DNA from: a virus | Lineage: Duplodnaviria; Heunggongvirae; Uroviricota; Caudoviricetes | Direction: 5' to 3' (one strand) | Length of the DNA: 37,937 nucleotides | IMG/VR virus record: IMGVR_UViG_2585427766_000015 | Part shown: in pieces, positions 1 through 37,937 of the stretch | Position numbering within the stretch: position 1 is the stretch's first letter | Layout of the letters: each line of letters begins with the position of its first letter | The notes under the pieces: generated by a model | Seen by the model: only the letters and a program-made list of their open reading frames with translations | Database searches by the model: none | Told to the model about the DNA's origin: nothing | Made by a program: the position numbers and the translations under genes

Positions 1-1254
1 ATGCTGGAACAAATGGGCATTGCCGCGAAGCAAGCCTCGTATAAATTAGCGCAACTCTCCAGCCGCGAAAAAAATCGCGTGCTGGAAAAAATCGCCGATG
101 AACTGGAAGCACAAAGCGAAATCATCCTCAACGCTAACGCCCAGGATGTTGCTGACGCGCGAGCCAATGGCCTTAGCGAAGCGATGCTTGACCGTCTGGC
201 ACTGACGCCCGCACGGCTGAAAGGCATTGCCGACGATGTACGCCAGGTGTGTAACCTCGCCGATCCGGTGGGGCAGGTAATCGATGGCGGCGTACTGGAC
301 AGCGGCCTGCGTCTTGAGCGTCGTCGCGTACCGCTGGGGGTTATTGGCGTGATTTATGAAGCGCGCCCGAACGTGACGGTTGATGTCGCTTCGCTGTGCC
401 TGAAAACCGGTAATGCGGTGATCCTGCGTGGTGGCAAAGAAACCTGTCGCACTAACGCGGCAACGGTGGCGGTGATTCAGGACGCCCTGAAATCCTGTGG
501 CTTACCGGCGGGTGCCGTGCAGGCGATTGATAATCCTGACCGTGCGCTGGTCAGTGAAATGCTGCGTATGGATAAATACATCGACATGCTGATCCCGCGT
601 GGTGGCGCTGGTTTGCATAAACTGTGCCGTGAACAGTCGACAATCCCGGTGATCACAGGTGGTATAGGCGTATGCCATATTTACGTTGATGAAAGTGTAG
701 AGATCGCTGAAGCATTAAAAGTGATCGTCAACGCGAAAACTCAGCGTCCGAGCACATGTAATACGGTTGAAACGTTGCTGGTGAATAAAAACATCGCCGA
801 TAGCTTCCTGCCCGCATTAAGCAAACAAATGGCGGAAAGCGGCGTGACATTACACGCAGATGCAGCTGCACTGGCGCAGTTGCAGGCAGGCCCTGCGAAG
901 GTGGTTGCTGTTAAAGCCGAAGAGTATGACGATGAGTTTCTGTCATTAGATTTGAACGTCAAAATCGTCAGCGATCTTGACGATGCCATCGCCCATATTC
1001 GTGAACACGGCACACAACACTCCGATGCGATCCTGACCCGCGATATGCGCAACGCCCAGCGTTTTGTTAACGAAGTGGATTCGTCCGCTGTTTACGTTAA
1101 CGCCTCTACGCGTTTTACCGACGGCGGCCAGTTTGGTCTGGGTGCGGAAGTGGCGGTAAGCACACAAAAACTCCACGCGCGTGGCCCAATGGGGCTGGAA
1201 GCACTGACCACTTACAAGTGGATCGGCATTGGTGATTACACCATTCGTGCGTAA
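1..1254 (+). CDS. proA: Gamma-glutamyl phosphate reductase (glutamate-5-semialdehyde dehydrogenase), complete 417 aa
   Basis: Full-length ORF; translation matches recalled E. coli ProA over its whole length ([38 protein letters not shown]...). Host housekeeping gene. Confidence 0.95.
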
Positions 1255-1368
1255 ATAAAACCGGGTGATGCAAAAGTAGCCATTTGATTCACAAGGCCAT
1301 TGACGCATCGCCCGGTTAGTTTTAACCTTGTCCACCGTGATTCACGTTCGTGAACATGTCCTTTCAGG

Positions 1369-1444
1369 GCCGATATAGCTCAGTTGGTAGAGCAGCGCAT
1401 TCGTAATGCGAAGGTCGTAGGTTCGACTCCTATTATCGGCACCA
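1369..1444 (+). tRNA. thrW: tRNA-Thr (anticodon CGT), 76 nt with encoded CCA
   Basis: GCCGATATAGCTCAGTTGGTAGAGCAGCGCATTCGTAATGCGAAGGTCGTAGGTTCGACTCCTATTATCGGCACCA read directly; acceptor stem, D-loop, anticodon loop CATTCGTAATG and T-loop GGTTCGACTCC all recognisable. Sits immediately upstream of the prophage integrase. Confidence 0.93.
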
Positions 1445-1458
1445 TTTAAATCAATAAG
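1400..1458. other. Prophage left junction (attL region) overlapping the 3' end of thrW; exact core not determinable from one junction
   Basis: Integrase stop codon lies 15 bp after the tRNA 3' end. Phages that integrate into tRNA genes carry the tRNA 3' segment in attP. Confidence 0.4.
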
Positions 1459-2622
1459 TTACACATCATTAGTACCTTCTTTATTTTTTGACTGGGACAA
1501 ATTTGGGACCGATGGGTTCAGGATCGAGTCTATTTGCCGTGCGTGTTCGGTAAGGTGATTAGGTGCAAGGTGAGCATATCGACGAACCATTTCGATAGAC
1601 TCCCAGCCTCCCATTTCCTGTAACACTGACAACGGGACTCCGGCTTGAACCAGCCAACTTGCCCAGGTGTGTCTCAAGTCGTGAAATCTGAAATCATCAA
1701 TACCAGCCCGTCTCAGCGCCGCTTTCCAGGCTGTGTTTGCGTCATACCGCATCTTCCTTACTGTTGGCGCTTTCGTTCCGTCTGGTTTGGTACAGCTTTC
1801 CTTGTACACAAATACCCAACGGTGATGATTCCCGATTTGTTTTTTCAATACGCGACATGCAGTATCATTCAGCGCAACGCCAATTGCGCGGTTTGATTTA
1901 CTCTCTTCCGGGTTTATCCATGCCACCCGGCGCTGCATATCTATTTGTTGCCATTCAAGGTTGATGATGTTCGAGCGTCTTAAACCTGTTGCCAGTGCAA
2001 ATTCAACAACAGACTTTAATGGCTCGGGACATTCATCAATCAGCCTTTGTGCTTCATGGGGCTCCAGCCAGCGGATCCGTTTATTCTTTGGTTGAGGCAC
2101 TTTAATAATTGGTGCCTTATCCAGCATTTTCCATTCACGCTCTGCGGCTCTTAGTAGGGCCTTTATAAATGAAAGATGCGTAGCCTTCGTTGCAACGGAC
2201 GCTGGTTTTGGCGTGTATTCTGGAACAGGTTTCCCTTTTTTTCTGCATGCTTCTGCCCTGAGTTTCCAGTTTTCCTCATGACGCCGGTTCGTCATTTTCT
2301 GCATTGCTGAATAAATTTTTGATTCAGTAATGTCTCTTAGTTGCATTCCTGCGAAATGTTGAAGCCAGAATCCGATCCGGCTTTTGTCATCGTCCAGTGA
2401 TTTTTTATGTGCTTTCTCTTCAAGCCACCTGACACACGCTTCCTCGAACGTTATATCAGGTATTTCACCAAGTTTGCTGACCCGCCATGCTTCAGCCTTT
2501 AGCATGTCATGGAGTTCTGTCGCCTGCCTTTTGTCCTTTGTTCCAAGAGACTGTTTAAATCTTTTACCGTTCGGCAATGTGAAACTGGCGTACCATATTT
2601 CACCTCTGCGGAAGAGTGACAT
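1459..2622 (-). CDS. int: Tyrosine-type site-specific integrase (P22 Int-like), 387 aa
   Basis: N-terminus [39 protein letters not shown] and C-terminal catalytic region ([15 protein letters not shown] ... RYAHL) typical of lambda/P22-family integrases; location adjacent to thrW. Confidence 0.92.
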
Positions 2623-2849
2623 TTTCTTTCCTCTGTTATGCCATCACCCGCGCTCACCTGGACAGTATGCAGCGGAGACTGAAGAGCCGCAATGCAGGCT
2701 TGTCGTGTTGTGAGGTAAGGAGATTTATTCTTAGTGGGATCTTTGCGTGTTGCCTGAAGACGCCCTGTGCGTATCCAGTTAATGGCAGTCGGTCTGGATA
2801 TCTTGAGAAAATGACAGGCCTCATCGAGTGTGAGGCTGTATGGCTCCAT
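2499..2849 (-). CDS. xis: Excisionase (Xis), about 116 aa; 3' end overlaps int start
   Basis: Internal ATG giving [32 protein letters not shown] (HTH-like N-terminus); int-overlapping arrangement as in P22; upstream ORF stop overlaps this ATG (TAATG). Confidence 0.75.
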
Positions 2850-3154
2850 TATTTCACCTCTTGCTGTGACATTGTTGAAAAATGGATACCAGCTCGTTGC
2901 TGCCAGACGATCCAACCGAGAGTCATATCCCATGCCATGTATTCGTTATCGCCATTTTTTGCTCTCCGACGATCTACTAAGTCACCGAAACGCTTTTCCA
3001 TGAATAATTCATAAGCTTCGCGTTCATCTGGTTCTACTTCCAGCGATAGGAGTGCGATTTCATAAGCACGGCGCTCAATATCGTCTCGCACGTCAAGGCT
3101 GCTGATACGCTCTTTAATTTCTTTAATCAGTTCTTTGTCGGTAAAAGTGATCAT
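2849..3154 (-). CDS. Hypothetical early-left protein, 101 aa
   Basis: ORF translationally coupled to both neighbours; no family recognised by eye. Confidence 0.5.
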   Translation of the reverse strand: MITFTDKELIKEIKERISSLDVRDDIERRAYEIALLSLEVEPDEREAYELFMEKRFGDLVDRRRAKNGDNEYMAWDMTLGWIVWQQRAGIHFSTMSQQEVK

Positions 3155-3516
3155 TATGCTCCAGCCTCCGGTGCTTTTGGCATTATTGCCCAGTGAGTGA
3201 TATTGACGTTTTCAAGGTCCCCGACCTGAAATGTCCACTGCCATTCTCCGGTTTCTTTTTGTCCCCATGTGTACCAGAGAGAACGCCAGCCAATTAGCCA
3301 GCCTTCTCCGTTAGCATCGAATAACAAAACACTTTCATTTGCTGGTGGCAGTTCAGCTGACACTGGTATTACTTTGTTTTCCTGTGCTGCACATTTAGCT
3401 TCAAGCGCATCGAATTTACGCACCAGGTATTCAGCATCTGTTTCATTTACTTTCAGATCTCGCGGTACACATCTCCCACGAAGAAACCCTTCCATTTCGA
3501 AAACATTCATGCGCAT
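3154..3516 (-). CDS. DUF551-like phage protein, about 118-120 aa
   Basis: C-terminal WxxxxxLPP ... ITHWAIMPKAPE motif resembling the DUF551 signature; a likely start at 3510 forms an ATGA overlap with the upstream stop. Confidence 0.5.
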   Translation of the reverse strand: MRMNVFEMEGFLRGRCVPRDLKVNETDAEYLVRKFDALEAKCAAQENKVIPVSAELPPANESVLLFDANGEGWLIGWRSLWYTWGQKETGEWQWTFQVGDLENVNITHWAIMPKAPEAGA

Positions 3517-4043
3517 TTGCGTAACTCCGATAACTCGTTAAAACGTTCCATAAACATCCCGTAGGCATGGCCCGGTGCCTGTGGAATCACTTTGAACATC
3601 TCTGTTGCCGGGATACCTTCCAGTACAGGCCAGAAAGAGCCATCATCAAGCCCGAGATCGCGGCGTTCGGTTGCCAGCATAATGAGATCGGCATATTTCA
3701 CTGGCGTGCTCATAACAGGAGGTAACCCGTATTTCTCACGGATTACGGCGTCTATTTTTTCTTCCATCCGTTTATAGTCAGGAAGAAGTCGTTTCAGTGG
3801 TGCGGGGATGTCCTGGCAATATGCTTCTGTTGCATCATGCATTAAAGCTTCAAAAGCAAATTCCTGCGGCACCAGCTGGCTGCAAAGCACCGCATGTTGG
3901 GCGACACTGTAGAAGTGTGAAAGATGTCCTGCAAAGCGACAGATATTTGAAAGGGAAACCGCGATATCGTTAATAACGATGTCGTCTTTATTTATCCTGT
4001 CATAATAAAAATGCTTCCCGGAAAAAGTTTTAATAAATGACAT
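3507..4043 (-). CDS. HD-domain phosphohydrolase (YfbR-like 5'-deoxynucleotidase family), about 178 aa
   Basis: His...HD motif (LMHDATEAY) and overall resemblance to HD hydrolases; the ATG at 4043 has a GGAG Shine-Dalgarno 6 nt upstream (the ORF track extends to a GTG at 4070). Confidence 0.7.
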   Translation of the reverse strand: MSFIKTFSGKHFYYDRINKDDIVINDIAVSLSNICRFAGHLSHFYSVAQHAVLCSQLVPQEFAFEALMHDATEAYCQDIPAPLKRLLPDYKRMEEKIDAVIREKYGLPPVMSTPVKYADLIMLATERRDLGLDDGSFWPVLEGIPATEMFKVIPQAPGHAYGMFMERFNELSELRKCA

Positions 4044-4587
4044 TTTGTTCTCCACGTATATGCGCTGCACCGCGCTGAATTCGGGTAAAAGGAAGCCCTC
4101 ACCGTCCGGCGATTATTGAGTCAATTACATTTCCATAAATGCCCCCGTAGGGGCGGTTAGTTTCTCCACAAAACAGAGAAGAACACCTGCGGTGGCAGCC
4201 GCCCGGATGGATTGGGTTATGAGCCCGTCGTCCGGTGATGCTCTTCTCTGTTTTGTAAAAAGGACGGTACCAGCCGGAAGCAAGGGTACAAACTGGTACC
4301 GCCAGGACTACACACAGCATAAAGTTGTGGTGCCGGGTGCCTCCCGGTGCCTGGCGAAGGTTGCACACCAGACGGGTGGGTATCCACAGAAGGTCGACTG
4401 TCAGCCTCAACCTTAACCCGCGTGCGCTGAGCCGCATTCACCACAACGCTAAGAATTCTCTCTGGTTGAAAATACTTAGCTGTTATGTGCCTGCTTTTAG
4501 CCACATCAGGCGAGGTGGACCTGGTTATTCCCCAACAACAAGGATTCGGTTAATCTGGTTATCCCCAACAACGCAAAAGGAAAAGAA

Positions 4588-5022
4588 ATGTCCGGTAATA
4601 TCTATACGCTGTACAAATCCCACTGTGAAAATGTTGGAAAGTATCGGGGCATTGAAATCAGTGGGGTAGTGTCATCAGTCGAAATAAGCAAAGTTGAATC
4701 AAGGGCAACATTACTTACTCTTCTGGACCTTGTCTTACATGAGCACCGGAAGAAATTCGGCACTCCCTATAATCAGTTGAATGGGAAAAAAGCTCTGGTT
4801 CACCTTATTCTGATGAAGCATCACTGGATGCCAAAACAGATTAATGAGATGAAATTTGATGAACTTCTTCTTTCAATTCAGGATGAACTCACGCTTGATA
4901 AAATAAGCGTAACCGCCCAGAAATTTTTAGATTATCGAGACTGGAGATCACAAATTCATCACTTTGATGATTTTGACGAAAATGAATGGGATCCTAATTT
5001 GTCTGCACAATATCTAAAGTAA
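4588..5022 (+). CDS. Hypothetical protein, 144 aa, AT-rich, antisense to the leftward early operon (moron)
   Basis: ATG with AAGGAAAAG upstream; tandem 19-bp direct repeats at 4521-4572; a + strand terminator at 5259-5283; no recognisable family. Confidence 0.6.
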   Translation: MSGNIYTLYKSHCENVGKYRGIEISGVVSSVEISKVESRATLLTLLDLVLHEHRKKFGTPYNQLNGKKALVHLILMKHHWMPKQINEMKFDELLLSIQDELTLDKISVTAQKFLDYRDWRSQIHHFDDFDENEWDPNLSAQYLK

Positions 5023-5200
5023 CATCCTGTGATAAAACCGTGATTTCCTGATCCAGTTTTTTTAAGGAGTCTATTGTTTCCTGTCGATAAGACAGCACTT
5101 CACGAAGCTGGTTTATAGCTGCCAGCTTCTTTGCCATCCACTCGTAAATTTCCTCATTTGTGTATCCGGGTGCGACGATTTTTGGTTCTGTTTTGTGCAT
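4994..5200 (-). CDS. Hypothetical small protein, 68 aa; first gene downstream of the putative PL-like promoter
   Basis: ATG at 5200 preceded by a strong GAGGAGGTG Shine-Dalgarno; predicted helical/coiled-coil; 3' end overlaps the convergent 4588-5022 ORF by 29 bp. Confidence 0.55.
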   Translation of the reverse strand: MHKTEPKIVAPGYTNEEIYEWMAKKLAAINQLREVLSYRQETIDSLKKLDQEITVLSQDVTLDIVQTN

Positions 5201-5258
5201 TTCACACCTCCTCAAGTTATCAGTTACTTGTTGATGGGGACCAGATTGTTAAAGAGCT

Positions 5259-5283
5259 AAGCGTCCTGTAGGGCGCTTTTTTG
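5259..5283 (+). terminator. Intrinsic terminator-like hairpin plus T-tract on + strand (AAGCGTCC-TGTA-GGGCGCTT TTTT)
   Basis: Seen in sequence; would terminate the + strand transcript of the 144-aa ORF after it has run antisense across the 68-aa ORF. Confidence 0.45.
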
Positions 5284-5448
5284 TTGCTAACGAATCATCC
5301 TGGACTTCATATGCCCCAGGCGGCTACTTCGTGGGCGTCCTGCCTGTTCGTTTTTGACATTTACTGACTGCTTACGACACATGCACCGTGTTGCAACCAG
5401 ATTTTGTTGTAATCCTGTAGTTGGTCTGGAACAAAAGATAAAATTAAA

Positions 5449-5485
5449 TTGCGAGATATGCAAGTGATATTTGCGAGATATGCAA
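5449..5485. promoter_or_regulatory. OL-like tandem operators: two perfect copies of palindromic TTGCGAGATATGCAA, with a putative leftward promoter
   Basis: Copies at 5449-5463 and 5471-5485 match the TTGC-N7-GCAA site in the cI-cro intergenic region; minus-strand TTGCAT -35 and TATCTT -10-like elements overlap them. Confidence 0.5.
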
Positions 5486-5491
5486 ATTTAT

Positions 5492-5520
5492 GGGTAATAA
5501 AAAGCCACCTTTCGGTGGCC
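5492..5520 (-). terminator. Rho-independent terminator downstream of the cI-like repressor gene
   Basis: Minus-strand GCCACC-GAAA-GGUGGC hairpin followed by UUUUUAUUA, about 20 nt after the repressor stop. Confidence 0.6.
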
Positions 5521-5539
5521 GATGGATGGGATATTGAGG

Positions 5540-6232
5540 TTAATTATGTCTCTTAAGGGTTTGCGACTGACTGATTAAGACCTTTCCAAAGACCATGAAT
5601 CGGTGTTCGTTTTCGCTAGTAATTCCCCATTCACGGTAAATCTGGTTATCAGAAATCACCAGCAGTTTGTCAGGAATCATTTGAAGTCTTTTAACGTATA
5701 TTTTGTCATCAAAACCAAAGACATATATACCATCACCATCAAACTGATTGATGCTGACATCAACGAAGATGAGATCTCCTGGCTCAATGGTTGGACACAT
5801 ACTGTCCCCACGAACGTTGATAACTTTGATGTGATTGGCTGGTCGTCCGCCGAACATTGATACAGCATTATCAGTTCTGTATTCGATGGCATGAATCACA
5901 TCAATGACATCACCGCCTTGGATAAGGCCATTTCCCGCACTGGCACTGATATCCAGCATTTCAATACGGAACACATCCTTCACCTGCGCAACATCCTCAT
6001 TATTACTGTTTTTATATACAGTATTACTTTTGTGGGCAGAGGTAAAGAGATCAGCAATATCAACACCTAAGCTCTTGGCAATATTACTCAGTGTTTGTTC
6101 GGTAAATTGTTTTTGCTTACCCGTTTCTAAGCGCGAGATGTTCGCCGCATCTACTCCTATCGCTTCAGCGAGATCGGCGATTTTCATGTTCTTCGCTTGG
6201 CGAAGTTGTCTGACTCGGTTTCCTATGTTCAT
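5540..6232 (-). CDS. CI-like prophage repressor (N-terminal HTH, C-terminal S24 LexA-like autopeptidase domain), 230 aa
   Basis: N-terminal HTH (KIADLAEAIGVDAANISRLETG); C-terminal GDSMCPTIEPGDLIFVD with downstream Lys (Ser-Lys dyad); divergent from a cro-like gene. Confidence 0.9.
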   Translation of the reverse strand: MNIGNRVRQLRQAKNMKIADLAEAIGVDAANISRLETGKQKQFTEQTLSNIAKSLGVDIADLFTSAHKSNTVYKNSNNEDVAQVKDVFRIEMLDISASAGNGLIQGGDVIDVIHAIEYRTDNAVSMFGGRPANHIKVINVRGDSMCPTIEPGDLIFVDVSINQFDGDGIYVFGFDDKIYVKRLQMIPDKLLVISDNQIYREWGITSENEHRFMVFGKVLISQSQTLKRHN

Positions 6233-6329
6233 GCGTTTATTACATTTCTTTATTGCGTGATAAGCAAATCAACTTGCGCAAAATAATTGCGTGAAATAAC
6301 ATGCATAACGCGCAATATTTGGAGGGCAT
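6233..6329. promoter_or_regulatory. Immunity switch region (OR-like operators and divergent promoters)
   Basis: Perfect operator TTGCGTGATAAGCAA at 6253-6267 plus degenerate TTGCG-containing copies (TTGCGCAA, ATTGCGTG, CGCGCAAT); GGAGGG Shine-Dalgarno before cro ATG. Confidence 0.6.
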
Positions 6330-6590
6330 ATGCAATCACCATTACGAAATGTGCGTAAGGCGCATGGTTTCACTTTGCAGCATGTTGCTGCGGGTGTTCA
6401 AGTCAATCCAGCGACGTTGAGTCGTATTGAGAGGCTGGAGCAGATTCCATCTATCGAGCTTGCAGAACGTTTAGCCAATTTTTTTAAGGGTGAAGTCAGC
6501 GAAATGCAGATTCTTTATCCGGCACGTTTTCAATCTAGCCAAAACCAGAATGGGTTTAAACCACAGGAACAGGAGGTGAACCGTGGGTAA
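6330..6590 (+). CDS. Cro-like HTH (XRE family) regulator, 86 aa
   Basis: HTH motif FTLQHVAAGVQVNPATLSRIE; position divergent from the repressor. Confidence 0.75.
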   Translation: MQSPLRNVRKAHGFTLQHVAAGVQVNPATLSRIERLEQIPSIELAERLANFFKGEVSEMQILYPARFQSSQNQNGFKPQEQEVNRG

Positions 6591-7134
6591 GCATCACTGG
6601 AAAGTAGAAAAACAGCCTGAGTGGTACGTGAAAGCTGTCAGAAAAACTATCGCGGCGTTGCCGGGTGGTTACGCTGAAGCGGCTGACTGGCTGGATGTAA
6701 CAGAGAACGCATTATTTAACCGCCTTCGTGCCGATGGCGATCAGATTTTCCCGCTGGGATGGGCAATGATTTTGCAACGTGCTGGTGGAACTCACTTCAT
6801 TGCTGACGCTGTGGCGCAGTCTGCAAATGGCGTCTTTGTGTCTCTTCCTGACGTCGAGGATGTGGACAACGCCGATATTAACCAGCGTCTGCTGGAAGTC
6901 ATTGAACAGATCGGCAGTTATTCAAAACAGATTCGTTCAGCAATCGAAGACGGTGTAGTGGAACCGCATGAGAAGACAGCAATTAACGACGAGCTGTATC
7001 TCTCAATTTCGAAGCTGCAGGAGCATGCAGCACTGGTCTACAAAATCTTTTGCATTTCAGAAAGTAATGACGCCCGCGAGTGTGCAGCTCCGGGCGCCGT
7101 GGCGTGTCGTGACTGTGGAGAAACTAACGCATGA
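6583..7134 (+). CDS. Putative regulatory protein (CII/YdaT-like position), 183 aa
   Basis: Positional analogy (gene after cro) and vague family resemblance only. Confidence 0.4.
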
Positions 7135-7489
7135 ACAGTTTAACAACACACTACCGTCGCTCGCAACTGATTGCGCTTCCTGTACCGGGTGGAAAAGCGA
7201 AGGTGGAGTATTGCTATGCAGTGAATGTACCAGGTGACAGGGAAATTGTAACCCACAGCTTTGCAGAGTGGGCTGTGGGTGATTTCAACCGGCAGAAGGA
7301 GACAGTCCTTTGCGACAAGTTAACCGCTGGTTCAAAGATCACTACGGAGTGCCCGTCAGAGTCATTCGTTGGGAGCCGGAAACACAACGGGTTATCTACC
7401 TCCGTGAAGGCTATGAGCATGAGTGCTTCAGCCCGCTCGAACAGTTTCGTCGTAAATTCAGGGAAATAGAGGTCGGTCATGAGCACTAA
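7131..7489 (+). pseudogene. Hypothetical gene with apparent -1 frameshift (N-terminus in one frame from 7131, protein-like C-terminus in the -1 frame from about 7283 to 7489)
   Basis: Annotated-frame C-terminus is Ser/Thr-rich and unnatural; the alternative frame reads [53 protein letters not shown] with no ATG start. Confidence 0.4.
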
Positions 7490-8420
7490 ATTAACCGGCT
7501 ATGTATGGGATGGTTGCGCAGCGTCAGGCATGAAATTATCCAGCGTGGCAATTATGGCCCGCCTGGCTGATTTCAGTAATGACGAAGGTGTGTGCTGGCC
7601 ATCAATTGAAACCATTGCCCGTCAGATTGGCGCGGGGATGAGTACCGTCAGGACGGCTATCGCACGGCTGGAAGCAGAAGGCTGGTTAACGCGTAAGGCG
7701 CGTCGCCAGGGTAACCGCAATGCGTCGAATGTTTATCAGCTTAACGTTGCGAAGCTTCAGGCAGCGGCATTTTCTCAACTGTCAGATTCTGACCCGTCAA
7801 AATCTGACGCATCAAAATCTGACCCGTCCAAATTTGATGCGTCGAAATCTGGCAAAAAAGCGGGTTTTCACCCGTCAGAATCTGGCGGGGATCCGTCAGT
7901 AAAATCAAAACATGATCCGTCAGATAAAAAACCTTCTCGTCCGGACGCTTCGCAACCGGACACGCAGACGGCTGAACAGGATTTTTTAACTCGCCATCCT
8001 GATGCGGTTGTATTCAGCCCTAAAAAGCGCCAGTGGGGGACGCAGGATGATTTGACCTGCGCACAGTGGCTCTGGAAAAAAATCATCGCCCTGTACGAGC
8101 AGGCTGCCGAATGTGACGGCGAGGTGGTTCGTCCCAAAGAACCGAACTGGACAGCCTGGGCAAACGAAATTCGCCTGATGTGTGTACAGGATGGGCGTAC
8201 TCACAAACAAATCTGCGAGATGTACAGCCGCGTCAGCCGCGATCCGTTCTGGTGCCGTAACGTGCTCAGCCCGTCGAAGCTGCGGGAAAAATGGGATGAG
8301 CTTTCCCTGCGCTTATCGCCGTCCGTCAGCACGTACACCGAAAAACGCGAGGACCCGTACTTCAAAGCCAGTTACGACAACGTGGACTACAGCCAGATCC
8401 CGGCAGGATTCAGAGGGTGA
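7479..8420 (+). CDS. Replication initiation protein (O-like, N-terminal winged helix), 313 aa
   Basis: N-terminal HTH/winged-helix region; internal tandem DNA repeats (iterons) encoding the SDxSK repeat; position after the cro/CII block. Confidence 0.75.
   Translation: MSTKLTGYVWDGCAASGMKLSSVAIMARLADFSNDEGVCWPSIETIARQIGAGMSTVRTAIARLEAEGWLTRKARRQGNRNASNVYQLNVAKLQAAAFSQLSDSDPSKSDASKSDPSKFDASKSGKKAGFHPSESGGDPSVKSKHDPSDKKPSRPDASQPDTQTAEQDFLTRHPDAVVFSPKKRQWGTQDDLTCAQWLWKKIIALYEQAAECDGEVVRPKEPNWTAWANEIRLMCVQDGRTHKQICEMYSRVSRDPFWCRNVLSPSKLREKWDELSLRLSPSVSTYTEKREDPYFKASYDNVDYSQIPAGFRG
7785..7935. repeat. Putative origin of replication: about four tandem 15-bp iterons (TCTGACCCGTCAAAA-like) plus further CCGTCAG copies and an A/T-rich tract, inside the replication gene
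   Basis: Direct repeats read in sequence; same organisation as lambda ori within gene O. Confidence 0.6.
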
Positions 8421-8911
8421 TCATGAGTCTGTTAAATGACGTTCAGAAATTCATTGAAGCCCATCCGGGGTGTACTTCCGGAGACATTGCGGATGCTTTT
8501 GCAGGTTACTCACGGCAGCGCGTTCTGCAGTCAGCAAGCAAGTTACGTCAGAGTGGGCGTGTGGCTCACCGTTGTGAAGGGGATACACGCAGACATTTCC
8601 CGCGCCTGACTGAGAGAGCGCAGGAGCCGGAACCACAACCAGTTCGTGAAACCAGACCTGCGCGCAATTTCTATGTCGGCACTAACGATCCCCGGGTGAT
8701 TTTGTGCCTGACCCGCCAGGCGGAAGAACTGGAGTCAAGGGGCTTATACCGTCGTGCTGCAACCGTGTGGATGGCGGCATTCCGTGAAAGCCACTCCCAG
8801 CCAGAACGAAACAATTTTCTGGCGCGTCGTGAGCGGTGCTTACGGAAAAGCAGCAAGCGCGCTGCATCGGGTGAAGAGTGGTATCTGTCAGGGAATTACG
8901 TGGGGGCTTAA
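8417..8911 (+). CDS. Hypothetical protein with N-terminal winged-helix-like region and PerC/ANR-like C-terminal motif, 164 aa
   Basis: AEELESRGLYRRAATVWMAA resembles the PerC-family motif; assignment tentative. Confidence 0.4.
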   Translation: MIMSLLNDVQKFIEAHPGCTSGDIADAFAGYSRQRVLQSASKLRQSGRVAHRCEGDTRRHFPRLTERAQEPEPQPVRETRPARNFYVGTNDPRVILCLTRQAEELESRGLYRRAATVWMAAFRESHSQPERNNFLARRERCLRKSSKRAASGEEWYLSGNYVGA

Positions 8912-9237
8912 TGACGACGTTAACTCAATGCCAGCAGCAGGTGCTGGATATGCTGATTTCTTATCAGAAAGAACGTGGCTTCCCGCCAACCAATCAGGAG
9001 GTGGCAACCATGCTGGGATACCGTTCAGTGAATGCAGCGGTGGAGCATCTTCGCGCACTGGAGAAAAAAGGTGTCATCACGATAAAGCGTGGCGTGGCCC
9101 GGGGTATCACTCTTCATACCGCGGTGAAGGACGACGACAGCGAGGCGGTCGGGATTATCCGCGCACTGCTTGCCGGTGAGGAAAACGCAAGGCTGCGTGC
9201 AACCCACTGGTTACATGAGAGGGGCCTGAAAGTATGA
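8911..9237 (+). CDS. LexA N-terminal DNA-binding-domain-like protein lacking the protease domain, about 108 aa
   Basis: MTTLTQCQQQVLDMLISYQKERGFPPTNQEVATMLGYRSVNAAVEHLRALEKKGVI aligns by eye with the LexA N-terminal domain; ATG at 8911 overlaps the upstream stop (TAATG). Confidence 0.7.
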   Translation: MTTLTQCQQQVLDMLISYQKERGFPPTNQEVATMLGYRSVNAAVEHLRALEKKGVITIKRGVARGITLHTAVKDDDSEAVGIIRALLAGEENARLRATHWLHERGLKV

Positions 9238-9623
9238 AGCTGATCCTGCCTTTTCCGCCCAGCGTGAACACGTACTGGCGACACCCCAACAAAGGGGCGT
9301 TTGCTGGTAAGAGCCTGATAAGCGCGGCGGGGCGAAAATTCCAGAGCGCAGCGTGCGCAGCAATAGTTGAGCAGTTACGTCGTCTGCCGAAACCAACGTC
9401 GGCACCTGCTTCAGTGGAGATCGTGTTGTTTCCTCCGGATAACCGGATCCGCGATCTGGACAACTATAACAAGGCGCTGTTTGACGCCCTGACCCACGCG
9501 GGTGTGTGGGAAGACGACAGCCAAGTGAAAAGAATGTTGGTGGAGTGGGGACCGGTTATCCCGGAAGGGAAGGTCGAGATCACTATCAGTAAGTACGAGA
9601 AACCGGCGGGTGCAGCCGCCTGA
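9234..9623 (+). CDS. rusA: RusA-family Holliday junction resolvase, 129 aa
   Basis: MKLILPFPPSVNTYW... with conserved DxDN (RDLDNYNKALFDAL) characteristic of RusA. Confidence 0.85.
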   Translation: MKLILPFPPSVNTYWRHPNKGAFAGKSLISAAGRKFQSAACAAIVEQLRRLPKPTSAPASVEIVLFPPDNRIRDLDNYNKALFDALTHAGVWEDDSQVKRMLVEWGPVIPEGKVEITISKYEKPAGAAA

Positions 9624-9642
9624 TTAAGAGGAGAAACGAAGT

Positions 9643-10440
9643 ATGAATAATCTGATGGTCATTGATGGTATTGAAGTTCGTCGTGATGCTTATGGTCGTT
9701 ACAGCCTGAACGATCTGCACAGGGCTGCCGGTTCTCTGGATAAGCATAAGCCTGCATTCTGGCTCCGCAATGAGCAAACTGAACGTTTAATAAGCGAGTT
9801 GCAGATTTGCAACTCGGTCAATATAGAGCCAGTTAACGTTATTCGTGGCGGAAATAACCAGGGGACGTATGTCTGCAAAGAACTGGTGTATGCCTATGCA
9901 ATGTGGATCAGCCCGTCATTCCATCTGAAGGTGATCCGTACTTTCGACATGGTAACCAGCGCACCGGAAAAATTATCCGGACAGGCTGCTGACAAGATGC
10001 AGGCTGGTGTGATTCTGCTGGACTTTATGCGCCGGGAATTAAACCTGTCTAACTCTTCAGTGCTTGGTGCCTGTCAGAAACTCCAGGAGGCTGTTGGCTT
10101 ACCGAATCTGGCACCGCGCTATGCCATTGATGCTCCTGCTGACGCGCCTGATGGCTCAAGTCGCCCGACACTGTCGCTGAGTGCACTGCTGAAACAGTAT
10201 GGTATCCGCCTTACGGCTAATCAGGCATATCACCAGATGGTGAAGCTGGGGATCGTTGAACAACGCGAACGATACAGCCGTACCGCGATTAACAACATCA
10301 AAAAATTCTGGTCGCTGACGGCGAAAGGCTGCATGTTCGGCAAGAACATCACCAGTCCTGCAAATCCGCGCGAGACGCAGCCGCATTTCTTCGAATCCCG
10401 ATTCCCTGAGCTGTTAAAACTGCTCGATACCGTTCATTGA
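9643..10440 (+). CDS. KilA-N domain protein (antirepressor-like), 265 aa
   Basis: N-terminal KilA-N-like region (VIDGIEVRRDAYGRYSLNDLHRAAG ... FWLRNEQTERLI). Confidence 0.7.
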   Translation: MNNLMVIDGIEVRRDAYGRYSLNDLHRAAGSLDKHKPAFWLRNEQTERLISELQICNSVNIEPVNVIRGGNNQGTYVCKELVYAYAMWISPSFHLKVIRTFDMVTSAPEKLSGQAADKMQAGVILLDFMRRELNLSNSSVLGACQKLQEAVGLPNLAPRYAIDAPADAPDGSSRPTLSLSALLKQYGIRLTANQAYHQMVKLGIVEQRERYSRTAINNIKKFWSLTAKGCMFGKNITSPANPRETQPHFFESRFPELLKLLDTVH

Positions 10441-10441
10441 G

Positions 10442-11437
10442 GTGACCGTGAGAGCACTACTGACCCCTGAAATTGCCCCGCGTATGGGGATTGTATTGTT
10501 CAGGCCAGGTTCAGAGCTGATGCCCCTGTTTATGCAGGGGCGTGTCCTGCTGGAGCCTGAGCCGGAACGTTATTCATCTTTCGCCAGTGGTGCCGTTCCG
10601 GCGGCATCACAACCGCTGGCGGATGATCCTGCCGTTCGGGCCGTGCTCCGCAATGAGGCAGTGATCCGTCGTGCTGGTGGCGTGGAATGTCTTGAAAGCT
10701 GGTTACTTCGTGAAAAGGGCTGTCAGTGGCCTCATTCCGACTGGCACAGCGAGAACATGACCACAATGCGGCACGCTCCGGGAGCAATTCGTCTGTGCTG
10801 GCACTGCGATAACCAGCTGCGTGACCAGTTCACGGAACGGCTGGAATCAATGGCAACGGATAACTGTGCCCGCTGGGTGTTGTCTGTTGTGCGTCGGGAT
10901 CTCGGTTTTGATGATAGTCACGTTGTGACAATGCCGGAACTGTGCTGGTGGCTGATTCGTAATGACCTGGCGGATGCCTTACCGGAAAGTGCAGCCCGTA
11001 AGGCACTGAGATTACCAAAGCCTGTTGTGCCGTCTGTCACCCGGGAAAGTGACCTTGTGCCTTCGGTTCCTGCCACCAGCATCATCCAGGATAAGGCGAA
11101 AAAGGTGCTGGCGCTGAAAGTGGATCCGGAGTCGCCGGAGTCTTTTATGTTACGCCCAAAACGTCGCCGCTGGGTTAATGAAAAGTACACGCGCTGGGTT
11201 AAGACACAGCCGTGTGCATGTTGTGGAAAGCCCGCTGATGATCCCCACCACCTGATAGGTTACGGTCAGGGTGGAATGGGAACAAAAGCGCATGACCTTT
11301 TTGTGTTGCCTTTGTGCAGAAAGCATCACGACGAGCTGCATGCGGATACCGTGGCATTTGAAGAAAAGTATGGCTCCCAGCTGGAGCTGATATTTCGTTT
11401 TATCGATCGCGCGCTGGCAATTGGCGTGCTGGCCTGA
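10442..11437 (+). CDS. DUF968-like protein with C-terminal zinc-binding/HNH-like motif, 331 aa
   Basis: C-terminal CACCGKPADDPHHLIGYGQGGMGTKAHDLFVLPLCRKHHDELH; start may be the internal ATG at about 10484. Confidence 0.55.
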   Translation: MTVRALLTPEIAPRMGIVLFRPGSELMPLFMQGRVLLEPEPERYSSFASGAVPAASQPLADDPAVRAVLRNEAVIRRAGGVECLESWLLREKGCQWPHSDWHSENMTTMRHAPGAIRLCWHCDNQLRDQFTERLESMATDNCARWVLSVVRRDLGFDDSHVVTMPELCWWLIRNDLADALPESAARKALRLPKPVVPSVTRESDLVPSVPATSIIQDKAKKVLALKVDPESPESFMLRPKRRRWVNEKYTRWVKTQPCACCGKPADDPHHLIGYGQGGMGTKAHDLFVLPLCRKHHDELHADTVAFEEKYGSQLELIFRFIDRALAIGVLA

Positions 11438-11452
11438 TTTTTTCGGAGAAAG

Positions 11453-11818
11453 GTGATGCGTGATATTCAGATGGTTCTGGATCGTTGGGGAGCATGGGCG
11501 GCGAGTGATAGTTCAGGAGTAGATTATTCTCCTATAGCTGCTGGGTTTAAAGGGCTTCTTCCCTATACAAGCAAAACACGTCAGGCTTGTTCAGATAGTG
11601 ATGCATTAATTATTGAAGGTTGTCTTGCACGTCTAAAGCAAAAAAGACCTGATGAGCATTCGCTTCTTGTGGCACATTATTTATACAGAATATCCAAGCG
11701 TAAGATTGCAAAGGCGCGTGGAAAGGATGAGAAACTAATACGCATTGAGATACAGATGGCTGAGGGGTTTATTGATGGATGCCTTTCAATTCTGGATGTT
11801 AAACTTGAAATGGATTAG
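11453..11818 (+). CDS. Putative late-gene antiterminator (phage 82 Q-like family), 121 aa
   Basis: MMRDIQMVLDRWGAWAA ... IAAGFKGL ... resembles the small Q-type antiterminators; sits upstream of the late promoter/terminator region. Confidence 0.55.
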   Translation: MMRDIQMVLDRWGAWAASDSSGVDYSPIAAGFKGLLPYTSKTRQACSDSDALIIEGCLARLKQKRPDEHSLLVAHYLYRISKRKIAKARGKDEKLIRIEIQMAEGFIDGCLSILDVKLEMD

Positions 11819-11823
11819 TGAAA

Positions 11824-11841
11824 CCCCGGCTTAAGCCGGGG
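11824..11841. terminator. GC-rich hairpin (CCCCGGC-TTAA-GCCGGGG) between the convergent Q-like and NYN genes; possible bidirectional terminator
   Basis: 7-bp perfect stem with short T-rich flanks on both strands; the NYN stop codon lies in the loop. Confidence 0.45.
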
Positions 11842-12694
11842 ATGTTTCAGATTGAAGTGTTTTTTTCTTGGGCTCGTTCTTAGATGATTTTGTTTTCTTT
11901 TGACGATTGAGTTTTTTCTCTTTGCGTCTGTCAATATAATCGTCCCACCAATCAGGTTTTACTGTTGGGACGATTCTGCAAATATCAGCAATTGCAACAA
12001 CAATGTTGCTCGATTGCACTCCATCGACGTGCTCTGCCAGTGAGGGAGGAACTTGTTGGTTCATTGGATCGAGGATAAAATCTACACCCTTTATACGGGC
12101 ATGTTTAGCGGCAGGAACGAAATCAGCATCGCCAGCAATCAGGACGATCACATCAACTAGTTTCTCATGAGCAAGGATAGTTATATCCATACCAAGCTTA
12201 ATATCGACGGCTTTTTGTTTATATTCGTAGTAGAAATCGTCGTTAGTTAACTCAGACCATTGAATTTCATTACGTAATAGTTTCTTAAGAGTATGTTCTT
12301 TTATTTGCCAGTTACCGACGTTTGAAAGAATACCCATACGAAGTGCCGTTTTACGATTCTTCCTTAGCTCCTCATGAAGCTTGTTTCGTAAAACATTCGG
12401 AGCATGTGTCTTGAAGTTTTTAGTTGATGGGGTTTTGTTGTCTCCATCAGGCAAAGGATACTTAATCTGTTTATCAAGCGGCGGGCAGTCGTAATAGTAA
12501 ATACGGTAAAGCTCAAGTGGTTCACGGTCAGCGTGAGCACCATGTCGAACCTCTACATGAAATTTAACAATTCGCCAGATTATTTTAACAAGTTGTTGGC
12601 TGTCTAACTCATGCCCAGGGAAATGTTTTCGTAGAAAGTAATCAATCCGACGGATGAAGTAGCCGCCGTCAATCAAGACTGCTGTTTTCTTCAT
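11831..12694 (-). CDS. NYN-domain (PIN-like) putative ribonuclease with Lys-rich C-terminal tail, about 287 aa
   Basis: Conserved acidic motifs of the NYN/LabA fold (LIDGGYF, VDIKLGMD, IAGDADFVPA); start taken at the ATG at 12694 (MKKTAV); the ORF track extends to a GTG at 12706. Confidence 0.8.
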   Translation of the reverse strand: MKKTAVLIDGGYFIRRIDYFLRKHFPGHELDSQQLVKIIWRIVKFHVEVRHGAHADREPLELYRIYYYDCPPLDKQIKYPLPDGDNKTPSTKNFKTHAPNVLRNKLHEELRKNRKTALRMGILSNVGNWQIKEHTLKKLLRNEIQWSELTNDDFYYEYKQKAVDIKLGMDITILAHEKLVDVIVLIAGDADFVPAAKHARIKGVDFILDPMNQQVPPSLAEHVDGVQSSNIVVAIADICRIVPTVKPDWWDDYIDRRKEKKLNRQKKTKSSKNEPKKKTLQSETSPA

Positions 12695-12706
12695 TGAAAA
12701 ACTCAC

Positions 12707-13070
12707 AAAAAAAGCTCAGAACCGTTGAGTAGACCCTAAATATTATCTACGAACAGTGCTGAGCTGGTGACGCAATAATTAACTATTGACATTTGCGTTG
12801 TCAACAAATTTTGCACTGTTTAAATGTAAATTTTTTCTGCTGTCAACATATAGTGTCATCTTTGGCATGTTGACACTATATAAACGCTTACGCGGTCCGC
12901 AAAAATAATTGTATCATGTTAAGAGTGGTTACTTCGACTCCTTCCTTAAAACCGCAGTTGAGCGGTTTTTTTGTACCTGTAAACCTGGTGCAGTACAGTA
13001 AACACGCTGGTGGTCGTGAATACTGGCTTTTTATCTTGCTGGCTTTTTAGACAAGAGTTATTGGTATGTC
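12707..13070. promoter_or_regulatory. Divergent regulatory region: NYN-gene promoter and putative late promoter, with repeated TGTCAACA/TGTTGACA motifs and an 11-bp inverted repeat (ATATAGTGTCA ... TGACACTATAT)
   Basis: Several TTGACA-type hexamers and palindromes read directly; followed by the terminator at 12948-12973. Confidence 0.4.
12948..12973 (+). terminator. Intrinsic terminator (tR'-like) upstream of the late operon
   Basis: AAACCGC-AGTTGA-GCGGTTT hairpin followed by a 7-T run; position analogous to lambda tR', where Q-mediated antitermination acts. Confidence 0.6.
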
Positions 13071-13298
13071 ATGTTAACCAGAAGGGAAAAAGACATGCTA
13101 AAACAGCAAGATATGACAGAAACCGCCGCCGTAGTCCTTCATTTCCTACCTGCTGACAAGTGGGTAACGCCACGCATGATGACGAGAACTACCGGAGTAA
13201 GCGAAGCCCGGTGCCAGTTAATACTGACTCAGTTAGTTCTGGCGGGTCTGGCGAAGGATAACGGCGGGTATGGGAATAAATTCAGACGCTGCCAGTAA
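13071..13298 (+). CDS. Small putative winged-helix DNA-binding protein (PapI/FaeA-like?), 67-75 aa
   Basis: Pattern resembles small winged-helix regulators (TGVSEARCQLILTQLVLAGLA); alternative ATG at 13095 has a better Shine-Dalgarno. Assignment tentative. Confidence 0.4.
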   Translation: MLTRREKDMLKQQDMTETAAVVLHFLPADKWVTPRMMTRTTGVSEARCQLILTQLVLAGLAKDNGGYGNKFRRCQ

Positions 13299-13448
13299 TG
13301 GCGGTTTCCTGCTGTGAAAATGGGCGGCTGGTGGGTGTTGGTAGCACCTGCCAGCCATTCGCTCATGCTTACTGGTCACAAGCGAACCACGGCCCACTGC
13401 TTTAGCGCAAAAGCAGAGTGAGCCTACCAGAGTTACGCTTACTGATCC

Positions 13449-14501
13449 ATGAAAAATACTGTAAAAATAAACAGTGTTGATTTAATCAACGCTGATTGCC
13501 TGCATTTTATTCAGTCCCTGCCTGATGATTCCATTGACCTGATTGTTACCGATCCGCCGTACTTCAAGGTGAAACCCAACGGCTGGGACAATCAGTGGAA
13601 AGGGGACGAAGATTACCTTAAGTGGCTGGACCACTGTCTGGCCCAGTTCTGGCGGGGGTTAAAACCTGCCGGAAGCCTTTACCTGTTCTGTGGGCATCGC
13701 CTGGCATCTGATATTGAGATCATGATGCGTGAACGTTTCAACGTGCTTAACCATATCATCTGGGCGAAGCCGTCCGGACGTTGGAATGGGTGTAATAAAG
13801 AAAGTCTGCGCGCATATTTTCCTGCCACAGAGCGCGTTCTGTTTGCTGAACATTACCAGGGGCCATATCGCGGCAAAAGTGACGGCTATGCGGCAAAAGA
13901 AAGGGAACTCAAACAGCACATAATGGCACCGCTGATATCGTATTTCAGGGATGCTCGTGCCGAACTGGGTATAACGGCAAAACAAATTGCCGAAGCCACA
14001 GGTAAGAAAAATATGGTTTCCCACTGGTTTGGTGCCAGTCAGTGGCAGTTGCCGAATGAGGCTGACTATCGGAAGTTACAGGCACTGTTTTCCCGTATAG
14101 CGGCAGAGAAGTTTCAGGAACAACAACTGGAACAACCACACCACCAGCTGGTGGCATCTTATGATTCACTGAATCGCAAATATTCTGAATTGCTGGATGA
14201 GTTTAAATCTCTCCGGCGCTATTTCTCCGTATCAGTCTCCGTGCCTTATACCGATGTCTGGACGCATAAGCCCGTTCAGTTCTACCCGGGTAAACATCCG
14301 TGCGAGAAACCGGCGGATATGCTCCGGCAAATAATCAATGCCAGTAGTCGACCTGGTGATCTGGTTGCTGATTTCTTTATGGGATCCGGTTCCACAATAA
14401 AAGCAGCAATGGCGCTGGGGCGTCGGGCGTTAGGTGTTGAACTTGAGTCAGAGCGGTTTAATCAGACGGTGAAAGAGGTAAGTGAACTGGTGGGGAAATA
14501 A
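13449..14501 (+). CDS. DNA methyltransferase (N6-adenine/N4-cytosine type, beta-class), 350 aa
   Basis: N-terminal DPPY motif (DLIVTDPPYF) and C-terminal AdoMet-binding FxGxG (FFMGSGST). Confidence 0.85.
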   Translation: MKNTVKINSVDLINADCLHFIQSLPDDSIDLIVTDPPYFKVKPNGWDNQWKGDEDYLKWLDHCLAQFWRGLKPAGSLYLFCGHRLASDIEIMMRERFNVLNHIIWAKPSGRWNGCNKESLRAYFPATERVLFAEHYQGPYRGKSDGYAAKERELKQHIMAPLISYFRDARAELGITAKQIAEATGKKNMVSHWFGASQWQLPNEADYRKLQALFSRIAAEKFQEQQLEQPHHQLVASYDSLNRKYSELLDEFKSLRRYFSVSVSVPYTDVWTHKPVQFYPGKHPCEKPADMLRQIINASSRPGDLVADFFMGSGSTIKAAMALGRRALGVELESERFNQTVKEVSELVGK

Positions 14502-14577
14502 TTCTGGTGGCCACGTTGCGTGGCCTTTTTATTTCCAACACAGCACCCGCAAATATCGCGAGGTGAGAGATGACGAA

Positions 14578-14904
14578 ATGCCTCATAACCCAAATACCTG
14601 GCTGGACTTGGTCCAGAGCTGGTGGCGTGGAGACACACCGCTGGGTGCAGTGATTATGTCGATCGTTATGGCTGGTTTGCGCATCGCCTATTTTGGCGGT
14701 GGTGGGGGCTGGAAACGAAAAACACTCGAAATTCTACTCTGTGGCGCTCTGACGCTGACTTTTGCATCCGCTCTTGAGTATGTCGGATGGCCTAAATCAC
14801 TTTCTGTTGCCATTGGTGGTGGTGTTGGGCTGATCGGTGTCGATGCTATTCGTGGGGCAGCAATGCGAGTAATCGGTAACAAATTTGGTAGCTCGAAGGA
14901 GTAA
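14578..14904 (+). CDS. Holin (lambda S-like family), about 108 aa
   Basis: Hydrophobic helices with Gly-rich segments and charged C-terminus; immediately precedes the endolysin; start taken at the ATG at 14578. Confidence 0.7.
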   Translation: MPHNPNTWLDLVQSWWRGDTPLGAVIMSIVMAGLRIAYFGGGGGWKRKTLEILLCGALTLTFASALEYVGWPKSLSVAIGGGVGLIGVDAIRGAAMRVIGNKFGSSKE

Positions 14905-14907
14905 TTT

Positions 14908-15384
14908 ATGCAGGCACTAAATTCCCAGCGTAAAGCTTTCCTTGATATGGTGGCATGGTCAGAAGGAACGGATAACGGGCGACAACCGACACGTAACCAC
15001 GGTTATGACGTTATTGTTGGTGGTGAACTGTTTACTGATTACTCCGATCATCCTCGCAAACTTGTCACGCTAAACTCCAAACTCAAATCAACAGCCGCCG
15101 GACGTTACCAGCTTCTTTCACGTTGGTGGGATGCTTACCGTAAACAGCTTGGTTTGAAAGACTTCTCCCCCAAAAGCCAGGACGCTGTGGCATTGCAGCA
15201 GATTAAAGAACGTGGCGCTTTACCGATGATTGATCGTGGTGATATTCGTCAGGCTATCGACCGTTGCAGCAATATATGGGCTTCATTACCCGGTGCAGGT
15301 TACGGTCAGTATGAACATAAAATCGGTGACCTGATTGCCCGATTTAAAGAGGCTGGTGGGGTGGTAAATGAAGTTGAGTTATAA
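14908..15384 (+). CDS. Endolysin, lambda R-type lytic transglycosylase, 158 aa
   Basis: Near-identical by recollection to lambda R (NQRKAFLDM(V/L)AWSEGTDNGRQ ... YDVIVGGELFTDYSDHPRKLVTLN ...). Confidence 0.92.
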   Translation: MQALNSQRKAFLDMVAWSEGTDNGRQPTRNHGYDVIVGGELFTDYSDHPRKLVTLNSKLKSTAAGRYQLLSRWWDAYRKQLGLKDFSPKSQDAVALQQIKERGALPMIDRGDIRQAIDRCSNIWASLPGAGYGQYEHKIGDLIARFKEAGGVVNEVEL

Positions 15385-15760
15385 GCTGACTATCTCTGCT
15401 TTCTTCTTTACTGTTATTGGCTCTTTCATCTGGTCAGCGAATCACTACTACAGCAAATATCAGCACGAAAAGAAACGTGCTGATGAGGCTGTACAAAATG
15501 CCAAATCGGCAACTGCCATTACCAATAACGTCCTGCAATCACTGCAAATCGTCAATACAGTACTGGAGGCTAACCAGCATGCAAAACAGCAGATCGCACT
15601 GGAGTCACAGAGAACCCAGGAAGATATCAAAATGGCTGTTGCGGATGATGATTGTGCTTCACGTGCTGTGCCTGCTGCCGCTGCTGACCGGTTGCGGAAG
15701 TACGCGGACAGTTTACGTGAGCGTTCCGGTGGCACCACTGCCACCCAGCCTGACTTCTGA
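15368..15760 (+). CDS. Rz-like inner-membrane spanin (i-spanin), 130 aa
   Basis: N-terminal transmembrane helix, coiled-coil periplasmic region, position after the endolysin, overlapping Rz1 frame. Confidence 0.7.
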   Translation: MKLSYKLTISAFFFTVIGSFIWSANHYYSKYQHEKKRADEAVQNAKSATAITNNVLQSLQIVNTVLEANQHAKQQIALESQRTQEDIKMAVADDDCASRAVPAAAADRLRKYADSLRERSGGTTATQPDF

Positions 15761-15902
15761 TACTCCTGTACCGTTTATACCTAATCCGCTGACGTATGGT
15801 GCCAGTCTGGAGCTGAATGTGAGTCTGTTGTCTGCGCTGGCTAACTGCAATCGGGATAAAGCTGATATTCGTAAAATAGATGCAGAGAGAACTAACCATT
15901 AA
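15645..15902 (+). CDS. Rz1-like outer-membrane lipoprotein spanin (o-spanin), about 85 aa, overlapping the Rz 3' end in the +1 frame
   Basis: Lipoprotein signal peptide with lipobox (MMIVLHVLCLLPLLTGC), Pro-rich mature region. Confidence 0.6.
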   Translation: MMIVLHVLCLLPLLTGCGSTRTVYVSVPVAPLPPSLTSDTPVPFIPNPLTYGASLELNVSLLSALANCNRDKADIRKIDAERTNH

Positions 15903-15923
15903 GCAATAAAATTGTCAAATTAA

Positions 15924-16550
15924 TCAGTTGTCAAATGAATATACGTTAAAGGTATATGTCGACATAATTTCACCAAGTACCTCAATACATACACTTTTTT
16001 TATGAAAATTACTGGGAAATGAACTTAGCTCCTCAAGACATTGCACATAAGTGCTGATATCACTTGCATCACGTTCAAGGAATTTCACTTGACCAAAAGA
16101 AGGAGTTTTAATCTTGGTTCTTTGCTGGATTATATGGATAAAGTGTGTAGTTGGTGAAACTATTACTCTTGAAATATCGGAAATGATGTCTTCTTGAACT
16201 TGCCGATAAAGTAAATCCTTTGGGTAATGGTGTTTAATCTCGATGGTTGCAACATTGCCATTATGTTCAGACGTTAATATCGACTGGTTATAAAGTGATA
16301 TGTCAACAGCGCCGATACCGAGTTTTGGATGCTCACTTAAAGCAGTTAGTGTGCTGATTTGATTGAGTATAACAACTAACTCATCACGTATTTGTGTTTC
16401 ATGTTTGCGATTGTAGAAGTAGCCATTCAGTTCATTTAACTTTTTATGCATCCTATCGTGACTAATTGCTTCGATCAGTAAATCCTGAATCATACTTTTC
16501 TCTAGATAATCCGAACGGTTGTAAGTGACAGTATTGTGCTGGCATGTCAT
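15924..16550 (-). CDS. Hypothetical protein, 208 aa (possibly 189 aa from internal ATG), AT-rich; candidate nuclease-like effector
   Basis: Downstream gene of an antisense two-gene cassette; GAVDIS ... (17 aa) ... ATIEIKHHY has the spacing of a PD-(D/E)xK core (inference only). Confidence 0.6.
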   Translation of the reverse strand: MTCQHNTVTYNRSDYLEKSMIQDLLIEAISHDRMHKKLNELNGYFYNRKHETQIRDELVVILNQISTLTALSEHPKLGIGAVDISLYNQSILTSEHNGNVATIEIKHHYPKDLLYRQVQEDIISDISRVIVSPTTHFIHIIQQRTKIKTPSFGQVKFLERDASDISTYVQCLEELSSFPSNFHKKSVCIEVLGEIMSTYTFNVYSFDN

Positions 16551-16593
16551 TAATATGTAAAGGTATTGTGAATGCCAGAAAGATAACGAAGTA

Positions 16594-16947
16594 TCATCGA
16601 TAGAAAAACTTTACAGCCCACTCGTAAACAGCTTTGTAAATCGGTTCATGGTAAATACTATCGATACTATTCAGATGTGCGATCATCGCCTCCACAGTTG
16701 TAGTGGTTGTTTCTAATATTTCGATTATTGCAGGGCGGTCATCATCTTCATCGAAGTATTCGAACAGCAGTACAGGTTTACCATGCAATTCAGCATCTGA
16801 GACTCTAAGGTTACAACTACCGCTCAACTCAAAGTGAATTTTGTAATTACCTTCTACAGAATGGCCTACGGGGAAAAAGTATAGGGTGTCATCTTTGTTC
16901 AAAAGCCATTCCCATTCATAACTATTCATTTGTGAACTCCTGTTCAT
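16594..16947 (-). CDS. Hypothetical acidic protein, 117 aa, AT-rich; upstream gene of the antisense cassette
   Basis: ORF with acidic cluster (EYFDEDDDRPAIIEILETTTTT); 43-bp gap to the downstream ORF suggests an operon. Confidence 0.6.
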   Translation of the reverse strand: MNRSSQMNSYEWEWLLNKDDTLYFFPVGHSVEGNYKIHFELSGSCNLRVSDAELHGKPVLLFEYFDEDDDRPAIIEILETTTTTVEAMIAHLNSIDSIYHEPIYKAVYEWAVKFFYR

Positions 16948-17079
16948 TGAGTTTCAACAACTATCAACTACATCCAGCGAAGCATAAAAGATCGTTTATG
17001 GCAAAACCGGAATGGAGTGCGATTCGATTCTGAGAAGGGTGCCACGTATCGTACGCGAACCATCCAAGAGGATTATGCA

Positions 17080-17430
17080 ATGCCCCTACGAACCCCAAAA
17101 GCCTGCCGCGTTCGCGGCTGCCGTAATACCACTACAGACCCGTCAGGCTACTGCGAAAGCCACAAAAACGAAGGCTGGAAACAATACAAGCCGGGGCAAT
17201 CTCGTCATCAGCGCGGTTATGGTTCGAAGTGGGACAGTATCCGCGCGCGTGTGCTGAAGCGTGACAAAGGTTTATGTCAATTATGTCTGCATGCTGGTGT
17301 GGTGGGTGAGGCGAAAACCGTTGACCACATCATTCCCAAAGCGCATGGCGGCACCGATGCCGACAGTAACCTGCAGAGTCTGTGCTGGCCGTGTCATAAG
17401 GCGAAGACGGCCCGTGAACGGCTGAAGTAA
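17080..17430 (+). CDS. HNH endonuclease (terminase-associated), about 116 aa
   Basis: HNH motif (VDHIIPKAHGGTDADSNLQSLCWPCH) with Cys pairs; AAGAGGA Shine-Dalgarno before the ATG at 17080; sits upstream of TerS as in HK97-like cos phages. Confidence 0.85.
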   Translation: MPLRTPKACRVRGCRNTTTDPSGYCESHKNEGWKQYKPGQSRHQRGYGSKWDSIRARVLKRDKGLCQLCLHAGVVGEAKTVDHIIPKAHGGTDADSNLQSLCWPCHKAKTARERLK

Positions 17431-17456
17431 GAACCAGTTCCCATTGCCAGAGGGGA

Positions 17457-17516
17457 GGGGCGGGTCAAATCCCTGTGACCTGACGTCTTCCGGACTGCCC
17501 GCCCCATCGTTTTTTT
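17457..17516 (+). other. Strong GC stem (GGGGCGGG ... CCCGCCCC) with 33-nt loop followed by a 7-T run, between HNH and terS; terminator-like or packaging-site-associated
   Basis: Read in sequence; function not assignable without experiment. Confidence 0.3.
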
Positions 17517-17546
17517 ATACCCGCGAAAAATGAAATTTAACCAGGA

Positions 17547-18050
17547 GTGCCGCATATGGCTGGAACGGCGGGGCGTTCCGGGCGTCGCCCCAAGCCAACG
17601 GCGCGCAAGGCGCTGGCCGGAAACCCCGGCAAGCGAGCCCTGAATAAAGATGAACCTGTTTTTACGCCCATCAAAGGTGTTGAGCCACCGGAGTGGTTCG
17701 CTGAAGAAGATCTCCCTCTCGCCACGATCATGTGGCAACTGACAACCAAAGAACTCTGCGGTCAGGGCCTGCTGTGCGTGACTGACCTCGCGGTGCTTGA
17801 GCGGTGGTGCGTGGCCTACGAGTTCTGGCGGCGTGCCGTGAAAAATATTGCCAGACAGGGCAACACCATCACCGGTGCAATGGGTGGCATGGTCAAAAAT
17901 CCGGAGCTGACCGCCAAGAAAGAACAGGAGTCCGAGATGAGCAGCACGGGGGCAATGCTCGGACTCGACCCCAGCAGCCGCCAGCGTCTGATTGGCCTGG
18001 CGGGGCAGAAGAAAGCCACTAACCCGTTTCTGAAAATCATCGAATCATGA
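17547..18050 (+). CDS. Terminase small subunit (P27-family type), 167 aa
   Basis: N-terminus [34 protein letters not shown] typical of P27-family TerS; precedes TerL. Confidence 0.85.
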
Positions 18051-19780
18051 GCCGGAAATCTTACCCCAACGTAAATGCTGCCAATCAGTATGCCCGTGAT
18101 GTCGTGCGCGGAAAGATTGTGGCCTGCCAGTTTGTGATTCAGGCCTGCCAGCGCCATCTTGATGACCTGATGGCGGAAAAAAGTAAGTCGTTTCGTTACC
18201 GCTTCGACAAGGACCTGGCTGAACGGGCCGCGAAATTTATTCAGCTGTTGCCACACACCAAGGGGGAGTGGGCATTCAAGAGGATGCCCATCACGCTGGA
18301 GCCGTGGCAGCTCTTTGTGATCTGCTGTGCGTTTGGCTGGGTCAATAAAGGTACCCGGCTGCGCCGCTTCCGGGAGGTGTATACCGAAATCCCCCGTAAG
18401 AACGGCAAATCGGCAATCTCTGCCGGTGTCGCCCTGTATTGTTTTGCCTGTGATAACGAGTTTGGCGCGGAAGTGTATTCCGGTGCCACGACGGAGAAAC
18501 AGGCGTGGGAAGTCTTTCGCCCGGCGCGACTGATGTGTAAACGCACACCCATGCTGACGGAAGCGTTCGGGATTGAGGTTAACGCCTCAAACATGAACCG
18601 TCCGGAGGATGGCGCGCGGTTTGAACCGCTGATCGGTAACCCCGGTGATGGTTCATCACCCCACTGTGCTGTGGTGGATGAATATCACGAGCACGCCACC
18701 GATGCGCTTTACACCACGATGCTTACCGGGATGGGGGCGCGACGTCAGCCACTGATGTGGGCCATCACCACCGCCGGGTACAACATTGAGGGGCCGTGCT
18801 ACGACAAGCGGCGGGAAGTCATCGAGATGCTCAACGGCTCGGTGCCTAACGATGAACTGTTCGGGATCATCTATACCGTTGATGAAGGTGACGACTGGAC
18901 CGACCCGCAGGTGCTGGAAAAAGCCAATCCAAATATTGGCGTGTCGGTTTATCGCGAATTTTTGTTAAGTCAGCAGCAGCGTGCGAAAAATAACGCCCGT
19001 CTGGCAAACGTCTTTAAAACAAAACACCTCAATATCTGGGTGTCGGCGCGTTCGGCGTATTTCAACCTGGTGAGCTGGCAGAGCTGCGAGGATAAATCAC
19101 TGACCCTTGAGCAGTTCGAGGGGCAGCCGTGCATTCTGGCCTTTGACCTGGCGCGTAAGCTGGATATGAACAGCATGGCGCGACTTTATACCCGCGAGAT
19201 TGACGGTAAAACGCATTACTACAGTGTGGCCCCGCGTTTCTGGGTACCGTATGACACGGTGTACAGCGTCGAGAAAAATGAAGATCGACGGACAGCCGAA
19301 CGCTTTCAGAAATGGGTGGAAATGGGCGTTCTGACCGTTACCGATGGTGCGGAGGTGGATTATCGCTACATCCTTGAGGAGGCCAAAGCGGCGAACAAAA
19401 TCAGCCCGGTCAGTGAGTCAACCATCGACCCCTTCGGGGCGACCGGGTTGTCACATGACCTTGCTGATGAAGACCTGAACCCCATCACTATCATTCAGAA
19501 CTACACCAACATGTCCGACCCGATGAAAGAGCTGGAAGCGGCAATTGAATCGGGGCGCTTTCATCATGATGGCAATCCCATCATGACCTGGTGTATCGGC
19601 AACGTGGTCGGCAAAACCATTCCGGGTAACGATGATGTGGTGAAGCCCGTCAAAGAGCAGGCGGAAAACAAAATCGATGGTGCAGTTGCGCTGATTATGG
19701 CGGTTGGCAGAGCCATGCTGTACGAGAAAGAAGACACGCTGTCTGACCACATTGAGTCCTATGGGATCCGCTCGCTTTAA
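18047..19780 (+). CDS. Terminase large subunit, 577 aa
   Basis: Size, position and ATPase/nuclease-domain features of HK97-type TerL. Confidence 0.92.
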
Positions 19781-19791
19781 CTGAGGTAATT

Positions 19792-19974
19792 ATGATCATG
19801 CTGATTCTCGCGCCTCTGGTGGGCGTGCTGGGGGCGCTTTTGCTGGCGTATGGTGCCTGGCTGATTTATCCCCCGGCGGGGTTTGTTGTTGCCGGGGCGT
19901 TGTGCCTGTTCTGGTCGTGGCTGGTAGCGCGATATCTCGACCGTACACAGCTGTCTGTTGGTGGAGGTAAATAG
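19792..19974 (+). CDS. Small hydrophobic (membrane) protein, 60 aa
   Basis: Two predicted transmembrane helices ([22 protein letters not shown] ... [15 protein letters not shown]); between TerL and portal. Confidence 0.35.
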
Positions 19975-21215
19975 TGTTCTTTTCGGGATTATTTCAACGA
20001 AAAAGTGACGCACCGGTGACCACGCCAGCAGAGCTGGCGGATGCCATCGGGTTGTCCTACGACACCTATACCGGAAAGCAGATCAGCAGTCAGCGGGCCA
20101 TGCGACTGACGGCGGTTTTTTCCTGCGTCAGAGTGCTGGCAGAGTCGGTCGGGATGTTGCCCTGCAATCTGTATCACCTGAACGGCAGCCTGAAGCAGAG
20201 AGCCACCGGCGAACGTCTGCATAAACTGATCTCCACGCATCCCAATGGCTATATGACGCCGCAGGAGTTCTGGGAGCTGGTGGTCACCTGTCTGTGCCTG
20301 CGGGGAAACTTTTACGCCTACAAAGTGAAAGCATTTGGCGAAGTGGCTGAACTGCTGCCCGTCGATCCCGGCTGTGTGGAACCGAAGCTTAACAGTAGCT
20401 GGGAGCCGATCTATCAGGTCACATTCCCGGATGGCTCCACGGATGTACTGAGCCAGGAGGATATCTGGCATGTGCGCACGCTGACGCTGGACGGACTGGT
20501 GGGGCTGAATCCCATCGCCTATGCCCGCGAGGCAATATCGCTGGCAGCTGCGACCGAAGAGCACGGGGCCAGACTGTTCAGCAATGGCGCGGTGACGTCG
20601 GGTGTGTTGCGTACAGAGCAGACGCTGTCAGATCAGGCTTATGAGCGCCTGAAGAAAGATTTTGAGGAGCGTCACACCGGGCTTGGCAATGCTCACCGCC
20701 CGATGATCCTTGAGATGGGGCTGGACTGGAAGTCGATGGCGCTGAACGCCGAGGACAGCCAGTTCCTGGAAACCCGCAAGTTTCAGCTTGAAGAAATCTG
20801 TCGTCTGTTCCGGGTGCCGTTGCACATGGTGCAGAACACCGATCGCGCCACCTTCAACAATATCGAAGAGCTGGGGCTGGGATTTATCAACTATTCACTG
20901 GTGCCGTATCTGACCCGCATCGAACAGCGGATCAACACCGGACTGGTACGAAAAAGTAAGCAGGGCGTTTATTACGCCAAATTTAACGCCGGGGCGTTAC
21001 TGCGCGGGGATATGAAGTCCCGTTTTGAAGCCTACGCCACCGGGATCAACTGGGGAATTTACTCTCCCAATGACTGCCGCGACCTGGAAGATATGAATCC
21101 GCGTCCCGGTGGTGATGTCTATCTCACACCGATGAACATGACCACGAAACCCTCCGATGGCAGTAAAGCCGGTAAGCAGAAGGATAACGCCAATGCAGAC
21201 GAAACAACGTCTTGA
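19974..21215 (+). CDS. Portal protein (HK97 family), 413 aa
   Basis: Size and position after TerL; overall resemblance to HK97-family portals. Confidence 0.88.
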   Translation: MFFSGLFQRKSDAPVTTPAELADAIGLSYDTYTGKQISSQRAMRLTAVFSCVRVLAESVGMLPCNLYHLNGSLKQRATGERLHKLISTHPNGYMTPQEFWELVVTCLCLRGNFYAYKVKAFGEVAELLPVDPGCVEPKLNSSWEPIYQVTFPDGSTDVLSQEDIWHVRTLTLDGLVGLNPIAYAREAISLAAATEEHGARLFSNGAVTSGVLRTEQTLSDQAYERLKKDFEERHTGLGNAHRPMILEMGLDWKSMALNAEDSQFLETRKFQLEEICRLFRVPLHMVQNTDRATFNNIEELGLGFINYSLVPYLTRIEQRINTGLVRKSKQGVYYAKFNAGALLRGDMKSRFEAYATGINWGIYSPNDCRDLEDMNPRPGGDVYLTPMNMTTKPSDGSKAGKQKDNANADETTS

Positions 21216-21843
21216 TGTACCGCTGAGTCTGAAATCTGTCAGTGACTCCGGTGAGTTTGAAGGGTATGGCTCCGTCTTTGGTGTAAAGGACAGCCACGAT
21301 GATGTGGTGATGTCCGGGGCATTTGCTGCTTCCCTGCGGGCGTGGAGTGACAGAAAAGCGTTACCTGCGCTGCTCTGGCAGCACCGCATGGATGAACCCA
21401 TCGGTGTTTACACCGAAATGAAGGAAGACGATGTCGGGCTTTACGTCAGGGGACGGTTGCTTATTGATGATGATCCCCTCGCAAAACGCGCACATGCACA
21501 CATGAAGGCCGGTTCGTTAACCGGCCTTTCTATTGGGTACGTCCTGAAAGACTGGGAATACGACCGGAGCAAAGAAGCCTTTCTGCTGAAAGAAATCGAC
21601 CTCTGGGAAGTCAGCCTGGTGACGTTCCCGTCTAACGACGAGGCGCGGATCAGCGACGTCAAGAACGCACTGGCCCGCGGGGAAATCCCCGAACAGAAAA
21701 AAATCGAAAGAGTCCTGCGTGATGTCGGACTCTCCCGTACCCAGGCCAAAGCATTCATGGCCGGGGGCTATGGCGCACTGTCCCTGCGCGACGCTGAGGA
21801 TGTGGGCTCTGCACTGAATGCACTGAAAAATCTGAACTTCTAA
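21193..21843 (+). CDS. Prohead maturation protease (HK97 family), about 216 aa
   Basis: MQTKQRLDVPL ... EGYGSVFGVKDSHDDVVMSGAF typical of HK97-type prohead proteases; the ORF track starts at 21157. Confidence 0.85.
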   Translation: MQTKQRLDVPLSLKSVSDSGEFEGYGSVFGVKDSHDDVVMSGAFAASLRAWSDRKALPALLWQHRMDEPIGVYTEMKEDDVGLYVRGRLLIDDDPLAKRAHAHMKAGSLTGLSIGYVLKDWEYDRSKEAFLLKEIDLWEVSLVTFPSNDEARISDVKNALARGEIPEQKKIERVLRDVGLSRTQAKAFMAGGYGALSLRDAEDVGSALNALKNLNF

Positions 21844-21857
21844 TCAGGAGAAATACG

Positions 21858-23063
21858 ATGGCGGTTGATATTAAAGATGTCGAACAGGTCGCGCAGGAGC
21901 TGCAGCAGAAGTTTGACGACTTCAAAGCAAAGAACGACAAGCGCGTGGATGCGATTGAGCAGGAAAAAGGCAAGCTTGCCGGGCAGGTGGAAACCCTGAA
22001 CGGGAAACTCAGCGAGCTGGAAAATCTCAAAAGCGACCTTGAAAAAGAGCTGCTTGAGCTGAAACGTCCGGCAGGTGGAGCGCAAAATAAACTGGCCACC
22101 GAGCATAAAGAGGCGTTTGTGGGCTTCCTGCGTAAAGGCCGTGAAGACGGTCTGCGCGATCTGGAGCGTAAGGCATTGCAGGTGGGTACCGATGAAGACG
22201 GTGGCTACGCCGTGCCGGAAGAACTGGATCGCAACATTCTTAACCTGCTGAAAGATGAAGTGGTGATGCGTCAGGAAGCCACGGTGATCACCGTTGGCGG
22301 TTCCGACTACAAAAAACTGGTGAATCTGGGCGGTACGGCTTCCGGATGGGTGGGGGAAACGGATACGCGATCCCAGACTGCCACCTCCAGACTGGAGCTG
22401 ATTGAACCTCTCATGGGGGAAATCTACGGTAACCCGCAGGCCACCCAGAAAATGCTGGATGATGCCTTTTTCAACGTGGAAGCATGGATCAACAGCGAGC
22501 TGGCAACCGAATTTGCCGAACAGGAAGAAATTGCCTTTACTACCGGCGATGGTACCAAGAAGCCGAAAGGGTTCCTGGCGTATGAATCCACTGATGAAAC
22601 CGATAAGGTCCGGGCGTTCGGCAAACTTCAGCATATTGTATCCGGCGAAGCGACGGCGGTGACCGCAGACGCCATTATCAAACTGATTTACACGCTGCGT
22701 AAGGCACACCGCACTGGCGCGAAGTTCATGATGAACAACAACAGCCTGTTTGCCATCCGTCTGCTTAAAGACAGCGAGGGTAACTATCTGTGGCGTCCGG
22801 GGCTGGAACTGGGGCAGCCGTCCTCTCTGGCGGGTTACGGTATCGCTGAAAACGAACAGATGCCGGATATCGCCGCTGATGCGAAAGCCATTGCATTTGG
22901 TAACTTCAAACGGGGTTACACCATCGTTGACCGTATCGGCACCCGCATTCTGCGTGATCCGTACACCAATAAACCGTTTGTCGGTTTTTATACCACCAAG
23001 CGCACCGGCGGGATGCTGGTCGATTCGCAGGCCATCAAACTGCTGAAGATTGCAGCGGCGTAA
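21858..23063 (+). CDS. Major capsid protein (HK97 fold), 401 aa
   Basis: N-terminal coiled-coil delta domain followed by capsid domain; position after the protease. Confidence 0.9.
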   Translation: MAVDIKDVEQVAQELQQKFDDFKAKNDKRVDAIEQEKGKLAGQVETLNGKLSELENLKSDLEKELLELKRPAGGAQNKLATEHKEAFVGFLRKGREDGLRDLERKALQVGTDEDGGYAVPEELDRNILNLLKDEVVMRQEATVITVGGSDYKKLVNLGGTASGWVGETDTRSQTATSRLELIEPLMGEIYGNPQATQKMLDDAFFNVEAWINSELATEFAEQEEIAFTTGDGTKKPKGFLAYESTDETDKVRAFGKLQHIVSGEATAVTADAIIKLIYTLRKAHRTGAKFMMNNNSLFAIRLLKDSEGNYLWRPGLELGQPSSLAGYGIAENEQMPDIAADAKAIAFGNFKRGYTIVDRIGTRILRDPYTNKPFVGFYTTKRTGGMLVDSQAIKLLKIAAA

Positions 23064-23112
23064 TCATTCAGGGGCGCGGAACCGCGCCCCCTGTTCTGAC
23101 GGGTGAAGAATC

Positions 23113-23313
23113 ATGATCCTGAAACAAGATCTGAAATGGTCACCGGACGGTATGCGTGTTGAGGTCATTCGGGCCGGTGAGTATGACGACGGGGCGCTTC
23201 CTGCCCGGGTGCAGGAGATTGCACTTCAGGCCGGGTTAGCAGAGCGCGGAACCAGTGCAAAAAGCAGTAAAGCGGCAAAAGAGAAAAAAGCCACGACCAG
23301 TAAAGAGGGCTGA
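23113..23313 (+). CDS. Hypothetical small head-module protein, 66 aa
   Basis: ORF in the head gene cluster with Lys/Ala-rich C-terminus. Confidence 0.35.
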   Translation: MILKQDLKWSPDGMRVEVIRAGEYDDGALPARVQEIALQAGLAERGTSAKSSKAAKEKKATTSKEG

Positions 23314-23315
23314 GT

Positions 23316-23639
23316 ATGCTTCTGACAATGGAAGAGATTAAAGCCCAACTCCGGCTGGATGAGGATTTCGATGCTGATGACCGCCATCTGCAACTGCTGG
23401 CCTGTGCGGCGCAAAAGCGGACGGAAACGTATCTGAACCGGAAGCTCTATGCACCGGATGAAACCATTCCGGACAGCGATCCGGACGGGCTGCACCTGCC
23501 GGATGATATTCGTCTGGGGATGCTGATGCTTATCAGCCATTTTTACGAAAACCGCTCGTCGGTTACGGAAGTGGAGAAACTCGACATGCCGCAGAGTTTT
23601 GGCTGGCTTGTCGGCCCGTATAGGTACTTTCCGCAATGA
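23316..23639 (+). CDS. Head-tail connector protein (gp6-like), 107 aa
   Basis: Size and position; MEEIKAQLRLDEDFD ... motif typical of gp6-like DNA-packaging/connector proteins. Confidence 0.65.
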   Translation: MLLTMEEIKAQLRLDEDFDADDRHLQLLACAAQKRTETYLNRKLYAPDETIPDSDPDGLHLPDDIRLGMLMLISHFYENRSSVTEVEKLDMPQSFGWLVGPYRYFPQ

Positions 23640-24046
23640 AAATTCGTCAGGCGCAGACCAGCGCAACCTACATTCTGCCGGACCCCGGTGAACTGAATAA
23701 ACGCGTCCTGATCCGCCAGCGGGTGGATATGCCCGCGGATAACTTTGGCGTGGAGCCTCAATACCCGGTTACGTTCCGGACATGGGCGAAGGTTATCCAG
23801 ACCAGTGCCACCACCTGGCAGGAAACCGCGCAGACTGGAGACGCCATCACCCATTACATCACCATTCGCTACCGCCGGGGGATCACCGCTGATTATGAGG
23901 TGGTCTGTGATGACAGTGTGTACCGGGTGAAACGTCAGCGCGATCTGAACGGGGCGCGGCGCTTTCTGCTGCTGGAGTGTACGGAACTGGGCGAATTTAC
24001 GCAGAGTCACGGAGGCAGCAATGGCGACTCCCTTTTTTCACGTTGA
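23636..24046 (+). CDS. Head closure/head-tail adaptor protein, 136 aa
   Basis: Position and size in an HK97-like head-tail joining cluster. Confidence 0.6.
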   Translation: MKIRQAQTSATYILPDPGELNKRVLIRQRVDMPADNFGVEPQYPVTFRTWAKVIQTSATTWQETAQTGDAITHYITIRYRRGITADYEVVCDDSVYRVKRQRDLNGARRFLLLECTELGEFTQSHGGSNGDSLFSR

Positions 24047-24527
24047 TGTTCAGCAGCCCGCGGAGATGCGCTTTAACCGCGCCCGTGTCCGGCGGGCGTT
24101 TGTCACGATTGGGCAGCGTCATATGCGTGATGCCCGTCGGCTGGTGATGCGCCGTGCGCGGTCGGCACCGGGTGAAAACCCCGGTTATCAGACCGGACGC
24201 CTGGCTCGTTCGATTGGTTACATGGTGCCGAGAGCCAGTAAAAAGCGAGCCGGTTTTATGACACGCATTGCCCCTAACCAGCGCAACGGGAAGGGGAACC
24301 GGATGATCTCTGGTGACTTCTATCCGGCGTTTCTGTTTTTTGGTGTCCGGGGAGGAGCAAAACGTCGTCGTAGTCATCATCGTGGTGCATCCGGTGGCAG
24401 CGGCTGGCGGCTGGCTCCACGTAATAACTTTATGGTGGAAACTCTTGAAAAGAACCGCAGCTGGACACGCTATTTTCTGGCGCGGGAATTACGTAAATCA
24501 CTGAAGCCGGAGCGACGACGCAGATGA
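24021..24527 (+). CDS. Neck/tail-completion protein (HK97 gp10-like), 168 aa
   Basis: Position and basic composition; weak family resemblance. Confidence 0.5.
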   Translation: MATPFFHVDVQQPAEMRFNRARVRRAFVTIGQRHMRDARRLVMRRARSAPGENPGYQTGRLARSIGYMVPRASKKRAGFMTRIAPNQRNGKGNRMISGDFYPAFLFFGVRGGAKRRRSHHRGASGGSGWRLAPRNNFMVETLEKNRSWTRYFLARELRKSLKPERRRR

Positions 24528-25084
24528 AACTGACGCCTGTTATTGCTGCGCTGCGTGCCCGCTGCCCGTATTTTGAAAACCGGGTGGCAGGCGCGGCACA
24601 GTTCAAAAATCTGCCGGAGGTCGGAAAGCTGAGACTCCCGGCGGCGTATGTGGTACCGGGGGATGATTCTCCGGGAGAAAACAAAAGCCAGACCGACTAC
24701 TGGCAGGAGCTGAAAGAGGGCTTCTCCGTGGTTGTCATACTGAGTAACGGGCGTGATGAGCGCGGTCAGTTTGCTTCGTATGATGTGGTGGACGATGTCC
24801 GGCAGATGCTCTTTAAGGCCCTGCTGGGCTGGAACCCGGAAGCGTGCGGTAACCCGATTAACTATGACGGCGGCACGCTGCTGGATCTGAATCGTCATGA
24901 GCTGATTTATCAGTTCGATTTTTCGATCATCAGCGAGCTGACCGAAGACGATACCCGCCAGCAGGATGATCTGAACAGTCTGGATGAACTGCAAACGCTG
25001 GCGATTGATGTTGATTATCTCGAGCCCGGTAACGGGCCTGACGGCGATATCGAACATCACACCGAAATAACCCTTCCTTCCTGA
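24524..25084 (+). CDS. Putative tail terminator/completion protein, 186 aa
   Basis: Position immediately upstream of the sheath gene cluster. Confidence 0.45.
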   Translation: MKLTPVIAALRARCPYFENRVAGAAQFKNLPEVGKLRLPAAYVVPGDDSPGENKSQTDYWQELKEGFSVVVILSNGRDERGQFASYDVVDDVRQMLFKALLGWNPEACGNPINYDGGTLLDLNRHELIYQFDFSIISELTEDDTRQQDDLNSLDELQTLAIDVDYLEPGNGPDGDIEHHTEITLPS

Positions 25085-25092
25085 GGATCCTC

Positions 25093-25263
25093 ATGTTTGT
25101 CAAACCTGTTAAAGGGCGGTCAGTTCCTGACCCTGCCCGCGGCGACCTTTTGCCCGCCGAAGGGCGAAATGTTGACGAGAACAACTACTGGCTGCGCCGT
25201 GAAGCAGCGGGTGATATCCGGCGCGTGAATAAAAAGGTGAATACCGATGACGATAAGCTTTAA
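25093..25263 (+). CDS. Small conserved protein preceding tail sheath (DUF2635-like), 56 aa
   Basis: ATG ORF MFVKPVKGRSVPDP ... not in the supplied track (below length cutoff); 3' end overlaps the sheath start. Confidence 0.35.
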   Translation: MFVKPVKGRSVPDPARGDLLPAEGRNVDENNYWLRREAAGDIRRVNKKVNTDDDKL

Positions 25264-26743
25264 CACTATTCCGTCGAATACGCTGGTTCCGTTGTTTTAT
25301 GCGGAAATGGATAACCAGGCGGCGAATACTGCACAGGACAGCGGAGCATCGCTGCTGATTGGTCATGCCAATAACGGTGCAGAGATTGTTGCCAACAGTC
25401 TGGTACTGATGCCGTCGGCAGACTATGCACGCCAGATTTGTGGTGCGGGAAGTCAGCTGGCGCGTATGGTCGAGGCTTATCGCCAGACTGACCCGTTTGG
25501 CGAGCTGTATGTGATTGCCGTTCCTGAATCCACAGGCGCGGCGGCAACAGTTACGCTGACGGTGACCGGGGCAGCAACCGAAACCGGCACGGTGAATGTT
25601 TATGTGGGACGTACCCGCGTGCAGGCACCGGTGACCAACGGCGATAACGTCGCGACGATTGCCAGCAGTATCAAAGATGCCATCAATGCCGTTCCGGCCC
25701 TGCCGTTTACGGCCTCATCTTCGGCTGGTGTGGTTACATTGACCGCTCGCCATAAGGGGCTTTGCGGGAATGAAATTCCTGTCAGCCTCAATTACTACGG
25801 CTTCGGTGGGGGCGAAGTGCTGCCAGCGGGCGTACAGATTGCCGTGGCGACGGGGACCGCCGGAACGGGCGCTCCGGTTCTCACCGGCGCGGTGGCTGCA
25901 ATGGCGGATGAGCCGTTTGATTATATCGGTCTGCCGTTCAACGACACGGCCTCTGTTAACACGCTGGTGACCGAGATGAACGATACCAGCGGTCGCTGGA
26001 GCTATGCGCGTCAGCTGTATGGTCATGTGTATACGGCAAAGGCCGGCACACTGTCAGAACTGGTGAACGCAGGTGACCAGTTTAACCAGCAGCACATCAC
26101 CCTGGCGGGGTACGAAAAAGAGACCCAGACGCCTGCCGACGAGCTGGCAGCCAGCCGTACCGCCCGCGCAGCGGTGTTTATCCGCAACGATCCGGCACGT
26201 CCCACGCAGACCGGTGAGATGGTGGGTATGCTGCCTGCGCCGAAGGGGAAACGGTTCACGATGACCGAACAACAGACCCTGCTGTCTCATGGCGTGGCAA
26301 CGGCGTATGTCGAAAGCGGGGTACTGCGCATTCAGCGTGATGTCACCACGTACAGGAAAAACGCTTACGGGGTTGCGGATAACAGCTACCTCGACAGTGA
26401 GACACTGCATACCAGCGCGTATGTACTGCGCAAACTGAAATCCGTCATTACCAGTAAGTACGGGCGTCACAAGCTTGCCAGTGACGGTACCCGCTTTGGT
26501 CCCGGTCAGGCGATTGTCACCCCGGCGGTGATCAAAGGGGAACTGCTGGCAACCTACCGTCAGCTTGAGCGTGCGGGGATCGTGGAAAACTACGAACTGT
26601 TTAAGCAGTACCTGGTTGTGGAGCGTGATGCCAGCGATCCGAACCGCCTGAACACGCTGTTCCCGCCTGACTATGTTAACCAGTTGCGTGTCTTTGCCGT
26701 GGTTAACCAGTTCCGTCTTCAGTATTCAGAGGAGTCTGCATAA
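25247..26743 (+). CDS. Contractile tail sheath protein (Mu gpL-like), 498 aa
   Basis: Size and gene order (sheath, tube, chaperone, tape measure). Confidence 0.8.
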   Translation: MTISFNTIPSNTLVPLFYAEMDNQAANTAQDSGASLLIGHANNGAEIVANSLVLMPSADYARQICGAGSQLARMVEAYRQTDPFGELYVIAVPESTGAAATVTLTVTGAATETGTVNVYVGRTRVQAPVTNGDNVATIASSIKDAINAVPALPFTASSSAGVVTLTARHKGLCGNEIPVSLNYYGFGGGEVLPAGVQIAVATGTAGTGAPVLTGAVAAMADEPFDYIGLPFNDTASVNTLVTEMNDTSGRWSYARQLYGHVYTAKAGTLSELVNAGDQFNQQHITLAGYEKETQTPADELAASRTARAAVFIRNDPARPTQTGEMVGMLPAPKGKRFTMTEQQTLLSHGVATAYVESGVLRIQRDVTTYRKNAYGVADNSYLDSETLHTSAYVLRKLKSVITSKYGRHKLASDGTRFGPGQAIVTPAVIKGELLATYRQLERAGIVENYELFKQYLVVERDASDPNRLNTLFPPDYVNQLRVFAVVNQFRLQYSEESA

Positions 26744-27099
26744 TGGCCCGTATCGGGGGAACCTGTTATTTCAAAATTGACGGTCAGCAGCTATCGCTGA
26801 CCGGCGGCATTGAGGTGCCCATGAACAGGACGGTCAATGATGACATCATCGGCCTGGACGGTTCAGTGGACCGCAAGGAAACTCACCGTGCGCCCTATGT
26901 CAAAGGGACCTTCAAGGTGCCGAAGAATTTTCCGGTGAGCAAAATCACCTCGTCTGATGAGATGACCATCACTGCCGAGCTGGCGAACGGTCAGGTCTAT
27001 GTACTGTCGTCTGCCTGGCTGCACGGCGAAGCGAACCATAATGCCGAAGAAGGCACGGTTGATCTTGAGTTCCACGGTGAAGAAGGGGATTACCAGTGA
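26743..27099 (+). CDS. Tail tube protein, 118 aa
   Basis: Size and position after the sheath. Confidence 0.7.
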   Translation: MARIGGTCYFKIDGQQLSLTGGIEVPMNRTVNDDIIGLDGSVDRKETHRAPYVKGTFKVPKNFPVSKITSSDEMTITAELANGQVYVLSSAWLHGEANHNAEEGTVDLEFHGEEGDYQ

Positions 27100-27419
27100 T
27101 TGAGCTTGTACTTAAAAAACCGATCATCGCCCACAAAGAAACACTGCATGTGCTGGAAATACGTGAGCCTACGTATGACGAGATTGAGGCGCTGGGGTTC
27201 CCTTTCTCTGTTTCACCTGATGGTGGTATGAAAATGGACAGTCAGGTAGCGCTGAAATATATCCCGCTTCTGGCCGGGATCCCGCGCTCGTCTGCAGCGC
27301 AGATGACGAAGCTGGATATTTTCAAGGCAGGCATGATTGTAATGCGTTTTTTTACCGGCTTGGAGACGGAAGAGACCTCCGGAAGCGATTCTACAATGTC
27401 GCGTGGTTCTGGAAATTAA
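27096..27419 (+). CDS. Tail assembly chaperone, 107 aa (with likely -1 frameshift extension to 27511)
   Basis: Position before the tape measure; T7 slippery run at 27347-27353 with the -1 frame open to 27511. Confidence 0.6.
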   Translation: MIELVLKKPIIAHKETLHVLEIREPTYDEIEALGFPFSVSPDGGMKMDSQVALKYIPLLAGIPRSSAAQMTKLDIFKAGMIVMRFFTGLETEETSGSDSTMSRGSGN

Positions 27420-27503
27420 ACCCCCTTGAACTTCGCCGGACGGCTATTTCCCACTTTGCTGATCTGGAGGCAGAGGCCGTCCGTATAAATGAGGAGATGA
27501 AGC

Positions 27504-29426
27504 ATGGCTGATAATTTTCAGCTGAAAGCCATCATCACCGCCGTTGACAGGCTGTCCGGCCCGCTTAAAGGTATGCAGCGTCAGCTTAAGGGGTTTCAGA
27601 AAGAAGTCTCCAGCCTTGCTCTGGGCGCTGCCGGGGCGGGTACTGCAATAATGGGGGCACTGGCACTCCCTGTAAAATCAGCCATCACCCTTGAATCGAA
27701 GATGGCTGATGTCCGCAAAGTGGTGGACGGTCTGGATACGCCGGATGCGTTTAAGGCCATGACGGAGCAGGTACGCGCTTTGTCTACTGAGCTTCCCATG
27801 TCTGCAGACGGGATCGCGGAAATTGTGGCGGCTGGCGGTCAGGCCGGGATTGCACGTGATGAACTGATGCAGTTTGCCACTGATGCGGTGAAGATGGGCG
27901 TGGCCTTTGATACAACGGCTGAAGAGTCCGGGCAGATGATGGCCCAGTGGCGTACTGCGTTTAATATGACGCAGGATGAAGTGGCCGGGCTGGCTGACAA
28001 AATCAACTACCTTGGTAATACCGGCCCGGCGAATGCGAAGAAAATCTCCGATATTGTTACGCGTATTGGTCCTTTAGGTGGTGTTGCAGGTGTGGCTTCC
28101 GGCGAAATCGCGGCAATGGGGGCAACCATTGCCGGGATGGGCGTGGAGTCAGAAATTGCCGCCACAGGGATCAAGAACTTCATGCTTTCCCTGACCGCGG
28201 GAAATTCCGCGACAAAATCGCAGAAACAGGCATTACGTTTTCTGCGGATCAATCCGAAGAAATTAGCTGCTGATATGCAGAAAGATGCCCGGGGAACCAT
28301 GCTGTCTGTACTGGATGCGATGGCTAAAGTGCCCAAAGAAAAACAGGCAGCTGTGCTGAATGCCCTGTTCGGGAAAGAGTCTCTGGGCGCGATAGCACCT
28401 CTGCTGACTAACCTTGATTTGTTGCGTACCAACTTCAGGCGGGTTGCGGATTCCCAGCAGTATGGCAGTTCGATGCAGAAGGAATATGCTTCGAGGGCAG
28501 CGACGACGGAAAACCAGCTTTTACTTCTGCAAAATCAACTTGATGCCATTTCTTCCACGCTGGGGGAAACGTTTCTTCCTGAGGTTAATGATGGTCTTGA
28601 AGCGGTAAAACCGCTCCTTGAGGAAGTGAGAACGTTTGTCCGTGAAAACCCGGAGCTCGTTAAGACCATTGCTAAAATCGGTCTGGCCTTACTGACGGTG
28701 GGAGCCGCTGCAGGCTCTTTGTCCAGAATTATGAAAGTTCTCGGCGGTGTGATGAATATGACGCCTGCTAAGGGGCTGATTGCTCTTCTGGTTGGTGGCG
28801 CTTACCTCATTATTGATAACTGGGAAACCGTAGGCCCTGTCATAAAAAAAGTCTGGCACGTGGTGGATGAAACGGCGCAGGCGATGGGGGGATGGGAAAC
28901 TGTTCTGAAAGCGATTGCCCTGTTTATGGCAACCAAATGGGTTGCTGACGTTACCAAATCCATTACCGCAGTGACCAGAGAGATGCGTACGCTGGGGAAG
29001 GTATCGGCAGAAACGGGATTGATGGGGAAAGGCCGCGGCTTTATCGGGAAGGCCGGGGTATATGGTTTTCTGGGAACCCTGATGTATGAGCCGGTTAAAG
29101 ATACTCTGGAAAGTGTTGTTCCTGAAGATACGGTTAACTGGCTGGATAATAAAGGGCTGTTTCTGGCTTCAGACTGGACGCCTTTTTTTGATCGTAAAGA
29201 GTACGAGCAGTATCAGGCCAGCCTGAGCCAGTACAAACCCAATGTTCCGCTGTTGAATCCATCTTCTTCCATGACACAGCACAGCGAGCTGAAAGTCACG
29301 TTCGAGAATGCTCCGCCAGGTATGAAGATAATTGATGTACCGGGCAAAGCCGATCCCCTGATGAAAATCACGCACGATGTGGGGTATTCCCCTTTTCGTT
29401 TTCCACGAGAACGCAGTTCTTTTTGA
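27504..29426 (+). CDS. Tail tape measure protein, 640 aa
   Basis: Long Ala/Gly-rich helical protein with hydrophobic segments, in tape-measure position. Confidence 0.85.
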   Translation: MADNFQLKAIITAVDRLSGPLKGMQRQLKGFQKEVSSLALGAAGAGTAIMGALALPVKSAITLESKMADVRKVVDGLDTPDAFKAMTEQVRALSTELPMSADGIAEIVAAGGQAGIARDELMQFATDAVKMGVAFDTTAEESGQMMAQWRTAFNMTQDEVAGLADKINYLGNTGPANAKKISDIVTRIGPLGGVAGVASGEIAAMGATIAGMGVESEIAATGIKNFMLSLTAGNSATKSQKQALRFLRINPKKLAADMQKDARGTMLSVLDAMAKVPKEKQAAVLNALFGKESLGAIAPLLTNLDLLRTNFRRVADSQQYGSSMQKEYASRAATTENQLLLLQNQLDAISSTLGETFLPEVNDGLEAVKPLLEEVRTFVRENPELVKTIAKIGLALLTVGAAAGSLSRIMKVLGGVMNMTPAKGLIALLVGGAYLIIDNWETVGPVIKKVWHVVDETAQAMGGWETVLKAIALFMATKWVADVTKSITAVTREMRTLGKVSAETGLMGKGRGFIGKAGVYGFLGTLMYEPVKDTLESVVPEDTVNWLDNKGLFLASDWTPFFDRKEYEQYQASLSQYKPNVPLLNPSSSMTQHSELKVTFENAPPGMKIIDVPGKADPLMKITHDVGYSPFRFPRERSSF

Positions 29427-29435
29427 GGTCAGTCT

Positions 29436-30812
29436 ATGGATTTATCCTCATTTCCCACCCGACCTTCATTACTTTCGTCGTCTTCAGGCTGGCGTGACAG
29501 ACTTCAGGAGGCGTCATTTCGCGGCGTGTCGTTTAAGGTTGAAGAAGAAAGTGCGGGAACCGGTCGCCGTGTGGAAACACATGAATACCCGAACCGCGAC
29601 AAACCCTATACCGAAGACCTGGGGAAAATCACTTTTTGCCCGTCCATCACGGCTTATGTGGTGGGAGATGACTGCTTTGACCAGCGCGATCGCCTGATTG
29701 ACGCGCTGAATAAACCCGGTCCCGGCACGCTTGTCCATCCGACATACGGTGAGCTGAAAGTCTGTGTTGACGGAGAAGTTCGGGTCAGCACATCGAAAAG
29801 TGAAGGGCGTATTGTCCGCTTTGACCTGAAGTTTGTCGAAGCGGGAGAACTCTCTTACCCCACATCAGGTGCGGCGACGGCGCAGACGCTGATGTCATCC
29901 TGTTCTGCACTGGATGACTGCATCAGTGACAGCTTCAGCGGTTTCAGTATCGATGGCGTGGCGGATTTTGTGCAGAACGACGTCGTTGGTAATGCCGGCA
30001 CAATGCTTGGGTATATTTCTGATGCGATGAAAGTGGTGGATTCTGCCGTATCGGATGCTGCCAGGCTGTTGCAGGGGGATATCTCGGTACTTCTGCCGCC
30101 ACCATCGTCAGGCAAAAATTTCGTTGAGCAGGTGCAGAAAATGTGGCGTACCGGGAAACGCCTTTATGGTAACGCCAGCGACCTGGTCACCATGATCAAA
30201 ACGCTTTCCGGTGTCAGCCTCGGCAGCGATCTGCAACCGCGCGGCGTCTGGAAAACGGACAGTAAAACCACCGCCACGGCGACGCAGCAGCGTAATGTGG
30301 TTGCCAGCACTCTTCGTACGACCGCAATCAGCGAAGCGGCGTATGCCGTCACCCGATTGCCTGCGCCAACAACTTCCGCGGTGATGCAGAATTCCGCAGT
30401 GGGGCAGGCAACAACACCTGCGCAGAGCACTGGTTGGCCTTCCGTCACGCATCCGGCACTGAACAATGCACCGGCGGTGAAAAACACGGTTGACCTGCCA
30501 ACGTGGGAAGAACTGACCGACATTCGCGACACACTGAATACGGCAATTGATAAGGAGTTGTCCCGTACAACCAGTGATGCGCTGTTTCTGGCGCTGCGCC
30601 GGGTGAAAGCAGATCTGAATGCGGATATCAACACGCGCCTTGAACAGTCTGCACGGATCATTCAGCGCACGCCGGATGAGGTTTTACCCGCGCTGGTGCT
30701 GGCGGCGACCTGGTTTGATAACGCGGCGCGTGACGCGGACATTATCCGGCGTAATGCCATTACGCATCCTGGCTTTGTGCCGGTGATCCCTCTGAAGGTG
30801 CCAGTGCAATGA
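29436..30812 (+). CDS. DNA circulation protein (Mu gpN-like), 458 aa
   Basis: N-terminal WRDRLQEASFRGVSFKVEE motif typical of Mu N-like proteins. Confidence 0.75.
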   Translation: MDLSSFPTRPSLLSSSSGWRDRLQEASFRGVSFKVEEESAGTGRRVETHEYPNRDKPYTEDLGKITFCPSITAYVVGDDCFDQRDRLIDALNKPGPGTLVHPTYGELKVCVDGEVRVSTSKSEGRIVRFDLKFVEAGELSYPTSGAATAQTLMSSCSALDDCISDSFSGFSIDGVADFVQNDVVGNAGTMLGYISDAMKVVDSAVSDAARLLQGDISVLLPPPSSGKNFVEQVQKMWRTGKRLYGNASDLVTMIKTLSGVSLGSDLQPRGVWKTDSKTTATATQQRNVVASTLRTTAISEAAYAVTRLPAPTTSAVMQNSAVGQATTPAQSTGWPSVTHPALNNAPAVKNTVDLPTWEELTDIRDTLNTAIDKELSRTTSDALFLALRRVKADLNADINTRLEQSARIIQRTPDEVLPALVLAATWFDNAARDADIIRRNAITHPGFVPVIPLKVPVQ

Positions 30813-31888
30813 ACGACAATGTCACGCTACGGGTAAATGGCCGGGAGTGGAATGGCTGGACATCGGTGCGCATCGGTGCCGGTATTGAACGGCTGGCGCG
30901 GGATTTCAGTGTGGAGATCACCCGCCAGTGGCCGGGAGATGAGGGTATTACCACGCTTCAGCCGCGCATTAAAAACGGTTCAAAAGTGGAGGTGTTGATT
31001 GGTGATGAGCTGGTGATCACCGGCTGGGTGGAGGCGACGCCCGTTCGTTACGATGCCCGTTCGGTCAGCACCGGTATTGCCGGACGCAGTCTGACCGCTG
31101 ACCTGATTGACTGTGCAGCCGAACCGACACAGTTTAACGGACGATCGCTGGTACAGATTGCGCAGGCGCTTGCTGCGCCTTTCAGCATTGAGGTGGTGAA
31201 CAACGGTGCGCCGTCGGGTGTTATTCCTGATGTCCAGCCTGATCACGGTGAAACGGTGATTGAGGTAATCAACAAAATACTCGGTCAGCAGCAGGCACTG
31301 GCTTACGACGACCCGCACGGCAGGCTGGTGATTGGCGGTATTGGCTCAACGCGGGCACATACTGCGCTGGTACTCGGGGAAAACATCCTTTCCTGCGATA
31401 CGGAGAAGAGTATCCGGGAGCGGTTTTCTGTTTACCAGGTGGCGGGGCAGCGTGCCGGAAACGACGATGATTTCGGTGAGGCCACCACCACCGCGCTGCG
31501 GGCCCGCACAGAGGACGCATTTATTGCCCGTTACCGTCCGATGTATATCAGGCAGACAGGGCAGGCTACGGGGGCAGGCTGTATTGCCCGTGCGGACTTT
31601 GAAGCCCGACAACGGGCGGCGCGGACGGATGAAACCACCTATGTGGTGCAGGGCTGGCGACAGGGTAATGGTACGCTGTGGCAGCCCAACCAGCGGGTGA
31701 TTGTTTTTGATCCGGTCTGTGGTTTCGACAATACCGAACTGCTTGTTTCGGAAGTCACGTTTACTCAGGACCATAACGGCACTCTGACGGAAATCCGTGT
31801 CGGCCCACCTGATGCTTATCTGCCTGAACCCGAAGCCCCCGGCGCGCGGAAAAAGAAAAAAGCCAGAGTACAGGAGGACCCGTTCTGA
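30809..31888 (+). CDS. Baseplate hub/tail protein (Mu gpP-like), 359 aa
   Basis: Gene order in a Mu-like baseplate cluster. Confidence 0.7.
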   Translation: MNDNVTLRVNGREWNGWTSVRIGAGIERLARDFSVEITRQWPGDEGITTLQPRIKNGSKVEVLIGDELVITGWVEATPVRYDARSVSTGIAGRSLTADLIDCAAEPTQFNGRSLVQIAQALAAPFSIEVVNNGAPSGVIPDVQPDHGETVIEVINKILGQQQALAYDDPHGRLVIGGIGSTRAHTALVLGENILSCDTEKSIRERFSVYQVAGQRAGNDDDFGEATTTALRARTEDAFIARYRPMYIRQTGQATGAGCIARADFEARQRAARTDETTYVVQGWRQGNGTLWQPNQRVIVFDPVCGFDNTELLVSEVTFTQDHNGTLTEIRVGPPDAYLPEPEAPGARKKKKARVQEDPF

Positions 31889-32436
31889 TGAGGACGATTG
31901 AAGCCATGCAGCGACAACTCCTCGGCCTGATTGGGCGGGCCGTGGTGAAAAGCATCAGTGCCGCCACGAAATGTCAGACCGTGGATGTGTCCCTGATTGC
32001 CGGTGAACCCAAAGCCGGGGTTGAACATCTTGAACCCTACGGTTTTACCGCAAGGGCAAACAGCGGTGCGGAAGCGGTGGTGTTGTTTCCGGATGGCGAC
32101 CGTTCTCATGCGGTGGTTGTTACGGTGTCGGACCGGCGCTACCGCCTGAAAGGGCTGCAGACGGGTGAGGTGGCTGTCTATGACGATCAGGGGCAGTCCG
32201 TGACGCTGACCCGGGAGGGGATCGTGGTGGACGGTGCTGGTAAAACGATCACGTTTCGCAATTCACCTAAAGCACGTTTTGAAATGGACCTGGAAGTGAC
32301 AGGACAGGTGAAAGACCTGTGCGACTCCGGCGGCACCACCATGTCAGCGATGCGGCTTGCCTATAACGGGCGTCGTCACAGAGAGAACGGTCAGGGCAGT
32401 AACACCGACAAACCTGATAAAGCGATGGAGGCATGA
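31888..32436 (+). CDS. Baseplate assembly protein V (spike, Mu gp45-like), 182 aa
   Basis: Family resemblance and position. Confidence 0.75.
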   Translation: MRTIEAMQRQLLGLIGRAVVKSISAATKCQTVDVSLIAGEPKAGVEHLEPYGFTARANSGAEAVVLFPDGDRSHAVVVTVSDRRYRLKGLQTGEVAVYDDQGQSVTLTREGIVVDGAGKTITFRNSPKARFEMDLEVTGQVKDLCDSGGTTMSAMRLAYNGRRHRENGQGSNTDKPDKAMEA

Positions 32437-32861
32437 TGGAACTGTGGCTGACGGTGAACGGTAAACGCACCTGCGCCAGCGCACAGCTGGATCCGCTGAC
32501 CCGCGCCGTGGTGATTTCCCTGTTTACCTGGCGGCGGGCGGAGCCTGATGACAACGCCGACGTCCCGATGGGATGGTGGGGGGATACCTGGCCTGCGGTA
32601 CAGAATGACCGTTACGGCTCCCGATTGTGGCTGCTTCAGCGCAGCAAACTGACCAATCAGCTGGTGCAGACGGTAAGGGGATATATCCGCGAATGCCTGC
32701 AATGGATGATTGATGACGGCGTAGTGTCCCGTATTGATCTGGATATCCGCCGCACCGGGATTAATGAGCTGGGTAACAGTATCACCCTCTGGCGTCGTGA
32801 CGGACCGGTAATGATTTCTTTTGATGATCTGTGGAGTGCGATAACGCATGGCGGACAGTGA
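32433..32861 (+). CDS. Baseplate protein (Mu gp46-like), 142 aa
   Basis: Position and size. Confidence 0.65.
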   Translation: MMELWLTVNGKRTCASAQLDPLTRAVVISLFTWRRAEPDDNADVPMGWWGDTWPAVQNDRYGSRLWLLQRSKLTNQLVQTVRGYIRECLQWMIDDGVVSRIDLDIRRTGINELGNSITLWRRDGPVMISFDDLWSAITHGGQ

Positions 32862-33906
32862 ATTTCAGCGCCCGACGCTGGCAGAAAATATCAGTATGCT
32901 CCGTAACGATTTATTCGCCAGGCTGGACGTCAGCGACACGCTCCGGCGCATGGATGAAGACGTGCGGGCAAAGGTGTATGCGGCGGCGCTGCATACGGTT
33001 TACGGGTACATCGATTATCTGGCAATGAACATGCTGCCTGACCTGTGCGATGAGTCCTGGCTGGCGCGACATGCTGCGATGAAACGGTGTCCGCGCAAGG
33101 GGGCCACGGCTGCCAGCGGGTATATGCGCTGGGAAGGTGTCAGCGATGGCCTGAAGGTGACCGCCGGGAGTGTTATTCAGCGCGATGACCTGGTTCAGTA
33201 TACTGCAACTGCCGATGCAACCAGCTCCGGTGGTGTCCTGCGCGTGCCGATCGCCTGCTCAAATGCAGGCGCGGTCGGTAACGCTGACGACGGTACGGCA
33301 TTAATCCTGGTCACGCCGGTGAATGGTCTGCCGTCTTCCGGTGTGGCTGACACCCTGACAGGCGGATTTGATACTGAAGAGCTGGAAACGTGGCGCGCCC
33401 GCGTCATTGAGCGGTATTACTGGACGCCGCAGGGCGGGGCTGACGGGGACTATGTCGTCTGGGCTAAAGAAGTGCCCGGCATTACCCGCGCATGGACATA
33501 CCGTCACTGGATGGGAACGGGAACTGTCGGTGTGATGATTGCCAGCAGTGACCTGATTAATCCCATTCCGGAAGAATCAACGGAAACGGCGGCAAGACAA
33601 CATATCGGGCCACTGGCCCCGGTGGCAGGCTCTGATTTGTATGTGTTCAGGCCGGTGGCACATACGGTGGATTTTCATATCCGCGTGACGCCGGACACAC
33701 CGGAAATACGGGCTGCCATCACCGCGGAGTTGCGTTCGTTCCTGCTGCGTGATGGTTATCCGCAGGGAGAACTGAAGGTATCGCGTATCAGTGAGGCGAT
33801 TTCCGGTGCGAACGGGGAATACAGCCATCAGTTGCTTGCACCGGCAGACAATATCTCCATTGCAAAAAATGAACTGGCGGTACTGGGGACGATTTCATGG
33901 ACGTGA
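32848..33906 (+). CDS. Baseplate J-like protein (Mu gp47-like), 352 aa
   Basis: Size, position, family resemblance. Confidence 0.8.
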
Positions 33907-34481
33907 CAAACGATGATTACATCCGTCTGTTGTCGGCACTGTTGCCCCCCGGTCCGGCGTGGTCAGCCAGCGATCCGTCGATTGCCGGTGCGGCACCGTC
34001 ATTAACCCGCGTTCATCAGCGTGCGGATGCCCTGATGCGGGAGCTGGATCCGCGCACCACCACTGAACTGATAAACCGCTGGGAGCGTCTGTGCGGTCTG
34101 CCGGGTGAATGTATTCCCGCAGGGACACAGACCCTTCGCCAGCGTCAGCAACGGCTGGATGCGAAGGTTAACCTGGCGGGCGGCATCAACGAGAATTTTT
34201 ATCTTGCACAGCTTGCTGCCCTGGGCAGACCAGACGCTACCATCAAGCGATACGACAAAAGCACGTTCACCTGCTCATCGGCCTGTACTGACGCGGTGAA
34301 TGCGCCGGAATGGCGGTATTACTGGCAGGTCAACATGCCAGCCGCCACAAACACCACCTGGATGACATGTGGCGATCCCTGTGATTCCGCGCTGCGTATC
34401 TGGGGCGACACCGTTGTCGAATGTGTGCTTAACAAACTCTGCCCGTCGCATACCTACGTAATTTTTAAATATCCGGAGTAA
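33897..34481 (+). CDS. Tail protein (Mu gp48/DUF2313-like), 194 aa
   Basis: Position after the J-like protein, before the fibre. Confidence 0.65.
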
Positions 34482-34484
34482 TCC

Positions 34485-35546
34485 ATGCATCGTATAGACA
34501 CGAAAACCGCGCAGAAGGATAAGTTCGGCGCGGGTAAGAACGGTTTTACCCGTGGTAACCCACAGACTGGCACACCTGCCACCGATCTGGATGATGACTA
34601 CTTTGATATGTTGCAGGAAGAACTCTGCAGCGTGGTGGAGGCATCCGGTGCCAGCCTGGAGAAGGGGCGAAACGACCAGTTGCTTACCGCGCTTCGTGCG
34701 CTGCTGTTAAGTCGTAAAAATCCGTTTGGCGATATCAAATCGGATGGCACTGTGCAAACGGCTCTCGAAAACCTGCAATTGAGAGAATCATTTTCTGGCG
34801 TTGTTGGGCAATCGCGAAATGCCAGAATGTTAGTGGCTGCCGCGAGTGTTACAGCGACATTTTCAGCCGATGAGTTGATTGTTGAAGATGGTGATGGACG
34901 CCAGTATCGATTGAGTAATTTCAATAAATCTGTAGATCTGATGAATACTGGGGCTGGTGGTATGGATACGGGGACAGTGCCGGAAACAGGATTTGTTGCT
35001 TTGTATGCGATTTATAATCCGACTACTTATATGTCGTCATTGCTTGCGGTAAACGCAACCACCGCTGGATTGCCAGAGATTTATGGTGGTTCGGCATTAC
35101 CTCATGGCTATACTGCCAGCGCACTGGTAAGTGTTTGGGGTATTTCAAAATCAAAATTCAAAACTGGAATGCAACATGGGCGGGTAATTAACACTGACCG
35201 TCAGATAGCAATAACAACAACCGCAAAAATAAACAATCTAACTGAGTTATCTATTGCCTCGATTGTTCCAAAAAATGCAAGAAAAGTGAGCGGCTATGGT
35301 TCTATCTATGCAACATCAGGTGATGAGAAATCGGGCGGTTTAATTATAGATGTCGCATCCACCAGTAGTGGTGTTGGACGCGTATCAATCGGTGGGTATG
35401 TTGGGAATTATGGTATAGGGGTTTATGGTCAGTTTACAGAATTATTGCTATCAACCCCGCAATCAATTTTTTATGACGTGAATCCAGACGGCACATCAAT
35501 CACGGAGTTTTCTGCATCATTATTTATCAGTGGGTATACGATATGA
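34485..35546 (+). CDS. Tail fibre protein, 353 aa
   Basis: Conserved fibre N-terminus ([47 protein letters not shown]) with divergent, lower-GC C-terminal region. Confidence 0.7.
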
Positions 35547-35707
35547 TTTATGCCGAATTAACACCAGATGAAAAGTCAATTGTTGCATTGTTCTCATGTG
35601 AGCAAGAAAATACTACGCAGATTCATAAAAATGATGTGCGCTATATTGAGTTTTATAACCTACAACCAAAGTTCATTCAGAAGCTACTGCCTACACCGGC
35701 GGTATAA
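35543..35707 (+). CDS. Hypothetical small ORF after tail fibre, 54 aa
   Basis: ATG overlapping the fibre stop; AT-rich; below the track cutoff; weak. Confidence 0.25.
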
Positions 35708-36065
35708 GGAACATGCCAATGACTGACTTGTTTCCCGGAGGCATAGTCCTGGCGGGATTTGATGTATCAACGCGCATCAGCAGATATTGAATAGCACGAT
35801 ATGCTTGTATAGGGAATTCTATCAGATATAATTGATGAGGCTGAACTGTGACACACAAAACGTTGCACTGGAATGTAATGTTTTGAATGCTTCTATGTTG
35901 AGGATGTAACGTGGTTTGAACTATTTACAGTATATATGATTATTCTACATATTGATGTCGATATGTATGAATGTTTTTATAAGTGAAGTGCATGCGAATA
36001 ATTCGCAATATGATTAGAGTCAATGTAATAGTTATTGACTCTAATTTATTACAAAATAACTTTAT

Positions 36066-37133
36066 TTAATGAAATTTAGTTCGGATGAATTGTTGCGATG
36101 GTTTTTCAATGAGTATATATGACATATAGCTAATTGCTATTAATGTAAGCATGAACAAAATGAATACATTGGGGCTGTAAAAAATATCGCGTCCATAGCC
36201 AATCTTGTCAGCTAAATAAACAACAATGATTTGCAAAGGAAAATGTAAAAGATAAGATGAATAACTGATATCACCCAACCATTCAATTTTCTTCCCAAAA
36301 TCGTTTCGTATTGCGCTAATTGATACAAGGAAAAAGATTATGGAGGTAAATCCGAATAAGATAATTGAGAATATGTCTGCTACTTGCAGGGTAAAAATAA
36401 ATCCCCATGAGATCAATAGAAAAACACAAGCAAAAATAAAAAATAATTTTGCACCAATATTTTTTATGACCGCAATCGTAATTTTATAGGTCAGGCCACC
36501 AATAAAGAAAGAGAATGCGCCAATCATTATGGGATTGTTAATTTTGAAAAAGTAGTACGACAATGCAACTATTAAAATTGATATGAATGTTGTTTTTGAT
36601 GTGAACTTGCATAATATAAAAAATATCATGTACATAAGTACTTCAATCGACACGGACCATGTCGGGGCGTTGAAGGACCAACCTCGCTCAAATCCCCATG
36701 ATTGAATCATCAATAAATTCAGAATGGCATGGTAAATGTCATTCATAGGATAAACAAAAAAATAATTATGACTTTTAAAGAAAATAATTTGTAATATTGC
36801 CACGACAGCAAATGTAAATATGTAAAGTGGATATAATCTACTGACACGGTTAACTATAAAAGTTTTTGCTGAGGTTTTATTGCTGTGTATGTTGTCAGCG
36901 TATAGATAAAAAAATATGAATCCAGAAATCATAAAAAACAATTCGACAGCATATAAACCGTAATGATAAAAGACGGAAAAAAATTCATAAAAAGGTTGGC
37001 GGTTTATGATTATGTCAGATGCAGCATTCTTTTTCATAAAAAAATGTTGCCAATGCCATAACACAACGGAAAGTGCGGCAAATCCTCTCAGAACATCCAG
37101 GGTATATATTCTCTTCCCAAAAACATTCGTCAC
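36066..37133 (-). CDS. Acyltransferase family 3 integral membrane protein (putative O-antigen/cell-surface polysaccharide acetyltransferase), 355 aa
   Basis: Multi-pass membrane protein with acyltransferase_3 hallmarks (LDVLRGFAALSVVLWH); very low GC; opposite orientation at the tail-fibre end of the prophage. Confidence 0.85.
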   Translation of the reverse strand: MTNVFGKRIYTLDVLRGFAALSVVLWHWQHFFMKKNAASDIIINRQPFYEFFSVFYHYGLYAVELFFMISGFIFFYLYADNIHSNKTSAKTFIVNRVSRLYPLYIFTFAVVAILQIIFFKSHNYFFVYPMNDIYHAILNLLMIQSWGFERGWSFNAPTWSVSIEVLMYMIFFILCKFTSKTTFISILIVALSYYFFKINNPIMIGAFSFFIGGLTYKITIAVIKNIGAKLFFIFACVFLLISWGFIFTLQVADIFSIILFGFTSIIFFLVSISAIRNDFGKKIEWLGDISYSSYLLHFPLQIIVVYLADKIGYGRDIFYSPNVFILFMLTLIAISYMSYILIEKPSQQFIRTKFH

Positions 37134-37606
37134 AACGAACCTCTTTTAATAAAGTCAAGTGATAATGAAAGATAAATATTGTAAACGAAAAAACACTGGA
37201 CTGGAACATATATCTCTGCCTGTAATTTAACCAAGATAATTTTACTAACGCAGTCATAATTCGTTCATGTATACCAGATGAAAGTACATGTTCTATGAAA
37301 TAGGGTTTTGCCTGGAGTTTGAAGGTTTTTAACGATTATACCTGTTTAATCGACTCCCCATGTTTTTTGACATTATCCACCGCACACGATACTGGATGCC
37401 AGGTAAACTGATTTGCTGGCATAAAGTCACTGAGAATTTTTTACCAACAATATCTTGCCACATCTTTTCCCGCACAGTTTCGGCAATAGAATCAGCGGGC
37501 AGCGGTCATCAATATTCACCAGACATTGATCTGCCGCACTATCTGACCGGTGTCCTGCTGAGAATACTAATTTCTTTTTTTGCAAGTGCTGTCCAATCAT
37601 GATTGG

Positions 37607-37937
37607 GGTGATGCTGCCAACTTACTGATTTAGTGTATGATGGTGTTTTTGAGGTGCTCCAGTGGCTTCTGTTTCTATCAGCTGTCCCTCCTGTTCAGCT
37701 ACTGACGGGGTGGTGCGTAACGGCAAAAGCACCGCCGGACATCAGCGCTATCTCTGCTCTCACTGCCGTAAAACATGGCAACTGCAGTTCACTTACACCG
37801 CTTCTCAACCCGGTACGCACCAGAAAATCATTGATATGGCCATGAATGGCGTTGGATGCCGGGCAACCGCCCGCATTATGGGCGTTGGCCTCAACACGAT
37901 TTTCCGCCATTTAAAAAACTCAGGCCGCAGTCGGTAA
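37607..37937 (+). mobile_element. IS1 insertion sequence, left end (partial; continues beyond window)
   Basis: Terminal inverted repeat GGTGATGCTGCCAACTTACTGATTTAGTGTATGATGGTG followed by insA. Confidence 0.9.
37662..37937 (+). CDS. insA: IS1 InsA protein, 91 aa
   Basis: [91 protein letters not shown] matches recalled IS1 InsA. Confidence 0.93.

Follow-up and report, generated by a model that had tools for sequence, protein, structure and literature searches.

A probable minus-strand small-RNA locus of DicF-type architecture in the early-left operon of an e14/SfV-like prophage

The island at positions 4140-4500 of a 37,937-nucleotide virus sequence (IMG/VR record IMGVR_UViG_2585427766_000015; the whole stretch is referred to as the window) is probably a minus-strand non-coding RNA locus of an e14/SfV-like prophage, with the architecture of the dicF locus. 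Its relatives are STnc100, PasD, and DicF, small RNAs already known from prophages, and a terminator of its own precedes a conserved long hairpin. From 5′ to 3′ on the minus strand, the locus is composed of a multi-hairpin domain (A domain), a single-stranded stretch, a terminator, a long hairpin element (element B), and a small GC hairpin. The structures and strand of the locus, its relations to known families, and its synteny are established by the analysis, as is the fact that no reading frame in it is conserved. The island is a real and mostly ordinary prophage small-RNA locus; element B is the sole part for which we found no description, and its initiator-tRNA-like tip is apparently undescribed.

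The window represents a prophage of the SfII/SfIV/SfV/e14 type, located at tRNA-Thr. The island is located in its early-left operon, between the repressor region and yfdR, with yfdR and an ECs1072-family gene as flanking genes. A first-pass annotation, made from the letters alone, described an ORF-less island of raised GC content with inverted repeats, and suggested a structured RNA, a processed 3′ UTR, a MITE-like element, or a protein-binding site. All the features it listed lie where it placed them and are far from chance, and the GC content is indeed higher than that of the neighbors (0.525-0.575 over 4100-4500 versus 0.41-0.46 in the flanks). The strand, the terminator, and the family escaped it. 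Folding of the segment 4130-4480 gives a z-score of -5.56 for the minus strand versus -3.72 for the plus strand. The module is mosaic, with sharp edges at ~4529, ~4305, and ~4155. The locus follows the repressor gene and precedes the early-left genes in ST64B, mEp460, phiNP, phiES15, and e14 as well. The A domain of a Stx2c phage is preceded, at a distance of a few bases, by an operator-flanked promoter, TTGACA-N18-TACATT. Among the places of the element in E. coli, 3605 of 3615 are chromosomal, with a median of one per carrying genome, and the window sequence is identical in seven independent complete genomes. Two other readings of the island were set aside: there is no reverse transcriptase gene nearby for a retron msr/msd, and neither a tRNA gene nor a tmRNA is detected at the island.

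Homology to the window starts at ~4529 in ~22 viral contigs, whatever gene lies upstream. The 5′ boundary of the mobile RNA module is marked by a conserved upstream box (CCACCUCGCCUGAUGUGGCUAAAAGCAGGCACAUAAC; 4483-4529, minus strand), which is also present in Cronobacter phiES15, Enterobacter, Kosakonia, and Mixta. The hairpin GCUAAG...CUUAGC (4448-4482, minus strand), which adjoins the A domain on its 5′ side, folds at -10.6 kcal/mol (z -4.4) and is a candidate 5′ processing site. Hairpins of differing sequence occupy the equivalent position in phiES15, phage P1, Qin, and others. By our own arithmetic, the 5′ end of the RNase III-made 190-nt form of DicF falls in the equivalent hairpin of Qin. 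The window hairpin has only ~12 bp, which is short for RNase III and counts against a processing role. A sigma-70 promoter scan of 3950-4700 returns no promoter; candidates found by hand (GAGAAT, 4460-4455) are weak and not conserved in ST64B. PL likely lies ~1 kb upstream of the RNA, beyond an oppositely oriented gene. With PL so far away and no adjacent sigma-70 promoter, expression would therefore depend on read-through or on an unseen promoter.

The A domain (4324-4447, minus strand) has an STnc100-like core. Several hairpins lie within its 9-bp closing helix, GUUGUGGUG / CACCACAAC, among them the invariant CCGGG-AGGCA-CCCGG, and the GGTGCC repeats (4333-4352) listed in the first-pass annotation are the two arms of that one hairpin on the other strand. 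The covariance-model search that the annotation proposed matches STnc100 (Rfam RF02076) over the full-length model (1-206) on the minus strand (4477-4255), at 41.9 bits and E 1.5e-7. This score does not reach the curated gathering score of 47 bits, and a scan at gathering thresholds returns no STnc100. The closing-helix motifs of STnc100 are both found, the 5′ motif as GUGGUGAAU from 4445 and the 3′ 22-mer CACCGGGAGGCACCCGGCACCA exactly; the island lies in a prophage, as do STnc100 loci, and the terminator at 4303-4257 aligns to the 3′ terminator of the model. The window has a single A copy. The core also matches homologous places in ST64B (35 bits) and phage P1 (33 bits). In the consensus fold, two closing-helix pairs are changed on both sides, from U-A to C-G in phage P1 and from G-C to A-U in phiES15, and the interiors of the domain are swapped wholesale among homologues while the helices are kept. 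The statement in the first-pass annotation that no known sRNA matches is therefore wrong as regards covariance models and, given the layout of the DicF locus described below, as regards synteny.

The 22-nt motif is common to the A domain, canonical STnc100, and PasD-type loci. Together with the 5′ motif UGGUGAAU, it is common to dozens of prophage loci, several of which have a clear TTGACA/TAAATT promoter a few bases upstream and a terminator downstream. STnc100 (EcOnc27/sRNA103 of EHEC) and PasD1/PasD2 (EPEC E2348/69) are likewise prophage-borne RNAs of ~170-210 nt, in which, as in the window, these two motifs close a multi-hairpin core that is followed by a linker and an intrinsic terminator. 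In EDL933, 11 STnc100 copies are transcribed, one of them confirmed by Northern blot (PMC5331693), and EcOnc27/sRNA103 is bound by Hfq (PMC12711010). PasD is bound by Hfq, with its seed in the same linker position (PMC8550237), and by CsrA as well; Zhu, Shabalina and Storz connect PasD with STnc100. The window locus differs from STnc100 in its score below the Rfam cut-off, its first hairpin and interior, and the lack of a visible promoter of its own. It is located in the early-left operon, whereas the STnc100 and PasD loci are located in the late region near stx, nanS, or lysis genes, and the late-region STnc100 copies examined show no downstream element B, which the window has. Identity with PasD itself was rejected: blastn of PasD1 against the window gives chance matches only.

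The A domain is followed by the linker UUUAUGCUGUGUGUAGUCCUGG (4302-4323, minus strand), which is unpaired in the minimum-free-energy fold and colinear with the 5′ part of DicF. Phages and prophages of Cronobacter, Klebsiella, Citrobacter, Buttiauxella, Enterobacter, and Salmonella keep the stretch UGCUGUGUGUAGUCUU, including those with a different A-domain interior. The conserved linker is probably the seed of a small RNA. The intrinsic terminator (4257-4303, minus strand) consists of a 13-bp stem (4303-4263) and the tract CUUUUU (4262-4257), and folds at -20.5 kcal/mol (z -3.8). The stem holds the perfect 9-bp inverted repeat of the first-pass annotation (CGGTACCAG, 4265-4273; CTGGTACCG, 4293-4301). 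In homologues, the stem sequences differ and the U run always follows; the plus strand has no U run at the terminator.

Seed and terminator are colinear with DicF, sharing UGGCGGUAYCAGUUU...CCGCCCUUUUU. The dicF locus (Qin prophage, dicBF operon, E. coli K-12) is, like that of the window, part of a repressor-controlled early operon adjoining the immunity region, and the parts come in the same order: hairpin, A-type domain, ~20 nt of single-stranded seed, terminator, long hairpin, next gene. In Qin, this order reads ydfC, hairpin, A domain (of the Stx-phage type), DicF, a long hairpin enclosing an STnc100-like domain (34.4 bits), and dicB. In the window too, seed and terminator are thus 3′ of a structured leader and are flanked by long hairpins. 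The two loci differ in the seed (UUUAUGCUGUGUGUAGUCCUGG in the window, UUUCUGGUGACGUUUGG in DicF), in what the post-terminator hairpin encloses (a Y-shaped tip resembling a tRNA anticodon arm in the window, the STnc100-like domain in Qin), and in the downstream gene (yfdR in the window, dicB in Qin). The DicF model (Rfam RF00039, 48-bit threshold) gives 15.7 bits and E 1.7 in the window, which is not significant; the e14 copy scores 28.5 bits (E 4.9e-4) and Qin DicF itself 76.7 bits. DicF occurs as a 190-nt form whose 5′ end is generated by RNase III and as a 53-nt form made by RNase E, with the 3′ end formed by termination. An RNase III-dependent site lies 36 nt past dicF (PMC5371410 Table S1), and the RNase III sites of Gordon 2017 include the dicF-dicB site and none at ymfH. 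The predicted duplex of the window RNA with the ftsZ leader does not surpass shuffles in energy, by a crude method in which the DicF positive control does no better either. Inside the phage, the search for seed targets gives only complementary 8-9-mers at chance level.

Element B (4160-4262, minus strand) holds the perfect 15-bp inverted repeat that drew attention to the island (ACAAAACAGAGAAGA, 4168-4182; TCTTCTCTGTTTTGT, 4242-4256; spacer 59 nt), which a repeat finder lengthens to 25-nt arms (4168-4192 and 4232-4256, 84% complementary). The element folds into a 25-bp stem with a Y-shaped tip. In the stem, P1 (4261-4237 with 4187-4163), the terminator U tract is paired to GGAGA. The tip is formed by P2 (4235-4203), which carries GGG-CUCAUAA-CCC at 4226-4214, and by the variable hairpin P3 (4202-4189). 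The minus-strand RNA of B folds at -51.2 kcal/mol, against -25.3 +/- 3.4 kcal/mol for shuffles (z -7.7, 0 of 200). In an alignment of 46 distinct sequences from Enterobacterales, 96.9% of cells pair, and 10 pairs change on both sides (83 cells). None of 500 shuffles matches the observed percentage of pairing, the number of cells changed on both sides, or the covariation score, and two of 500 reach 10 pairs; slid controls of the pairing give 42-51%. P1 and P3 vary through compensated changes, whereas the P2 arm hardly varies at all. The comparison of homologues for compensatory changes, also proposed in the first-pass annotation, thus upholds the stems, and its option of a structured non-coding RNA was right, with covariation behind the stems and a part of the island matching the covariance model of a known sRNA. 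Between B and the yfdR leader, the small hairpin GCCCC-UACG-GGGGC (4141-4154, minus strand; -12 kcal/mol) corresponds to the GCCCC-CGTA-GGGGC palindrome reported there. It is common to K-12 CPS-53, where it follows yfdQ and where homology begins exactly at this hairpin. Other family members have a different GC hairpin at the equivalent place, e.g., ACCUUGCAGGGU or GGCGGUGGCAGCCGCC.

The P2 arm of B resembles an initiator tRNA. The sequence CGGGCUCAUAACCC is identical to the anticodon stem-loop of tRNA-fMet over 14 nt, comprising three G-C pairs and the 7-nt loop CUCAUAA, and the tRNA-Met gene carrying it is found at 100% identity in all 5426 E. coli genomes, at ~4 copies per genome. B has none of the D arm, T arm, or acceptor stem of tRNA-fMet. 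Its relatives in Klebsiella phages, unlike the window copy, have an acceptor-like stem ending in (A/G)CCA; they follow true tRNA genes and score 36-39 bits with the B model. Phage P1 has a B-like element with the loop UUCAUAU, and in e14, a defective prophage, the loop has decayed to UUAAUAA and the long stem is intact. The Rfam tRNA model finds no match at E up to 10 in B or in the Klebsiella relatives, and ARAGORN reports only tRNA-Thr (1369-1444) in the window. When a degenerate anticodon-arm pattern was run on one-genome-per-species contigs, the matches outside Enterobacterales were all by chance, in coding DNA, and none fell in called tRNAs. Searches of the literature for tRNA-like decoys and for the sequence strings gave nothing relevant and no precedent. 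An attP remnant was considered and rejected: the tRNA identity is confined to the anticodon arm, and the 3′ end of tRNA-Thr has no repeat elsewhere in the window.

From these relationships, we infer how the RNA may be expressed and processed in this phage, how its seed may function, and how RNase III may act on B. Leftward transcription, within or just inside an early-left operon built like the Qin dicF locus, would produce a long form of ~190 nt (~4450 to 4257) with a structured leader (the STnc100-type A domain), a seed, and a terminator. An endonucleolytic cut 3′ of the A domain would probably release a DicF-like short form of ~65 nt (~4323 to 4257). By analogy with PasD and EcOnc27, the short form may act in trans through base pairing of the seed UGCUGUGUGUAGUC, with a chaperone such as Hfq. 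Upon read-through of the terminator, B would fold, the U tract pairing with the conserved GGAGA, and the resulting 25-bp duplex may serve as an RNase III processing site that parts the small RNA from the downstream yfdR-xis-int message. In lambda tI/sib, the transcript that reads through past the terminator forms a longer duplex that is a substrate of RNase III, and terminated and read-through RNAs fare differently. The incorporation of the U tract into the 25-bp stem of B follows the same logic. B differs in being upstream of int rather than beyond it, in having no sequence similarity, and in its conserved tRNA-like tip; its cleavage by RNase III is a prediction. The RNase III account of B is incomplete, because a plain site needs no invariant tRNA-like P2 arm, and the tip, a copy of the initiator-tRNA anticodon arm, probably binds some factor. 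The first-pass option of a processed 3′ UTR comes near the mark, since processing probably excises the RNA from a polycistronic early transcript; the position of this RNA, however, is that of a leader or intergenic RNA and not of a 3′ UTR.

Public annotations read the same region as coding. The e14 copy in K-12 (NC_000913.3, 1201060-1201460, minus strand) is annotated as "putative protein YmfH", PGAP calls a hypothetical protein with a frameshift at 4125-4444 (minus strand), a 74-aa plus-strand ORF matches phrog_3651 with E 8e-50, and several phage records place hypothetical proteins here. A protein on either strand, perhaps restored by frameshift correction, is nevertheless very improbable. 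Sequence homologous to YmfH is spread over three different frames of the window, with 65-94% amino acid identity per segment, and is distributed differently in ST64B and Kp4866-6. Stops interrupt all six frames in 74 of the 84 distinct family segments, and those few frames that are open do not agree with one another. The description of the island as ORF-less has to be qualified: ORFs of 52-114 aa are present on both strands, as is the PGAP frameshifted pseudogene, but no frame is conserved. B varies in length between 102 and 131 nt in steps that are not multiples of 3, the interiors of the A domain are exchanged wholesale with the helices kept, compensatory changes keep the pairing, and Pfam and NCBIfam searches give no matches. 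Sequencing error is unlikely because the seven complete genomes carry the identical window sequence. The "ymfH" of e14 is a decayed copy of the island whose reading frame is not conserved. The inverted repeats are long and near-perfect, the module boundaries are sharp, and tRNA-like sequence could hint at an old attP core; all this might suggest that the repeats act as DNA, as a cruciform, a protein-binding palindrome, a recombination or att remnant, or a MITE. We give such a role hardly any credence. On the opposite strand, 91.4% of the cells of B pair, compared with 96.9% on the minus strand; the covariance model of B, which finds a sole copy in the window, gives the minus strand 123.5 bits and the plus strand 41.1 bits; and the conserved G-U pairs exist on the minus strand only (U-G at one position in 45 of 46 sequences, G-U at others). 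The pairing thus fits a minus-strand RNA better than a binding site on DNA. The tRNA identity covers the anticodon arm and not the 3′ half that att cores retain, and the one fixed syntenic position in the early-left operon, at a median of one copy per genome, speaks against a MITE-like element.

Two further alternatives accept an RNA and place its function elsewhere. One is a leader acting in cis, either an attenuator or an antiterminator like put of HK022, that sets transcription from PL into yfdR, xis, and int and does not act in trans. The A domain just downstream of the operator-controlled promoter in the Stx2c phage, where the intrinsic terminator stands between that promoter and the first early-left gene, is in accordance with it, as is the recurrence of the order repressor, RNA, early-left gene in ST64B, phiES15, mEp460, and e14. 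In addition, no N-like protein is recognized between cI and the RNA (the 68-aa product of 4997-5200 matches only a PHROG of unknown function), and the put RNAs of HK022, in which RNA alone can antiterminate (PMC9378689), are structured RNAs just after an early promoter of a lambdoid phage with no recognizable N and with terminators downstream. The window fold, however, is a closed multi-hairpin domain that has no likeness in shape or size to the two-stem, ~70-nt put fold, and the window has one copy and none downstream of PR, where HK022 has both putL and putR. Relatives with the same core stop at their own terminator and accumulate as discrete RNAs of ~170-210 nt, which an efficient antiterminator before the terminator would prevent. 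We regard a purely cis-acting leader as unlikely, and an attenuator role of the terminator is compatible with a small RNA rather than opposed to it. The other alternative makes B the functional center, as a mimic of the initiator-tRNA anticodon arm that is produced early during infection or induction and binds or decoys a host factor reading the tRNA-fMet/CAU arm, e.g., a VapC-type anticodon nuclease, MetRS, TilS, or the 30S P site. Enteric VapC toxins cut tRNA-fMet in the anticodon loop, and anti-defence functions are frequent in phage early regions. The 14-nt identity, the near-invariance of P2 next to compensated variation in P1 and P3, the Klebsiella-phage relatives after true tRNA genes, the loop of phage P1, and the decay of the loop on an intact stem in defective e14 would all agree with mimicry. 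On the other hand, ARAGORN and the Rfam tRNA model miss B, the literature offered no precedent, the resemblance could be left over from an ancestral phage tRNA gene, and the dose of B would be limited because it lies downstream of the terminator. That B is the center of the locus is accordingly rather improbable in our estimate.

Read as a prophage small-RNA locus, the island connects the Rfam families STnc100 and DicF, which are treated separately and are adjacent pieces of one locus type. Its swappable parts (leader domain, seed, terminator, and processing hairpin) offer a straightforward account of diversification among prophage small RNAs, and the seed UGCUGUGUGUAGUC, kept across several enterobacterial genera, defines a candidate DicF-like regulator. 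The sequence is present in 2777 of 5426 complete E. coli genomes (about half) and is routinely annotated as hypothetical proteins or pseudogenes. As the evidence is for an RNA locus, these annotations and the phenotypes of ymfH clones need to be re-read. The tRNA-fMet-like tip belongs to a well-supported structured RNA. There is an outside chance that B and its relatives in Klebsiella phages and phage P1 form an undescribed class of phage tRNA-like RNAs, an initiator anticodon arm on a long stem that would be a decoy, sensor, or ligand for a host factor reading the arm, e.g., a VapC-type tRNA-fMet nuclease or another tRNA-directed defence. If so, the phenotypes of K-12 "YmfH", e.g., the triggering of the retron-Sen2 toxin, would be RNA effects, and the early operon of many enterobacterial prophages would carry an RNA anti-defence device.

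The window carries an SfII/SfIV/SfV-like prophage, akin to e14 and CPS-53 of E. coli K-12, whose integration site adjoins tRNA-Thr (1369–1444). Beyond the integrase gene (1459–2622) lies a minus-strand early-left gene set ending with yfdR, which encodes an HD-domain 5'-deoxynucleotidase (3507–4043/4070, minus strand). An island of 360–450 bp separates yfdR from an ECs1072-family gene (phrog_5286; 4588–5022, plus strand), beyond which are a small gene (phrog_1744; about 4994–5215, minus strand), a LexA-type repressor gene (5540–6232, minus strand), and a cro-like gene (from 6330). The first-pass annotation described this island as GC-rich and potentially structured, with 15-bp and 9-bp inverted repeats and a GCCCC hairpin. 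The observation is confirmed. The repeats are all in place, the GC content is 0.53–0.58 (0.41–0.46 in the flanks), and the predicted fold is far more stable than those of shuffled sequences (z = −7.7 for 4160–4262). Over 4130–4480, z is −5.6 for the minus strand versus −3.7 for the plus strand.

The 15-bp repeat is the core of element B (4262–4160, minus strand), a long hairpin 3' of a terminator. The stem of B, P1, comprises 25 bp, with the U tract of the terminator drawn in by pairing with a conserved GGAGA, and is capped by two hairpins, P2 and P3. We tested covariation against a structure that we specified, using 46 distinct sequences from IMG/VR contigs, deposited phages, and one-genome-per-species contigs (Escherichia, Salmonella, Klebsiella, Citrobacter, Enterobacter, Kosakonia, Mixta, Trabulsiella, Buttiauxella, Leclercia, Phytobacter, and Pseudescherichia). 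In this set 96.9% of cells pair, and 10 of 34 pairs, in 83 cells, have changed on both sides, giving the stems the covariation support that had been sought for them. None of 500 shuffles matches the percentage paired, the number of both-sides-changed cells, or the covariation score, and two reach the count of 10 pairs. When the partners are slid, pairing falls to 42–51%. Read as the opposite strand, 91.4% of cells pair, the lower value being due to conserved G-U pairs (e.g., U-G at one position in 45 of 46 sequences). With a covariance model of B, the minus strand of the window scores 123.5 bits and the plus strand 41.1 bits, and no second copy is detected in the window. P1 and P3 vary freely (P3 from 14 to about 40 nt), whereas P2 is nearly invariant. 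B is an RNA structure of the minus strand.

The remainder of the module resembles a known small RNA. In a permissive Rfam scan, the kind of covariance-model search proposed at first pass, 4477–4255 aligns to the entire STnc100 model (RF02076) with 41.9 bits (E = 1.5e-7). The curated cut-off is 47 bits, so a default scan misses the island. The model core also matches at the corresponding, homologous positions of phage P1 and of Salmonella phage ST64B. Loci fetched by a shared 22-mer, CACCGGGAGGCACCCGGCACCA, form 37 sequence clusters, which include canonical STnc100, PasD-like hybrids, and the window variant; in several, a good promoter lies a few bases upstream of UGGUGAAU and a terminator downstream of the core. 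The A domain, the multi-hairpin STnc100-like core (4447–4324, minus strand), is closed by the helix GUUGUGGUG/CACCACAAC. In a consensus fold of nine relatives, this helix is kept through two compensatory changes, and an inner helix GCGGG/CCCGY is predicted. Interiors of the A domain are swapped wholesale among phages, with helices, linker, terminator, and B retained. The linker, a single-stranded candidate seed (4323–4302, minus strand), leads to the terminator, a 13-bp stem (4303–4263, minus strand) built around the 9-bp repeat and followed by CUUUUU. Its homologues have unrelated stem sequences, and the U run is always present. Homology to K-12 CPS-53 starts at the small GCCCC hairpin (4154–4141, minus strand), placing a mosaic joint at about 4155.

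In ST64B, phiNP, mEp460, phiES15, and e14, the locus lies between the repressor gene and the first early-left genes, which are sb37/yfdP-like genes, kil-gam, or xis-int. A Stx2c phage has a TTGACA-N18-TACATT promoter a few bases upstream of the A-domain start, flanked by the same palindrome as is found between cI and cro, which identifies it as PL/OL. In the window, TTGCATATCTCGCAA occurs twice near 5435–5490, just past the cI terminator (5520–5503, minus strand), and resembles the TTGCG...CGCAA motifs between cI and cro (6232–6330). By these motifs, OL/PL of the window is probably near 5435–5490; a consensus promoter scan calls no promoter at 5435–5520. The oppositely oriented ECs1072-family gene is an insertion between the RNA module and the presumed PL, and leftward transcription must cross it antisense. 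It overlaps the end of the minus-strand gene at 4994–5215, and the arrangement recurs in e14 (ymfI and ymfJ). Between the module and the start of this gene (4514–4572) are two direct repeats, GGTTAT(T/C)CCCAACAAC, spaced 33–34 bp apart. They are kept in Enterobacter and other E. coli prophages despite different neighbour genes, and may be a regulator-binding site or a piece of a divergent promoter region.

The e14 copy gives a sub-threshold match to the DicF model (28.5 bits), and we therefore examined the dicBF operon of the Qin prophage. The order there (locus L341, 2660–3110) is ydfC, a long hairpin, a Stx-phage-type A domain nearly identical to the Stx-phage copies, DicF, a hairpin, and dicB. 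The hairpin after DicF has a 15-bp stem around an STnc100-like domain (34.4 bits). The linker and terminator of the window are colinear with DicF. According to published work on Qin, the 5' end of the 190-nt form of DicF is made by RNase III and that of the 53-nt form by RNase E, and the 3' end arises by termination. By our arithmetic, 190 nt back from the 3' end lies the 3' arm of the hairpin that immediately precedes the A domain. A published table also places an RNase III-dependent site 36 nt beyond dicF (PMC5371410), in the hairpin occupying the position of B. Given this adjacency, the Rfam DicF and STnc100 families describe neighbouring parts of one locus type, and, by inference, the "STnc100" long RNA and "DicF" appear to be two views of it.

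P2 holds CGGGCUCAUAACCC, 14 bases identical to the anticodon stem-loop of a tRNA-Met gene that is present in all 5426 E. coli genomes (100% identity, median 4 copies) and that we take to be tRNA-fMet. In the late region of Klebsiella phages Chronis and GZ7, an unannotated B-related element (loci L005 and L006, both 1503–1575; B model, 36–39 bits) directly follows tRNA-Asn or tRNA-Arg. It has a 6-bp acceptor-like stem (GGCCUG/CAGGCC), a terminal (A/G)CCA, and a long arm bearing the CUCAUAA loop also found in P2; it has no D arm, and tRNA finders and models do not detect it. In phage P1, an unannotated B-like hairpin (GGG-UUCAUAU-CCC) is immediately upstream of an A-like/STnc100-like domain (33 bits), between upl and tciA in the ban operon (P1 70005–70210; L007 1435–1640). 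That operon also has a dicF-like region and three tRNA genes, and phage P1 contains a second, weaker B-model match (L007 1151–1262). Judged by sequence, B is tRNA-related, by origin or mimicry. It is not a tRNA proper: neither tRNA finders nor the Rfam tRNA model recognise B. In some Salmonella, Klebsiella, and Citrobacter phages, tRNA-like T-arm sequences (GGUUCGAUUCC, GGUCCGUUCAAUUCGGAC) precede the A domain (L236 1080–1207, L239 900–995, L011 1250–1325), and the module sits amid a tRNA gene cluster or its remnants.

A protein-coding reading has some annotation behind it. A 74-aa ORF antisense to the RNA (4192–4416, plus strand) matches phrog_3651, of unknown function (E = 8e-50), PGAP annotates a frameshifted pseudogene at the island, and ymfH of K-12 e14 ("putative protein YmfH"; NC_000913.3 1201069–1201380, minus strand; L340 5070–5381) is a decayed copy of the island. 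The ymfH ORF opens with a GTG at the first base pair of the A helix and spans seed, terminator, and B. However, no island ORF matches Pfam or NCBIfam, stops interrupt all six frames in 74 of 84 distinct family segments, so that the conserved frame raised at first pass as the counter-explanation is absent, lengths of B vary by increments not divisible by three, and YmfH-like sequence in the window is spread over three frames. We conclude that the annotated frames are shadow ORFs that overlie a conserved RNA, and phrog_3651 was probably built from such ORFs. In the e14 copy, mutation has turned the tRNA-like loop into UUAAUAA and P2/P3 have lost pairs; the long stem is intact. A published screen identified overexpression of ymfH as a trigger of the retron-Sen2 toxin RcaT, an effect for which the RNA could be responsible.

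We propose that leftward transcription from PL, or an unseen promoter, would yield RNA ending mostly at the terminator. A DicF-like RNA of about 65 nt would be freed by an RNase E-type cut 3' of the A domain and, aided by Hfq, would base-pair with host mRNAs through its conserved seed, as PasD does (PMC8550237); PasD2 is a major CsrA ligand too. Read-through transcripts would fold B; RNase III could plausibly cut its 25-bp duplex and so uncouple the small RNA from the mRNA of yfdR-xis-int, by the same logic as lambda tI/sib. This mechanism leaves the invariant tRNA-like P2 arm unexplained. The island might instead act as a cis-acting leader or antiterminator, as a tRNA-mimic decoy, through a protein, or as a DNA element, and the data favour none of these.

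The island is a genuine structured RNA locus, and a widespread one. What is known of prophage small RNAs accounts for most of it, as a variant whose seed and leader are distinct, and B is a well-supported and apparently undescribed component of it. The annotation of ymfH in K-12 needs correcting.

Follow-up and report, generated by a model that had tools for sequence, protein, structure and literature searches.

A prophage cassette in which the sieB control region of phages P22 and lambda is joined to an uncharacterised 144-aa protein of the ECs1072 family

Introduction

The morons of lambdoid phages such as HK97 and HK022 are independent units consisting of a promoter, a gene and a terminator. 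In P22 and lambda, sieB is a gene for superinfection exclusion. The sieB-esc-sas system of phage P22 was reportedly described by Ranade and Poteete in 1993; P22 also needs Esc, a product made from an internal start in sieB. Production of the antisense RNA and its block of translation are known only for P22 (PMC12197685, PMC13397905), and the published P22 sas sequence (PMC13397905) is the reverse complement of the P22 segment homologous to the element described below.

Here we analysed a stretch of 37,937 nucleotides from a virus of the Caudoviricetes (IMG/VR record IMGVR_UViG_2585427766_000015), referred to as the window, in which a short rightward gene preceded by two direct repeats lies opposite the early-left operon. 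The locus is a prophage cassette of a common type, with the sieB control region of P22 and lambda in charge of another protein, which is 144 aa long and uncharacterised.

Results and discussion

The leader of the 144-aa ORF is homologous to the sieB promoter-leader

The features of the leader and of the gene behind it are as follows, in window coordinates.

4474-4593, minus strand: region homologous to the sas antisense RNA of P22, from a covariance model; read on the plus strand, a sieB-type promoter and cargo leader
4489-4518, minus strand: two putative interleaved helices in the 3′ domain of the sas-type RNA, from motif recurrence and Pantoea variants
4520-4543, minus strand: hairpin II, with repeat (box) 1 inside it and GGGG (complement of 4530-4533) as its loop, predicted by RNAalifold
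4551-4556, plus strand: predicted -10 hexamer TAATCT of the cargo promoter, aligned with TAAACT of BK000583
4555-4572, plus strand: repeat (box) 2, spanning the predicted start at ~4562-4563 and the first ~10 nt of the cargo mRNA
4588-5022, plus strand: 144-aa cargo of the ECs1072 family (NCBIfam NF033230, phrog_5286)

The covariance model R1 was built from 13 sequences (P22, lambda and other types that differ from the window type), with window-type sequences excluded. Searched with R1, the minus strand of 4474-4593 generated a full-length match of 67.4 bits (E = 6.4e-15), while P22 and lambda (L212, 983-1103), both represented in the model, scored 116.8 and 113 bits. R1 also matched, at E ≤ 3e-4, the leaders that precede the ECs1072 homologues of E. 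albertii, Proteus, Providencia and Yersinia. Judged by this sequence homology, 4474-4593 is a homologue of the P22/lambda sieB promoter-leader, and its complement corresponds to the sas RNA. The same leader was found ahead of about 38 unrelated cargo clusters, among which SieB is the only one recognised by Pfam.

The P22 record BK000583 annotates the sieB promoter and the RNA start inside this element. TAATCT in the window is aligned with TAAACT, with which the annotated sieB promoter ends, and relatives carry a perfect TATAAT at the -10 position; the -35 position on the plus strand is occupied by TTCCCC (4528-4533). The feature annotated as 'sieB RNA start site' in P22 is the A directly before the CCCC of box 2. 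Read rightward, the element is therefore predicted, on its alignment with P22, to be a weak sigma-70 promoter with a start at ~4562-4563 and a leader of ~25 nt. A promoter consensus scan of 4000-6500 flagged no rightward promoter.

Read leftward, the element would specify a sas-type antisense RNA of ~120 nt covering the Shine-Dalgarno sequence and start codon of the cargo gene, the 5′ end of which could arise from a promoter of its own or by processing of the pL transcript. In the 3′ domain of this RNA, helix S1 pairs GCCTG (4489-4493) with CAGGC (4507-4511) and helix S2 pairs CCAC (4501-4504) with GTGG (4515-4518). The S1/S2 motif was present in at least 120 viral contigs, in most of which both helices are invariant because the search pattern fixed them, so that support for the helices comes from the Pantoea lineage, whose P2-like prophages carry compensatory versions (GCCGG/CCGGC and CCATG/CATGG). 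Given their position upstream of the plus-strand start, S1 and S2 would be able to form only in a minus-strand RNA. A 5′-UTR pseudoknot or riboswitch of the plus-strand mRNA was also considered for these helices and was rejected, as both helices are upstream of the start annotated in P22. Hairpin II covaries, with two-sided compensatory changes in 4 of its 8 pairs (RNAalifold), and its minus-strand G-U pairs read as A-C mismatches on the plus strand. Single-sequence folding of the sas-like RNA of the window was no better than that of shuffled sequences (z = +1.0), the z-score of the right flank was unimpressive too, and an Rfam search at the gathering threshold returned tRNA only.

The cargo belongs to the ECs1072 family

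The 144-aa ORF starts with ATG at 4588, ends with a stop codon at 5020-5022 and is preceded by the Shine-Dalgarno sequence AAGGA (4577-4581). Its product had been taken for an orphan in the first-pass annotation, a description that has to be withdrawn: residues 4-144 aligned with positions 2-142 of the 142 in NCBIfam NF033230 (157.8 bits against a cut-off of 70), and the protein matched phrog_5286 with an E value of 1.5e-90. The ECs1072 family comprises 76 clusters at 50% identity and is conserved as protein down to ~20% identity. Of 5426 complete E. coli genomes, 410 (7.6%) carry the gene cassette.

The AF2 model of the protein is all-alpha with a pLDDT of 94.2, and no structural match was found in the PDB and viral structures searched. 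A Pfam search gave no match, the SieB profile PF14163 included, while P22-type cargo matched that profile at 3.2e-25; SieB-like membrane segments were likewise absent, placing the protein outside the SieB family. PADLOC assigned it to no known defence family, and no convincing internal start of the Esc type was seen in the ORF. The microarray signal of ECs1072 varied with growth phase in Sakai cultures grown with no deliberate induction (PMC2241611).

In all ten divergent contexts compared, the ECs1072 homologue is antisense to the early operon, either beside the repressor region or within a P2 early operon, and this placement holds in Yersinia, Proteus, Providencia and P2-like Pantoea prophages. 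One Yersinia prophage carries a second leader and SieB after the ECs1072 homologue.

The cargo lies in an exchangeable cassette opposite the early-left operon

The remaining features of the locus are as follows.

4519-5288, no strand: exchangeable cassette, relative to phages SfII and SfV
4994-5200, minus strand: 68-aa early-left protein (phrog_1744, E = 4.8e-34)
5228-5247, minus strand: third, inverted box AATCTGGTCCCCATCAACAA, from a repeat search and a box search with 1 mismatch
5259-5284, plus strand: intrinsic terminator for the rightward (cargo) transcript, from a terminator scan and strand-specific folding

From right to left, the genes are arranged as cI (5540-6232, minus strand), operators (5449-5485), the 68-aa ORF (minus strand) and the cargo (plus strand), the same order as in lambda and P22. 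The cargo, read rightward, is thus antisense to the pL operon, with whose first gene it converges. In genome comparison, homology to SfII and SfV stops at 4518 and restarts at 5289, with other convergent pairs of small ORFs in between, so the unit exchanged among related phages takes in the 68-aa ORF and the terminator, and its junctions are sharp. The promoter-proximal 4474-4518 belongs to the conserved flank common to phages with other cargo. Direct support was obtained for the homology of the module, for the assignment of the cargo to its family, for the conservation of its antisense placement and for its exchangeability.

The repeats, the 144-aa ORF, the 68-aa ORF with its 29-bp overlap, and the plus-strand terminator were all recovered where the first-pass annotation had placed them, and its description of an AT-rich, moron-like unit opposite the early-left operon agrees with a GC content of 35-42% in the ORF region and 52-57% in the left flank, and with the presence of a promoter region and terminator. 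The unit had also been called self-contained, which applies to the promoter region and terminator that it has of its own but not to 4474-4518, which is shared with phages carrying other cargo.

Compared with P22 sieB-esc-sas, the window has the same promoter, leader and antisense element (67 bits under a model that includes P22 and lambda), with two boxes 33-34 nt apart around the -10, a hairpin with a GGGG loop and the S1/S2 3′ domain, and in both phages the rightward gene lies between the repressor region and the remaining early-left operon, convergent with the first pL gene. The two differ as follows. The cargo of the window, a soluble all-alpha protein of 144 aa, has no relation to the membrane protein SieB that takes its place in P22; the window ORF has no evident Esc-type internal start; the box sequence is TCCCCAACAAC in the window and ACCCCTACAG in P22; the window has an extra inverted box and a dedicated terminator; and the first pL gene encodes a 68-aa coiled-coil protein in the window but the N analogue gp24 in P22. 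Lambda sieB shares the leader and the convergence with the first pL gene, but has other cargo and no third box within 3 kb. In comparison with the lambdoid morons, the cassette has its own promoter and terminator, a GC content below that of the flanks, sharp junctions and probable expression in the lysogen, whereas its promoter is a conserved socket common to many cargo genes and would double as an antisense RNA gene.

We consider it likely that the locus is a moron in the 'sieB slot', that is, the regulatory module of P22/lambda sieB at 4474-4593 with non-SieB cargo behind it. By analogy with P22, it is most likely an exclusion-type moron that would be expressed in the lysogen and shut off through antisense RNA from pL, a reading close to the first-pass annotation, whose possible readings included an exclusion gene expressed in the lysogen and antisense control of the early-left operon; the homologous sieB promoter/sas module is consistent with a lysogen exclusion gene in antisense interplay with pL. 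As the protein has no defence-family match, no SieB-like membrane segments and no structural relatives, the argument that it acts as an exclusion or abortive-infection effector comes from its position, and we regard this role as possible, though somewhat less than probable.

Use of the promoter, expression in the lysogen and antisense shut-off are modelled on P22 as follows. In the lysogen, cI would hold pL off and the cargo would be expressed from its own promoter, its transcript running antisense over the entire 68-aa early gene and ending at the 5259-5284 terminator. When the prophage is induced, or when a phage of the same type infects the cell, transcription running leftward from pL would traverse the cargo gene and give the sas-type RNA, which would pair with the cargo leader and halt cargo translation, so that the phage would escape its own product. 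In the antisense RNA, box 1 would fall within the hairpin loop; box 2 would be the 5′ end of the mRNA, and the identity of the boxes may let this 5′ end nucleate on the GGGG loop.

Placement of ECs1072 in the sieB slot provides a testable hypothesis for this family, namely lysogen-expressed exclusion with self-protection of the phage through antisense RNA, and would extend the P22 sas mechanism, described in 1993 for a single phage, to a large class of prophages, P2-like ones included. The conserved leader could also serve as a cheap sequence handle for harvesting dozens of unannotated prophage cargo genes, which are probably expressed in lysogens. A broader and rather unlikely generalisation is that the leader is a general socket of temperate enterobacterial phages and that the ~38 unrelated and mostly unannotated cargo families are largely undescribed exclusion or defence effectors, ECs1072 with the 68-aa protein as antidote among them. 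If so, recombination behind box 2 or GGTGG would bring any gene to expression in the lysogen, with automatic silencing by pL-derived antisense RNA during the phage's own growth, and the ECs1072 family, for whose fold no relative is known, would be paired with the 68-aa early protein as its antidote.

The 68-aa early protein as a possible partner of the cargo

The 68-aa ORF has a strong Shine-Dalgarno sequence, GAGGAGG (complement of 5207-5213), and encodes a protein with an EPxI...W motif at its N terminus and a coiled coil after it. The ORF converges with the 144-aa ORF, overlapping it by 29 bp (4994-5022). The two genes may form a two-protein system in which a 144-aa exclusion effector or toxin made in the lysogen is countered by a 68-aa antidote made from pL, with both genes moving between phages as a single module; the antidote would be a functional analogue of P22 Esc, and this reading extends the sieB-slot explanation without excluding it. 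Homologues of the 68-aa protein adjoin ECs1072 homologues in Proteus, Providencia, Yersinia and P2-like Pantoea prophages, and lie beside them in 9 of the 10 divergent contexts, counted over lineages that are non-independent samples, while only 12 of ~95 leader-bearing loci with other cargo have one. The P2-like Pantoea prophages have the pair inside the early operon, the pair converges with overlapping 3′ ends in most contexts, and both genes lie within the exchangeable cassette. However, the 68-aa family also accompanies other cargo, at times across the leader, and one ECs1072 homologue (L084) has no 68-aa partner. On balance, an effector-antidote pair seems rather unlikely.

The terminator and the extent of the rightward transcript

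The terminator consists of a stem of 8 pairs (5259-5278) followed by TTTTTT. The hairpin is more stable on the plus strand than on the minus strand (-12.6 vs -7.5 kcal/mol), and the U tract is on the plus strand only. As this is the sole strong plus-strand terminator and is only reached past the start of the 68-aa gene, the rightward transcript would cover the whole of that gene. This arrangement, together with the convergent overlap that recurs among relatives and in the cassettes of SfII and SfV, is what could be expected if the RNA itself were the main product, with a 3′ part that is antisense to the 68-aa gene over its full length, ribosome-binding site included, and silences leaky early-left expression in the lysogen. 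Conservation of the protein over 76 clusters to ~20% identity and its confident fold argue against such a role, and in Pantoea a terminator-like site directly follows the stop codon, so that full antisense coverage is not conserved; we therefore hold this explanation to be improbable. The same Pantoea site led us to reject the far terminator as a conserved trait.

The repeats are the two boxes of the promoter-leader element

The two repeats, CTGGTTATTCCCCAACAAC (4521-4539) and CTGGTTATCCCCAACAAC (4555-4572), are one indel apart and have a start-to-start spacing of 34. Within them, boxes 4529-4539 and 4562-4572 flank TAATCT (4551-4556) and align with the annotated promoter and start of P22. On this alignment, the 'tandem repeats' are the two boxes of the sieB promoter-leader element. 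Box 1 covers the -35 region and, on the sas strand, forms the hairpin with the GGGG loop. By homology to P22, box 1 would be absent from the plus-strand RNA; with repeat 1 upstream of the start and repeat 2 straddling it, that RNA would hold only ~10 nt of one repeat.

A direct repeat of 9-14 nt at an offset of 33-35 nt was found in all 33 class B leaders examined, where the longest repeat averaged 10.8 nt (4.1 nt in shuffled sequences). Six box types were distinguished, and both copies match in every phage. More distant members of the ECs1072 family have a single hairpin and no repeat.

The first-pass annotation had reported the two copies correctly and missed the third, inverted one at 5228-5247, ~14 nt upstream of the Shine-Dalgarno sequence of the 68-aa ORF. 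With an energy of -24.3 kcal/mol, the duplex predicted between the third box and 4552-4587 ranks within the strongest 0.2% when set against 3446 background windows. The third box is conserved in E. albertii; in lambda no copy was found within 3 kb, and it was accordingly rejected as a general feature.

The boxes might instead be DNA operators for a phage-specific regulator, with sites at the -35 and +1 positions of the cargo promoter and a further one ahead of the 68-aa gene. Such operators would account for the six box types with copies always identical within a phage, for the fixed spacing of 33-35 bp and for the copy upstream of the convergent gene. Against them, no candidate regulator emerged that co-varies with box type, lambda lacks the third copy, and box 1 lies within a hairpin that covaries in its stem and has G-U pairs favouring a minus-strand RNA. 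We give this interpretation little credence beside that of a sieB-type promoter and antisense element.

The first-pass annotation had also raised, as a weak option, a degenerate type III toxin-antitoxin module with a repeat RNA ahead of a ToxN-like toxin. The ~34-nt period of direct repeats upstream of a gene in a phage-related context does resemble ToxIN, AbiQ/antiQ and CptIN, and the repeat lengths of ToxI and antiQ in particular, but we reject this reading as scarcely credible, above all on the fold and the start-site position: there are two copies only, one of them upstream of the predicted start and outside the predicted transcript, no terminator-like site was found by the scan between the repeats and the ORF (4539-4588), distant family members do without a repeat, and the ToxN/AbiQ-type fold suggested for checking gave way to an all-alpha model (pLDDT 94) unrelated to ToxN or AbiQ in sequence or fold.

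An STnc100-like stretch adjoins the sas-like element

On the minus strand of the left flank, 4255-4477 aligned with positions 1-206 of the 206 in the STnc100 model (RF02076) at E = 2.5e-7, with a score of 41.9 bits against a gathering threshold of 47. This match to the STnc100/PasD prophage sRNAs (RF02076; bioRxiv 10.64898/2026.05.13.724894) directly abuts the sas-like element, and the STnc100-like stretch is a neighbour outside the cassette rather than part of the unit.

The repeats belong to a sieB/sas control element

The direct repeats in front of the 144-aa ORF (boxes 1 and 2), together with the sequence upstream of them, are the known sieB/sas control element carrying new cargo. Upstream regions of homologues of the 144-aa protein, a member of the ECs1072 family, share the motif GCCTG-N-CCAC-N-TCAGGC-N-GTGG, followed by a hairpin abutting the ribosome-binding site. 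A pattern scan found this leader motif in at least 120 viral contigs, and in lambda and P22 it lies immediately 5′ of sieB. The P22 record BK000583 annotates a sieB promoter with the 3′ end TAAACT, a "sieB RNA start site" at the A just before the CCCC of the second box, and esc within sieB. The 127-nt P22 antisense RNA sas (sequence from PMC13397905) is the exact reverse complement of the leader element, running from the sieB start codon across both boxes and the interleaved helices. A covariance model of 13 sequences, from which every window-type sequence was purposely left out, matched 4474-4593 on the minus strand over its full length (67.4 bits, E = 6.4e-15), and also matched the leaders of ECs1072 homologues in E. 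albertii, Proteus, Providencia and Yersinia as well as those of SfII and SfV. The control element is thus the same as in P22 and lambda, whereas the cargo in the window is an ECs1072-family protein and not SieB.

Cassette boundaries and prophage setting

The window is a lambdoid prophage of the SfV/SfII/SfIV type, with the following features.

1369-1441: tRNA gene adjoining the prophage
1459-2622: integrase
4521-4539: repeat 1
4555-4572: repeat 2
4588-5022 (+): 144-aa ORF, AAGGA ribosome-binding site
5200-4994 (−): 68-aa ORF, GAGGAGG site, 29 bp overlap with the 144-aa ORF
5228-5247: third copy of the box, inverted, upstream of the 68-aa ORF
5259-5284 (+): terminator, hairpin then U tract
5449-5463 and 5471-5485: operators TTGCGAGATATGCAA, with a related copy at 6253-6267
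5540-6232 (−): cI-type repressor, Peptidase_S24 and HTH
6330-6590: cro

The repeats, the 144-aa ORF, the 29-bp overlap and the terminator of the first-pass annotation were all found where it had placed them. The terminator is directional (hairpin of −12.6 kcal/mol on the plus strand vs −7.5 kcal/mol on the minus strand, U tract on the plus strand only). Predicted pairing between the third box and 4552-4587 reached −24.3 kcal/mol, within the top 0.2% of background windows; this box is kept in E. albertii and absent in lambda. The cassette lies immediately left of the operators, where the early-left (pL) transcript starts. Homology of SfII and SfV to the window breaks at 4518 and restarts at 5289, and between these points both phages carry different small convergent ORF pairs, which defines the exchanged unit as the repeats, both ORFs and the terminator, without 4474-4518. 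The earlier description of a self-contained unit holds only in part, as 4474-4518, just left of the exchanged unit, is flank common to the window and SfII/SfV. The full cassette was present in 410 of 5426 complete E. coli genomes.

Two side observations concern neighbouring genes. The early-left gene at 3507-4070 (−) encodes an HD-domain phosphohydrolase of the 5′-deoxynucleotidase (YfbR) type, labelled deoxyribonucleoside 5′ monophosphate phosphatase in PHROGs. Within the part of cI encoding the C terminus, a stretch at 5616-5650 resembles the box 1 to −10 region (4521-4563), with 12/14 and 16/17 matches and with order and strand preserved; ancient recombination or chance may account for this.

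Leader classes, promoter and RNA structure

Two classes of leader were distinguished. Class A has a single hairpin immediately 5′ of the ribosome-binding site, and TGnTATNCT, which we infer to be an extended −10, directly after GGTGG. Class B, which includes P22, lambda and the window, carries a pair of identical boxes spaced by 33-35 nt. The −10-like hexamer separating them reads TAATCT at 4551-4556 in the window and TAAACT in P22 and lambda, and several relatives have a perfect TATAAT. Six box types occurred (TCCCCAACAAC, ACCCCTACAG, TTCCACAGTCAA, CCCCAATGCAA, CCCCAACGT and CCCCCACAA), the two copies being identical within each phage (mean longest repeat 10.8 nt vs 4.1 nt in shuffles).

Alignment with P22 places box 1 over the −35 region (TTCCCC, 4528-4533, spacer 17) and box 2 over the predicted start at about 4562-4563, so that the rightward mRNA would have a leader of just ~25 nt with box 2 at its 5′ end. 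In the opposite orientation, box 1 makes up the apex of a hairpin whose loop is GGGG. The stem of this hairpin covaries, four of its eight pairs being altered on both sides, and its G-U pairs on the minus strand would be A-C mismatches on the plus strand, which together suggest that it is the leftward RNA that folds. As the interleaved helices (4489-4518) are upstream of the predicted rightward start, they can belong to the leftward RNA only; Pantoea prophages show compensatory changes in them (GCCGG/CCGGC and CCATG/CATGG). One idea is that the two boxes are kept identical to let the mRNA nucleate with its 5′ end on the GGGG loop; the rival idea is that a DNA-binding regulator keeps them so.

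The 144-aa protein and placement of its homologues

The 144-aa ORF had been called an orphan; it matched phrog_5286 (E = 1.5e-90) and NCBIfam NF033230, "ECs1072 family phage-associated protein" (157.8 bits, cut-off 70), and an exhaustive profile search resolved this family into 76 clusters at 50% identity. Most matches were proteins of ~145-155 aa aligned across most of their length. Pfam, PADLOC and PDB sequence searches gave no match for the 144-aa protein, whose fold is without detectable relative and, in the comparison proposed earlier, is not ToxN- or AbiQ-like. The ECs1072 microarray signal varied with growth phase in Sakai cultures that were not deliberately induced (PMC2241611).

Placement was surveyed in ten divergent homologues (20-72% identity) from E. 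albertii, GCA_016428845.1, Yersinia, Proteus, Providencia, one sequencing-run assembly, and P2-like prophages of Pantoea and other Erwiniaceae. All ten lay on the strand opposite the early lytic operon, between the early-left genes and the repressor in lambdoid prophages and within the Cox-to-replication operon in P2-like prophages, usually with the 3′ end overlapping a convergent ORF. The leader and homologues of ECs1072 and the small protein occurred together between cox and the replication gene in four P2-like prophages of Pantoea/Erwiniaceae (L090, L091, L213 and L214), indicating that the module moved between lambdoid and P2-like phages. Yersinia prophage L085 (4001-5321) carries two slots in tandem on the same strand, first a class A leader with an ECs1072 homologue, then a P22-type class B leader (81 bits) with SieB. 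In Providencia prophage L088, a CsrA-family gene (PF02599, 3702-3890) is directly left of the leader.

Exchangeable cargo and the 68-aa partner

About 38 unrelated first ORFs were found behind the same leader among the leader-bearing viral contigs examined (L093-L211). They mostly encode 50-200 aa without a Pfam match, some being zinc-ribbon-like, membrane or coiled-coil proteins; among ten representatives scanned, only the P22-type scored above a Pfam cut-off, as SieB. Exchange junctions fall directly after GGTGG or directly after box 2. With a shared leader, varied cargo and such junctions, the element acts as a conserved socket for exchangeable cargo, an arrangement for which a literature search of incomplete coverage found no published description. 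We regard the significance as moderate, resting on the generalization to many cargo families and on a fold without detectable relative.

The 68-aa protein belongs to phrog_1744; a coiled coil comes after its EPxI...W motif. Its homologue stood beside the ECs1072 homologue in 9/10 divergent contexts, P2-like ones included, and a homologue was also present in 12 of ~95 leader-bearing loci with other cargo; the association, though strong, has exceptions, and the contexts do not come from independent lineages. A putative role as an Esc-like antidote is a reasonable guess.

Predicted mode of action

Ranade & Poteete (1993) reportedly described prophage sieB expression and the block of SieB translation by sas from superinfecting P22. 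For P22, sieB is expressed from the prophage, and superinfecting P22 makes sas, which blocks SieB translation (PMC12197685, PMC7067206). By homology, the lysogen would make the 144-aa protein from a transcript antisense across the 68-aa gene and ending at the terminator, and leftward transcription from pL would yield a sas-type RNA that turns the cargo off. The earlier reading of a lysogen-expressed antisense moron is essentially right on the basis of this homology. From position only, we infer an exclusion or abortive-infection role for the cargo against other phages. A type III toxin-antitoxin module is rejected, as the fold is unrelated, no terminator separates repeats and ORF, one repeat is outside the RNA given the predicted start, and distant family members have no repeat.

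Flanks of the cassette

The GC-rich left flank 4255-4477 (−), a hypothetical ORF in the SfII and SfIV annotations, matched the full Rfam model of STnc100 (RF02076), a PasD-related prophage sRNA (bioRxiv 10.64898/2026.05.13.724894), with 41.9 bits (E = 2.5e-7), slightly short of the gathering score of 47. On the leftward transcript this flank comes directly after the sas-like element. Two long ORFs, 4325-4669 (+) and 4099-4437 (−), which the SfIV and SfII annotations list as hypothetical proteins, overlap this flank and the sas-like element. These ORFs have an odd, Arg/Cys/Gly-rich composition and are probably not genes. The right flank 5289-5357, between the operators/pL and the first early gene, is conserved in Shigella, Salmonella, Citrobacter and Pantoea phages and in Yersinia prophages. 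One stem of this flank apparently covaries (CCTGG/CCAGG in the window vs CCGGTG/CACCGG in Yersinia). A nut- or put-like site is suggested by its location, but its folding z-scores were unimpressive.

Follow-up and report, generated by a model that had tools for sequence, protein, structure and literature searches.

The phage gene lexN (name given here) encodes a truncated LexA homologue that combines a LexA-type DNA-binding head with a conserved two-helix tail and carries no protease domain. It is located at 8911..9237 (+ strand) of the window, the whole 37,937-nucleotide stretch of DNA that was analysed, where it runs from an ATG start through 108 codons to a TGA stop. The reading that we tentatively favour is that the protein binds SOS boxes, keeps them occupied after LexA has been lost, and caps the SOS response of the host. 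Two relevant facts are already known: the lexN family is named in databases, and a truncated LexA homologue called gp6 serves as an activator in a Bacillus phage.

Genomic position of lexN

The gene is part of the rightward early (pR) operon of the prophage. The head of this operon, consisting of the operator/promoter region and a cro-like gene, is found at 6233..6590 (+ strand), adjacent to the gene for a CI-type prophage repressor with HTH_3 and Peptidase_S24 domains (5540..6232, − strand). In the window, no promoter-like site was found directly upstream of lexN, nor was an SOS box found at a promoter of its own. Likewise, no + strand terminator-like site was found between the end of the cro-like gene and lexN. 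The sole + strand site of this type (6349-6366) is weak, with three G-C pairs, and is located inside the cro-like ORF.

Both ends of lexN overlap its neighbours. The TAA stop of the PerC-like (YfdN) gene upstream (8417..8911, + strand) lends its final A to the ATG at 8911, forming a TAATG junction, and the TGA stop of lexN (9235-9237) overlaps the ATG at 9234 of rusA (9234..9623, + strand), which encodes a Holliday junction resolvase. The resulting ATGA junction recurs without exception in the 80 related loci compared from IMG/VR. Coupling of lexN to both neighbours had been proposed in an earlier note on this DNA, and both junctions can be read directly in the sequence. The upstream partner is frequently a different one, as 54 of 80 related loci carry a Dam-type methylase gene in place of the PerC-like gene. 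An alternative in-frame start (GTG) exists at 8878, but homologues and LexA itself align with lexN from the ATG at 8911.

A LexA DNA-binding domain

Residues 1-68 (8911..9114, + strand) form a LexA-type winged helix-turn-helix, as indicated by Pfam, an AlphaFold (AF2) model and Foldseek. The Pfam family LexA_DNA_bind (PF01726) matches with E=2.9e-19 and 69 bits (cut-off 23.7), with residues 1-65 aligned to the entire 65-position model. The best phmmer match in the PDB is 1LEA, the DNA-binding domain of E. coli LexA (E=6e-16), aligned without gaps over residues 2-70. The AF2 model, built with 40 homologues, has a pLDDT of 84 (a single-sequence prediction reached 54 and was unusable) and includes helices at residues 6-22, 28-35 and 40-52 followed by a beta wing at 56-58/66-68. 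Foldseek places this model on DNA-bound E. coli LexA (3JSO) with an rmsd of 1.0 Å over 67 columns and 51% identity. The match to the LexA domain is far beyond chance, in agreement with the view of the earlier note that the 108-residue product corresponds to the N-terminal winged-helix domain of LexA.

The recognition helix comprises residues 40-52 (VNAAVEHLRALEK; 9028..9066, + strand). LexA contacts the bases of its operator through S39, N41, A42, E44 and E45 (PMC3091678). Four of these five residues (S39, N41, A42 and E45) are identical in lexN, and 10 of the 13 positions between residues 38 and 50 are identical to LexA in the phmmer alignment. The DNA-contacting residues, to which the earlier note had drawn attention, are thus retained except at position 44, where the glutamate is replaced by valine.

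No Pfam match to Peptidase_S24 (PF00717) was found in lexN, which ends at residue 108. Furthermore, the lexA equivalog model TIGR00498 matches only over positions 1-91 of 203, with a score of 70.5 bits that falls below its cut-off of 110.95, and the Ser119/Lys156 catalytic pair of LexA is absent. The earlier note had correctly placed the end of the protein before the S24 domain, but it missed a tail of approximately 40 residues beyond the winged helix that is conserved across the family. According to the model and the family alignment, residues 75-103 of this tail (9133..9219, + strand) form a hairpin of two helices (75-88 and 93-103). A Foldseek search found no structural match to the tail, which may have a role in dimerisation.

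An alternative view of the tail is that lexN acts via protein contacts, with the tail serving as a RecA binder or as a pseudo-substrate or decoy for LexA/CI-type proteases activated by RecA*. The tail does align with the cleavage-site strand of LexA (VGIIRALLAGE vs LVGRVAAGE), such that A88-G89 of lexN corresponds to the LexA cleavage pair A84-G85. The HMMER alignment reaches LexA residues 75-86, including Ala84-Gly85, the TIGR00498 match extends to model position 91, and in Klebsiella phages lexN is a neighbour of the gene for DinI, which modulates RecA. However, the Ala-Gly pair is not conserved among homologues, which carry LLANE, LLVGE, MVERE or MIAEE in this segment. Moreover, A88-G89 lies in a confidently predicted helix rather than in an extended cleavage loop, and conservation in the lexN family is highest at the DNA-binding residues. 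Cleavage-site mimicry by 'LLAGE' was rejected on the basis of the unconserved Ala-Gly pair and the helical segment, and we consider a function through protein contacts in general to be very improbable.

Distribution and conservation of the lexN family

The gene is not confined to this window. Of 5426 complete E. coli genomes, 2233 (~41%) have it, as do SfV, mEp460 and Stx2 phages, its carriers including Shigella serotype-converting and Stx2-converting phages. The family, with its LexA head and conserved two-helix tail, extends throughout the Enterobacteriaceae, and a scan of genome contigs yielded 15 loci. In RefSeq, the product is named 'LexA family transcriptional regulator' (WP_000210156.1), and it is a full-length match (E=1e-59) to PHROG 362 ('transcriptional repressor'). 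SfV orf42 and the 'LexA DNA binding domain protein' of mEp460 also match over their full lengths and belong to the same family. These PHROG, NCBI, SfV and mEp460 labels are database names only, and no functional study of the protein was found in the literature searched, which did not cover subscription journals. PADLOC did not match lexN to any defence system.

Among 44 alleles, there are 50 synonymous and six non-synonymous variants (omega ~0.04), which reveals strong purifying selection that also constrains the tail. Between E. coli and Klebsiella, where identity is 40-50%, the protein keeps both its length and its tail. Given its resemblance to lexA cut just past the cleavage site, the gene could be viewed as a decaying, functionless fragment of a captured lexA. 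The selection data effectively refute this idea, which is also opposed by the conserved length and tail, the translational coupling on both sides of the gene and its presence in so many E. coli genomes, and we assign it almost no probability.

Four residues are invariant in the family: K53, located just after the recognition helix, and R64, G65 and I66 of the wing. In contrast, recognition-helix positions 42, 44 and 45 differ among genus-level subfamilies, although the enterobacterial SOS box of their hosts is constant. No family member retains E44. Position 45 is E in the lexN types of E. coli, Salmonella, Enterobacter and Kosakonia, D in those of Cronobacter and Atlantibacter, L in K. pneumoniae, G in Citrobacter, and T or I elsewhere. 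The K. pneumoniae variant has L at position 44 as well, and the Citrobacter variant combines T42 with G45, even though its cI box is canonical.

The gene is also dispensable in close relatives. Some lack it and carry no replacement, with Dam directly abutting rusA and the gene order otherwise alike, and lexN is present in 64% of a sample of loci anchored on the Q gene. Such an accessory gene is more readily understood as a modulator of the host than as an essential regulator of the phage. In the top-80 sample, lexN travels together with rusA, KilA-N, DUF968 and Q as a block. The notion that the protein remains constant across very mosaic backgrounds was set aside as weakly supported, because the early-right block varies rather little among the sampled loci.

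SOS boxes in the prophage and in its relatives

Two SOS boxes are found in the window, with PWM scores of 26.7 and 22.2 that genuine E. coli sites also reach, compared to a chance level of 0.23 matches per shuffled window. The first, a near-consensus box with the sequence TACTGTATATAAAAACAGTA as read on the cI strand (6004..6023), is located in the linker-coding part of cI and has the same sequence as the boxes of umuD and sbmC. This box inside a prophage repressor gene is conserved at the DNA level. The e14 repressor YmfK was considered as a carrier of the cI-internal box and was rejected because it lacks the box. The second box, TACTGTAAAAATAAACAGTG (13457..13476), spans codons 3-9 of a DNA methylase gene situated between Q and the lysis genes. 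The cI box is a candidate for binding by LexA and perhaps by lexN, and the methylase-gene box is a further candidate site; neither is specifically linked to lexN.

It could nevertheless be proposed that the prophage's own boxes, in cI and at the start of the methylase gene, are the main targets of lexN. The protein would then replace LexA at these sites after induction, for example by keeping cI transcription blocked as a commitment lock. The scores of the two boxes relative to chance are consistent with this proposal, as are the umuD/sbmC identity and DNA-level conservation of the cI box. In addition, lexN is carried by 16/17 and 52/59 of the IMG/VR loci with the cI box and by 33/38 of those with the methylase box. 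However, in the Q-anchored control, neither the cI box (lexN by box counts of 10,21 and 3,8; p=1) nor the methylase box (13,18 and 5,6; p=1) is associated with lexN. Because of this result and the base rate of 64% in the same sample, co-occurrence in IMG/VR was dropped as evidence. Both boxes also occur in phages that lack lexN, 35 of 80 E. coli-type lexN loci have no SOS box within ~10 kb, and the Citrobacter protein carries T42 and G45 despite a canonical cI box. We therefore regard the prophage's own boxes as improbable main targets.

A different arrangement is observed in Klebsiella and Enterobacter prophages, where lexN belongs to an operon headed by a canonical SOS box and usually containing a DinI gene. 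Such a box is located at most 1.3 kb upstream of lexN in 70 of 73 Klebsiella-type loci, and a DinI gene is present between the box and lexN in 76 of 80. In Enterobacter, the order is SOS box, orf97, lexN. Gifsy prophages carry LexA-controlled dinI-antirepressor operons (Lemire et al. 2011, PMC3121763) that occupy the same place in the prophage and similarly consist of an SOS-box promoter, dinI, a small ORF and a third gene. However, the third gene in Gifsy (irsA, STM1020) is a DUF1367 gene unrelated to lexN, and the equation of lexN with irsA was rejected on this basis. The small ORF of the Klebsiella operon (phrog_1813) has no similarity to Gifsy GftA, and orf96 of this operon was accordingly rejected as a GftA antirepressor. 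Unlike the Gifsy dinI operons, the window's lexN has no operon of this type and no DinI gene nearby, and none of the 80 E. coli-type loci, to which the window's copy belongs, has a DinI gene near lexN.

Comparison with the truncated LexA homologue gp6

The only characterised truncated LexA homologue is gp6, which is encoded by the Bacillus thuringiensis tectivirus GIL01 and shares 44% identity with host LexA (Fornelos et al. 2018, PMC6182141). It is expressed from a LexA-controlled early operon, binds the palindrome GaCACAn nTGTGaC at position -43.5 of the late promoter, and activates this promoter, with K38 being critical (PMC6182141). Both gp6 and lexN are phage genes whose products have a LexA winged helix and no S24 domain. 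They also resemble each other in their early expression, which follows release from lysogenic repression, and in their presumed origin by capture of lexA from a host.

However, gp6 is a bare domain whereas lexN includes the conserved two-helix tail, and the specificity of gp6 has changed whereas lexN of this clade keeps S39, N41, A42 and E45 of LexA. Likewise, gp6 activates a late promoter whereas the phage carrying lexN uses Q for its late genes, and the dispensability of lexN in close relatives further sets it apart. The two lineages, a Gram-positive tectivirus and enterobacterial lambdoid prophages, are unrelated, and the two proteins are likely to reflect independent capture. Tectiviral LexA-domain proteins in BFVD match at ~30% identity, gp6 itself having been compared by description.

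The precedent of gp6, which binds its own palindrome to activate a late promoter (PMC6182141), suggests that lexN might similarly be a phage-specific transcription factor that recognises its own phage operator rather than the SOS box and activates or represses a phage promoter during lytic growth. Such a factor would be consistent with the differences between subfamilies at positions 42, 44 and 45, the universal loss of E44, the 35 of 80 E. coli-type loci with no SOS box within ~10 kb, and the conserved block that lexN forms with rusA, KilA-N, DUF968 and Q. However, the window's clade keeps four of the five base-contacting residues of LexA, and an inverted-repeat search found no recurrent non-SOS palindrome around lexN. 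Since relatives lack lexN without replacement and with a similar gene order, no essential phage promoter would depend on it, and Q, the switch for lambdoid late genes, is present at 11453-11818 in the window. On balance, we consider a phage-specific operator to be a serious alternative, albeit a somewhat unlikely one.

Proposed function as a RecA-proof occupant of SOS boxes

If lexN instead binds SOS boxes, as we tentatively favour, it would be transcribed as part of the delayed-early rightward operon after cleavage of the CI-type repressor or after infection. The protein, probably dimerising on the DNA and/or through its tail, would then bind operators of the LexA type (CTGT-N8-ACAG), and SOS-box promoters would stay occupied just when host LexA is destroyed. 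The likely benefit would be a capped or silenced host SOS programme once the cell is committed to making phage; this programme includes SOS toxins, error-prone repair, colicins and the antirepressors that LexA controls in rival prophages. We infer the DNA binding, specificity, dimerisation, repression and benefit that are invoked in this scheme.

The C-terminal domain of LexA provides its cleavage activity, dimerisation and contact with RecA* (PMC3159453), and therefore lexN cannot be inactivated in the manner of LexA. Judging from its sequence, DNA damage cannot switch lexN off. By analogy, DNA binding in the absence of a C-terminal domain appears feasible, because the N-terminal domains of LexA form an interface on the operator (PMC3159453) and gp6 binds its palindrome at nM concentrations (PMC6182141). 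The E. coli LexA N-terminal fragment (residues 1-84) shares the fold of lexN, with 51% domain identity and a nearly identical recognition helix. Intact LexA has an S24 domain, Ser119/Lys156 and Ala84-Gly85, whereas lexN lacks the first two and does not conserve the Ala-Gly pair. The natural fragment undergoes rapid degradation by ClpXP and Lon (PMC3159453); lexN differs from it by ending in ...GLKV and by its extra hairpin.

Two observations speak for SOS boxes as the targets, namely the four retained base contacts and the SOS-box/DinI operons of relatives. Opposing points are that positions 42 and 45 vary, E44 is never kept, phage-borne SOS boxes are not enriched in phages with lexN, and gp6 offers a precedent for another function. 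The isolated N-terminal fragment of LexA is also said, in work from the Little laboratory, to bind operators weakly. Moreover, the travel of lexN in a block with Q leaves room for a phage-borne target inside that block. The uncleavable SOS-repressor mimic suggested in the earlier note is thus supported by the missing protease, the retained contacts and the operons of relatives, and is weakened by the variable positions 44 and 45 and the lack of box enrichment. We put SOS-box binding forward as a hypothesis because of the tail, the variation at positions 42, 44 and 45, the unenriched boxes and the different palindrome of gp6.

A functional parallel to this hypothesis is provided by a second GIL01 protein, the co-repressor gp7, which locks LexA onto its DNA site and prevents it from being cleaved (PMC9700832). 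It renders LexA repression resistant to damage and blocks or delays a co-resident prophage (PMC9700832). By analogy, lexN would be a phage factor that keeps SOS-box promoters repressed despite DNA damage. However, gp7 is an unrelated small protein that acts via host LexA, whereas lexN would replace LexA.

Implications for SOS-controlled processes

LexA is a common control point for prophage induction, Shiga-toxin release, mutagenesis and antibiotic tolerance. An extended version of our proposal, which we consider rather unlikely in its entirety, is that lexN serves induced lambdoid prophages, Stx2 phages among them, as an SOS shut-off factor. Standing in for LexA but insensitive to RecA, it would restore repression of the host LexA regulon, and of the LexA-controlled antirepressors and colicins of competitors, after the host's own LexA has been lost. 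In this way it would set the ranking among co-resident prophages and determine how strongly SOS-dependent toxins are produced. In Klebsiella phages, lexN and DinI would then constitute a two-pronged negative feedback on the SOS response.

More generally, if lexN occupies SOS boxes yet ignores RecA*, it would be a built-in modulator of the processes run by LexA and of prophage competition, a role already played in Bacillus by GIL01 gp7. If lexN has an operator of its own, it would represent a second, independent case in which a captured LexA head has been turned into a phage regulator.

A truncated LexA homologue in a lambdoid prophage

A lambdoid prophage of the SfV/e14-like type makes up the window; its integration site adjoins E. 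coli proA and tRNA-Thr. The ORF at 8911-9237 (+ strand), called lexN here, begins with ATG and encodes 108 residues. The earlier note described its product as a LexA DNA-binding domain without the autoprotease, and this description holds: residues 1-65 cover the entire Pfam LexA_DNA_bind model (E=2.9e-19), and no further Pfam domain, Peptidase_S24 included, was found in the protein. The curated lexA model TIGR00498 is matched at positions 1-91 of 203 only (70.5 bits, cut-off 110.95), and the top PDB sequence match is the E. coli LexA DNA-binding domain, to which residues 2-70 align without gaps. A single-sequence AlphaFold model was unusable (pLDDT 54); the model built with 40 homologues (pLDDT 84) contains three helices, a beta wing, a short ill-defined linker, and a helical hairpin (residues 75-88 and 93-103). 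With Foldseek, the first 67 residues match the LexA-operator complex 3JSO at 1.0 Å and 51% identity, and no structural match to the tail was found in the PDB.

The HMMER alignment of lexN with LexA runs on to residue 90 and places A88-G89 opposite the A84-G85 cleavage site; lexN probably originated from a lexA gene truncated directly after the cleavage strand. Mimicry of the cleavage site by the tail was rejected, since homologues have other residues in place of the Ala-Gly pair and the model confidently predicts a helix for this segment. The amphipathic two-helix hairpin of the model is a plausible candidate for a dimerisation element. By analogy, DNA binding by a head-only protein such as lexN is credible, since LexA heads contact one another on the operator, forming an interface (PMC3159453), and nM binding to a palindrome is reported for gp6, a head-only protein from phage GIL01 (PMC6182141). 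Separately, metagenome and genome proteins of 140-170 residues (P0133, P0156, P0162, and others) carry two tandem LexA winged-helix domains per chain and could read a whole palindrome as monomers.

The LexA residues reported to be base-contacting, all in helix 3, are S39, N41, A42, E44, and E45 (PMC3091678), and this numbering transfers to lexN without gaps. The conservation of contacts that the earlier note proposed to check is found at S39, N41, A42, and E45, but not at position 44, where Glu is replaced by Val. Between residues 38 and 50, 10 of 13 positions are identical to E. coli LexA (counted from the alignment). With four of the five contact residues kept, the reading head of the window's protein is, at the level of sequence, LexA-like. 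Throughout the lexN family, S39, N41, K53, R64, G65, and I66 are invariant and Glu never occurs at position 44. Most subfamilies have Glu or Asp at position 45, the K. pneumoniae type has Leu there, Citrobacter has Gly, and two others have Thr or Ile; at position 42, Thr or Gly occurs in a few. Specificity across the whole family may have drifted, and such drift would be unexpected if the common target were the enterobacterial SOS box, which is invariant. An alternative is that lexN is a phage-specific regulator with its own site, as is gp6, a truncated LexA homologue that occupies its own palindrome over the −35 element of a late promoter and activates that promoter (PMC6182141). We regard this alternative as somewhat less likely than the surrogate reading set out below; the LexA-like head of the window's protein speaks against it, the variable contacts of its relatives for it.

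The gene junctions are as the earlier note had them: at its 5ʹ end lexN overlaps a PerC-like gene, start on stop (TAATG), and at its 3ʹ end rusA, stop on start (ATGA); the latter junction is unchanged in 80 of 80 related loci. No sigma-70-like site was found directly 5ʹ of lexN in the window, and no + strand terminator-like site between the 3ʹ end of the cro-like gene and lexN; the sole such site of that stretch, at 6349-6366, is weak and lies within the cro-like ORF. The natural inference from this arrangement is that lexN would be expressed as part of the delayed-early rightward operon. The slot 5ʹ of lexN (for example L513 4363-5714) holds, as it does in the window, a PerC-like gene in 25 of 80 loci and, in 54, a Dam-type methylase gene; both are present in some phages. 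In the window's PerC-like protein (164 aa), an additional winged-helix-like part (PHROG 1324) lies at the N-terminus.

Two leftward genes are embedded within the rightward late region of the window. One (11831-12706, − strand, 291 aa), directly after the late-gene activator gene Q, encodes an NYN-domain protein with weak PADLOC NYN and HEC-09 matches, and the other (15924-16550, − strand, 207 aa) gave no match in Pfam or PADLOC. Both are possible morons or defence genes.

Distribution and selective constraint

At ≥95% nucleotide identity (mostly 95-99%), lexN occurs at 2855 places in 2233 of 5426 complete E. coli genomes. It is also present in 50 deposited phage genomes, among them SfV (orf42, 'unknown'), SfII, SfIV, mEp460, cdtI, Stx2c phages, and some Stx2a phages. 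RefSeq names the product 'LexA family transcriptional regulator', and PHROG 362 ('transcriptional repressor') matches it over its full length. Profile searches yield a family of 106-135-residue proteins, each with a LexA head and a similar tail (consensus ...EAVxLLRALLAxExxARxRAxxxLxxxG), from Escherichia, Shigella, Salmonella, Citrobacter, Cronobacter, Klebsiella, Enterobacter, Atlantibacter, Kosakonia, Leclercia, and Hafnia. The Klebsiella relatives number more than 1000 sequences within one cluster.

Among 44 E. coli-type nucleotide alleles, 50 variants are synonymous and 6 non-synonymous (omega ~0.04). Compared with the Citrobacter homologue, pN is 0.19 and pS 0.77, and the tail alone is likewise constrained (0.24 versus 0.90). 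These ratios argue that lexN is a functional gene and no lexA remnant. That lexN is simply a dead fragment can hardly be entertained in view of the low omega and the constrained tail. lexN is an accessory gene: of 58 Q-anchored related-phage loci, 37 carry it (64%), and relatives without lexN have the Dam gene directly next to rusA.

SOS-box/dinI operons in Klebsiella and Enterobacter

A further sample comprised 80 IMG/VR loci with a 130-aa, Klebsiella-type lexN homologue. A canonical SOS box lies ≤1.3 kb 5ʹ of the gene in 70 of the 73 loci with sufficient upstream sequence, and a DinI homologue is located between box and lexN in 76 of 80. The box, TACTGTTTATTTATACAGTA, overlaps a promoter (−35 TTGAAC, −10 TATACT); its reverse complement is the 20-nt istR2 SOS box of E. 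coli in Table 4 of PMC3009722, so the two are one and the same site. The genes 3ʹ of it are dinI, orf96 (phrog_1813), lexN, orf67 (phrog_1212), DUF968, and Q; two gaps among them measure 12 and 40 nt, and one junction is an ATGA overlap. Such operons occur in Klebsiella/Enterobacter prophage loci L206 (9380-10600), L294 (7440-8520), and L203-L282, and the order on an Enterobacter chromosome is SOS box, orf97, lexN. No DinI was found near lexN in the 80 E. coli-type loci. From this SOS box and DinI context, lexN in Klebsiella and Enterobacter is predicted to be an SOS-induced gene adjoining a RecA* modulator.

Gifsy prophages have an operon of this architecture, dinI-antirepressor-irsA, which is LexA-controlled (PMC3121763). 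Equating lexN with irsA was rejected, as irsA is a DUF1367 gene unrelated to lexN, and so was a GftA-like identity for orf96, which shows no similarity; orf96 may still be an antirepressor of another type. LexA-controlled expression alone does not give the role of a protein, since gp6 is a late-gene activator even though it is the product of a LexA-controlled operon (PMC6182141).

SOS boxes carried by the phage

Two near-consensus SOS boxes are located in the window, at 6004-6023 within the cI gene (weight-matrix score 26.7) and at 13457-13476 (TACTGTAAAAATAAACAGTG, score 22.2), in codons 3-9 of a DNA methylase gene (13449..14501, + strand). Real E. coli sites score 13-27 with this matrix, which was trained on 20 E. 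coli SOS sites. At least 13 of the 20 occur in Table 4 of PMC3009722. Shuffled windows gave 0.23 matches each, at a far lower threshold. The methylase gene, of the N6/N4 type (PADLOC MTase_II, E=4e-151), has Q on one side and the lysis genes on the other. The exact 28-mer at its box recurs in more than 120 IMG/VR contigs, and remoter methylase homologues have variant boxes.

The cI-internal box has exactly the sequence of the umuD and sbmC boxes in Table 4 of PMC3009722; it lies in the part of cI that codes for the linker, with the HTH and S24 domains on either side. Two cI alleles share only 69% DNA identity, and the box is their longest perfectly conserved stretch. It occupies the same codon in homologues of 52-100% protein identity (loci including L158, L285, L513, L542, and L548), with fixed CTGT/ACAG arms and a varying spacer and encoded residues (TVYKNS, TVCKHS, TVETYS), a pattern that points to selection on the DNA. 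Of the sampled IMG/VR loci with a cI of this allele family, 79 of 80 carry the box. The family has matches in 1040 of 5426 E. coli genomes, a figure that counts the allele and not the box. No adjoining promoter-like site was found in the window. These features point to a candidate LexA operator embedded in the repressor gene and suggest that LexA might bind there, acting as a second SOS input or as a roadblock; the box is independent of lexN presence. Repeats of the TTGCG-N5-GCAA type flank cI at 5440-5500 and 6240-6320 (for example TTGCGAGATATGCAA twice, and TTGCGTGATAAGCAA); for this immunity type they probably represent OL and OR.

In loci picked by box, lexN was present in 16 of 17, 52 of 59 (cI box), and 33 of 38 (methylase box), which before a control suggested that lexN serves phage boxes. 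When loci were instead sampled by the Q gene, a neutral anchor with a lexN base rate of 64%, this signal vanished (lexN × cI box: 10, 21 over 3, 8, p=1; lexN × methylase box: 13, 18 over 5, 6, p=1; lexN × any box: 19, 12 over 9, 2, p=0.28). Each of the two boxes is found in phages without lexN as well, and in 35 of 80 lexN loci no SOS box lies within ~10 kb. The idea of a phage cis-target is unsupported for these reasons, and we consider it improbable that lexN is a dedicated partner of phage-borne SOS boxes. The constant target, if lexN reads SOS boxes, would be the host's own.

In 10 of the 80 E. coli-type loci, 764 nt past the lexN start, rusA is followed by a terminator, an SOS box (TACTGTATTTATGAACAGTG), and a KilA-N gene (L006 ~10650-10900), an arrangement that resembles an antirepressor-type module under LexA control. 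In the window, the KilA-N gene (9643-10440) lies directly 3ʹ of rusA, without an SOS box.

Possible functions of lexN

A full-text literature search found no study of the lexN protein. A phage LexA head without a protease is already a known kind, given gp6 and the many stand-alone LexA-domain proteins of 65-150 residues from unrelated phages in BFVD. Three features set the enterobacterial lexN lineage apart from these: a conserved tail, a reading head like that of LexA and, in some genera, an SOS-box/DinI operon. Another GIL01 protein, gp7, clamps host LexA on DNA, blocks its cleavage, and suppresses a co-resident prophage after DNA damage (PMC9700832).

The proposal of the earlier note, an uncleavable SOS-repressor mimic or modulator of prophage induction, is in part supported: the LexA-like head of the window's protein agrees with it, while the phage-borne boxes show no association with lexN. 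A role as a protein decoy seems very improbable. The reading that we place first, tentatively and at somewhat less than an even chance, is that lexN would act as a RecA-insensitive LexA surrogate on SOS boxes, mainly those of the host, when produced from a derepressed or SOS-induced prophage. The interest of lexN lies in its very wide spread, its presence in medically relevant phages, and the fact that its role is directly testable.

Follow-up and report, generated by a model that had tools for sequence, protein, structure and literature searches.

A predicted NYN-family nuclease gene and its conserved leader RNA in a cargo cassette between the Q-type antiterminator and the late region of a tailed phage

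Between the Q-type late antiterminator gene and the start of the late region in a Caudoviricetes genome (IMG/VR record IMGVR_UViG_2585427766_000015; the whole stretch of 37,937 nucleotides that was analysed is called the window here) lies a gene of the opposite strand that encodes a NYN-domain protein. The locus raises the question of whether this gene is cargo, what its product might do, and how its expression is controlled. The features on which the following argument relies are listed in Table 1.

Table 1. Features of the NYN cassette and its flanks, in window coordinates
Feature	Coordinates	Strand	Evidence
Q-type late antiterminator, 121 aa, left flank	11453..11818	+	PF06530, E 8.9e-52; phrog_79
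Exchangeable cargo cassette, ~1.07 kb (3' hairpin, gene, leader, promoter, upstream palindromes)	11819..12890		BLAST breakpoints, GC
GC-rich palindromic hairpin where the convergent genes Q and NYN meet	11824..11841		sequence; fold on both strands
NYN (LabA-like PIN-fold) predicted nuclease gene, 287 aa	11831..12694	-	ORF, PGAP start and name, Pfam, PHROG, fold, Asp residues
Leader RNA, three-tier hairpin (paired 12713-12765) followed by U7 (12706-12712)	12704..12769	-	fold, covariance model, covariation
Sigma-70-like promoter of the cassette: -35 TTGACA (12804-12799), 18-nt spacer, -10 AATTAT (12780-12775)	12775..12804	-	promoter scan
Palindromes upstream of or overlapping the NYN promoter: TTGACA-N7-TGTCAA (12787-12805); ATATAGTGTCA/TGACACTATAT (12848-12858/12871-12881)	12787..12881		repeat search
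Conserved late-region start, right flank: inferred Q-dependent late promoter and initial transcript	12891..12976	+	homology breakpoints, hairpin, fold

With reference to the boundaries of the unit, we observed by BLAST that homology with phage cdtI breaks off precisely at the stop codon of Q (11818) and picks up again at 12891, and that the GC content of the cassette is 0.36-0.43 against 0.50-0.58 in its flanks. The right-hand breakpoints are nested, falling at 12891 in cdtI, which has the same Q type, at 12917 in PhiR40_1, and at 12959 in mEp460 and 720R4, which have another Q family. Inside the late-region start, a terminator hairpin (12948-12969) with a T-run was detected by repeat search and folding. 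Different minus-strand genes fill the slot between Q and the late region in cdtI and PhiR40_1, and in vB_EcoM-720R4 the late region follows Q directly, with nothing between. A preliminary description of this DNA had proposed a moron at this place; the two breakpoints, the other cargo and the empty slot agree with it, and by sequence comparison the NYN cassette is an inserted cargo unit, separating genes that stand side by side in related phages. The GC hairpin that had been noticed between the convergent genes is also present and folds on both strands; the NYN stop codon lies in its loop, no U-run follows, and it was not called as a terminator. The NYN unit displays a promoter-like site that is kept across cassettes and a 3' hairpin that is strong but lacks a U-run. 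The same arrangement of upstream palindromes was found in an Edwardsiella cassette (L008) and partly in another cassette (L023), and these palindromes may be operators.

The slots concerned, directly after cI or between Q and lysis, are the same as those of the lambda rexAB/sieB-type exclusion genes and of lambdoid morons such as stx, nmpC and cspB/F/I. Like them, the NYN cassette is probably an independent transcription unit; it has a lower GC content and is missing from close relatives. Unlike all of these, it carries an unrelated protein with an unrelated mechanism, and its expression in lysogens and its part in exclusion are predicted roles.

The open frame of the NYN gene reaches upstream of the annotated start to a GTG at 12706. 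Its product matched PF01936 with 39.1 bits, above the cut-off of 24.2 (E 1.3e-9; Pfam profile search), the model covering residues 109-212 only, and the same family was present in all close homologues. The PHROG match, phrog_5783 (E 2.6e-109), is annotated as 'unknown function'. Fold search disclosed a PIN-like alpha/beta fold with solved NYN structures as its nearest folds, and a BFVD search returned solely other NYN/LabA-like viral proteins. Four acidic residues, D9, D164, D189 and D191, are invariant in an alignment of 45 sequences and stand at the ends of strands E3-9, E154-161 and E182-186; together they make up the predicted metal site. The preliminary description had read a NYN/LabA-type domain with conserved Asp motifs and a Lys-rich C-terminal tail from the letters, and had suggested HHpred and structure prediction as checks; the tail is there, the closest folds are NYN, and the Asp residues hold across the alignment.

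In Pfam, NCBIfam and PADLOC searches, NYN was the sole domain found. Neither OST-HTH nor any other fused domain was detected in the window protein, and its homologues are without fusions and almost all 210-290 aa long; a domain fusion hinting at a sensor was rejected on this ground. In comparison with the PF01936/LabA-like group (COG1432; 2qip; MARF1), the window protein has about 100 extra residues, consisting of a helical segment (32-47), an insert at about 70-112 that follows the second core strand, and a helix at the C-terminus with the basic tail. Its relatives, 363 clusters at E<1e-30, form a compact group of their own within the wider family, always with a dedicated leader RNA; in all, this group has about 3000 members. 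From its domain, fold and acidic residues the protein is a predicted metal-dependent endonuclease and most probably a ribonuclease.

The leader RNA, which the preliminary description had overlooked along with its terminator-like U-run, sits between the promoter and the NYN start codon. The promoter showed 10/12 matches in the promoter scan, and transcription is predicted to start about 3 nt before the hairpin. The leader folds at -22.4 to -24.2 kcal/mol (z -2.9), and covariance model R1 gives it 85 bits, whereas the opposite strand scores 20.5 bits. Hairpin and U7 separate the promoter from the ATG in a terminator-like manner, and termination is predicted there. The leader occurs as a single copy in the window; no tandem repeats were found by repeat search within 11700-13100, and a tandem-repeat antitoxin was rejected for this reason. 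Again, the hairpin was considered as a mere terminator of an upstream gene; this was discarded because a promoter-like site of its own lies at a fixed distance in most loci and because the upstream neighbour in the window is divergent.

Among homologues the order of elements is a sigma-70-like promoter, a hairpin of about 55 nt at the 5' end of the transcript, a U-run, a ribosome site and the ATG. The leader was present in 69/69 viral loci and in at least 71 of 80 genomes (16+55) of several phyla, always just upstream of the NYN gene and on the same strand in the viral loci and in the genomes that carry it. An alignment of 10 homologous cassettes placed TTGAC[A/G]-17-TAnnTT at the same position in each, 39/67 loci have their -10 box at the peak distance of 12-14 nt ahead of the stem, and a U-run was present in all 67 loci measured, with a mean of 6.7 T in the 9 nt after the stem. 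RNAalifold on the 10 cassettes gave compensatory changes in 9 of 17 pairs. Across 55 leader sequences the share of paired cells was 90.3%, compared with 77.3% for shuffles; compensatory changes occurred in 13 of 14 pairs, none of 500 shuffles reached the score, and slid controls did not exceed 0.19, as compared with 0.416. An unpaired G-U-A and an unpaired G-A were invariant in 35 leader sequences; these are the conserved unpaired nucleotides of the broad-type leader, and their counterpart in the window type is the loop CAAU.GUUA. The leader core occurred 28 times in 2.9 M viral contigs, every time on a contig with a NYN gene, so that no orphan leader was seen among these pattern matches. Position and intermediate forms connect the window-type with the broad-type leaders; the link does not come from the two covariance models hitting each other's sequences.

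Searches of Rfam 15 returned no match at E<=10 for the leader region of the window, likewise for two distant loci, and on 16 loci no hit reached the gathering score. The only candidate for a known family, a weak STnc130 match (E 0.48), was rejected, lying over the late-region terminator rather than the leader. Whatever its function, the leader is a structured RNA with good support and strong covariation, and Rfam 15 does not contain it; being short and bound to a single gene, it would lend itself to experiment.

The distribution of the gene gives a different picture of its usual place than the window does. Over 56 viral loci, 29 upstream neighbours matched Peptidase_S24 and 27 matched HTH_3, and roughly every second viral locus has the NYN gene directly downstream of a CI-type repressor and co-oriented with it, as in Proteus phage Brookers, a Brenneria prophage and one further locus (L024). 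The usual phage location of the gene is directly after cI, the rexAB slot of lambda, and the Q gap is a minority location, which had also escaped the preliminary description. In Edwardsiella the gene stands antisense in the gap between Q and lysis beside a different Q family, and in Cronobacter beside gtrABC and DinI. The orientation of the module, together with the cI-downstream slot in other phages, suggests that it is expressed in lysogens. No conserved protein partner or operon was recognized in phage or chromosomal contexts, 141 neighbouring proteins falling into 139 Pfam families. The immediate neighbours of chromosomal homologues are mostly ordinary genes and few defence genes, and guilt by association is therefore slight outside phages; integrases are among the neighbours.

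The likeliest reading of these data, which we advance tentatively, is a lysogen-expressed ribonuclease toxin or exclusion module that its own leader RNA controls, in the manner of ToxIN and AbiF/RCd22. The sigma-70 promoter of the cassette, a self-contained and mobile unit of two parts, would produce a transcript that opens with the conserved hairpin of about 55 nt. Since this hairpin ends in a U-run, most transcripts would stop there as an RNA of about 65 nt, the hairpin acting as an attenuator of transcription, and only read-through would get to the ribosome site and the NYN endonuclease gene. The nuclease would recognise its own leader, because nothing else travels with this RNA across phyla, and the RNA would thereby limit or neutralise the enzyme, as in ToxIN and AbiF/RCd22. 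The module would be expressed from the prophage, because the lytic transcription units do not include it and run antisense to it. If its control were disturbed, for example by an infecting phage that shuts off host transcription, the NYN enzyme might cleave RNA and so bring about exclusion or abortive infection, with addiction to the prophage as a side effect. Against the RNA-controlled toxin it can be observed that a hairpin at the 5' end together with a U-rich tract might serve mRNA stability or ribosome loading instead, and that the leader is a single hairpin rather than the tandem repeats of classical type III systems.

A further-reaching version holds that the NYN gene and its leader make up an unrecognised, widespread type III-like toxin-antitoxin or abortive-infection family with a PIN-fold toxin, in which one RNA would be both terminator and antitoxin, and that temperate phages carry it chiefly in their immunity region, as a functional analogue of rexAB; this is possible, and we hold it to be rather doubtful. 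If the leader does control the nuclease, a PIN-fold (NYN) toxin would join the small set of RNA-antitoxin systems, a function would be provided for PHROG 5783, which is uncharacterised and present in hundreds of viral contigs and several bacterial phyla, and a common occupant would be identified for the cI-downstream slot, where rexAB-like genes that protect the lysogen sit.

[quoted passage not shown] Like AbiF/RCd22 (abiF motif, RF03085), the NYN cassette is prophage-borne, with a single protein and a housekeeping-sigma promoter; both share a 5' structured RNA, a Rho-independent terminator (predicted for NYN), an RBS and the gene, from which a short RNA and a read-through mRNA are expected. 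The toxin of AbiF is HEPN-like (Abi_2), whereas the NYN cassette encodes a NYN/PIN-like protein, and the RNAs are unrelated; Pfam detected no Abi_2 domain in the NYN protein and RF03085 gave no match at E<=10 in Rfam. The conserved structure and the predicted terminator hairpin are one and the same in the NYN cassette, which has one motif, whereas AbiF/RCd22 has two. The type III systems ToxIN, CptIN and TenpIN likewise have an endoribonuclease toxin with the RNA directly upstream under one promoter, the same layout as here (the ribonuclease being predicted), and in both a terminator between RNA and toxin, predicted for NYN, sets their ratio; both reside on mobile elements. Unlike the type III toxins, the NYN candidate is not of the ToxN/AbiQ fold, and where their RNA is a tandem-repeat array processed by the toxin, the NYN leader is one hairpin and a putative antitoxin.

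Among catalogued defence proteins, PADLOC-DB v2 held no significant model for the NYN protein; the best matches, HEC-09 (E 4.5e-4) and NYN (E 5.1e-4), each covered about 50 residues, and a known defence family was rejected as these are marginal. HEC-09 (the Hma-embedded NYN candidate), the nearest that has been tested, gave no protection in those tests (bioRxiv 10.1101/2024.01.29.577857). HEC-09 and the PADLOC 'NYN' have the NYN core and a defence-related context in common with the window protein, but HEC-09 carries an N-terminal HTH-like domain in an unlike architecture, and the similarity is marginal (E ~5e-4). A literature search on NYN together with anti-phage activity, prophages, defence, toxin-antitoxin systems or an RNA motif, and on the RefSeq accession, found nothing on the NYN/leader family. 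The arrangement of leader plus nuclease is like that of known RNA-controlled toxin and anti-phage modules and, as far as the literature was searched, new for the NYN family.

The same arrangement could belong to an autoregulated accessory ribonuclease with no role in conflict, which would process host or prophage RNAs, for example by trimming leaky lytic transcripts and so making lysogeny more stable, with the leader as a feedback site bound or cleaved by the enzyme. RNase III, RNase E and the NYN-family Regnase-1 act on stem-loops in their own mRNAs, and the joint inheritance of RNA and enzyme is as compatible with feedback as with an antitoxin. Many chromosomal copies stand amid housekeeping-type neighbours, the gene lies near the same ABC-transporter/Methyltransf_32 genes in two Pseudomonas species, and the frequent post-cI position would suit a support of lysogeny. 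However, the spread is sporadic and patchy, with the gene in 27 of 5426 complete E. coli genomes and at least 589 matching stretches over 185,579 species (one genome per species); it is found in no fewer than three different slots of prophages and beside unrelated regulatory modules, and IS1 interrupts it in 3 of the 27 E. coli genomes that carry it. This is the behaviour of dispensable mobile cargo, and the accessory role is considered unlikely.

Pure addiction by post-segregational killing, in which a stable nuclease toxin and a labile RNA antitoxin would keep the prophage or island rather than exclude phages, finds the same architecture in type III systems and AbiF/RCd22, and would suit a single gene and RNA with their own promoter on mobile elements, with integrases among the neighbours. 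By sequence it is inseparable from the RNA-controlled exclusion module, as known type III systems do both; yet chromosomal copies outside recognisable mobile elements are common, and addiction as the sole role seems quite unlikely.

PIN/FEN-like folds act also on DNA flaps, and the protein might instead be a structure-specific nuclease against incoming or replicating phage DNA, or a silent nucleic-acid binder, the hairpin then being an insulating terminator. This is improbable, in that Pfam family and closest folds alike point to NYN, a family with RNases as its characterised members (MARF1; B. fragilis NYN), and an insulating terminator would need neither the conserved unpaired G-U-A and G-A nor an exclusive tie to one gene family. 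Counter-defence, by which the phage RNase would destroy host immune RNAs (crRNAs, retron ncRNA, antitoxin RNAs), is conceivable in principle for a phage-borne RNase and highly improbable here, nothing specific having been found in its favour, while the constitutive-type promoter, the location beyond the early and late operons and antisense to them, the preference for the cI-downstream slot and the many copies in non-phage chromosomes are not typical anti-defence features.

Returning to the further-reaching version of the RNA-controlled toxin, the conserved G-U-A / G-A internal loop of the broad-type RNA may resemble a sarcin-ricin/loop-E module, and because of this resemblance there is a possibility that the leader mimics the cellular target of the enzyme.

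The minus-strand open reading frame at 11831-12706 was found where the preliminary description had placed it, with 291 aa counted from a GTG; the identical RefSeq protein, WP_032252670.1 (287 aa), starts at the ATG at 12694. As the latter is already named 'NYN domain-containing protein', the core observation is right and not new. The Pfam NYN profile (PF01936) scored 39.1 bits against a curated threshold of 24.2, restricted to residues 109-212, and PHROGs assigned the protein to phrog_5783, of 'unknown function' (E 2.6e-109). D9, D164, D189 and D191 are invariant in the homologue alignment and sit at the C-terminal ends of core strands, and the claim of conserved aspartates stands for that reason. 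The lysine-rich tail is real, but confined to close relatives, the family core ending near residue 226. Profile, fold and acidic residues all place the protein in the NYN/LabA-like family. Within that family it represents a subgroup of its own, set apart by about 100 additional residues and by the dedicated leader, and it is very probably a NYN-fold nuclease. On either strand the GC hairpin claimed at 11824-11841 gives a strong fold (about -17 kcal/mol, z -4.5), with the NYN stop codon in its loop; it carries no U-run and is therefore no canonical terminator.

What the preliminary description overlooked is the conserved leader RNA of the cassette. In an alignment of the 300-nt upstream regions of ten homologues, with protein identities to the window down to about 49%, all ten showed a promoter-like TTGAC[A/G]-17-TAnnTT site followed within a few nucleotides by a three-tier hairpin of about 55 nt, then 7-9 U and, after 10-20 nt that include a Shine-Dalgarno-like sequence, the ATG. 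RNAalifold returned 17 pairs for these ten sequences, nine with compensatory changes; on this structure the paired cells amount to 97.6%, and the covariation score was matched in 0 of 500 shuffles. The window holds one leader copy, with no tandem repeats in the region searched around the cassette, and no Rfam 15 family matched the element. In a set of 80 genomes, one per species, the covariance model of the window-type leader (R1) identified the element directly 5' of the gene in 16, and it did so too in 58 of 69 viral loci, while the window-type core pattern occurred in 28 of 2.9 million viral contigs, every one carrying the NYN gene.

Positions in the window of the prophage landmarks and of the leader and promoter elements of the NYN gene
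Feature	Position	Strand	Basis
Integrase	1459-2622
CI repressor	5540-6232
Q	11453-11818	plus
Leader U-run	12706-12712	minus
Leader hairpin pairs	12713-12765	minus	fold
Promoter -10	12780-12775	minus	promoter-like site
Promoter -35	12804-12799	minus	promoter-like site

More distant homologues, from Burkholderiales, Acidobacteria, Bacteroidota, Clostridia and Lentisphaera, have a related, broad-type leader, [A]UCC-GCCCUUGG-CAGUA[A/C]-GC-stem-loop-GC-CGAnC-CCAAGGGC-UUUU. Its covariance model (R2) matched in 55 of the 80 genomes and in the 11 viral loci that R1 had left, each time just upstream of the NYN gene and on its strand, with no match above 21 bits elsewhere in about 0.8 Mb. In the 55-sequence alignment, which was fitted to the covariance model, the share of paired cells is 90.3%, compared with 77.3% in shuffles; compensatory change is seen at 13 of 14 pairs (119 cells), and slid registers score no more than 0.19, the true one 0.416. 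The nine nucleotides after the stem contain on average 6.7 T and never fewer than four, GC-rich genomes included. In 39 of 67 loci the -10-like boxes cluster 12-14 nt before the first paired base, which predicts a hairpin at the extreme 5' end of the transcript and so leaves no space for an upstream aptamer or anti-terminator. In the broad-type internal loop, G-U-A (5' side) and G-A (3' side) are invariant or nearly so, which is reminiscent of a sarcin-ricin/loop-E module; the corresponding segments of the window type are Watson-Crick paired. R1 and R2 gave no cross-matches, and the two types are joined by position, architecture and intermediate forms (comparison loci L040-L045). We also noticed that the broad-type 5' tail, [C]AUCC, and apical loop, AUC[C/A], have an AUC motif in common (e.g. 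L073 3903-3969, L060 3914-3981). There is little doubt that the leader is a real, gene-specific structured RNA.

With regard to distribution, a word-indexed search gave 3237 family matches and an exhaustive representative search 363 clusters at E<1e-30, whose representatives are nearly all 210-290 aa and show no domain fusions; IMG/VR gave 456 matching stretches. Genomic contexts were read from precomputed Pfam annotation. The upstream neighbours in 56 viral loci (partly de-duplicated) include 29 Peptidase_S24 proteins and 27 with HTH_3, so that the commonest phage position is directly downstream of the CI repressor, the place of rexAB in lambda. The gene is co-oriented and directly 3' of a CI/LexA-type repressor in Proteus phage Brookers, in a Brenneria prophage and in locus L024, and the Q gap occupied in the window is a minority position. 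In an Edwardsiella prophage the gene, whose product is 86% identical to the window protein, lies between an antiterminator of another family (PF03589) and the holin, antisense to both; in Cronobacter a P22-like prophage has it at its end, next to DinI and gtrABC, in Pantoea it is at the tail end of a prophage, and in Pseudomonas it is a lone chromosomal gene. The neighbours of distant chromosomal homologues are mixed (139 Pfam families in 141 proteins, with five integrases and a handful of PADLOC matches), and no conserved protein partner was detected in these neighbourhoods or in those of the viral loci. Set against Rfam 15, PADLOC v2 and the open-access papers searched, both the family-wide pairing of the nuclease with its own structured leader/terminator RNA and the preferred residence behind a phage repressor appear to be new.

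Further homes were noticed in passing. Pseudomonas brassicacearum (L007) and P. aeruginosa (L016) share the Methyltransf_32 and amino-acid ABC-transporter genes found near their cassettes, with different intervening genes, and this site could be a chromosomal variable hotspot. C4 antisense RNAs lie less than 1 kb upstream of the cassette in Pseudomonas neuropathica (with the a1b1 target, L086 2932-3115) and Paraburkholderia adhaesiva (with isrK, L098 3635-3832), pointing to P1/P7-like immunity regions.

The window itself is a contractile-tailed lambdoid prophage, which also encodes a methylase, a holin and a tail sheath and has a host gene at its left end. That the gene is inserted cargo was borne out by comparison: homology with phage cdtI, of the same Q type, stops exactly at the Q stop codon (11818) and restarts at 12891, with two unrelated minus-strand genes in between, while the same slot holds a different minus-strand gene (148 aa) in PhiR40_1, a plus-strand gene in mEp460 and nothing in vB_EcoM-720R4. 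GC content is 0.36-0.43 in the cassette segment against 0.50-0.58 in the flanks. The cassette was present in 27 of 5426 complete E. coli genomes, chromosomal every time, in prophages that differ in replication and nin regions. IS1 splits the gene in three of these 27 carriers (locus L026, 2513-4005, from E. coli F5505-C1, and also matches H48 and H49), in its 5' part, with loss of the first ~80 codons including D9. The cassette has the structure of a lambdoid moron, with lysogen expression and 3' terminator function putative. The right breakpoints are nested, the cdtI one being followed by 12917 (PhiR40_1, divergent Q allele) and, outermost, 12959 (mEp460 and 720R4, another Q family), as would be expected from a Q-specific late promoter immediately to the right of the cassette. 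This makes the earlier placement, with Q on one side and the late promoter on the other, a reasonable one, that promoter being itself a predicted element.

The slot is a hotspot of uncharacterised cargo. Its fillings include cdtI orf53/orf54 (L001 2542-3930, minus strand, 147 and 313 aa), the only two slot genes scanned, with no significant NCBIfam or PADLOC match, and the PhiR40_1 gene (L004 2106-2552). The interval 12891-12976 looks like a Q-specific late promoter with its short leader transcript, having a conserved GTTAAGAGTGGTTACTTCG block and then a terminator at 12948-12969 plus a T-run; a sub-threshold STnc130 match (E 0.48) overlaps this late-region start on the minus strand. A palindrome, TTGACA-N7-TGTCAA (12787-12805), overlaps the -35 box of the NYN promoter, and the interval from that promoter to the late region contains a perfect 11-nt inverted repeat, ATATAGTGTCA/TGACACTATAT (12848-12881). 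The Edwardsiella cassette (L008, about 6800-6910) has elements of both forms; operator sites, or a divergent promoter, are possible roles.

Promoter-like site, covarying 5' hairpin with U-run, ribosome site and NYN gene with an intact acidic site form a mobile unit, whose RNA and gene are inseparable across phyla and which occupies prophage cargo slots. From this we infer a mechanism, its steps taken in decreasing order of confidence. Hairpin and U-run probably act as an attenuating intrinsic terminator, in which case most transcripts would end as a ~65-nt RNA and the enzyme would come only from read-through. The enzyme may somewhat more plausibly than otherwise recognise its leader, since conserved unpaired nucleotides imply a specific binder and it is the sole co-traveller of the RNA. 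The leader RNA would then limit or neutralise a potentially toxic ribonuclease. The module would be active in the lysogen, because in the window early rightward transcripts that pass Q would continue into the gene in the antisense direction and because most phages use the slot downstream of cI, which in lambda is transcribed in lysogens. Infection would upset the RNA/enzyme balance, release RNA cleavage and abort the infection; the complete series of steps up to exclusion or abortive infection falls a little short of an even chance.

[quoted passage not shown] The cassette shares this architecture with the ToxN-type families and AbiF although it belongs to neither, since their toxin fold, repeats and RNA motif were absent. 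It may be a variant among RNA-governed single-nuclease toxin/defence modules, and a new NYN-based type III-like toxin-antitoxin/abortive-infection family is a tentative reading. A defence-associated NYN protein is a Mn-dependent, non-specific ssRNase (10.1101/2024.04.08.588522), and HEC-09, a distant NYN candidate, was inactive in its single published test (bioRxiv 10.1101/2024.01.29.577857). No PADLOC defence family model matched the window protein convincingly.

An autoregulated accessory RNase with no conflict role would account for the linkage of RNA and enzyme and for the unremarkable neighbours on chromosomes, but it fits the patchy, mobile distribution and the IS1 disruptions poorly, and we consider it unlikely. 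A pure addiction module, which the sequence does not separate from the exclusion mechanism, is given slightly less weight. The affinities of NYN domains and the conserved unpaired leader nucleotides speak against a DNA nuclease or non-catalytic binder behind a merely insulating terminator, which is improbable, and a counter-defence gene, ill-matched to the promoter type and slots, is very improbable.

Elsewhere in the prophage, Pfam matched neither of two minus-strand ORFs (15924-16550 and 16594-16947; 208 and 117 aa) that closely follow the lysis genes and run antisense to the late operon, a pair that may represent a second insertion of moron type. Near the tail-fibre end, the minus strand (36066-37133) encodes an acyltransferase (Acyl_transf_3, E 4e-25) of the sort typically seen among lysogenic conversion genes that modify O-antigen. 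The integrase is directly adjoined by a host gene for aldehyde dehydrogenase (1-1254), so that the left prophage boundary (attL) should be near 1255-1458.

Follow-up and report, generated by a model that had tools for sequence, protein, structure and literature searches.

Which promoter do the repeated TTGACA hexamers and palindromes serve that lie between the Q antiterminator gene and the late genes of an Escherichia coli prophage? An earlier note on this DNA read them, together with the hairpin that follows, as a single late regulatory region of the lambda PR'/tR' type, to be antiterminated by a Q-like protein, and mentioned divergent promoters for the neighbouring NYN gene as a further possibility. 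We analysed the locus in its genomic context, in a stretch of 37,937 nt (hereafter, the window). The order of the genes around it is DUF968, Q (PF06530), NYN (antisense), the region in question, a small ORF, N6-methylase, holin and lysozyme. The length of 364 bp given for the intergenic region hinges on the choice of start codons; the RefSeq annotation of an identical prophage has the ATG at 12694 as the start of NYN and puts that of the small ORF at 13095, and the limits shift accordingly.

Our evidence consists of the sequence anatomy of the region, its conservation, the covariation of its elements with the linked genes, and a transcription start site in the K-12 homologue. On this basis, region 12695-12973 probably comprises two independent modules in divergent orientation, which are joined near position 12877: a Q-dependent late switch, and the promoter and leader of the NYN gene. 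Taken as a whole it is ordinary, a common lambdoid late control region fused to the promoter of a moron. Within this known kind of region, the predicted dyad-type Q site and the conserved leader RNA of the NYN gene are worth a note. The features discussed below are listed in Table 1.

Table 1. Features of the region between the Q gene and the first late ORF (positions in the window)
Feature	Position	Strand	Description
Q antiterminator gene, 121 aa	11453-11818	+	short QuuD-like branch of the Q21 family; PF06530, E = 8.9e-52
Hairpin CCCCGGC-TTAA-GCCGGGG	11824-11841	.	between the convergent Q and NYN genes, over the NYN stop codon; read from sequence
NYN-domain (PIN-like nuclease) gene	11831-12694	-	Pfam PF01936; RefSeq annotation of the identical prophage
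Structured 5' leader of the NYN mRNA	12707-12765	-	stacked helices P1 AGCUCAG/CUGAGCU, P2 and P3 GUAGA/UCUAC
P_NYN	12775-12804	-	-35 TTGACA 12804-12799, spacer 18 bp, -10 AATTAT 12780-12775
Palindrome TTGACA-N7-TGTCAA	12786-12804	.	right arm is the P_NYN -35, left arm in the P_NYN spacer
A/T-rich block above the P_NYN -35	12809-12836	-	NYN strand: GAAAAAATTTACAT...TGCAAAAT
IR2, composite inverted repeat	12841-12881	.	holds the third and fourth TTGACA copies; sits between the upstream tracts of both promoters
Left edge of the PR' module, A/T tract TATATAAACGC	12877-12887	+	AAAAATCA in relatives; ~-47 to -37
Proposed Q-binding element CGCGGTCCGCA	12891-12901	+	9-bp dyad GCGGTCCGC at 12892-12900, -32 to -24
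PR' -10 hexamer TATCAT	12912-12917	+	fixed distance from the invariant block
Invariant block AAGAGT-GGTTACTTCG	12921-12936	+	candidate sigma70-dependent pause module
Small 5'-terminal hairpin of the PR' transcript	12923-12940	+	GAGU/ACUC here, GUGG/CCAC in most relatives
PR' transcription start A (GTTAAG-A-GTGG)	12924	+	inferred by homology with the mapped K-12 DLP12 start
tR' intrinsic terminator	12948-12973	+	stem AAAACCGC/GCGGTTTT, loop AGTTGA, T7 at 12966-12972
5' untranslated region of the first late ORF	12974-13094	+	conserved

Distribution of the two parts of the region

Only positions 12877-13070 are common to other phages, the onset of homology lying between 12877 and 12892. Segment 12877-12973 is the widespread PR' module of the DLP12/QuuD type, and the region is present, at least in part, in ~3150 of 5426 complete E. 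coli genomes. The left part (12695-12876) was found together with NYN in 27 of the 5426 genomes and occurs only with NYN. It adjoins two unrelated Q families, since in Edwardsiella phages NYN and the left part stand beside a lambda-type Q (PF03589). In Stx2_14040 the common block starts 12 bp past the Q stop codon; elsewhere, 0.6-2.5 kb of varied genes, often in antisense orientation, separate Q from the PR' block.

NYN is an antisense moron placed between Q and PR'. The hairpin where it converges with Q, which covers the NYN stop codon, is a probable 3' end signal of both genes. In other genomes the NYN gene is solitary and its contexts are varied, with no linked regulator gene, and a PADLOC search returned weak matches to NYN and no defined defence system.

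The TTGACA motifs belong to the NYN side

Four copies of TTGACA are present where the earlier note had placed them, at 12786 (+), 12799 (-), 12841 (-) and 12870 (+), and the octamer TGTCAACA is found at 12799, 12841 and 12868 (-). Thus 4 of the 14 TTGACA hexamers of the window lie inside 90 bp. This clustering is non-random: none of 1000 dinucleotide shuffles reached four copies per 100 bp, and random placement gives P ~5.5e-5.

A cluster of perfect -35 consensus hexamers, with the copy at 12870 on the plus strand upstream of the terminator, would suit a single late unit spanning 12786-12973, in which the TTGACA/TGTCAACA motifs are the late promoter's own -35-type elements or regulator sites. 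However, the nearest plus-strand TTGACA is 36 bp away from the -10 of PR' and the remaining motifs are further upstream, while no -10 follows the plus-strand copies at 16-18 bp. Moreover, in the variants compared, the motifs are missing from every other phage with the same Q class and PR', homology to these phages beginning only at 12877, and the part that carries the motifs is found only with NYN, even beside the unrelated Q family. A single late unit is therefore very improbable.

As promoters in their own right, the plus-strand copies at 12786 and 12870 and the minus-strand copy at 12846 were rejected, because no hexamer with A2 and T6 stands 16-18 bp on. The earlier idea of divergent NYN promoters holds for one copy, TTGACA 12804-12799, which is the -35 of the NYN gene, and fails for the other three, which have no -10. 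The motifs belong to the NYN side and lie outside the late promoter: a first copy serves as the NYN -35, a second forms the inverted counterpart of that element in the spacer, and two are located in the outer arms of IR2.

The late promoter PR'

What stands of the late promoter with tR' proposed earlier is confined to 12877-12973, where conservation, covariation with the Q class and a mapped start in K-12 argue for it; the TTGACA motifs are no part of it. Across ~40-55 variants, the 19 nt after the -10 are near-invariant and are followed by a hairpin and a T-run. The -10 itself reads TAnnnT in 38 of 41 distinct variants, with free middle bases, and CAGTAT in the other three. Other -10 positions upstream of TAnnnT were discarded because their location drifts between variants. 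A TTGACA-like -35 is not recognisable in PR'; a dyad specific for the Q class is found in its place. The A-tract at the left edge of the module was seen in ~40 PR' variants, and from its position we infer that the A/T tract at 12877-12887 has the role of an UP element for PR'.

The transcription start was assigned with the help of the K-12 prophage DLP12, in which Cappable-seq detected a start at the homologous A (U00096.2, position 576452, plus strand), 7 nt past the equivalent of the -10. The DLP12 site was placed using an inferred offset of +777, the sole offset which gave purine starts at 9 of 9 nearby sites, in a data set with plus-strand entries only, and its signal is weak (relative read score 1.7).

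The block AAGAGT-GGTTACTTCG is near-invariant in all four Q classes; in locus L019 its first part is AACAAT, in which A2 and T6 are kept. AAGAGT is the sole conserved -10-like AAnnnT and occupies -3 to +3. Since known pause elements are located at +1 or later (PMC6606751), such an overlap with the start site is unusual. The resemblance of the block to the pause module of lambda PR' suggests that polymerase would be held by sigma at ~+12/+13, which makes the surroundings of C12935/G12936 a candidate pause site. The small hairpin at the 5' end of the transcript is kept in relatives by G-to-A changes combined with C-to-T, by plus-strand G-U wobbles and, in the window, by a register shift. The support for this hairpin is modest.

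The terminator tR' and the fate of the transcript

The intrinsic terminator at 12948-12973, already recognised in the earlier note, is confirmed as a hairpin followed by T7, with a folding energy of -15.2 kcal/mol (z = -2.9). It is conserved in dozens of related phages, changes in the stem keep the pairing, and in phage Ayreon it is annotated as a terminator; a simple terminator scan missed it. tR' is also a module junction, as homology to phages with other Q types begins at 12959. Further downstream, in the untranslated stretch leading up to the first late ORF, there is a weak hairpin resembling a terminator at 13006-13027, with TTTTTATCTT behind it, as well as two copies of the direct repeat CTGGCTTTTTA (13023-13033 and 13039-13049). 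As a whole, 12974-13094 folds no better than shuffled sequences.

Based on these elements, sigma70 RNA polymerase would start at A12924, supported by a good -10 and the A/T upstream tract and with no real -35. Without Q, and given the presumed efficiency of termination, the transcript would stop at tR' as an RNA of ~49 nt (predicted range, ~47-49 nt). Polymerase loaded with Q would read through to the small ORF, the methylase, the lysis genes and the structural genes.

One may ask whether this switch is still in use, or whether it is a relic whose promoter or terminator is dead or whose late genes are under another factor. The start signal in DLP12 is weak, PR' has no -35, and RpoE and Hha were reported as additional inputs in DLP12 (PMC7918800), where RpoE reportedly is such a factor. 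In the window, however, Q, the lysis genes and the structural genes are intact, and all PR' elements fit the consensus of inducible phages such as mEp460, cdtI and Stx2 phages and are under strong purifying selection. We consider a decayed or replaced switch very unlikely.

A dyad that changes in step with the Q protein

The Q protein scored 174.5 bits with the profile PF06530 (Phage_antitermQ), for which the cut-off is 26. Q21 and QuuD of K-12 are in PF06530 too; in direct comparison, the match to the Q21 structures 6P18 and 6JNX is weak. In place of the -35 element, PR' contains the dyad GCGGTCCGC, centred on T12896 (position -28). In class A, to which the Q protein of the window belongs, this dyad is invariant in 67 of 72 loci, although the sequence upstream of it takes 18 different forms and the spacers vary.

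In step with three other classes of the Q helix-turn-helix, the element is swapped for ACGCGTACGCA, TTTACAATCGTAAA or GCGGAATTCCA. The dyads of these other classes, GCGTACGC (class B), GGAATTCC and TTTAC-N4-GTAAA, have the same centre as GCGGTCCGC. All in all, the class of the helix-turn-helix and the dyad were concordant at 186 of 186 loci, the four classes corresponding one to one. A tandem site of 8-bp direct repeats, as used by Q21, was not matched; dyads are found in all classes. From this correspondence we infer that GCGGTCCGC is the docking site of the Q protein encoded at 11453-11818. Part of the covariation between dyad and Q could reflect their physical linkage, although morons, up to 2.4 kb long, part them in most loci.

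The NYN promoter and its structured leader

With 10 of 12 matches, P_NYN is the top promoter-like site in the region. Its layout (TTGACR, 17-18 bp, a -10 hexamer and then a hairpin) is the same before NYN homologues with 52-86% identity. The transcript is predicted to start at A12768, 3 nt ahead of the leader hairpin. Judged by position and composition, the A/T-rich block above the -35 is probably an UP element; its TGTAAATTTTT and TTTTGCA are kept in L019, L020 and L021 (here and below, L numbers denote compared loci) at equal distance from the -35.

The leader has the form of a terminator or attenuator. Its helices carry a conserved apical loop, with UUAGG as the conserved loop sequence, and are directly followed by U7 (12713-12707), just before the Shine-Dalgarno sequence and the start codon. 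It folds with -23.5 kcal/mol (z = -3.1). In the alignment of nine enterobacterial and Pseudomonas homologues, 92% of the cells are paired, compared to 26-45% in slid controls, and 4 of 19 pairs have changed on both sides. A hairpin is present at the matching place in NYN homologues of many phyla. An alternative (antiterminator) fold of the leader was not obvious.

In an Rfam scan of 11400-13600 with E up to 5, we obtained only a sub-threshold STnc130 match on the minus strand (25.5 bits, threshold 55) and an irrelevant snoRNA. One Rfam family occupies the same place as the leader hairpin of the window: RF03535 (TEG147), a 60-nt RNA of Staphylococcus aureus assigned to the cis-regulatory class, for which no function is known (PMC5826253). 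Hairpins of the TEG147 type are located just before the NYN start in Firmicute-like contigs, where they reach 54 bits (L028) and 43 bits (L124), below the threshold of 56.1. The window's own leader did not match RF03535 with E up to 5, and the sequences of the inner helix and the loop differ.

We propose that P_NYN would be a strong sigma70 promoter with an A/T upstream tract, from which a leader beginning at +4 and ending in U7 would be made. The leader may limit or regulate how much NYN is made, and it could be targeted by the NYN nuclease itself.

The inverted repeats between the two promoters

Both palindromes described previously are exact. The first one, TTGACATTTGCGTTGTCAA at 12786-12804, overlaps P_NYN and is a possible operator. 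The second one is the core of IR2: its inner arms ATATAGTGTCA (12848-12858) and TGACACTATAT (12871-12881) are separated by N12, and they are interleaved with the outer arms TGTCAACAT (12841-12849) and ATGTTGACA (12867-12875). Since the right arms overlap, the inner and the outer pairing are mutually exclusive. IR2 folds on both strands (z = -2.7 and -3.3), and its right arm overlaps -53 to -43 of PR'.

An inverted repeat is found at the same place in L019/L020/L110 (ATATATAGT...ACTATATAT) and in L021 (TGGTGT...ACACCA). In these equivalents both arms have changed together and the loops comprise 12-20 nt; the TTGACA hexamers of IR2 are not conserved in them. Neither a second IR2 copy nor a half-site beyond chance was detected in the window. 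Metagenome and genome scans for further variants yielded one informative new lineage, L309, which is without an IR2-like repeat. The 9-mer GACACTATA in the right arm also occurs in the SP6 promoter; we judged this likeness a coincidence, since a sequence of 38 kb should contain ~0.3 such matches and relatives do not conserve it.

The two repeats could be operators for a host regulator or for the NYN protein, which would repress P_NYN and perhaps modulate PR' through the overlap of IR2 with the PR' upstream tract. In line with this, a palindrome TTGAC-N6 to N9-GTCAA at the -35 recurs upstream of the NYN homologues in L019, L021, L025, L116 and L309 (with 8-bp arms in L309), the position of IR2 is kept and its arms co-vary. 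On the other hand, the cassette contains no regulator gene, L111 and L112-115 have no such palindrome upstream of NYN, and the spacing of the half-sites varies (N6 to N9; IR2 loops of 12, 16 and 20 nt), which is unusual for a fixed dimer. CI of the prophage is not a good candidate either: the consensus of its own operators (5449-5485 and 6253-6315), TTGCGnGATAnGCAA, which would also represent Cro sites, gives a single partial match at chance level (12793-12807) and none in IR2, and the palindromes were rejected as CI operators. We regard operator function as rather unlikely. It would be compatible with the two-module model as an added layer.

The palindromes did not fit the consensus sequences of sigma54 promoters, the LexA box (CTGT-N8-ACAG), OxyR, IHF or RutR-like sites, and these likenesses are not kept in L019 or L021.

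Alternatively, IR2 could act as RNA. On the minus strand, an extended -10 promoter TGATACAAT (12916 to 12908) lies over the -10 of PR'; leftward transcription from it would place IR2 as a hairpin in a second, long NYN leader and set the two promoters in competition for polymerase. Each of the three PR' variants linked to NYN has the motif TGnTAYAAT (the window, L019 with TGATATAAT and L021 with TGCTATAAT), antisense TACAAT or TATAAT is common at the same position among moron-bearing variants, and the variation in loop length together with co-varying arms fits a hairpin better than a protein site. However, a -35 is missing, the PR' -10 on the opposite strand constrains the TG and some of the hexamer as well, the variants come from three related lineages only, and the arm mismatches do not favour either strand. 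An antisense promoter with this role is in our opinion improbable.

Two independent modules remain the preferred reading. Since IR2 and the palindrome at the -35 are conserved and the two-module model leaves both unexplained, a further regulator may exist.

Comparison with known late control regions

A close counterpart is quuD-PR'-essD in the K-12 prophage DLP12. Its Q protein is of the same Pfam family, and its PR' combines an equally placed dyad with a -10 of the form TAnnnT, the block GTTAAGAGTGGTTACTTCG and a CCCGCC..GGCGGG terminator with a T-run; the antisense moron nmpC takes the place that NYN has here, between Q and PR'. The differences concern the dyad, TTTACGTACGTAAA in DLP12 versus GCGGTCCGC here, the recognition region of Q, which is class C-like there and class A here, as well as the moron and the lysis genes. 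Control of the lysis operon of DLP12 by an antiterminator of the Q type has been reported (PMC7918800). A paper on pR' in Viruses (2018) left the promoter undissected.

Phage 21 shares with the window the Pfam family of Q, the location of the Q site (here predicted) between the -35 and -10 positions, late genes downstream, and a terminated transcript of ~49 nt, like the RNA predicted here (PMC6606751; bioRxiv 10.1101/651190). In contrast to the dyad found here, Q21, the one relative whose structure has been studied, has a site made of a direct repeat, ATTGAGCA and AATGAGCA. Further, pR'21 has the consensus -35 TTGACA, which PR' here lacks; its pause element TAAGCTG is at +2 to +8, whereas the candidate here is at -3 to +3; and Q21 has 162 aa and a long helix-turn-helix loop, compared to 121 aa here.

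The region follows the logic of lambda PR'/qut/tR' (6S RNA), in which the promoter is always active and contains the Q site (predicted here), polymerase pauses in a sigma70-dependent manner (here at a candidate element), and a terminator precedes the late genes. The lambda pause block AACGAT-GGGTTAATTCG is strikingly like AAGAGT-GGTTACTTCG. However, lambda Q is of an unrelated family (PF03589) and lambda PR' has a good -35. In lambda, the pause element begins at +1 with a pause at +16/17, and the terminated RNA is ~194 nt long as compared to ~49 nt here.

A short constitutive RNA from an antiterminated late promoter is also known from Stx phages. This RNA, StxS, acts as a regulatory sRNA; phages with a different type of Q make it as a 258-nt PR'-tR' transcript, which is then cut down to 74 nt (PMC7547250), and it is comparable to the RNA predicted here by layout alone. 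In several Stx2 phages, stx2 is preceded by the PR' module itself.

Implications

It is tempting to combine these observations into a joint picture, which we put forward tentatively, as possible rather than probable. In it, short Q proteins of the QuuD type (113-127 aa) would load in a manner unlike Q21: two protomers would bind the two-fold symmetric site at -28 that replaces the -35, and capture polymerase at the sigma pause ~12 nt from the start. The specificity classes would be interchangeable by swapping a dyad of 8-14 bp. With its promoter, hairpin and U7, the NYN cassette would form a mirror-image unit, in which the leader RNA is the nuclease's own regulatory target and expression is coupled inversely to occupancy of the late promoter via IR2 and the antisense promoter over the -10 of PR'.

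The four pairs of Q class and dyad would amount to a specificity code, which could help to assign toxin or lysis operons to the Q alleles that drive them. The late promoter of a very common type of prophage is marked by the dyad, TAnnnT and the block GTTAAGAGTGGTTACTTCG, and not by an obvious TTGACA. This is of practical value for correct annotation, as the module is found in DLP12 of K-12 and upstream of the toxin genes of several Stx phages. Antisense cargo genes with promoters of their own, such as NYN here and nmpC in K-12, have a hot spot in the interval from Q to PR'. Last but not least, the structured leader of this NYN nuclease family is conserved in bacteria as far apart as Proteobacteria and Firmicutes.

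Modular layout of the region

The window is an E. coli lambdoid prophage, and the 364-bp region 12707-13070 shows 100% identity to 13 complete E. coli chromosomes. The gene order around it is DUF968 protein, Q antiterminator (121 aa, Pfam PF06530, E = 8.9e-52), NYN-domain protein (287 aa, encoded on the strand opposite to Q), the region itself, a small ORF, N6-adenine methylase, holin and lysozyme. Judged from the distribution of its sequences, the region consists of two modules. Among 50,697 phage records, BLAST found no match to 12707-12876 and many matches from 12877 onward, for example in mEp460_4F5, cdtI, Stx2a phages, phiP27 and PhiR40_1; in phages of a different Q type, such as Ayreon, the match begins only at 12959, within the terminator loop. 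The left half was found in 27 of 5426 E. coli genomes, every time with NYN, and the right half in thousands of them. In Stx2_14040 the shared block starts 12 bp past the Q stop codon, in other phages 0.6-2.5 kb of unrelated, often antisense, genes lie between Q and the block, and K-12 DLP12 has the same layout with nmpC as antisense insert. Because of this left/right distribution and the varied inserts, we regard NYN as a moron that entered a known hot spot of insertion together with its own upstream DNA.

The gap between Q and PR' (11819-12876; also comparison loci L002, L004, L005, L007 and L303, the last being DLP12) is a hot spot for often antisense genes with own promoters. Cargo in other phages includes several unrelated ORFs of 150-340 aa, and the Q stop is separated from PR' by 30 bp to 2.46 kb. 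The GC-rich hairpin between the convergent genes Q and NYN overlaps with the stop codon of NYN and probably serves both genes as a 3' end signal.

Features of the window, in window coordinates
Feature	Position	Strand	Remark
cI-like gene	5540-6232	-	
cro-like gene	6330-6590	+	
CI operator sites	5449-5485; 6253-6315		TTGCGnGATAnGCAA
GC-rich hairpin	11824-11841		CCCCGGC-TTAA-GCCGGGG
NYN start codon	12694	-	ATG
NYN leader hairpin	12765-12713	-	
NYN start	A12768	-	predicted
NYN -10	12780-12775	-	AATTAT
TTGACA copy 1	12786-12791	+	
TTGACA copy 2	12804-12799	-	
TTGACA copies 3, 4	12841; 12870	-; +	
Octamer TGTCAACA	12799, 12841, 12868	-	
Composite inverted repeat IR2	12841-12881		
Class-specific dyad, centre	T12896 (-28)		candidate Q-binding element
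Antisense extended -10	12916 to 12908	-	TGATACAAT, promoter-like
AAGAGT	12921-12926 (-3 to +3)	+	candidate pause element
PR' +1	A12924	+	by homology
Pause	C12935/G12936	+	putative
tR'-like terminator	12948-12973	+	
STnc130 match	12940-13076	-	sub-threshold
Weak terminator-like hairpin	13006-13027		
Direct repeat CTGGCTTTTTA	13023-13049		

NYN promoter and leader

The sequence of the left module is that of NYN expression signals. The best promoter-like site of the region combines TTGACA (copy 2), an 18-bp spacer and AATTAT. NYN homologues of 86%, 79%, 68% and 52-55% identity, from Edwardsiella, Ewingella, a metagenome contig and Pseudomonas, have the same plan, namely TTGACR, 17-18 bp, a -10 hexamer and a hairpin a few nt later. 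In the window this leader hairpin is composed of three stacked helices with the conserved apical loop AnUnnUUAG, and is directly followed by U7, a weak SD and the start codon. Its fold has -23.5 kcal/mol (z = -3.1). In nine sequences 92% of cells are paired versus 26-45% in slid controls, 4 of 19 pairs are changed on both sides, and the U-G wobbles fit the NYN-sense strand only. Since the leader extends from +4 to a terminal U-run, it has the form of a constitutive attenuator, which could limit nuclease expression or be the nuclease's own target.

In more distant homologues (Actinobacteria, Firmicutes, spirochaetes and marine Gammaproteobacteria), a different hairpin occupies the equivalent position, and in two of them it falls just short of the threshold of Rfam RF03535 TEG147. 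TEG147 is a 60-nt S. aureus RNA, the function of which is not known (PMC5826253). The near match is the Firmicute-type NYN hairpin. Hairpins of the NYN family, often ended by a U-run, are located directly upstream of the start codon in many phyla (L019, L021, L025, L111-L116, L117-L139, L309). To our knowledge, a link of TEG147-type hairpins to NYN genes was not described before. In two actinobacterial loci (L121 2068-2132, L133 2030-2073), the NYN homologue is followed after ~200 nt by Guanidine-III and Guanidine-II riboswitch aptamers, respectively; they probably concern the neighbouring gene, not NYN.

TTGACA copies and the inverted repeat IR2

The earlier note had described at least four TTGACA-type copies and two palindromes. 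Four TTGACA copies are present, with 14 in the whole 38-kb window, and both palindromes are exact. Four hexamers within 100 bp were seen in 0 of 1000 dinucleotide shuffles (random placement P ~5.5e-5). The role assigned to them, that of late regulatory motifs, is not supported. They are located in the NYN cassette: copy 2 is the NYN -35, copy 1 is its inverted partner inside the spacer, with no -10 following on the plus strand, and copies 3 and 4 form the outer IR2 arms. The palindrome of copies 1 and 2 was found again in several NYN lineages at N6 to N9 spacing and is absent from others.

The other two NYN-PR' variants also have an inverted repeat at the IR2 position, with arms altered on both sides (ATATATAGT/ACTATATAT and TGGTGT/ACACCA; loops 16-20 nt) and no TTGACA there. 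IR2 goes with NYN even beside a lambda-type Q (PF03589), and is therefore part of the cassette, not of Q or PR'; its right arm overlaps the PR' upstream tract. IR2 is a candidate operator, although its variable geometry speaks against a fixed dimer. The other candidate is an RNA hairpin within a leftward transcript that would start from the antisense extended -10, the motif TGnTAYAAT of which is kept in 3 of 3 NYN-linked variants.

This extended -10 is antisense to the PR' -10 with a 2-bp overlap, and reads TGATATAAT in the Edwardsiella variant (L019) and TGCTATAAT in L021. Antisense TACAAT or TATAAT at the same spot is common in moron-carrying PR' variants. CI operators were considered as source of the palindromes, and their match to the region was no better than chance. 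The immunity operators themselves are readable: TTGCGAGATATGCAA occurs twice left of the cI-like gene, and TTGCGTGATAAGCAA with a TTGCGCGTTATGCAT-type site lies between the cI-like and cro-like genes.

PR', its start region and tR'

The proposal that Q controls a late promoter and terminator here is supported by a PF06530 Q upstream, a conserved -10/start region, a hairpin with T-run and a class-matched dyad. The tR'-like terminator has an 8-bp stem (AAAACCGC/GCGGTTTT) followed by T7 (58-nt stretch, -15.2 kcal/mol, z = -2.9). We aligned 186 loci containing a PF06530-type Q and the conserved block on this block. The alignment comprises an A/T tract (about -47 to -37), the class-specific dyad (about -32 to -24), a variable A/T spacer, the -10 hexamer (TAnnnT in 38 of 41 distinct sequences, CAGTAT in 3; middle bases free), the near-invariant GTTAAGAGTGGTTACTTCG, and the hairpin with T-run. 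Because T1, A2 and T6 are invariant and the middle bases variable, the hexamer shows the pattern typical of a functional sigma70 -10 element. PR' has no usable -35, the best candidate being TTACGC.

The same sequence is found upstream of essD in K-12 DLP12, for which Cappable-seq gave a plus-strand start at U00096.2 576452 (Ettwiller et al., PMC4782308, supplement 1). With an offset of +777, the sole one giving purines at 9 of 9 nearby start sites, it is the A in GTTAAG-A-GTGG, 7 nt past the hexamer. By homology, +1 in the window would be A12924, and the predicted tR'-terminated RNA would have about 47-49 nt. A strong start is also present in the nmpC-essD intergenic region (U00096.3 576858, +; L303 4359), ~370 nt upstream of DLP12 PR' and far stronger than the PR' start (relative score 90 vs 1.7).

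Within and close to the transcribed region, AAGAGT is the sole -10-like hexamer that is conserved; the Edwardsiella variant AACAAT keeps A2 and T6. In lambda, AACGAT is a sigma-dependent pause element and TTCG the +16/+17 pause site. Since the window block AAGAGT-GGTTACTTCG resembles the lambda PR' pause block AACGAT-GGGTTAATTCG, we propose a putative sigma-dependent pause near +12/+13. Unlike in known cases, the candidate element overlaps the start site. A small 5' hairpin of the transcript (GAGU/ACUC in the window, GUGG/CCAC in most relatives) is kept up by a few compensatory and wobble changes and may simply stabilise the transcript.

The first late ORF has a conserved leader, in which the perfect direct repeat CTGGCTTTTTA (two copies, 16 bp apart) adjoins the weak terminator-like hairpin. 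Antisense to tR' and the late leader, the Rfam model of the Salmonella sRNA candidate STnc130 matches over its full length but below threshold (25.5 bits vs 55, E = 0.5); the match could simply stem from homologous prophage DNA among the seed sequences. In the lambda 6S RNA region (L305, about 210-223), TGGTCACTTCGAC is located ~75 nt past the PR' start; some QuuD-type PR' variants carry this 13-mer in their start region too (GAGTGGTCACTTCGACAC; L088, L102). It could be left over from an older PR' or represent a functional motif common to both.

Q classes and the proposed Q site

By their helix-turn-helix (HTH) region the Q proteins form four classes, each with its own element at one shared position.

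Q classes and their elements
Class	HTH	Examples	Element	Loci
A	ISKRKIAKARGKDEKLIRIEIQ	this window, cdtI, Stx2_14040	CGCGGTCCGCA	72
B	ISLRTIAKKxKCSDGTIRKELQ	mEp460_4F5, Stx2a_1447	ACGCGTACGCA	77
C	MTFMALARKHGRSDCWVGRLLQ	PhiR40_1	TTTACAATCGTAAA	33
D	ISARNIAKRQGISHTQILKRLQ	phiP27	GCGGAATTCCA	4

Class and element were concordant in 186 of 186 loci. All elements are dyads with centres within half a base pair, and that of DLP12 QuuD, a class C relative, is the perfect palindrome TTTACGTACGTAAA. The class A dyad is unchanged over 26 Q sequences, 18 upstream contexts and varied spacers. The Q-binding elements of lambda and phage 21 lie between the -35 and -10 positions (PMC6606751). Because the dyad is class-concordant, constant within class A and placed where such elements sit, we propose it as the candidate Q-binding element.

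Comparison with known systems

The right module belongs to the lambdoid Q/PR'/tR' system and is most closely related to the DLP12 quuD-essD region; the DLP12 lysis operon is reported to be under Q-type antiterminator control (PMC7918800). The module would work like those of lambda and phage 21, and is distinguished from them by a dyad in place of a tandem Q site, the lack of a -35 and a pause candidate beside the start site. Q21, QuuD and the window's Q are all PF06530. Q21 is the sole structurally studied relative of the window's Q, their direct similarity being weak (E = 0.0065), and its site consists of directly repeated 8-mers containing TGAGCA (PMC6606751; bioRxiv 10.1101/651190), in contrast to the dyad. 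The phage 21 record (start 1374, terminator end 1423) gives an RNA of the same scale as that predicted here, while StxS (PMC7547250) is unlike it in size.

The left module combines an ordinary moron promoter with a conserved leader of some interest. The two points deserving follow-up are the proposed dyad-type Q site and the leader of NYN. With four Q classes, four dyads and a shared -10 and start region, QuuD-type antiterminators, among them those upstream of stx2, would follow a simple specificity code.

Follow-up and report, generated by a model that had tools for sequence, protein, structure and literature searches.

M.EcoGII, encoded by a prophage of E. coli O104:H4, methylates N6 of adenine without sequence preference and is active both in vivo and in vitro when cloned alone (PMC5778455). 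RNA and DNA:RNA hybrids serve as additional substrates (PMC5778455), with an activity on RNA about 100-fold below the activity on DNA (PMC11551740, Table S3). The gene is not expressed in the lysogen and constitutive expression is deleterious (PMC5778455). Methylomes of STEC lysogens likewise show its homologues to be silent (PMC6602927). The enzyme is a widely used laboratory tool, and the control of the natural gene has not been studied. How a toxic and non-specific methyltransferase is held off until lysis bears on phage anti-restriction and on host range. A small regulator gene just 5' of the gene for a toxic late adenine-modifying enzyme is known from com-mom of phage Mu, where translation of the enzyme depends on the structure of the leader RNA.

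Here, we analyze a cassette consisting of a small gene and a methyltransferase gene in a viral DNA stretch of 37,937 nt (the window). All positions refer to the whole window, and both cassette ORFs lie on the + strand. The methyltransferase adds a member to a family that is already known and characterized. Neither this gene nor its pairing with the small gene is out of the ordinary, and both have annotated counterparts in known phages. The only new leads are two conserved non-coding elements, leader L and element U, for which we infer roles below. Roughly one in four complete E. coli genomes contains the cassette, and at least one Shiga-toxin phage carries it immediately 5' of stx2. The control of the cassette and the role of the small protein bear on the reading of methylomes from induced cultures, as well as on how late-operon expression is designed in lambdoid phages.

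Organization of the cassette

The order of terminator, small ORF, 350-aa methyltransferase and lysis genes reported in the preliminary description is real, and each ORF was recovered in place. The cassette heads the late operon, with terminators on its 5' side and lysis genes on its 3' side. The features of the region are as follows.

11453-11818, + strand: Q antiterminator gene (Pfam Phage_antitermQ PF06530, E=8.9e-52)
11831-12706, reverse-oriented: NYN-domain gene between the Q gene and the cassette
12948-12975 (hairpin 12948-12969), + strand: tR'-like intrinsic terminator, AAAACCGC/GCGGTTTT followed by a T-run
13006-13037 (hairpin 13006-13027), + strand: second terminator-like hairpin with T-run (consensus scan)
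13036-13060, + strand: element U, TTGCTG-N12-AGAGYTA with fixed spacing
13095-13298, + strand: small winged-helix gene, 67 aa, PHROG 331
13287-13316, + strand: terminator-like hairpin over the stop codon of the small gene, with a weak T-run
13316-13448, + strand: leader L, structured and non-coding (alignment, covariation and covariance model)
13449-14501, + strand: M.EcoGII-family beta-class methyltransferase, 350 aa (PF01555, 81% identity)
14509-14535 (stem 14509-14525), + strand: intrinsic terminator in the gap between the methyltransferase and lysis genes (consensus scan)
14578-15760, + strand: lysis cassette with holin (Pfam Phage_holin_3_1), endolysin-position ORF and Rz-like ORF
14908-15384, + strand: endolysin-position ORF, 158 aa
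15368-15760, + strand: Rz-like ORF

Inverted repeats are abundant in the intergenic stretch 3' of the NYN-domain gene, before the hairpin at 12948. The tR'-like terminator combines an 8-bp stem and a 6-nt loop (inverted-repeat search and sequence), and it marks the start of homology to phages carrying other Q types. The terminator at 14509 is strong, with a 7-bp stem including six GC pairs and a T-run, and SfV and Ayreon also have a terminator annotated in this position. The syntenic counterparts in SfV of the two ORFs following the holin are annotated as endolysin and spanin. The late promoter and the Q-binding site were not identified; the consensus scan did not pin the promoter down, and promoter-like sites were in no excess over chance.

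A methyltransferase of the M.EcoGII family

The 350-aa protein matches the Pfam domain N6_N4_Mtase (PF01555) over residues 29-341 with 142.1 bits against a cut-off of 26.7 (E=3.2e-41). The DPPY motif (motif IV) is N-terminal at residues 35-38 and the FxGxG motif (motif I, DFFMGSGS) is C-terminal at residues ~308-315. DPPY thus precedes FxGxG, which places the enzyme in the beta class of amino-methyltransferases and bears out the earlier assignment. In PADLOC, the protein matches MTase_II (E=4e-151) and methyltransferase models only. A weak HTH_3 match covers residues 167-193. By BLASTP, 282 of 349 positions are identical to M.EcoGII (81%) over the full length with two gap positions and no domain missing, with the M.EcoGII sequence taken from a machine-read PDF of the PMC11551740 supplement containing a few transcription errors. 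The relationship includes the central recognition domain and supports membership in the M.EcoGII family. Several residues of the window protein that differ from M.EcoGII are shared with the reconstructed ancestor Anc291, as judged by eye. When viral contigs were scanned for the methyltransferase, only copies of 98-100% identity came back, which contributed no diversity.

The neighbors of the methyltransferase are the small gene and the holin, and the cassette contains no endonuclease gene. The methyltransferase is therefore an orphan, as proposed previously, and lacks the adjacent cognate endonuclease of a restriction-modification system. The expectation of a defined target motif finds no support, given the 81% identity to the sequence-non-specific M.EcoGII. 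This identity makes it most likely that the target of the window enzyme is simply A. By family, the enzyme is an N6-adenine DNA methyltransferase that probably acts on RNA too, and the window allele is likely non-specific at this level of identity.

Anti-restriction, as suggested in the preliminary description, is a likely role, which we infer from the biochemistry of the M.EcoGII family and the position in the late operon. A main role in late reprogramming of host or phage through RNA or DNA methylation, or as a packaging mark, appears very improbable. Such a role would fit the methylation of RNA and DNA:RNA hybrids by M.EcoGII (PMC5778455), as well as the proximity of the cassette to stx2 in phage 1720a-02. 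However, the far lower activity on RNA (PMC11551740, Table S3) argues against it, and late timing together with non-specificity best suits the protection of progeny DNA.

The small winged-helix protein

The small ORF had been given a length of 67-75 aa. The 67-aa version starting at ATG 13095 stands and the 75-aa version from 13071 does not, because all homologues begin with MLKQQDMTE and an AGG-type Shine-Dalgarno (SD) sequence about 8 nt 5' of ATG 13095 is conserved, whereas ATG 13071 is not. By its pattern of conservation, the small ORF is a genuine protein-coding gene. A dN/dS of ~0.15 against Mangrovibacter homologues indicates purifying selection. Identity in the family falls to ~27% with the hydrophobic winged-helix pattern retained, and the third helix (CQLILTQL) is nearly invariant. 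Two main variants of the central region exist and recombine. The proposed winged-helix fold is supported by an AlphaFold2 model (pLDDT 90.5) with the topology H1-b-H2-H3 followed by a beta-hairpin wing. The modeled fold is similar to that of DNA-binding regulators and also to that of RNA-hairpin-binding SelB and Zalpha domains. Zalpha domains carry a characteristic Asn/Tyr pattern. A Zalpha-like role was considered and set aside, as the match to this fold is a generic one and, in addition, helix 3 (RCQLILTQL) appears to lack this pattern.

The family corresponds to PHROG 331, an entry with function given as unknown, and some variants of the gene are annotated as "TrmB family transcriptional regulator". 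A profile search of 1.8 billion representative proteins recovered only 97 family members and no link to a characterized family. Among 39 family members, 19 matched DprA_WH and 19 matched TrmB, and the small protein of the window has DnaD_N as the sole match in its own Pfam scan. The preliminary description had tentatively likened the protein to PapI/FaeA. A PapI/FaeA-type co-regulator reading GATC methylation, and hence methylation-dependent regulation, is an extremely remote prospect here. The small protein has a similar size and is likewise a stand-alone winged helix, hhalign pairs helices H1-H3 with PapI at 66.6% probability, and the leader contains conserved GATC sites. Yet the hhalign alignment has only 18% identity, and the FaeA-like family PF04703 is absent among the 25 listed of the 29 Pfam families matched by the 39 members. 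The family profile did not reach PapI (2HTJ) in the PDB at E<=10, and the top structural matches of the model do not include it. The GATC preceding the methyltransferase AUG could equally be explained as a weak extended SD sequence (UGAUC). With neither a profile match nor a closest structure pointing to PapI/FaeA, membership was rejected on the Pfam, PDB profile, hhalign and structural comparisons alike. The small protein is most likely neither a methylation reader of the PapI type nor a methyltransferase subunit. It is most likely a late protein that binds nucleic acid, with an adjacent conserved element as its target.

The small gene is accompanied by element U (TTGCTG-N12-AGAGYTA), which is located ~35 nt 5' of the start codon at a fixed spacing. 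One copy per locus is present in every listed locus with the small gene, including very divergent ones, and the element is absent from the listed loci lacking the small gene. The chance expectation for the element in the window is 0. Element U is a newly recognized motif tied to the small gene and provides a testable lead. A sigma-70 or sigma-54 promoter was considered and dismissed, as neither the spacing nor the -10 region fits on reading by eye, and the consensus scan found no + strand promoter at the element. We also discarded a long-range helix between TATCTTGCTG (13032-13041) and CAGCAAGATA, the latter located within codons 4-7 of the small gene. Covariation does not support this pairing, since CTTGCTG is invariant where the codons change (locus L009 and the Xenorhabdus group). 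At the 3' end of the gene, the hairpin and T-run at 13287-13316 are weak in the window and much stronger in other cassette variants, according to alignments of homologous loci. Morons are extra gene units of prophages that classically bring along a promoter and a terminator of their own. With a conserved upstream motif and a terminator-like hairpin of its own, the small gene looks like a self-contained moron.

Distribution of the cassette and its modules

The pairing of the small gene with a methyltransferase had been viewed as unusual. This view did not survive the genome comparison, as the pairing is among the commonest arrangements in E. coli prophages and is already annotated as orf47/orf48 in phage SfV. 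A search of 5426 complete E. coli genomes recovered the 1.57-kb cassette from 1474, with a coverage of at least 80% in 1122 of these. It is also found in the phages mEp460, cdtI, Ayreon and 1720a-02 and in Stx2c phages. Phage 1720a-02 carries, in order, Q, the small gene, the leader and a methyltransferase 93% identical to M.EcoGII, followed by stx2A. E. coli Nissle 1917 contains the triad of small gene, leader and methyltransferase. Synteny of Q, the small gene (where present), leader, methyltransferase and lysis genes extends from Escherichia to Proteus, Morganella and Xenorhabdus.

The comparison across species covered 80 methyltransferase loci. Of 76 species-level loci, 59 have the small gene immediately 5' of the methyltransferase, and the other 17, all with ample upstream DNA, lack it. 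Even where the small-protein homologue retains only 28-43% identity, an N6_N4 methyltransferase follows again, in most cases at a distance of ~147-150 nt and in locus L175 at 230 nt. Among the loci with both genes, the spacer is constant at 146-150 nt in most. In 725 E. coli genomes, the small gene is followed by an AraC-like gene in place of the methyltransferase. The small gene and the methyltransferase look like separate modules that usually travel together, because each occurs without the other and M.EcoGII is active alone. The frequent adjacency and the constant spacer of ~150 nt would also suit a functional partnership of the two genes.

A conserved and structured leader

The spacer contains leader L, which shows 81% mean column identity across 53 distinct sequences from Escherichia to Proteus and Morganella. 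The leader is better conserved than the synonymous sites of the flanking gene. The following elements were recognized.

13321-13325/13392-13396: P0, closing stem of 5 bp
13326-13356: P1, hairpin of 12 bp
13358-13386: P2, hairpin
13397-13416: P3, hairpin
13417-13423/13437-13443: P4, possible
13443-13447: conserved UGAUC, 1 nt before the methyltransferase AUG

Covariation supports the structure, with 15 pairs changed on both sides compared to 7.3 +/- 1.2 in shuffles, counted on a leader alignment that was not fitted to the structure. None of 500 shuffles scored as high and slid controls gave 3-5 pairs. RNAalifold independently recovered P0, P1 and P3. The covariance model R1 built on the leader finds one match per locus, always abutting the methyltransferase start, and the leader is also present in 14 of the 17 methyltransferase loci without the small gene. 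Loci of Photorhabdus and Xenorhabdus have a shorter and different leader, with only a P1-like hairpin kept. A comparison with Rfam 15 was negative over 12600-14700 at E<=1, and over 13280-13470 it gave nothing credible at E<=10. P4 is pairable in 87% of cases and its covariation is not significant. A pseudoknot between the apex of P2 (GRUCA) and the UGAUC before the AUG is 95.5% pairable, and it is uninformative either way because its sequences are invariant. The methyltransferase start has no canonical SD sequence or ribosome-binding site, and UGAUC could pair with GAUCA of the 16S rRNA 3' tail. The conserved structured leader is newly recognized and provides a lead on the control of a toxic methyltransferase.

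The acting strand of the leader is ambiguous, as P1 and P4 favor the + strand and P2 favors the - strand. Compared to shuffles, the window leader folds with z=-3.9 on the + strand and z=-2.6 on the - strand. On the + strand, G.U pairs occur in P1 and P4. For P2, the - strand gives the more stable hairpin in 53/53 sequences (-10.8 versus -6.0 kcal/mol), and the non-Watson-Crick pairs of P2 are A.C 120 times versus G.U four times on the + strand, although the pair counts for P1, P2 and P4 reflect few independent events. An A.C pair on the + strand equals a G.U pair on the - strand. Because of this ambiguity, an antisense RNA from the minus strand is a live alternative, in which the leader region would encode, or also be read as, an RNA that silences leaky methyltransferase mRNA in lysogens, as in type I toxin-antitoxin systems. 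The toxicity of the enzyme (PMC5778455) would suit such silencing, and so would a nucleotide constraint that reaches ~30 nt into the methyltransferase coding region, where third-codon positions are 86% conserved in codons 1-12 and 59% later. The + strand preference of P1 and P4 speaks against an antisense RNA, as does the finding of no convincing minus-strand promoter or terminator by consensus scan and reading by eye. On balance, we consider an antisense RNA rather improbable. A minus-strand ORF in the leader (MSEWLAG...THQPPI) was dismissed, as 1-nt indels between loci break the frame.

In the loci with an AraC-like gene, the junction falls inside the leader just 3' of P1, so that P1 and the 5' strand of P0 stay with the small gene. 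The retention of P1 is the best hint that the small protein might interact with the leader. The small protein could then be a dedicated controller of the methyltransferase similar to Mu Com or to C proteins, binding the leader (e.g., P1) or nearby DNA and thereby switching on or delaying translation or transcription. The position directly 5' of the methyltransferase in 59/76 loci, maintained for relatives down to 28-39% identity, is in line with a controller. So are the constant spacer in most loci, a methyltransferase preceded by a structured leader instead of a canonical SD sequence, and a fold found among proteins that bind RNA hairpins or DNA. However, the full leader accompanies the methyltransferase in 14 loci without the small gene, 725 E. 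coli genomes carry the small gene without the methyltransferase, and M.EcoGII cloned alone is active (PMC5778455). The terminator-like hairpin belonging to the small gene further suggests an independent module. A dedicated controller is thus an unlikely explanation. We give similarly little credence to a broader proposal, in which the leader would be an undescribed cis-regulatory RNA or a sense/antisense pair that gates translation of the toxic methyltransferase, with the PHROG 331 protein as a possible partner in a Com/mom-like switch of unrelated components.

A model for the late cassette

We favor, with moderate confidence, a modular cargo cassette in a lambdoid late operon, where an anti-restriction methyltransferase is restrained by its leader and preceded by a separate small-gene module. 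For the window allele, this reading is based on sequence, at 81% identity to M.EcoGII. In the lysogen, the cassette would be silent, with the methyltransferase untranscribed because the gene sits downstream of the tR' terminators. Silence of the window methyltransferase in the lysogen would agree with M.EcoGII (PMC5778455) and with its homologues in STEC lysogens (PMC6602927). Upon induction, RNA polymerase modified by Q would pass tR' and the internal terminators. Adenines across the replicating phage DNA would then be methylated before packaging, and this methylation would shield the progeny from many adenine-sensitive restriction systems. The anti-restriction step is proposed from the biochemistry of the family and the position of the gene.

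Since the enzyme is toxic, its output would be restrained at a second level. The folded leader of ~130 nt most likely sets or gates translation of the methyltransferase and, together with the weak initiation region, could limit or time its synthesis. The small winged-helix gene would be a separate and very widespread module, located usually but not always before the methyltransferase. Its product is most likely a nucleic-acid-binding protein that targets one of the neighboring conserved elements.

Comparison with known systems

The closest relatives of the methyltransferase are M.EcoGII and M.EcoGI of the E. coli O104:H4 C227-11 prophage (REBASE; PMC5778455), which are likewise prophage-borne and orphan. 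M.EcoGII and the window enzyme are nearly equal in length (349 and 350 aa), related end to end at 81% identity, and share the beta-class motif order. Both have a central helix-turn-helix target-recognition region, and the HTH_3 match at residues 167-193 fits the four-helix bundle described at M.EcoGII residues 160-237 (PMC11551740). The two enzymes differ at 19% of residues. At the level of the locus, SfV (orf47-orf48), mEp460, cdtI, Ayreon, 1720a-02 and Stx2c phages carry the same cassette at 90-99% DNA identity, again positioned between Q/tR' and the lysis genes. These phages differ from the window in having other Q types and late promoters upstream.

PapI/FaeA (PF04703) shares with the small protein the architecture of a stand-alone winged helix of ~70 aa and shows no specific affinity to it in sequence or structure. 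The C proteins of type II restriction-modification systems resemble the arrangement in that the gene for a small DNA-binding protein precedes a modification or restriction gene. However, C proteins are Xre-type helix-turn-helix proteins acting with C-boxes, whereas the window cassette has no endonuclease and no palindromic operator was identified in it. Mu com-mom offers an analogy in the manner of working only, with a small gene before a toxic late adenine-modifying enzyme and the involvement of a leader RNA. Com is a zinc finger and not a winged helix, and Mom is not a SAM methyltransferase. The two genes of the cassette are also separable.

Organization of the methyltransferase module

Two features mark the leader and the downstream boundary of the methyltransferase module:
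13367-13377 and 13437-13447, direct repeat GCTTACTGGTC / GCTTACTGATC, in the loop of the leader hairpin P2 and in the stretch just 5' of the methyltransferase AUG
14509-14535, strong intrinsic terminator between the methyltransferase and holin genes

The strong terminator ahead of the holin gene means that the methyltransferase module has terminators on both sides. Bracketed in this way, the module resembles an inserted moron within the late operon. Proteus loci retain an analogous leader repeat of different sequence (GTTCTGGTAGATC / GTTCTCCTGATC), and in one compared locus (L041) GATC was lost jointly from both repeat copies. The small winged-helix protein is itself mosaic, with two types of central region (VLHFLPADKW... 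and VFNELS..EPATVGEIA...) and two types of C-terminal wing in the alignment of its homologues (A1; e.g., P0052 and P0054). The central types are combined with the wing types, which, judging from the aligned sequences, indicates recombination inside the 200-nt small gene.

Surrounding late region and accessory genes

Further features of the window include:
1369-1444, + strand, tRNA-Thr (CGU) gene close to the window start
11831-12706, - strand, NYN-domain gene (predicted RNase, 291 aa), with a match to PHROG 5783 (function unknown)
12786-12884, inverted-repeat cluster within the presumed late-promoter and Q-binding region
15924-16550 and 16594-16947, - strand, two ORFs (208 and 117 aa) just 3' of the lysis cassette

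The inverted-repeat cluster contains 8-nt perfect arms TGTCAACA/TGTTGACA (12799-12806 with 12868-12875) and an 11-nt perfect pair ATATAGTGTCA/TGACACTATAT (12848-12858 and 12871-12881). Scanning this stretch for consensus sites gave no sigma-70 promoter on the + strand. The NYN-domain gene is a reverse-oriented insertion flanked by Q and the late-promoter region, and different reverse-oriented genes occupy the same spot in other phages. Its product has weak PADLOC matches to HEC-09 and NYN nuclease (E about 5e-4). Opposite the tR' region, a weak Rfam match to the enterobacterial sRNA STnc130 (12940-13076, - strand; E=0.48) reached 25.5 bits, short of the gathering score of 55, and is probably due to chance. 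The reverse-oriented ORF pair at 15924-16947 yielded neither a significant Pfam match (best E about 0.03-0.04, below cut-offs) nor any PADLOC match, and may represent another moron of unassigned function. The tRNA-Thr gene may be the attachment-site tRNA of the prophage.

Comparison with phage 1720a-02

In phage 1720a-02 (locus L182), the small gene, leader and methyltransferase (2514-4843) lie directly upstream of stx2A, and thus a Q-dependent late transcript would be common to the toxin and the methyltransferase. The methyltransferase of this phage shares 93% identity with M.EcoGII.

What the first reader, a model, noticed from the sequence alone, without database searches (positions are those of the whole stretch)
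15924..16947. Antisense AT-rich two-gene cassette between the lysis and packaging modules: candidate uncharacterised defence or toxin/immunity pair
Two co-directional minus-strand ORFs (117 aa acidic, then 208 aa) are inserted against the direction of the late operon, between Rz/Rz1 and HNH/TerS. This is the slot where lambda carries the moron bor, and in many prophages it is a defence hot spot. The cassette is markedly AT-rich relative to the flanking phage genes, which suggests independent acquisition. Neither protein resembles a family I can name. The 208-aa protein has a hydrophobic-D ... (17 residues) ... ExK arrangement (GAVDIS ... ATIEIKHHY) compatible with a PD-(D/E)xK nuclease core. 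The 117-aa protein carries an acidic cluster (EYFDEDDDRP), as seen in immunity proteins, antitoxins or DNA mimics. The 43-bp spacing suggests co-transcription.
Basis: partly seen in the sequence, partly recalled or inferred. Interest (0 to 1): 0.72.

Follow-up and report, generated by a model that had tools for sequence, protein, structure and literature searches.

The report
Two stacked prophage morons; one nuclease
Two small AT-rich genes lie backwards between the lysis and packaging genes of an E. coli prophage; they are independent accessory genes rather than a matched pair, and the larger one is very probably a new stand-alone DNA-cutting enzyme of the restriction-enzyme fold, with unproven function.

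Summary
Two minus-strand genes (A, 111 aa; B, 189 aa by conserved starts) lie in a 1208-bp AT-rich segment (37% vs 51% GC). This segment replaces 72 bp of phage SfV between Rz1 and HNH.

B is very probably an active PD-(D/E)xK nuclease:
- The model is confident (pLDDT 84) with alpha-beta-beta-beta-alpha-beta order.
- Across 31 relatives down to 19% identity, only K30, E32, D64, E85 and K87 are invariant.
- It matches no Pfam, NCBIfam or PADLOC family, and only 42 relatives exist among 1.84 billion representatives.

The "toxin/immunity pair" reading is not supported. Outside E. coli, A and B each occur alone in the same slot, each next to the small-terminase start. B occurs without any partner and mostly without a methyltransferase.

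A 36-bp fossil of a foreign terminase start (16998-17033) shows the cassette was imported from a lambdoid phage.

A has no detectable relatives of known function. Its model is poor, and two weak leads failed.

The slot is variable, but its other sampled cargo is not known defence. Defence by B is plausible and untested. This is a new member of a known kind, of moderate interest.

The parts
15872..17079 (.). Inserted/replaced segment (moron stack), 1208 bp, GC 0.371
   Evidence: Homology to phage SfV stops at 15871 and resumes at 17080. SfV has only 72 bp here, with Rz1 abutting HNH. Composition.
15924..16493 (-). Gene B: 189-aa solitary PD-(D/E)xK nuclease candidate (WP_000613842.1; phrog_12494). 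The maximal ORF extends to 16550 (208 aa).
16233..16406 (-). Codons of the catalytic core of B: K30 (16406-16404), E32 (16400-16398), D64 (16304-16302), E85 (16241-16239), K87 (16235-16233)
   Evidence: These are the only five invariant columns in a 31-sequence alignment reaching 19% identity. E32 lies in helix 29-46, D64 just before strand 65-68, and E85/K87 in strand 80-89 of the model. Codons read.
16494..16593 (-). A-B intergenic region (100 bp). It holds a sigma-70-like site, TTTACA-17-CACAAT (16561..16533), and a direct repeat CACAATAC x2 spaced 32 bp apart (16522-16538 and 16554-16570).
   Evidence: These are consensus matches only; function is not shown.
16594..16929 (-). Gene A: 111-aa acidic protein (pI 4.56; WP_001089763.1; phrog_14397), function unknown. 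The maximal ORF extends to 16947 (117 aa).
   Evidence: dN/dS 0.055-0.14. The AF2 model is poor, pLDDT 52.
16998..17033 (+). Fossil of the 5' end of a foreign small-terminase gene (MAKPEWSAIRF*), 68 bp from the start of A
   Evidence: Matches the N-termini MAKPDWG(E/A/V)LQ of intact TerS genes that lie 66-68 bp from A homologues in L010, L024 and L029. Comparable fossils lie 40 bp upstream of B in L006-L009.
17080..17430 (+). HNH endonuclease gene, the first gene of the resident packaging module (right flank; not part of the cassette)

Best explanation
The cassette is not one system. It is two separate accessory genes (morons) stacked in the variable slot between the lysis and packaging modules of an SfV-like E. 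coli prophage.

Origin. In their native lambdoid and P22-like contexts, each gene sits alone and antisense, directly next to the ribosome-binding site and start codon of the small terminase. The E. coli cassette was imported from such a phage and carried the first 11 codons of the donor's terminase with it. This step is shown.

Likely role of B. Most likely it is transcribed from its own promoter in the lysogen and cuts incoming foreign or phage DNA. It would then be a single-gene exclusion or defence nuclease. How it tells self from non-self is unknown; candidates are dependence on DNA modification, a specific DNA structure or sequence, or tight regulation. This step is inference only.

Gene A. 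It is an unrelated small acidic cytoplasmic protein. Its role is unknown, most plausibly protein binding, and it is not B's obligate partner.

Approximate confidence by step:
- Stacked independent morons: 0.85.
- B is an active PD-(D/E)xK nuclease: 0.8.
- B acts in defence or exclusion: 0.4.
For: Insertion:
- SfV has the same methyltransferase-holin-endolysin-Rz/Rz1-HNH order with no cassette. The breakpoints are 15871 and 17080.
- Related E. coli prophages have the slot empty or filled with other small genes.
- GC is 0.37 against 0.51 for the window. Both genes are AT-rich relative to their neighbours in every host examined.

Independence:
- B without A: L002-L009, L041, L043. In Citrobacter, B starts 40 bp from TerS with no upstream ORF.
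- A without B: L010-L012 and L024-L031.

Import:
- TerS fossil at 16998-17033, with the same 66-68 bp spacing from A as next to intact TerS genes. Fossils also lie upstream of B in L006-L009.

Nuclease:
- Model pLDDT 84 / pTM 0.84 with alpha-beta-beta-beta-alpha-beta order.
- Only K30, E32, D64, E85 and K87 are invariant in 31 relatives.
- Sub-threshold hits of distant members all fall in PD-(D/E)xK families: HSDR_N, PDDEXK_9, DpnII-MboI, DUF234, REase_II, and SduA at 1e-5.

Benefit to the host:
- B and A each survive in decayed prophage remnants in Pectobacterium.
- Both are under purifying selection.
Against: - No experimental data of any kind. No match to any of 5027 PADLOC defence models for B or A themselves.
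- The accessions are absent from the DefensePredictor supplements.
- The other cargo sampled in this slot is not known defence.
- Within E. coli, A and B are never separated, and A is retained in the few genomes where B is truncated or interrupted. This is also what a toxin-antitoxin pair would show.
- An unprotected nuclease in the cell needs a self-protection mechanism that I could not identify.
- Promoter calls are consensus matches, no more frequent than in shuffled sequence.
Confidence: 0.45

Rival explanations
1. Toxin/immunity or toxin-antitoxin pair. B is a toxic nuclease, and the acidic protein A, encoded upstream, binds and neutralises it. Phage infection or loss of A releases B, giving abortive infection or addiction.
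For: - A and B are adjacent and co-directional, with A upstream, in all 79-80 E. coli carriers.
- No terminator is predicted between them.
- A is acidic (pI 4.56) with a conserved DEDDD loop.
- The few E. coli genomes with a damaged B keep A, and none has an intact B without A.
Against: - B homologues at 51-71% identity occur with no A in the locus in six other genera. They have either no upstream gene (Citrobacter) or unrelated neighbours.
- A homologues at 65-75% identity occur alone in many prophages.
- All E. coli carriers belong to one lineage of at least 95% identity, so their co-occurrence counts as one event.
- The real gap is 100 bp with a promoter-like site.
- No TA or immunity family matches.
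Confidence: 0.12
2. Type II restriction-modification. B is the endonuclease. Its cognate methyltransferase is the 350-aa DPPY enzyme (13449-14501), encoded 1.4 kb away across the lysis genes, or another methyltransferase elsewhere.
For: - The best structural matches of B are type II REases.
- A methyltransferase lies in the same late region in the window, and an 82%-identical copy lies in the Citrobacter locus that carries B.
- All E. coli carriers inspected have it.
Against: - SfV has the same methyltransferase (99% identical) with an empty slot.
- No methyltransferase homologue or motif-bearing ORF lies within 5-8 kb of B in L002, L004-L009, L016-L018, L020 or L022. None is in the Pfam gene tables of L006-L009, L041 and L043.
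- R and M genes of type II systems are normally adjacent. Here four lysis genes and opposite orientation separate them.
Confidence: 0.1
3. Selfish free-standing homing-type endonuclease. B cuts the conserved small-terminase start region of competing phages that lack it. It then spreads by recombinational repair, co-converting the flanking terminase 5' end.
For: - B abuts the conserved TerS start (40-41 bp) in L003 and L041, and a truncated TerS (38 bp) in L043.
- Fossil or chimeric TerS 5' ends mark junctions in the window, in L006-L009 and in L029-L031.
- PD-(D/E)xK homing endonucleases are known from the literature (my own knowledge).
Against: - A shows the same terminase-abutting position and fossils without encoding any nuclease. 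Ordinary recombination in conserved flanks therefore explains the pattern.
- B is kept in decayed prophage remnants where homing is pointless.
- Antisense orientation and AT-richness fit lysogen-expressed morons.
Confidence: 0.08
4. B serves the phage's own lytic development rather than protecting the lysogen. Possible roles are host-DNA degradation, recombination-intermediate processing or anti-defence.
For: - Phages commonly encode PD-(D/E)xK enzymes for such roles.
- One 40%-identical relative is co-directional with a downstream Sf6-type small-terminase gene on a short metagenomic contig (L016).
Against: - In the loci with B homologues of about 50% identity or more that lie in recognisable prophages, the gene is antisense to the late operon.
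- It is dispensable: the slot is empty in SfV and many relatives.
- It is absent from all 50,697 isolated phage genomes.
- It is retained in prophage remnants.
Confidence: 0.1

Closest known systems
Type II restriction endonucleases of the EcoRV-like structural branch (R.SwaI 5TGQ, BglI, MspI, ThaI, EcoRV, HincII)
   Same: - Same alpha-beta-beta-beta-alpha-beta core.
- An acidic residue in helix 1, Asp before strand 2 and E-x-K in strand 3.
- Similar small size.
   Different: - No detectable sequence homology. Foldseek finds nothing significant.
- No adjacent or consistently linked methyltransferase.
- Recognition specificity is unknown.
Shedu (SduA, DUF4263), a single-gene PD-(D/E)xK defence nuclease
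   Same: - A stand-alone nuclease gene with no partner.
- One distant family member (P0054, 26% identical to B) matches the SduA model at E = 1e-5, exactly over helix 1, the D and the ExK.
   Different: - B itself and 30 other members do not match.
- B lacks the N-terminal sensor or regulatory domain; the matched PADLOC SduA profile has 360 positions against B's 189 residues.
- Membership is not established.
Lambda bor and other morons at the lysis/terminase junction
   Same: - Same genomic slot, opposite orientation to the late operon and deviant base composition.
- Present or absent among close relatives. This fits the moron definition in PMC2629481.
   Different: The proteins are unrelated. 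Bor is an outer-membrane lipoprotein (my knowledge), whereas A and B have no signal peptide or hydrophobic segment that I could see by reading the sequences; their GRAVY values are -0.25 and -0.23.
Type II toxin-antitoxin or nuclease-immunity gene pairs
   Same: A small acidic protein is encoded immediately upstream of a putative nuclease, on the same strand.
   Different: The two genes are separable across genera and each is found alone. The 100-bp gap contains a promoter-like site. No TA or immunity family matches.

Membership tests
PD-(D/E)xK (restriction-endonuclease-like) nuclease superfamily | Core fold alpha-beta-beta-beta-alpha-beta | tested here: met
   AF2 model with pLDDT 84 / pTM 0.84: H29-46, E50-53, E65-68, E80-89, H97-107, E117-127. 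This is a predicted structure, not a solved one.
PD-(D/E)xK (restriction-endonuclease-like) nuclease superfamily | Catalytic D ... (D/E)xK on strands 2 and 3, often with an acidic residue in helix 1, conserved across the family | tested here: met
   K30, E32, D64, E85 and K87 are the only invariant columns among 31 relatives at 19-59% identity. Their positions match the expected secondary-structure elements.
PD-(D/E)xK (restriction-endonuclease-like) nuclease superfamily | Structural similarity to solved members | tested here: inconclusive
   [not shown]
PD-(D/E)xK (restriction-endonuclease-like) nuclease superfamily | Metal-dependent nuclease activity | not testable with these tools
   Needs biochemistry.
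Type II restriction-modification system | Cognate methyltransferase genetically linked to the endonuclease | tested here: not met
   The window's 350-aa methyltransferase occurs in SfV without B. Most B loci have no methyltransferase within 5-8 kb. Only the E. coli and Citrobacter loci have one, across the lysis genes.
Type II toxin-antitoxin / toxin-immunity pair | Conserved co-occurrence and operon organisation of the two genes | tested here: not met
   They co-occur only in one E. coli lineage. Each gene is found alone in other genera. The gap is 100 bp with a promoter-like site.
Type II toxin-antitoxin / toxin-immunity pair | Toxicity of one partner neutralised by the other | not testable with these tools
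   Needs expression experiments. No complex prediction was available.
Shedu (SduA / DUF4263) | Match to the DUF4263 nuclease-domain model | tested here: inconclusive
   B has no hit. One of 31 relatives hits SduA at 1e-5 over the catalytic core. That member shows no Pfam hit to a family named DUF4263 at E up to 1.
Known anti-phage defence systems (PADLOC-DB v2) | Profile match to any component | tested here: not met
   No hits for A or B at E <= 1.
Moron (independently acquired accessory gene in a phage operon) | Present or absent among closely related phages at a fixed site, deviant composition, own transcription signals | tested here: met
   Absent from SfV and many E. coli relatives at the same junction. 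GC 0.37 against 0.51. Antisense orientation. Promoters are only consensus-level.

The most novel reading that the evidence does not exclude
B founds a previously unnamed family of minimal, partner-less restriction-fold nucleases. Temperate phages of Enterobacterales carry them next to their terminase gene as a single-gene defence. The family would discriminate self from non-self without its own methyltransferase or antitoxin. It might read a DNA modification, or rely on host housekeeping methylation such as Dam. A would then be a second, unrelated lysogen-expressed factor of a new kind.
Probability: 0.3. Interest if true: 0.6.

Novelty: new member of a known kind. Interest (0 to 1): 0.42.

Why it matters
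If B is an active lysogen-expressed nuclease, it adds a compact (189 aa) single-gene family to the prophage defence repertoire. It also raises a clean question: how does a restriction-fold enzyme avoid killing its host with no dedicated methyltransferase or antitoxin?

The terminase-start fossils give a concrete, datable trace of how accessory genes are shuttled between unrelated phage packaging modules.

For annotation, the result gives two "hypothetical protein" families (phrog_12494, phrog_14397) a structural assignment (B) or a defined context (A). It also warns against reading adjacent morons as two-gene systems.

Tried and rejected
1. Pfam, NCBIfam and PADLOC scans of A and B gave nothing meaningful. 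PHROGs gave only unknown-function families.
2. PDB sequence and profile searches for B found nothing.
3. Foldseek against PDB and BFVD gave no hit at E < 1e-3. AFDB50 was not available.
5. The A-family profile gave a sub-threshold PDB hit to the cysteine protease CPR-C4 (E 0.13). I rejected it: the catalytic Cys61 lies outside the aligned stretch of that hit, A has no conserved Cys, and the hit is not significant.
6. Four of 24 A-family members gave weak P22_AR_C hits. I rejected this by hhalign against P22 Ant (probability 0.1%).
7. A tandem 182-aa ORF beside a distant B relative is not a paralogue.
8. The co-resident genes in other loci match no defence family.
9. No Rfam family and no terminator in the region. 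No flanking repeats suggestive of a transposon or att site.
10. Literature and supplement searches for the accessions and PHROG ids returned nothing.
11. tblastn of A and B against 50,697 phage genomes found no match. Among 72,556 plasmid records, only one 19-kb record matched; it is probably a prophage fragment.

Full report
**1. What is there**

The window is almost a whole SfV-like prophage integrated next to tRNA-Thr/proA. It runs from integrase and the immunity region through Q, the lysis genes, HNH, a P27-family TerS, TerL and an HK97-type head to a contractile tail.

RefSeq annotators, the PHROG profiles and every homologue start further in. A starts at 16929 (111 aa, AGGAG 7 nt upstream). 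B starts at 16493 (189 aa, MIQDLL...). The real intergenic gap is therefore 100 bp, not 43 bp.

The region is AT-rich. GC is 0.353 for B, 0.393 for A and 0.371 for the insert. The window is 0.507, and HNH/TerS are 0.56-0.59.

Both are real genes:
- Homologues exist across Enterobacterales.
- dN/dS is 0.11-0.15 for B and 0.055-0.14 for A. Most between-genus comparisons are saturated at synonymous sites.

**2. It is an insertion in a variable slot**

Phage SfV has the same methyltransferase-holin-endolysin-Rz/Rz1 module (91.5% identical) followed directly by HNH. Homology to the window stops at 15871 and resumes at 17080. So 1208 bp in the window replace 72 bp in SfV.

I queried E. coli genomes with both flanks. 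Many related prophages have the empty, SfV-like configuration (span 1165 bp). Others carry different small cargo:
- a YodC-family gene (antisense);
- a GrlR-family gene (sense; phage SKA5 has an unnamed 106-aa sense ORF at the same place);
- hypotheticals of 145, 74 and 83 aa.

The slot is thus a real hot spot of variation.

The A+B cassette is present in 79-80 of 5426 complete E. coli genomes, always at 95% identity or more. That amounts to one lineage. It is absent from 50,697 isolated phage genomes. Among the plasmid records it appears in only one 19-kb record, which looks like a prophage fragment.

**3. A and B are separable**

B occurs without A:
- In Yersinia frederiksenii, Citrobacter, Proteus (51% identity), Enterobacter (the P0012 cluster, listed in 559 blocks of the collection) and Klebsiella electrica, B lies between the lysis and packaging genes, antisense to the late operon. 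No A homologue is in the locus.
- In Pectobacterium, B survives beside a truncated TerS in a prophage remnant.
- In Citrobacter, B starts 40 bp from the divergent TerS start with no upstream ORF at all.
- In Klebsiella it starts 41 bp from the TerS start.

A occurs without B:
- A homologues at 65-75% identity occur alone and antisense in at least three kinds of lambdoid prophage. They lie 66-68 bp from the start of the first packaging gene.
- One lies in a non-phage-looking context in Pectobacterium.

Both genes are AT-rich relative to neighbouring phage genes in every host. This pattern is what two independent morons that share a preferred slot would show. It is not what an obligate two-gene system would show.

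**4. A molecular fossil shows how the cassette arrived**

The block conserved upstream of A and B in other loci is the reverse complement of the TerS start, ATG GCA AAA CCG GAC TGG (MAKPDW), plus its Shine-Dalgarno sequence.

The window has this block too, at 16998-17033. It reads MAKPEWSAIRF-stop and lies 68 bp from A's start. Yet the window's own packaging module (HNH plus P27-family TerS) is of a different type. L006-L009 carry a similar 17-codon fossil 40 bp upstream of B. In L029-L031 a metallopeptidase gene begins with a chimeric MTKPDWGELQQR.

The morons therefore move with the terminase 5' end, and junctions fall within the first dozen or so codons of TerS. The E. coli cassette is an A unit, still attached to its terminase stub, with a B unit behind it. 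The whole was transplanted into an SfV-like phage.

**5. What B is**

Sequence searches:
- Pfam, NCBIfam, PADLOC and PDB sequence searches give nothing for B itself.
- An exhaustive HMM search of 1.84 billion representatives finds only 42 relatives.

Structure:
- The AlphaFold model is confident (pLDDT 84, pTM 0.84).
- It has the order helix 29-46, strands 50-53, 65-68 and 80-89, helix 97-107, strand 117-127.
- Rossmann-fold methyltransferases, an expected source of noise, do not exceed about 5.7.

Conservation:
- In a 31-sequence alignment reaching 19% identity, exactly five columns are invariant: K30, E32, D64, E85 and K87.
- These lie in helix 1, at the start of strand 2 and in strand 3. 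This is the canonical PD-(D/E)xK arrangement, with spacing close to that of EcoRV's E45/D74/D90/K92. The EcoRV numbers come from my own knowledge.
- Sub-threshold hits of distant members fall only in PD-(D/E)xK families: HSDR_N at 1.4e-4, PDDEXK_9, DpnII-MboI, DUF234 and REase_II. One member hits the Shedu SduA model at 1e-5 over the catalytic core.

Caveats:
- Foldseek found nothing significant.
- I could not superpose coordinates.

I put the probability that B is an active PD-(D/E)xK nuclease at about 0.8.

**6. How B might work**

No B-family locus outside E. coli and Citrobacter has a methyltransferase within 5-8 kb. The window's 350-aa methyltransferase is present in SfV without B. A classical R-M pair is therefore unlikely. 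It is not excluded for this lineage, because all E. coli carriers and the Citrobacter locus do have that methyltransferase.

B needs no conserved partner. It is dispensable for the phage. In the prophage loci with close homologues it is antisense to the late operon. It is under purifying selection, and it is retained after prophage decay in Pectobacterium.

The reading that best fits these facts is a lysogen-expressed, single-gene nuclease acting on incoming DNA. Its self/non-self rule is unknown; it could be modification-dependent, structure-specific, or reliant on host methylation. This step is inference, and I give it about 0.4.

Possible regulatory signals:
- In the window, a TTTACA-17-CACAAT site and a CACAATAC direct repeat (32-bp spacing) lie upstream of B.
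- In other genera, a perfect TATAAT overlaps the terminase start codon upstream of B.
- These are consensus matches only.

**7. What A is**

A is a 111-aa protein with pI 4.56. I saw no signal peptide or hydrophobic segment when reading the sequence, and its GRAVY is -0.25. It has a conserved SLYFYP motif, an invariant D45, a conserved DEDDD loop and a C-terminal YHEPIYK..YEWA helix. Its family is confined to Enterobacterales.

The model is unreliable (pLDDT 52). Two weak leads, CPR-C4 protease and P22_AR_C, were tested and rejected.

All I can say is that A is a conserved, independently mobile, terminase-abutting moron. It most plausibly acts by binding another protein. A DNA-mimic or antitoxin role is not supported by anything beyond its charge.

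**8. Verdict**

The PD-(D/E)xK guess is substantially strengthened. The "pair" interpretation is not supported, and the defence role is plausible but untested.

B is a new, small family within a well-known superfamily, sitting in a known type of phage accessory slot. That makes it a new member of a known kind, of moderate interest. The terminase-start fossils are a neat by-product, documenting moron transfer between unrelated packaging modules.

Noticed in passing
window 16998-17033 (+): A 36-bp fossil, MAKPEWSAIRF*, of the 5' end of a Terminase_2/Sf6-type small-terminase gene lies 68 bp from A's start. The window's own TerS is P27-family. Similar fossils or chimeric starts occur at L006-L009 position 5960 and L029-L031 position 4934.
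   Followed up: yes
window 11831-12706 (-): A second AT-rich antisense accessory gene (NYN-domain protein, about 287 aa) lies between the Q antiterminator gene and the late-operon leader. E. coli ECONIH1 has a different 339-aa ORF there (L015 857-1876), and SfV has none. This looks like another variable slot.
   Followed up: partly
window 16522-16538 and 16554-16570: A direct repeat of CACAATAC (minus strand), 32 bp apart, lies in the A-B intergenic region. One copy overlaps the -10-like hexamer upstream of B. It could be an operator or a chance match.
   Followed up: no
window 13449-14501 (+): A 350-aa DPPY DNA methyltransferase lies upstream of the holin. It is shared with SfV orf48 (99% identical) and with a Citrobacter prophage (82%). 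No cognate endonuclease is evident, and its specificity is unknown.
   Followed up: partly
NZ_CP180607.1 (E. coli PS1Thumoskin9), about 892411-894745; corresponds to window ~16380: B appears to be split by an insertion of about 1.26 kb, while A remains intact. The size suggests an IS element. I did not inspect it.
   Followed up: no
L043 6567-7570 (Pectobacterium brasiliense); L028 5001-5336 (Pectobacterium sp.): In L043, B sits with a truncated TerS (131 aa, MAIPDWEAIE...) stranded among ordinary chromosomal genes. In L028, A sits likewise. These look like prophage remnants that kept only the morons, which hints at host benefit.
   Followed up: partly
L041 7001-8650 (Klebsiella electrica, P22-like prophage): Here B is followed on the same strand by a 56-aa hydrophobic ORF and a ClpP-like protease gene. 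This shows that other cargo accumulates behind B in the slot.
   Followed up: no
L021 2-1001 (metagenome contig): A distant B relative (P0060) starts 2 bp after a TerB-domain ORF ends (Pfam TerB, 4.4e-11). This is a possible two-gene arrangement in a remote branch of the family.
   Followed up: no
L002 7080-9222 (Yersinia frederiksenii prophage): B is flanked by two further AT-rich ORFs (240 aa and 206 aa) with no Pfam or PADLOC match. To my eye the 206-aa protein has an R...S-T-S...E-x-E pattern reminiscent of ADP-ribosyltransferases; this is unverified. By my reading of their sequences (not tested here), the ORFs at 5514-6152 and 6125-6697, which lie between this slot and TerS, look like a Mom-like and a ParB-like gene.
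   Followed up: partly
window 5353-6557, 27125-29495 and 34775-37937: These stretches of the window do not align to the otherwise 97-99% identical prophage of E. coli 40EC. They look like mosaic replacements in the early region and the tail/tail-fibre region. I did not examine them.
   Followed up: no
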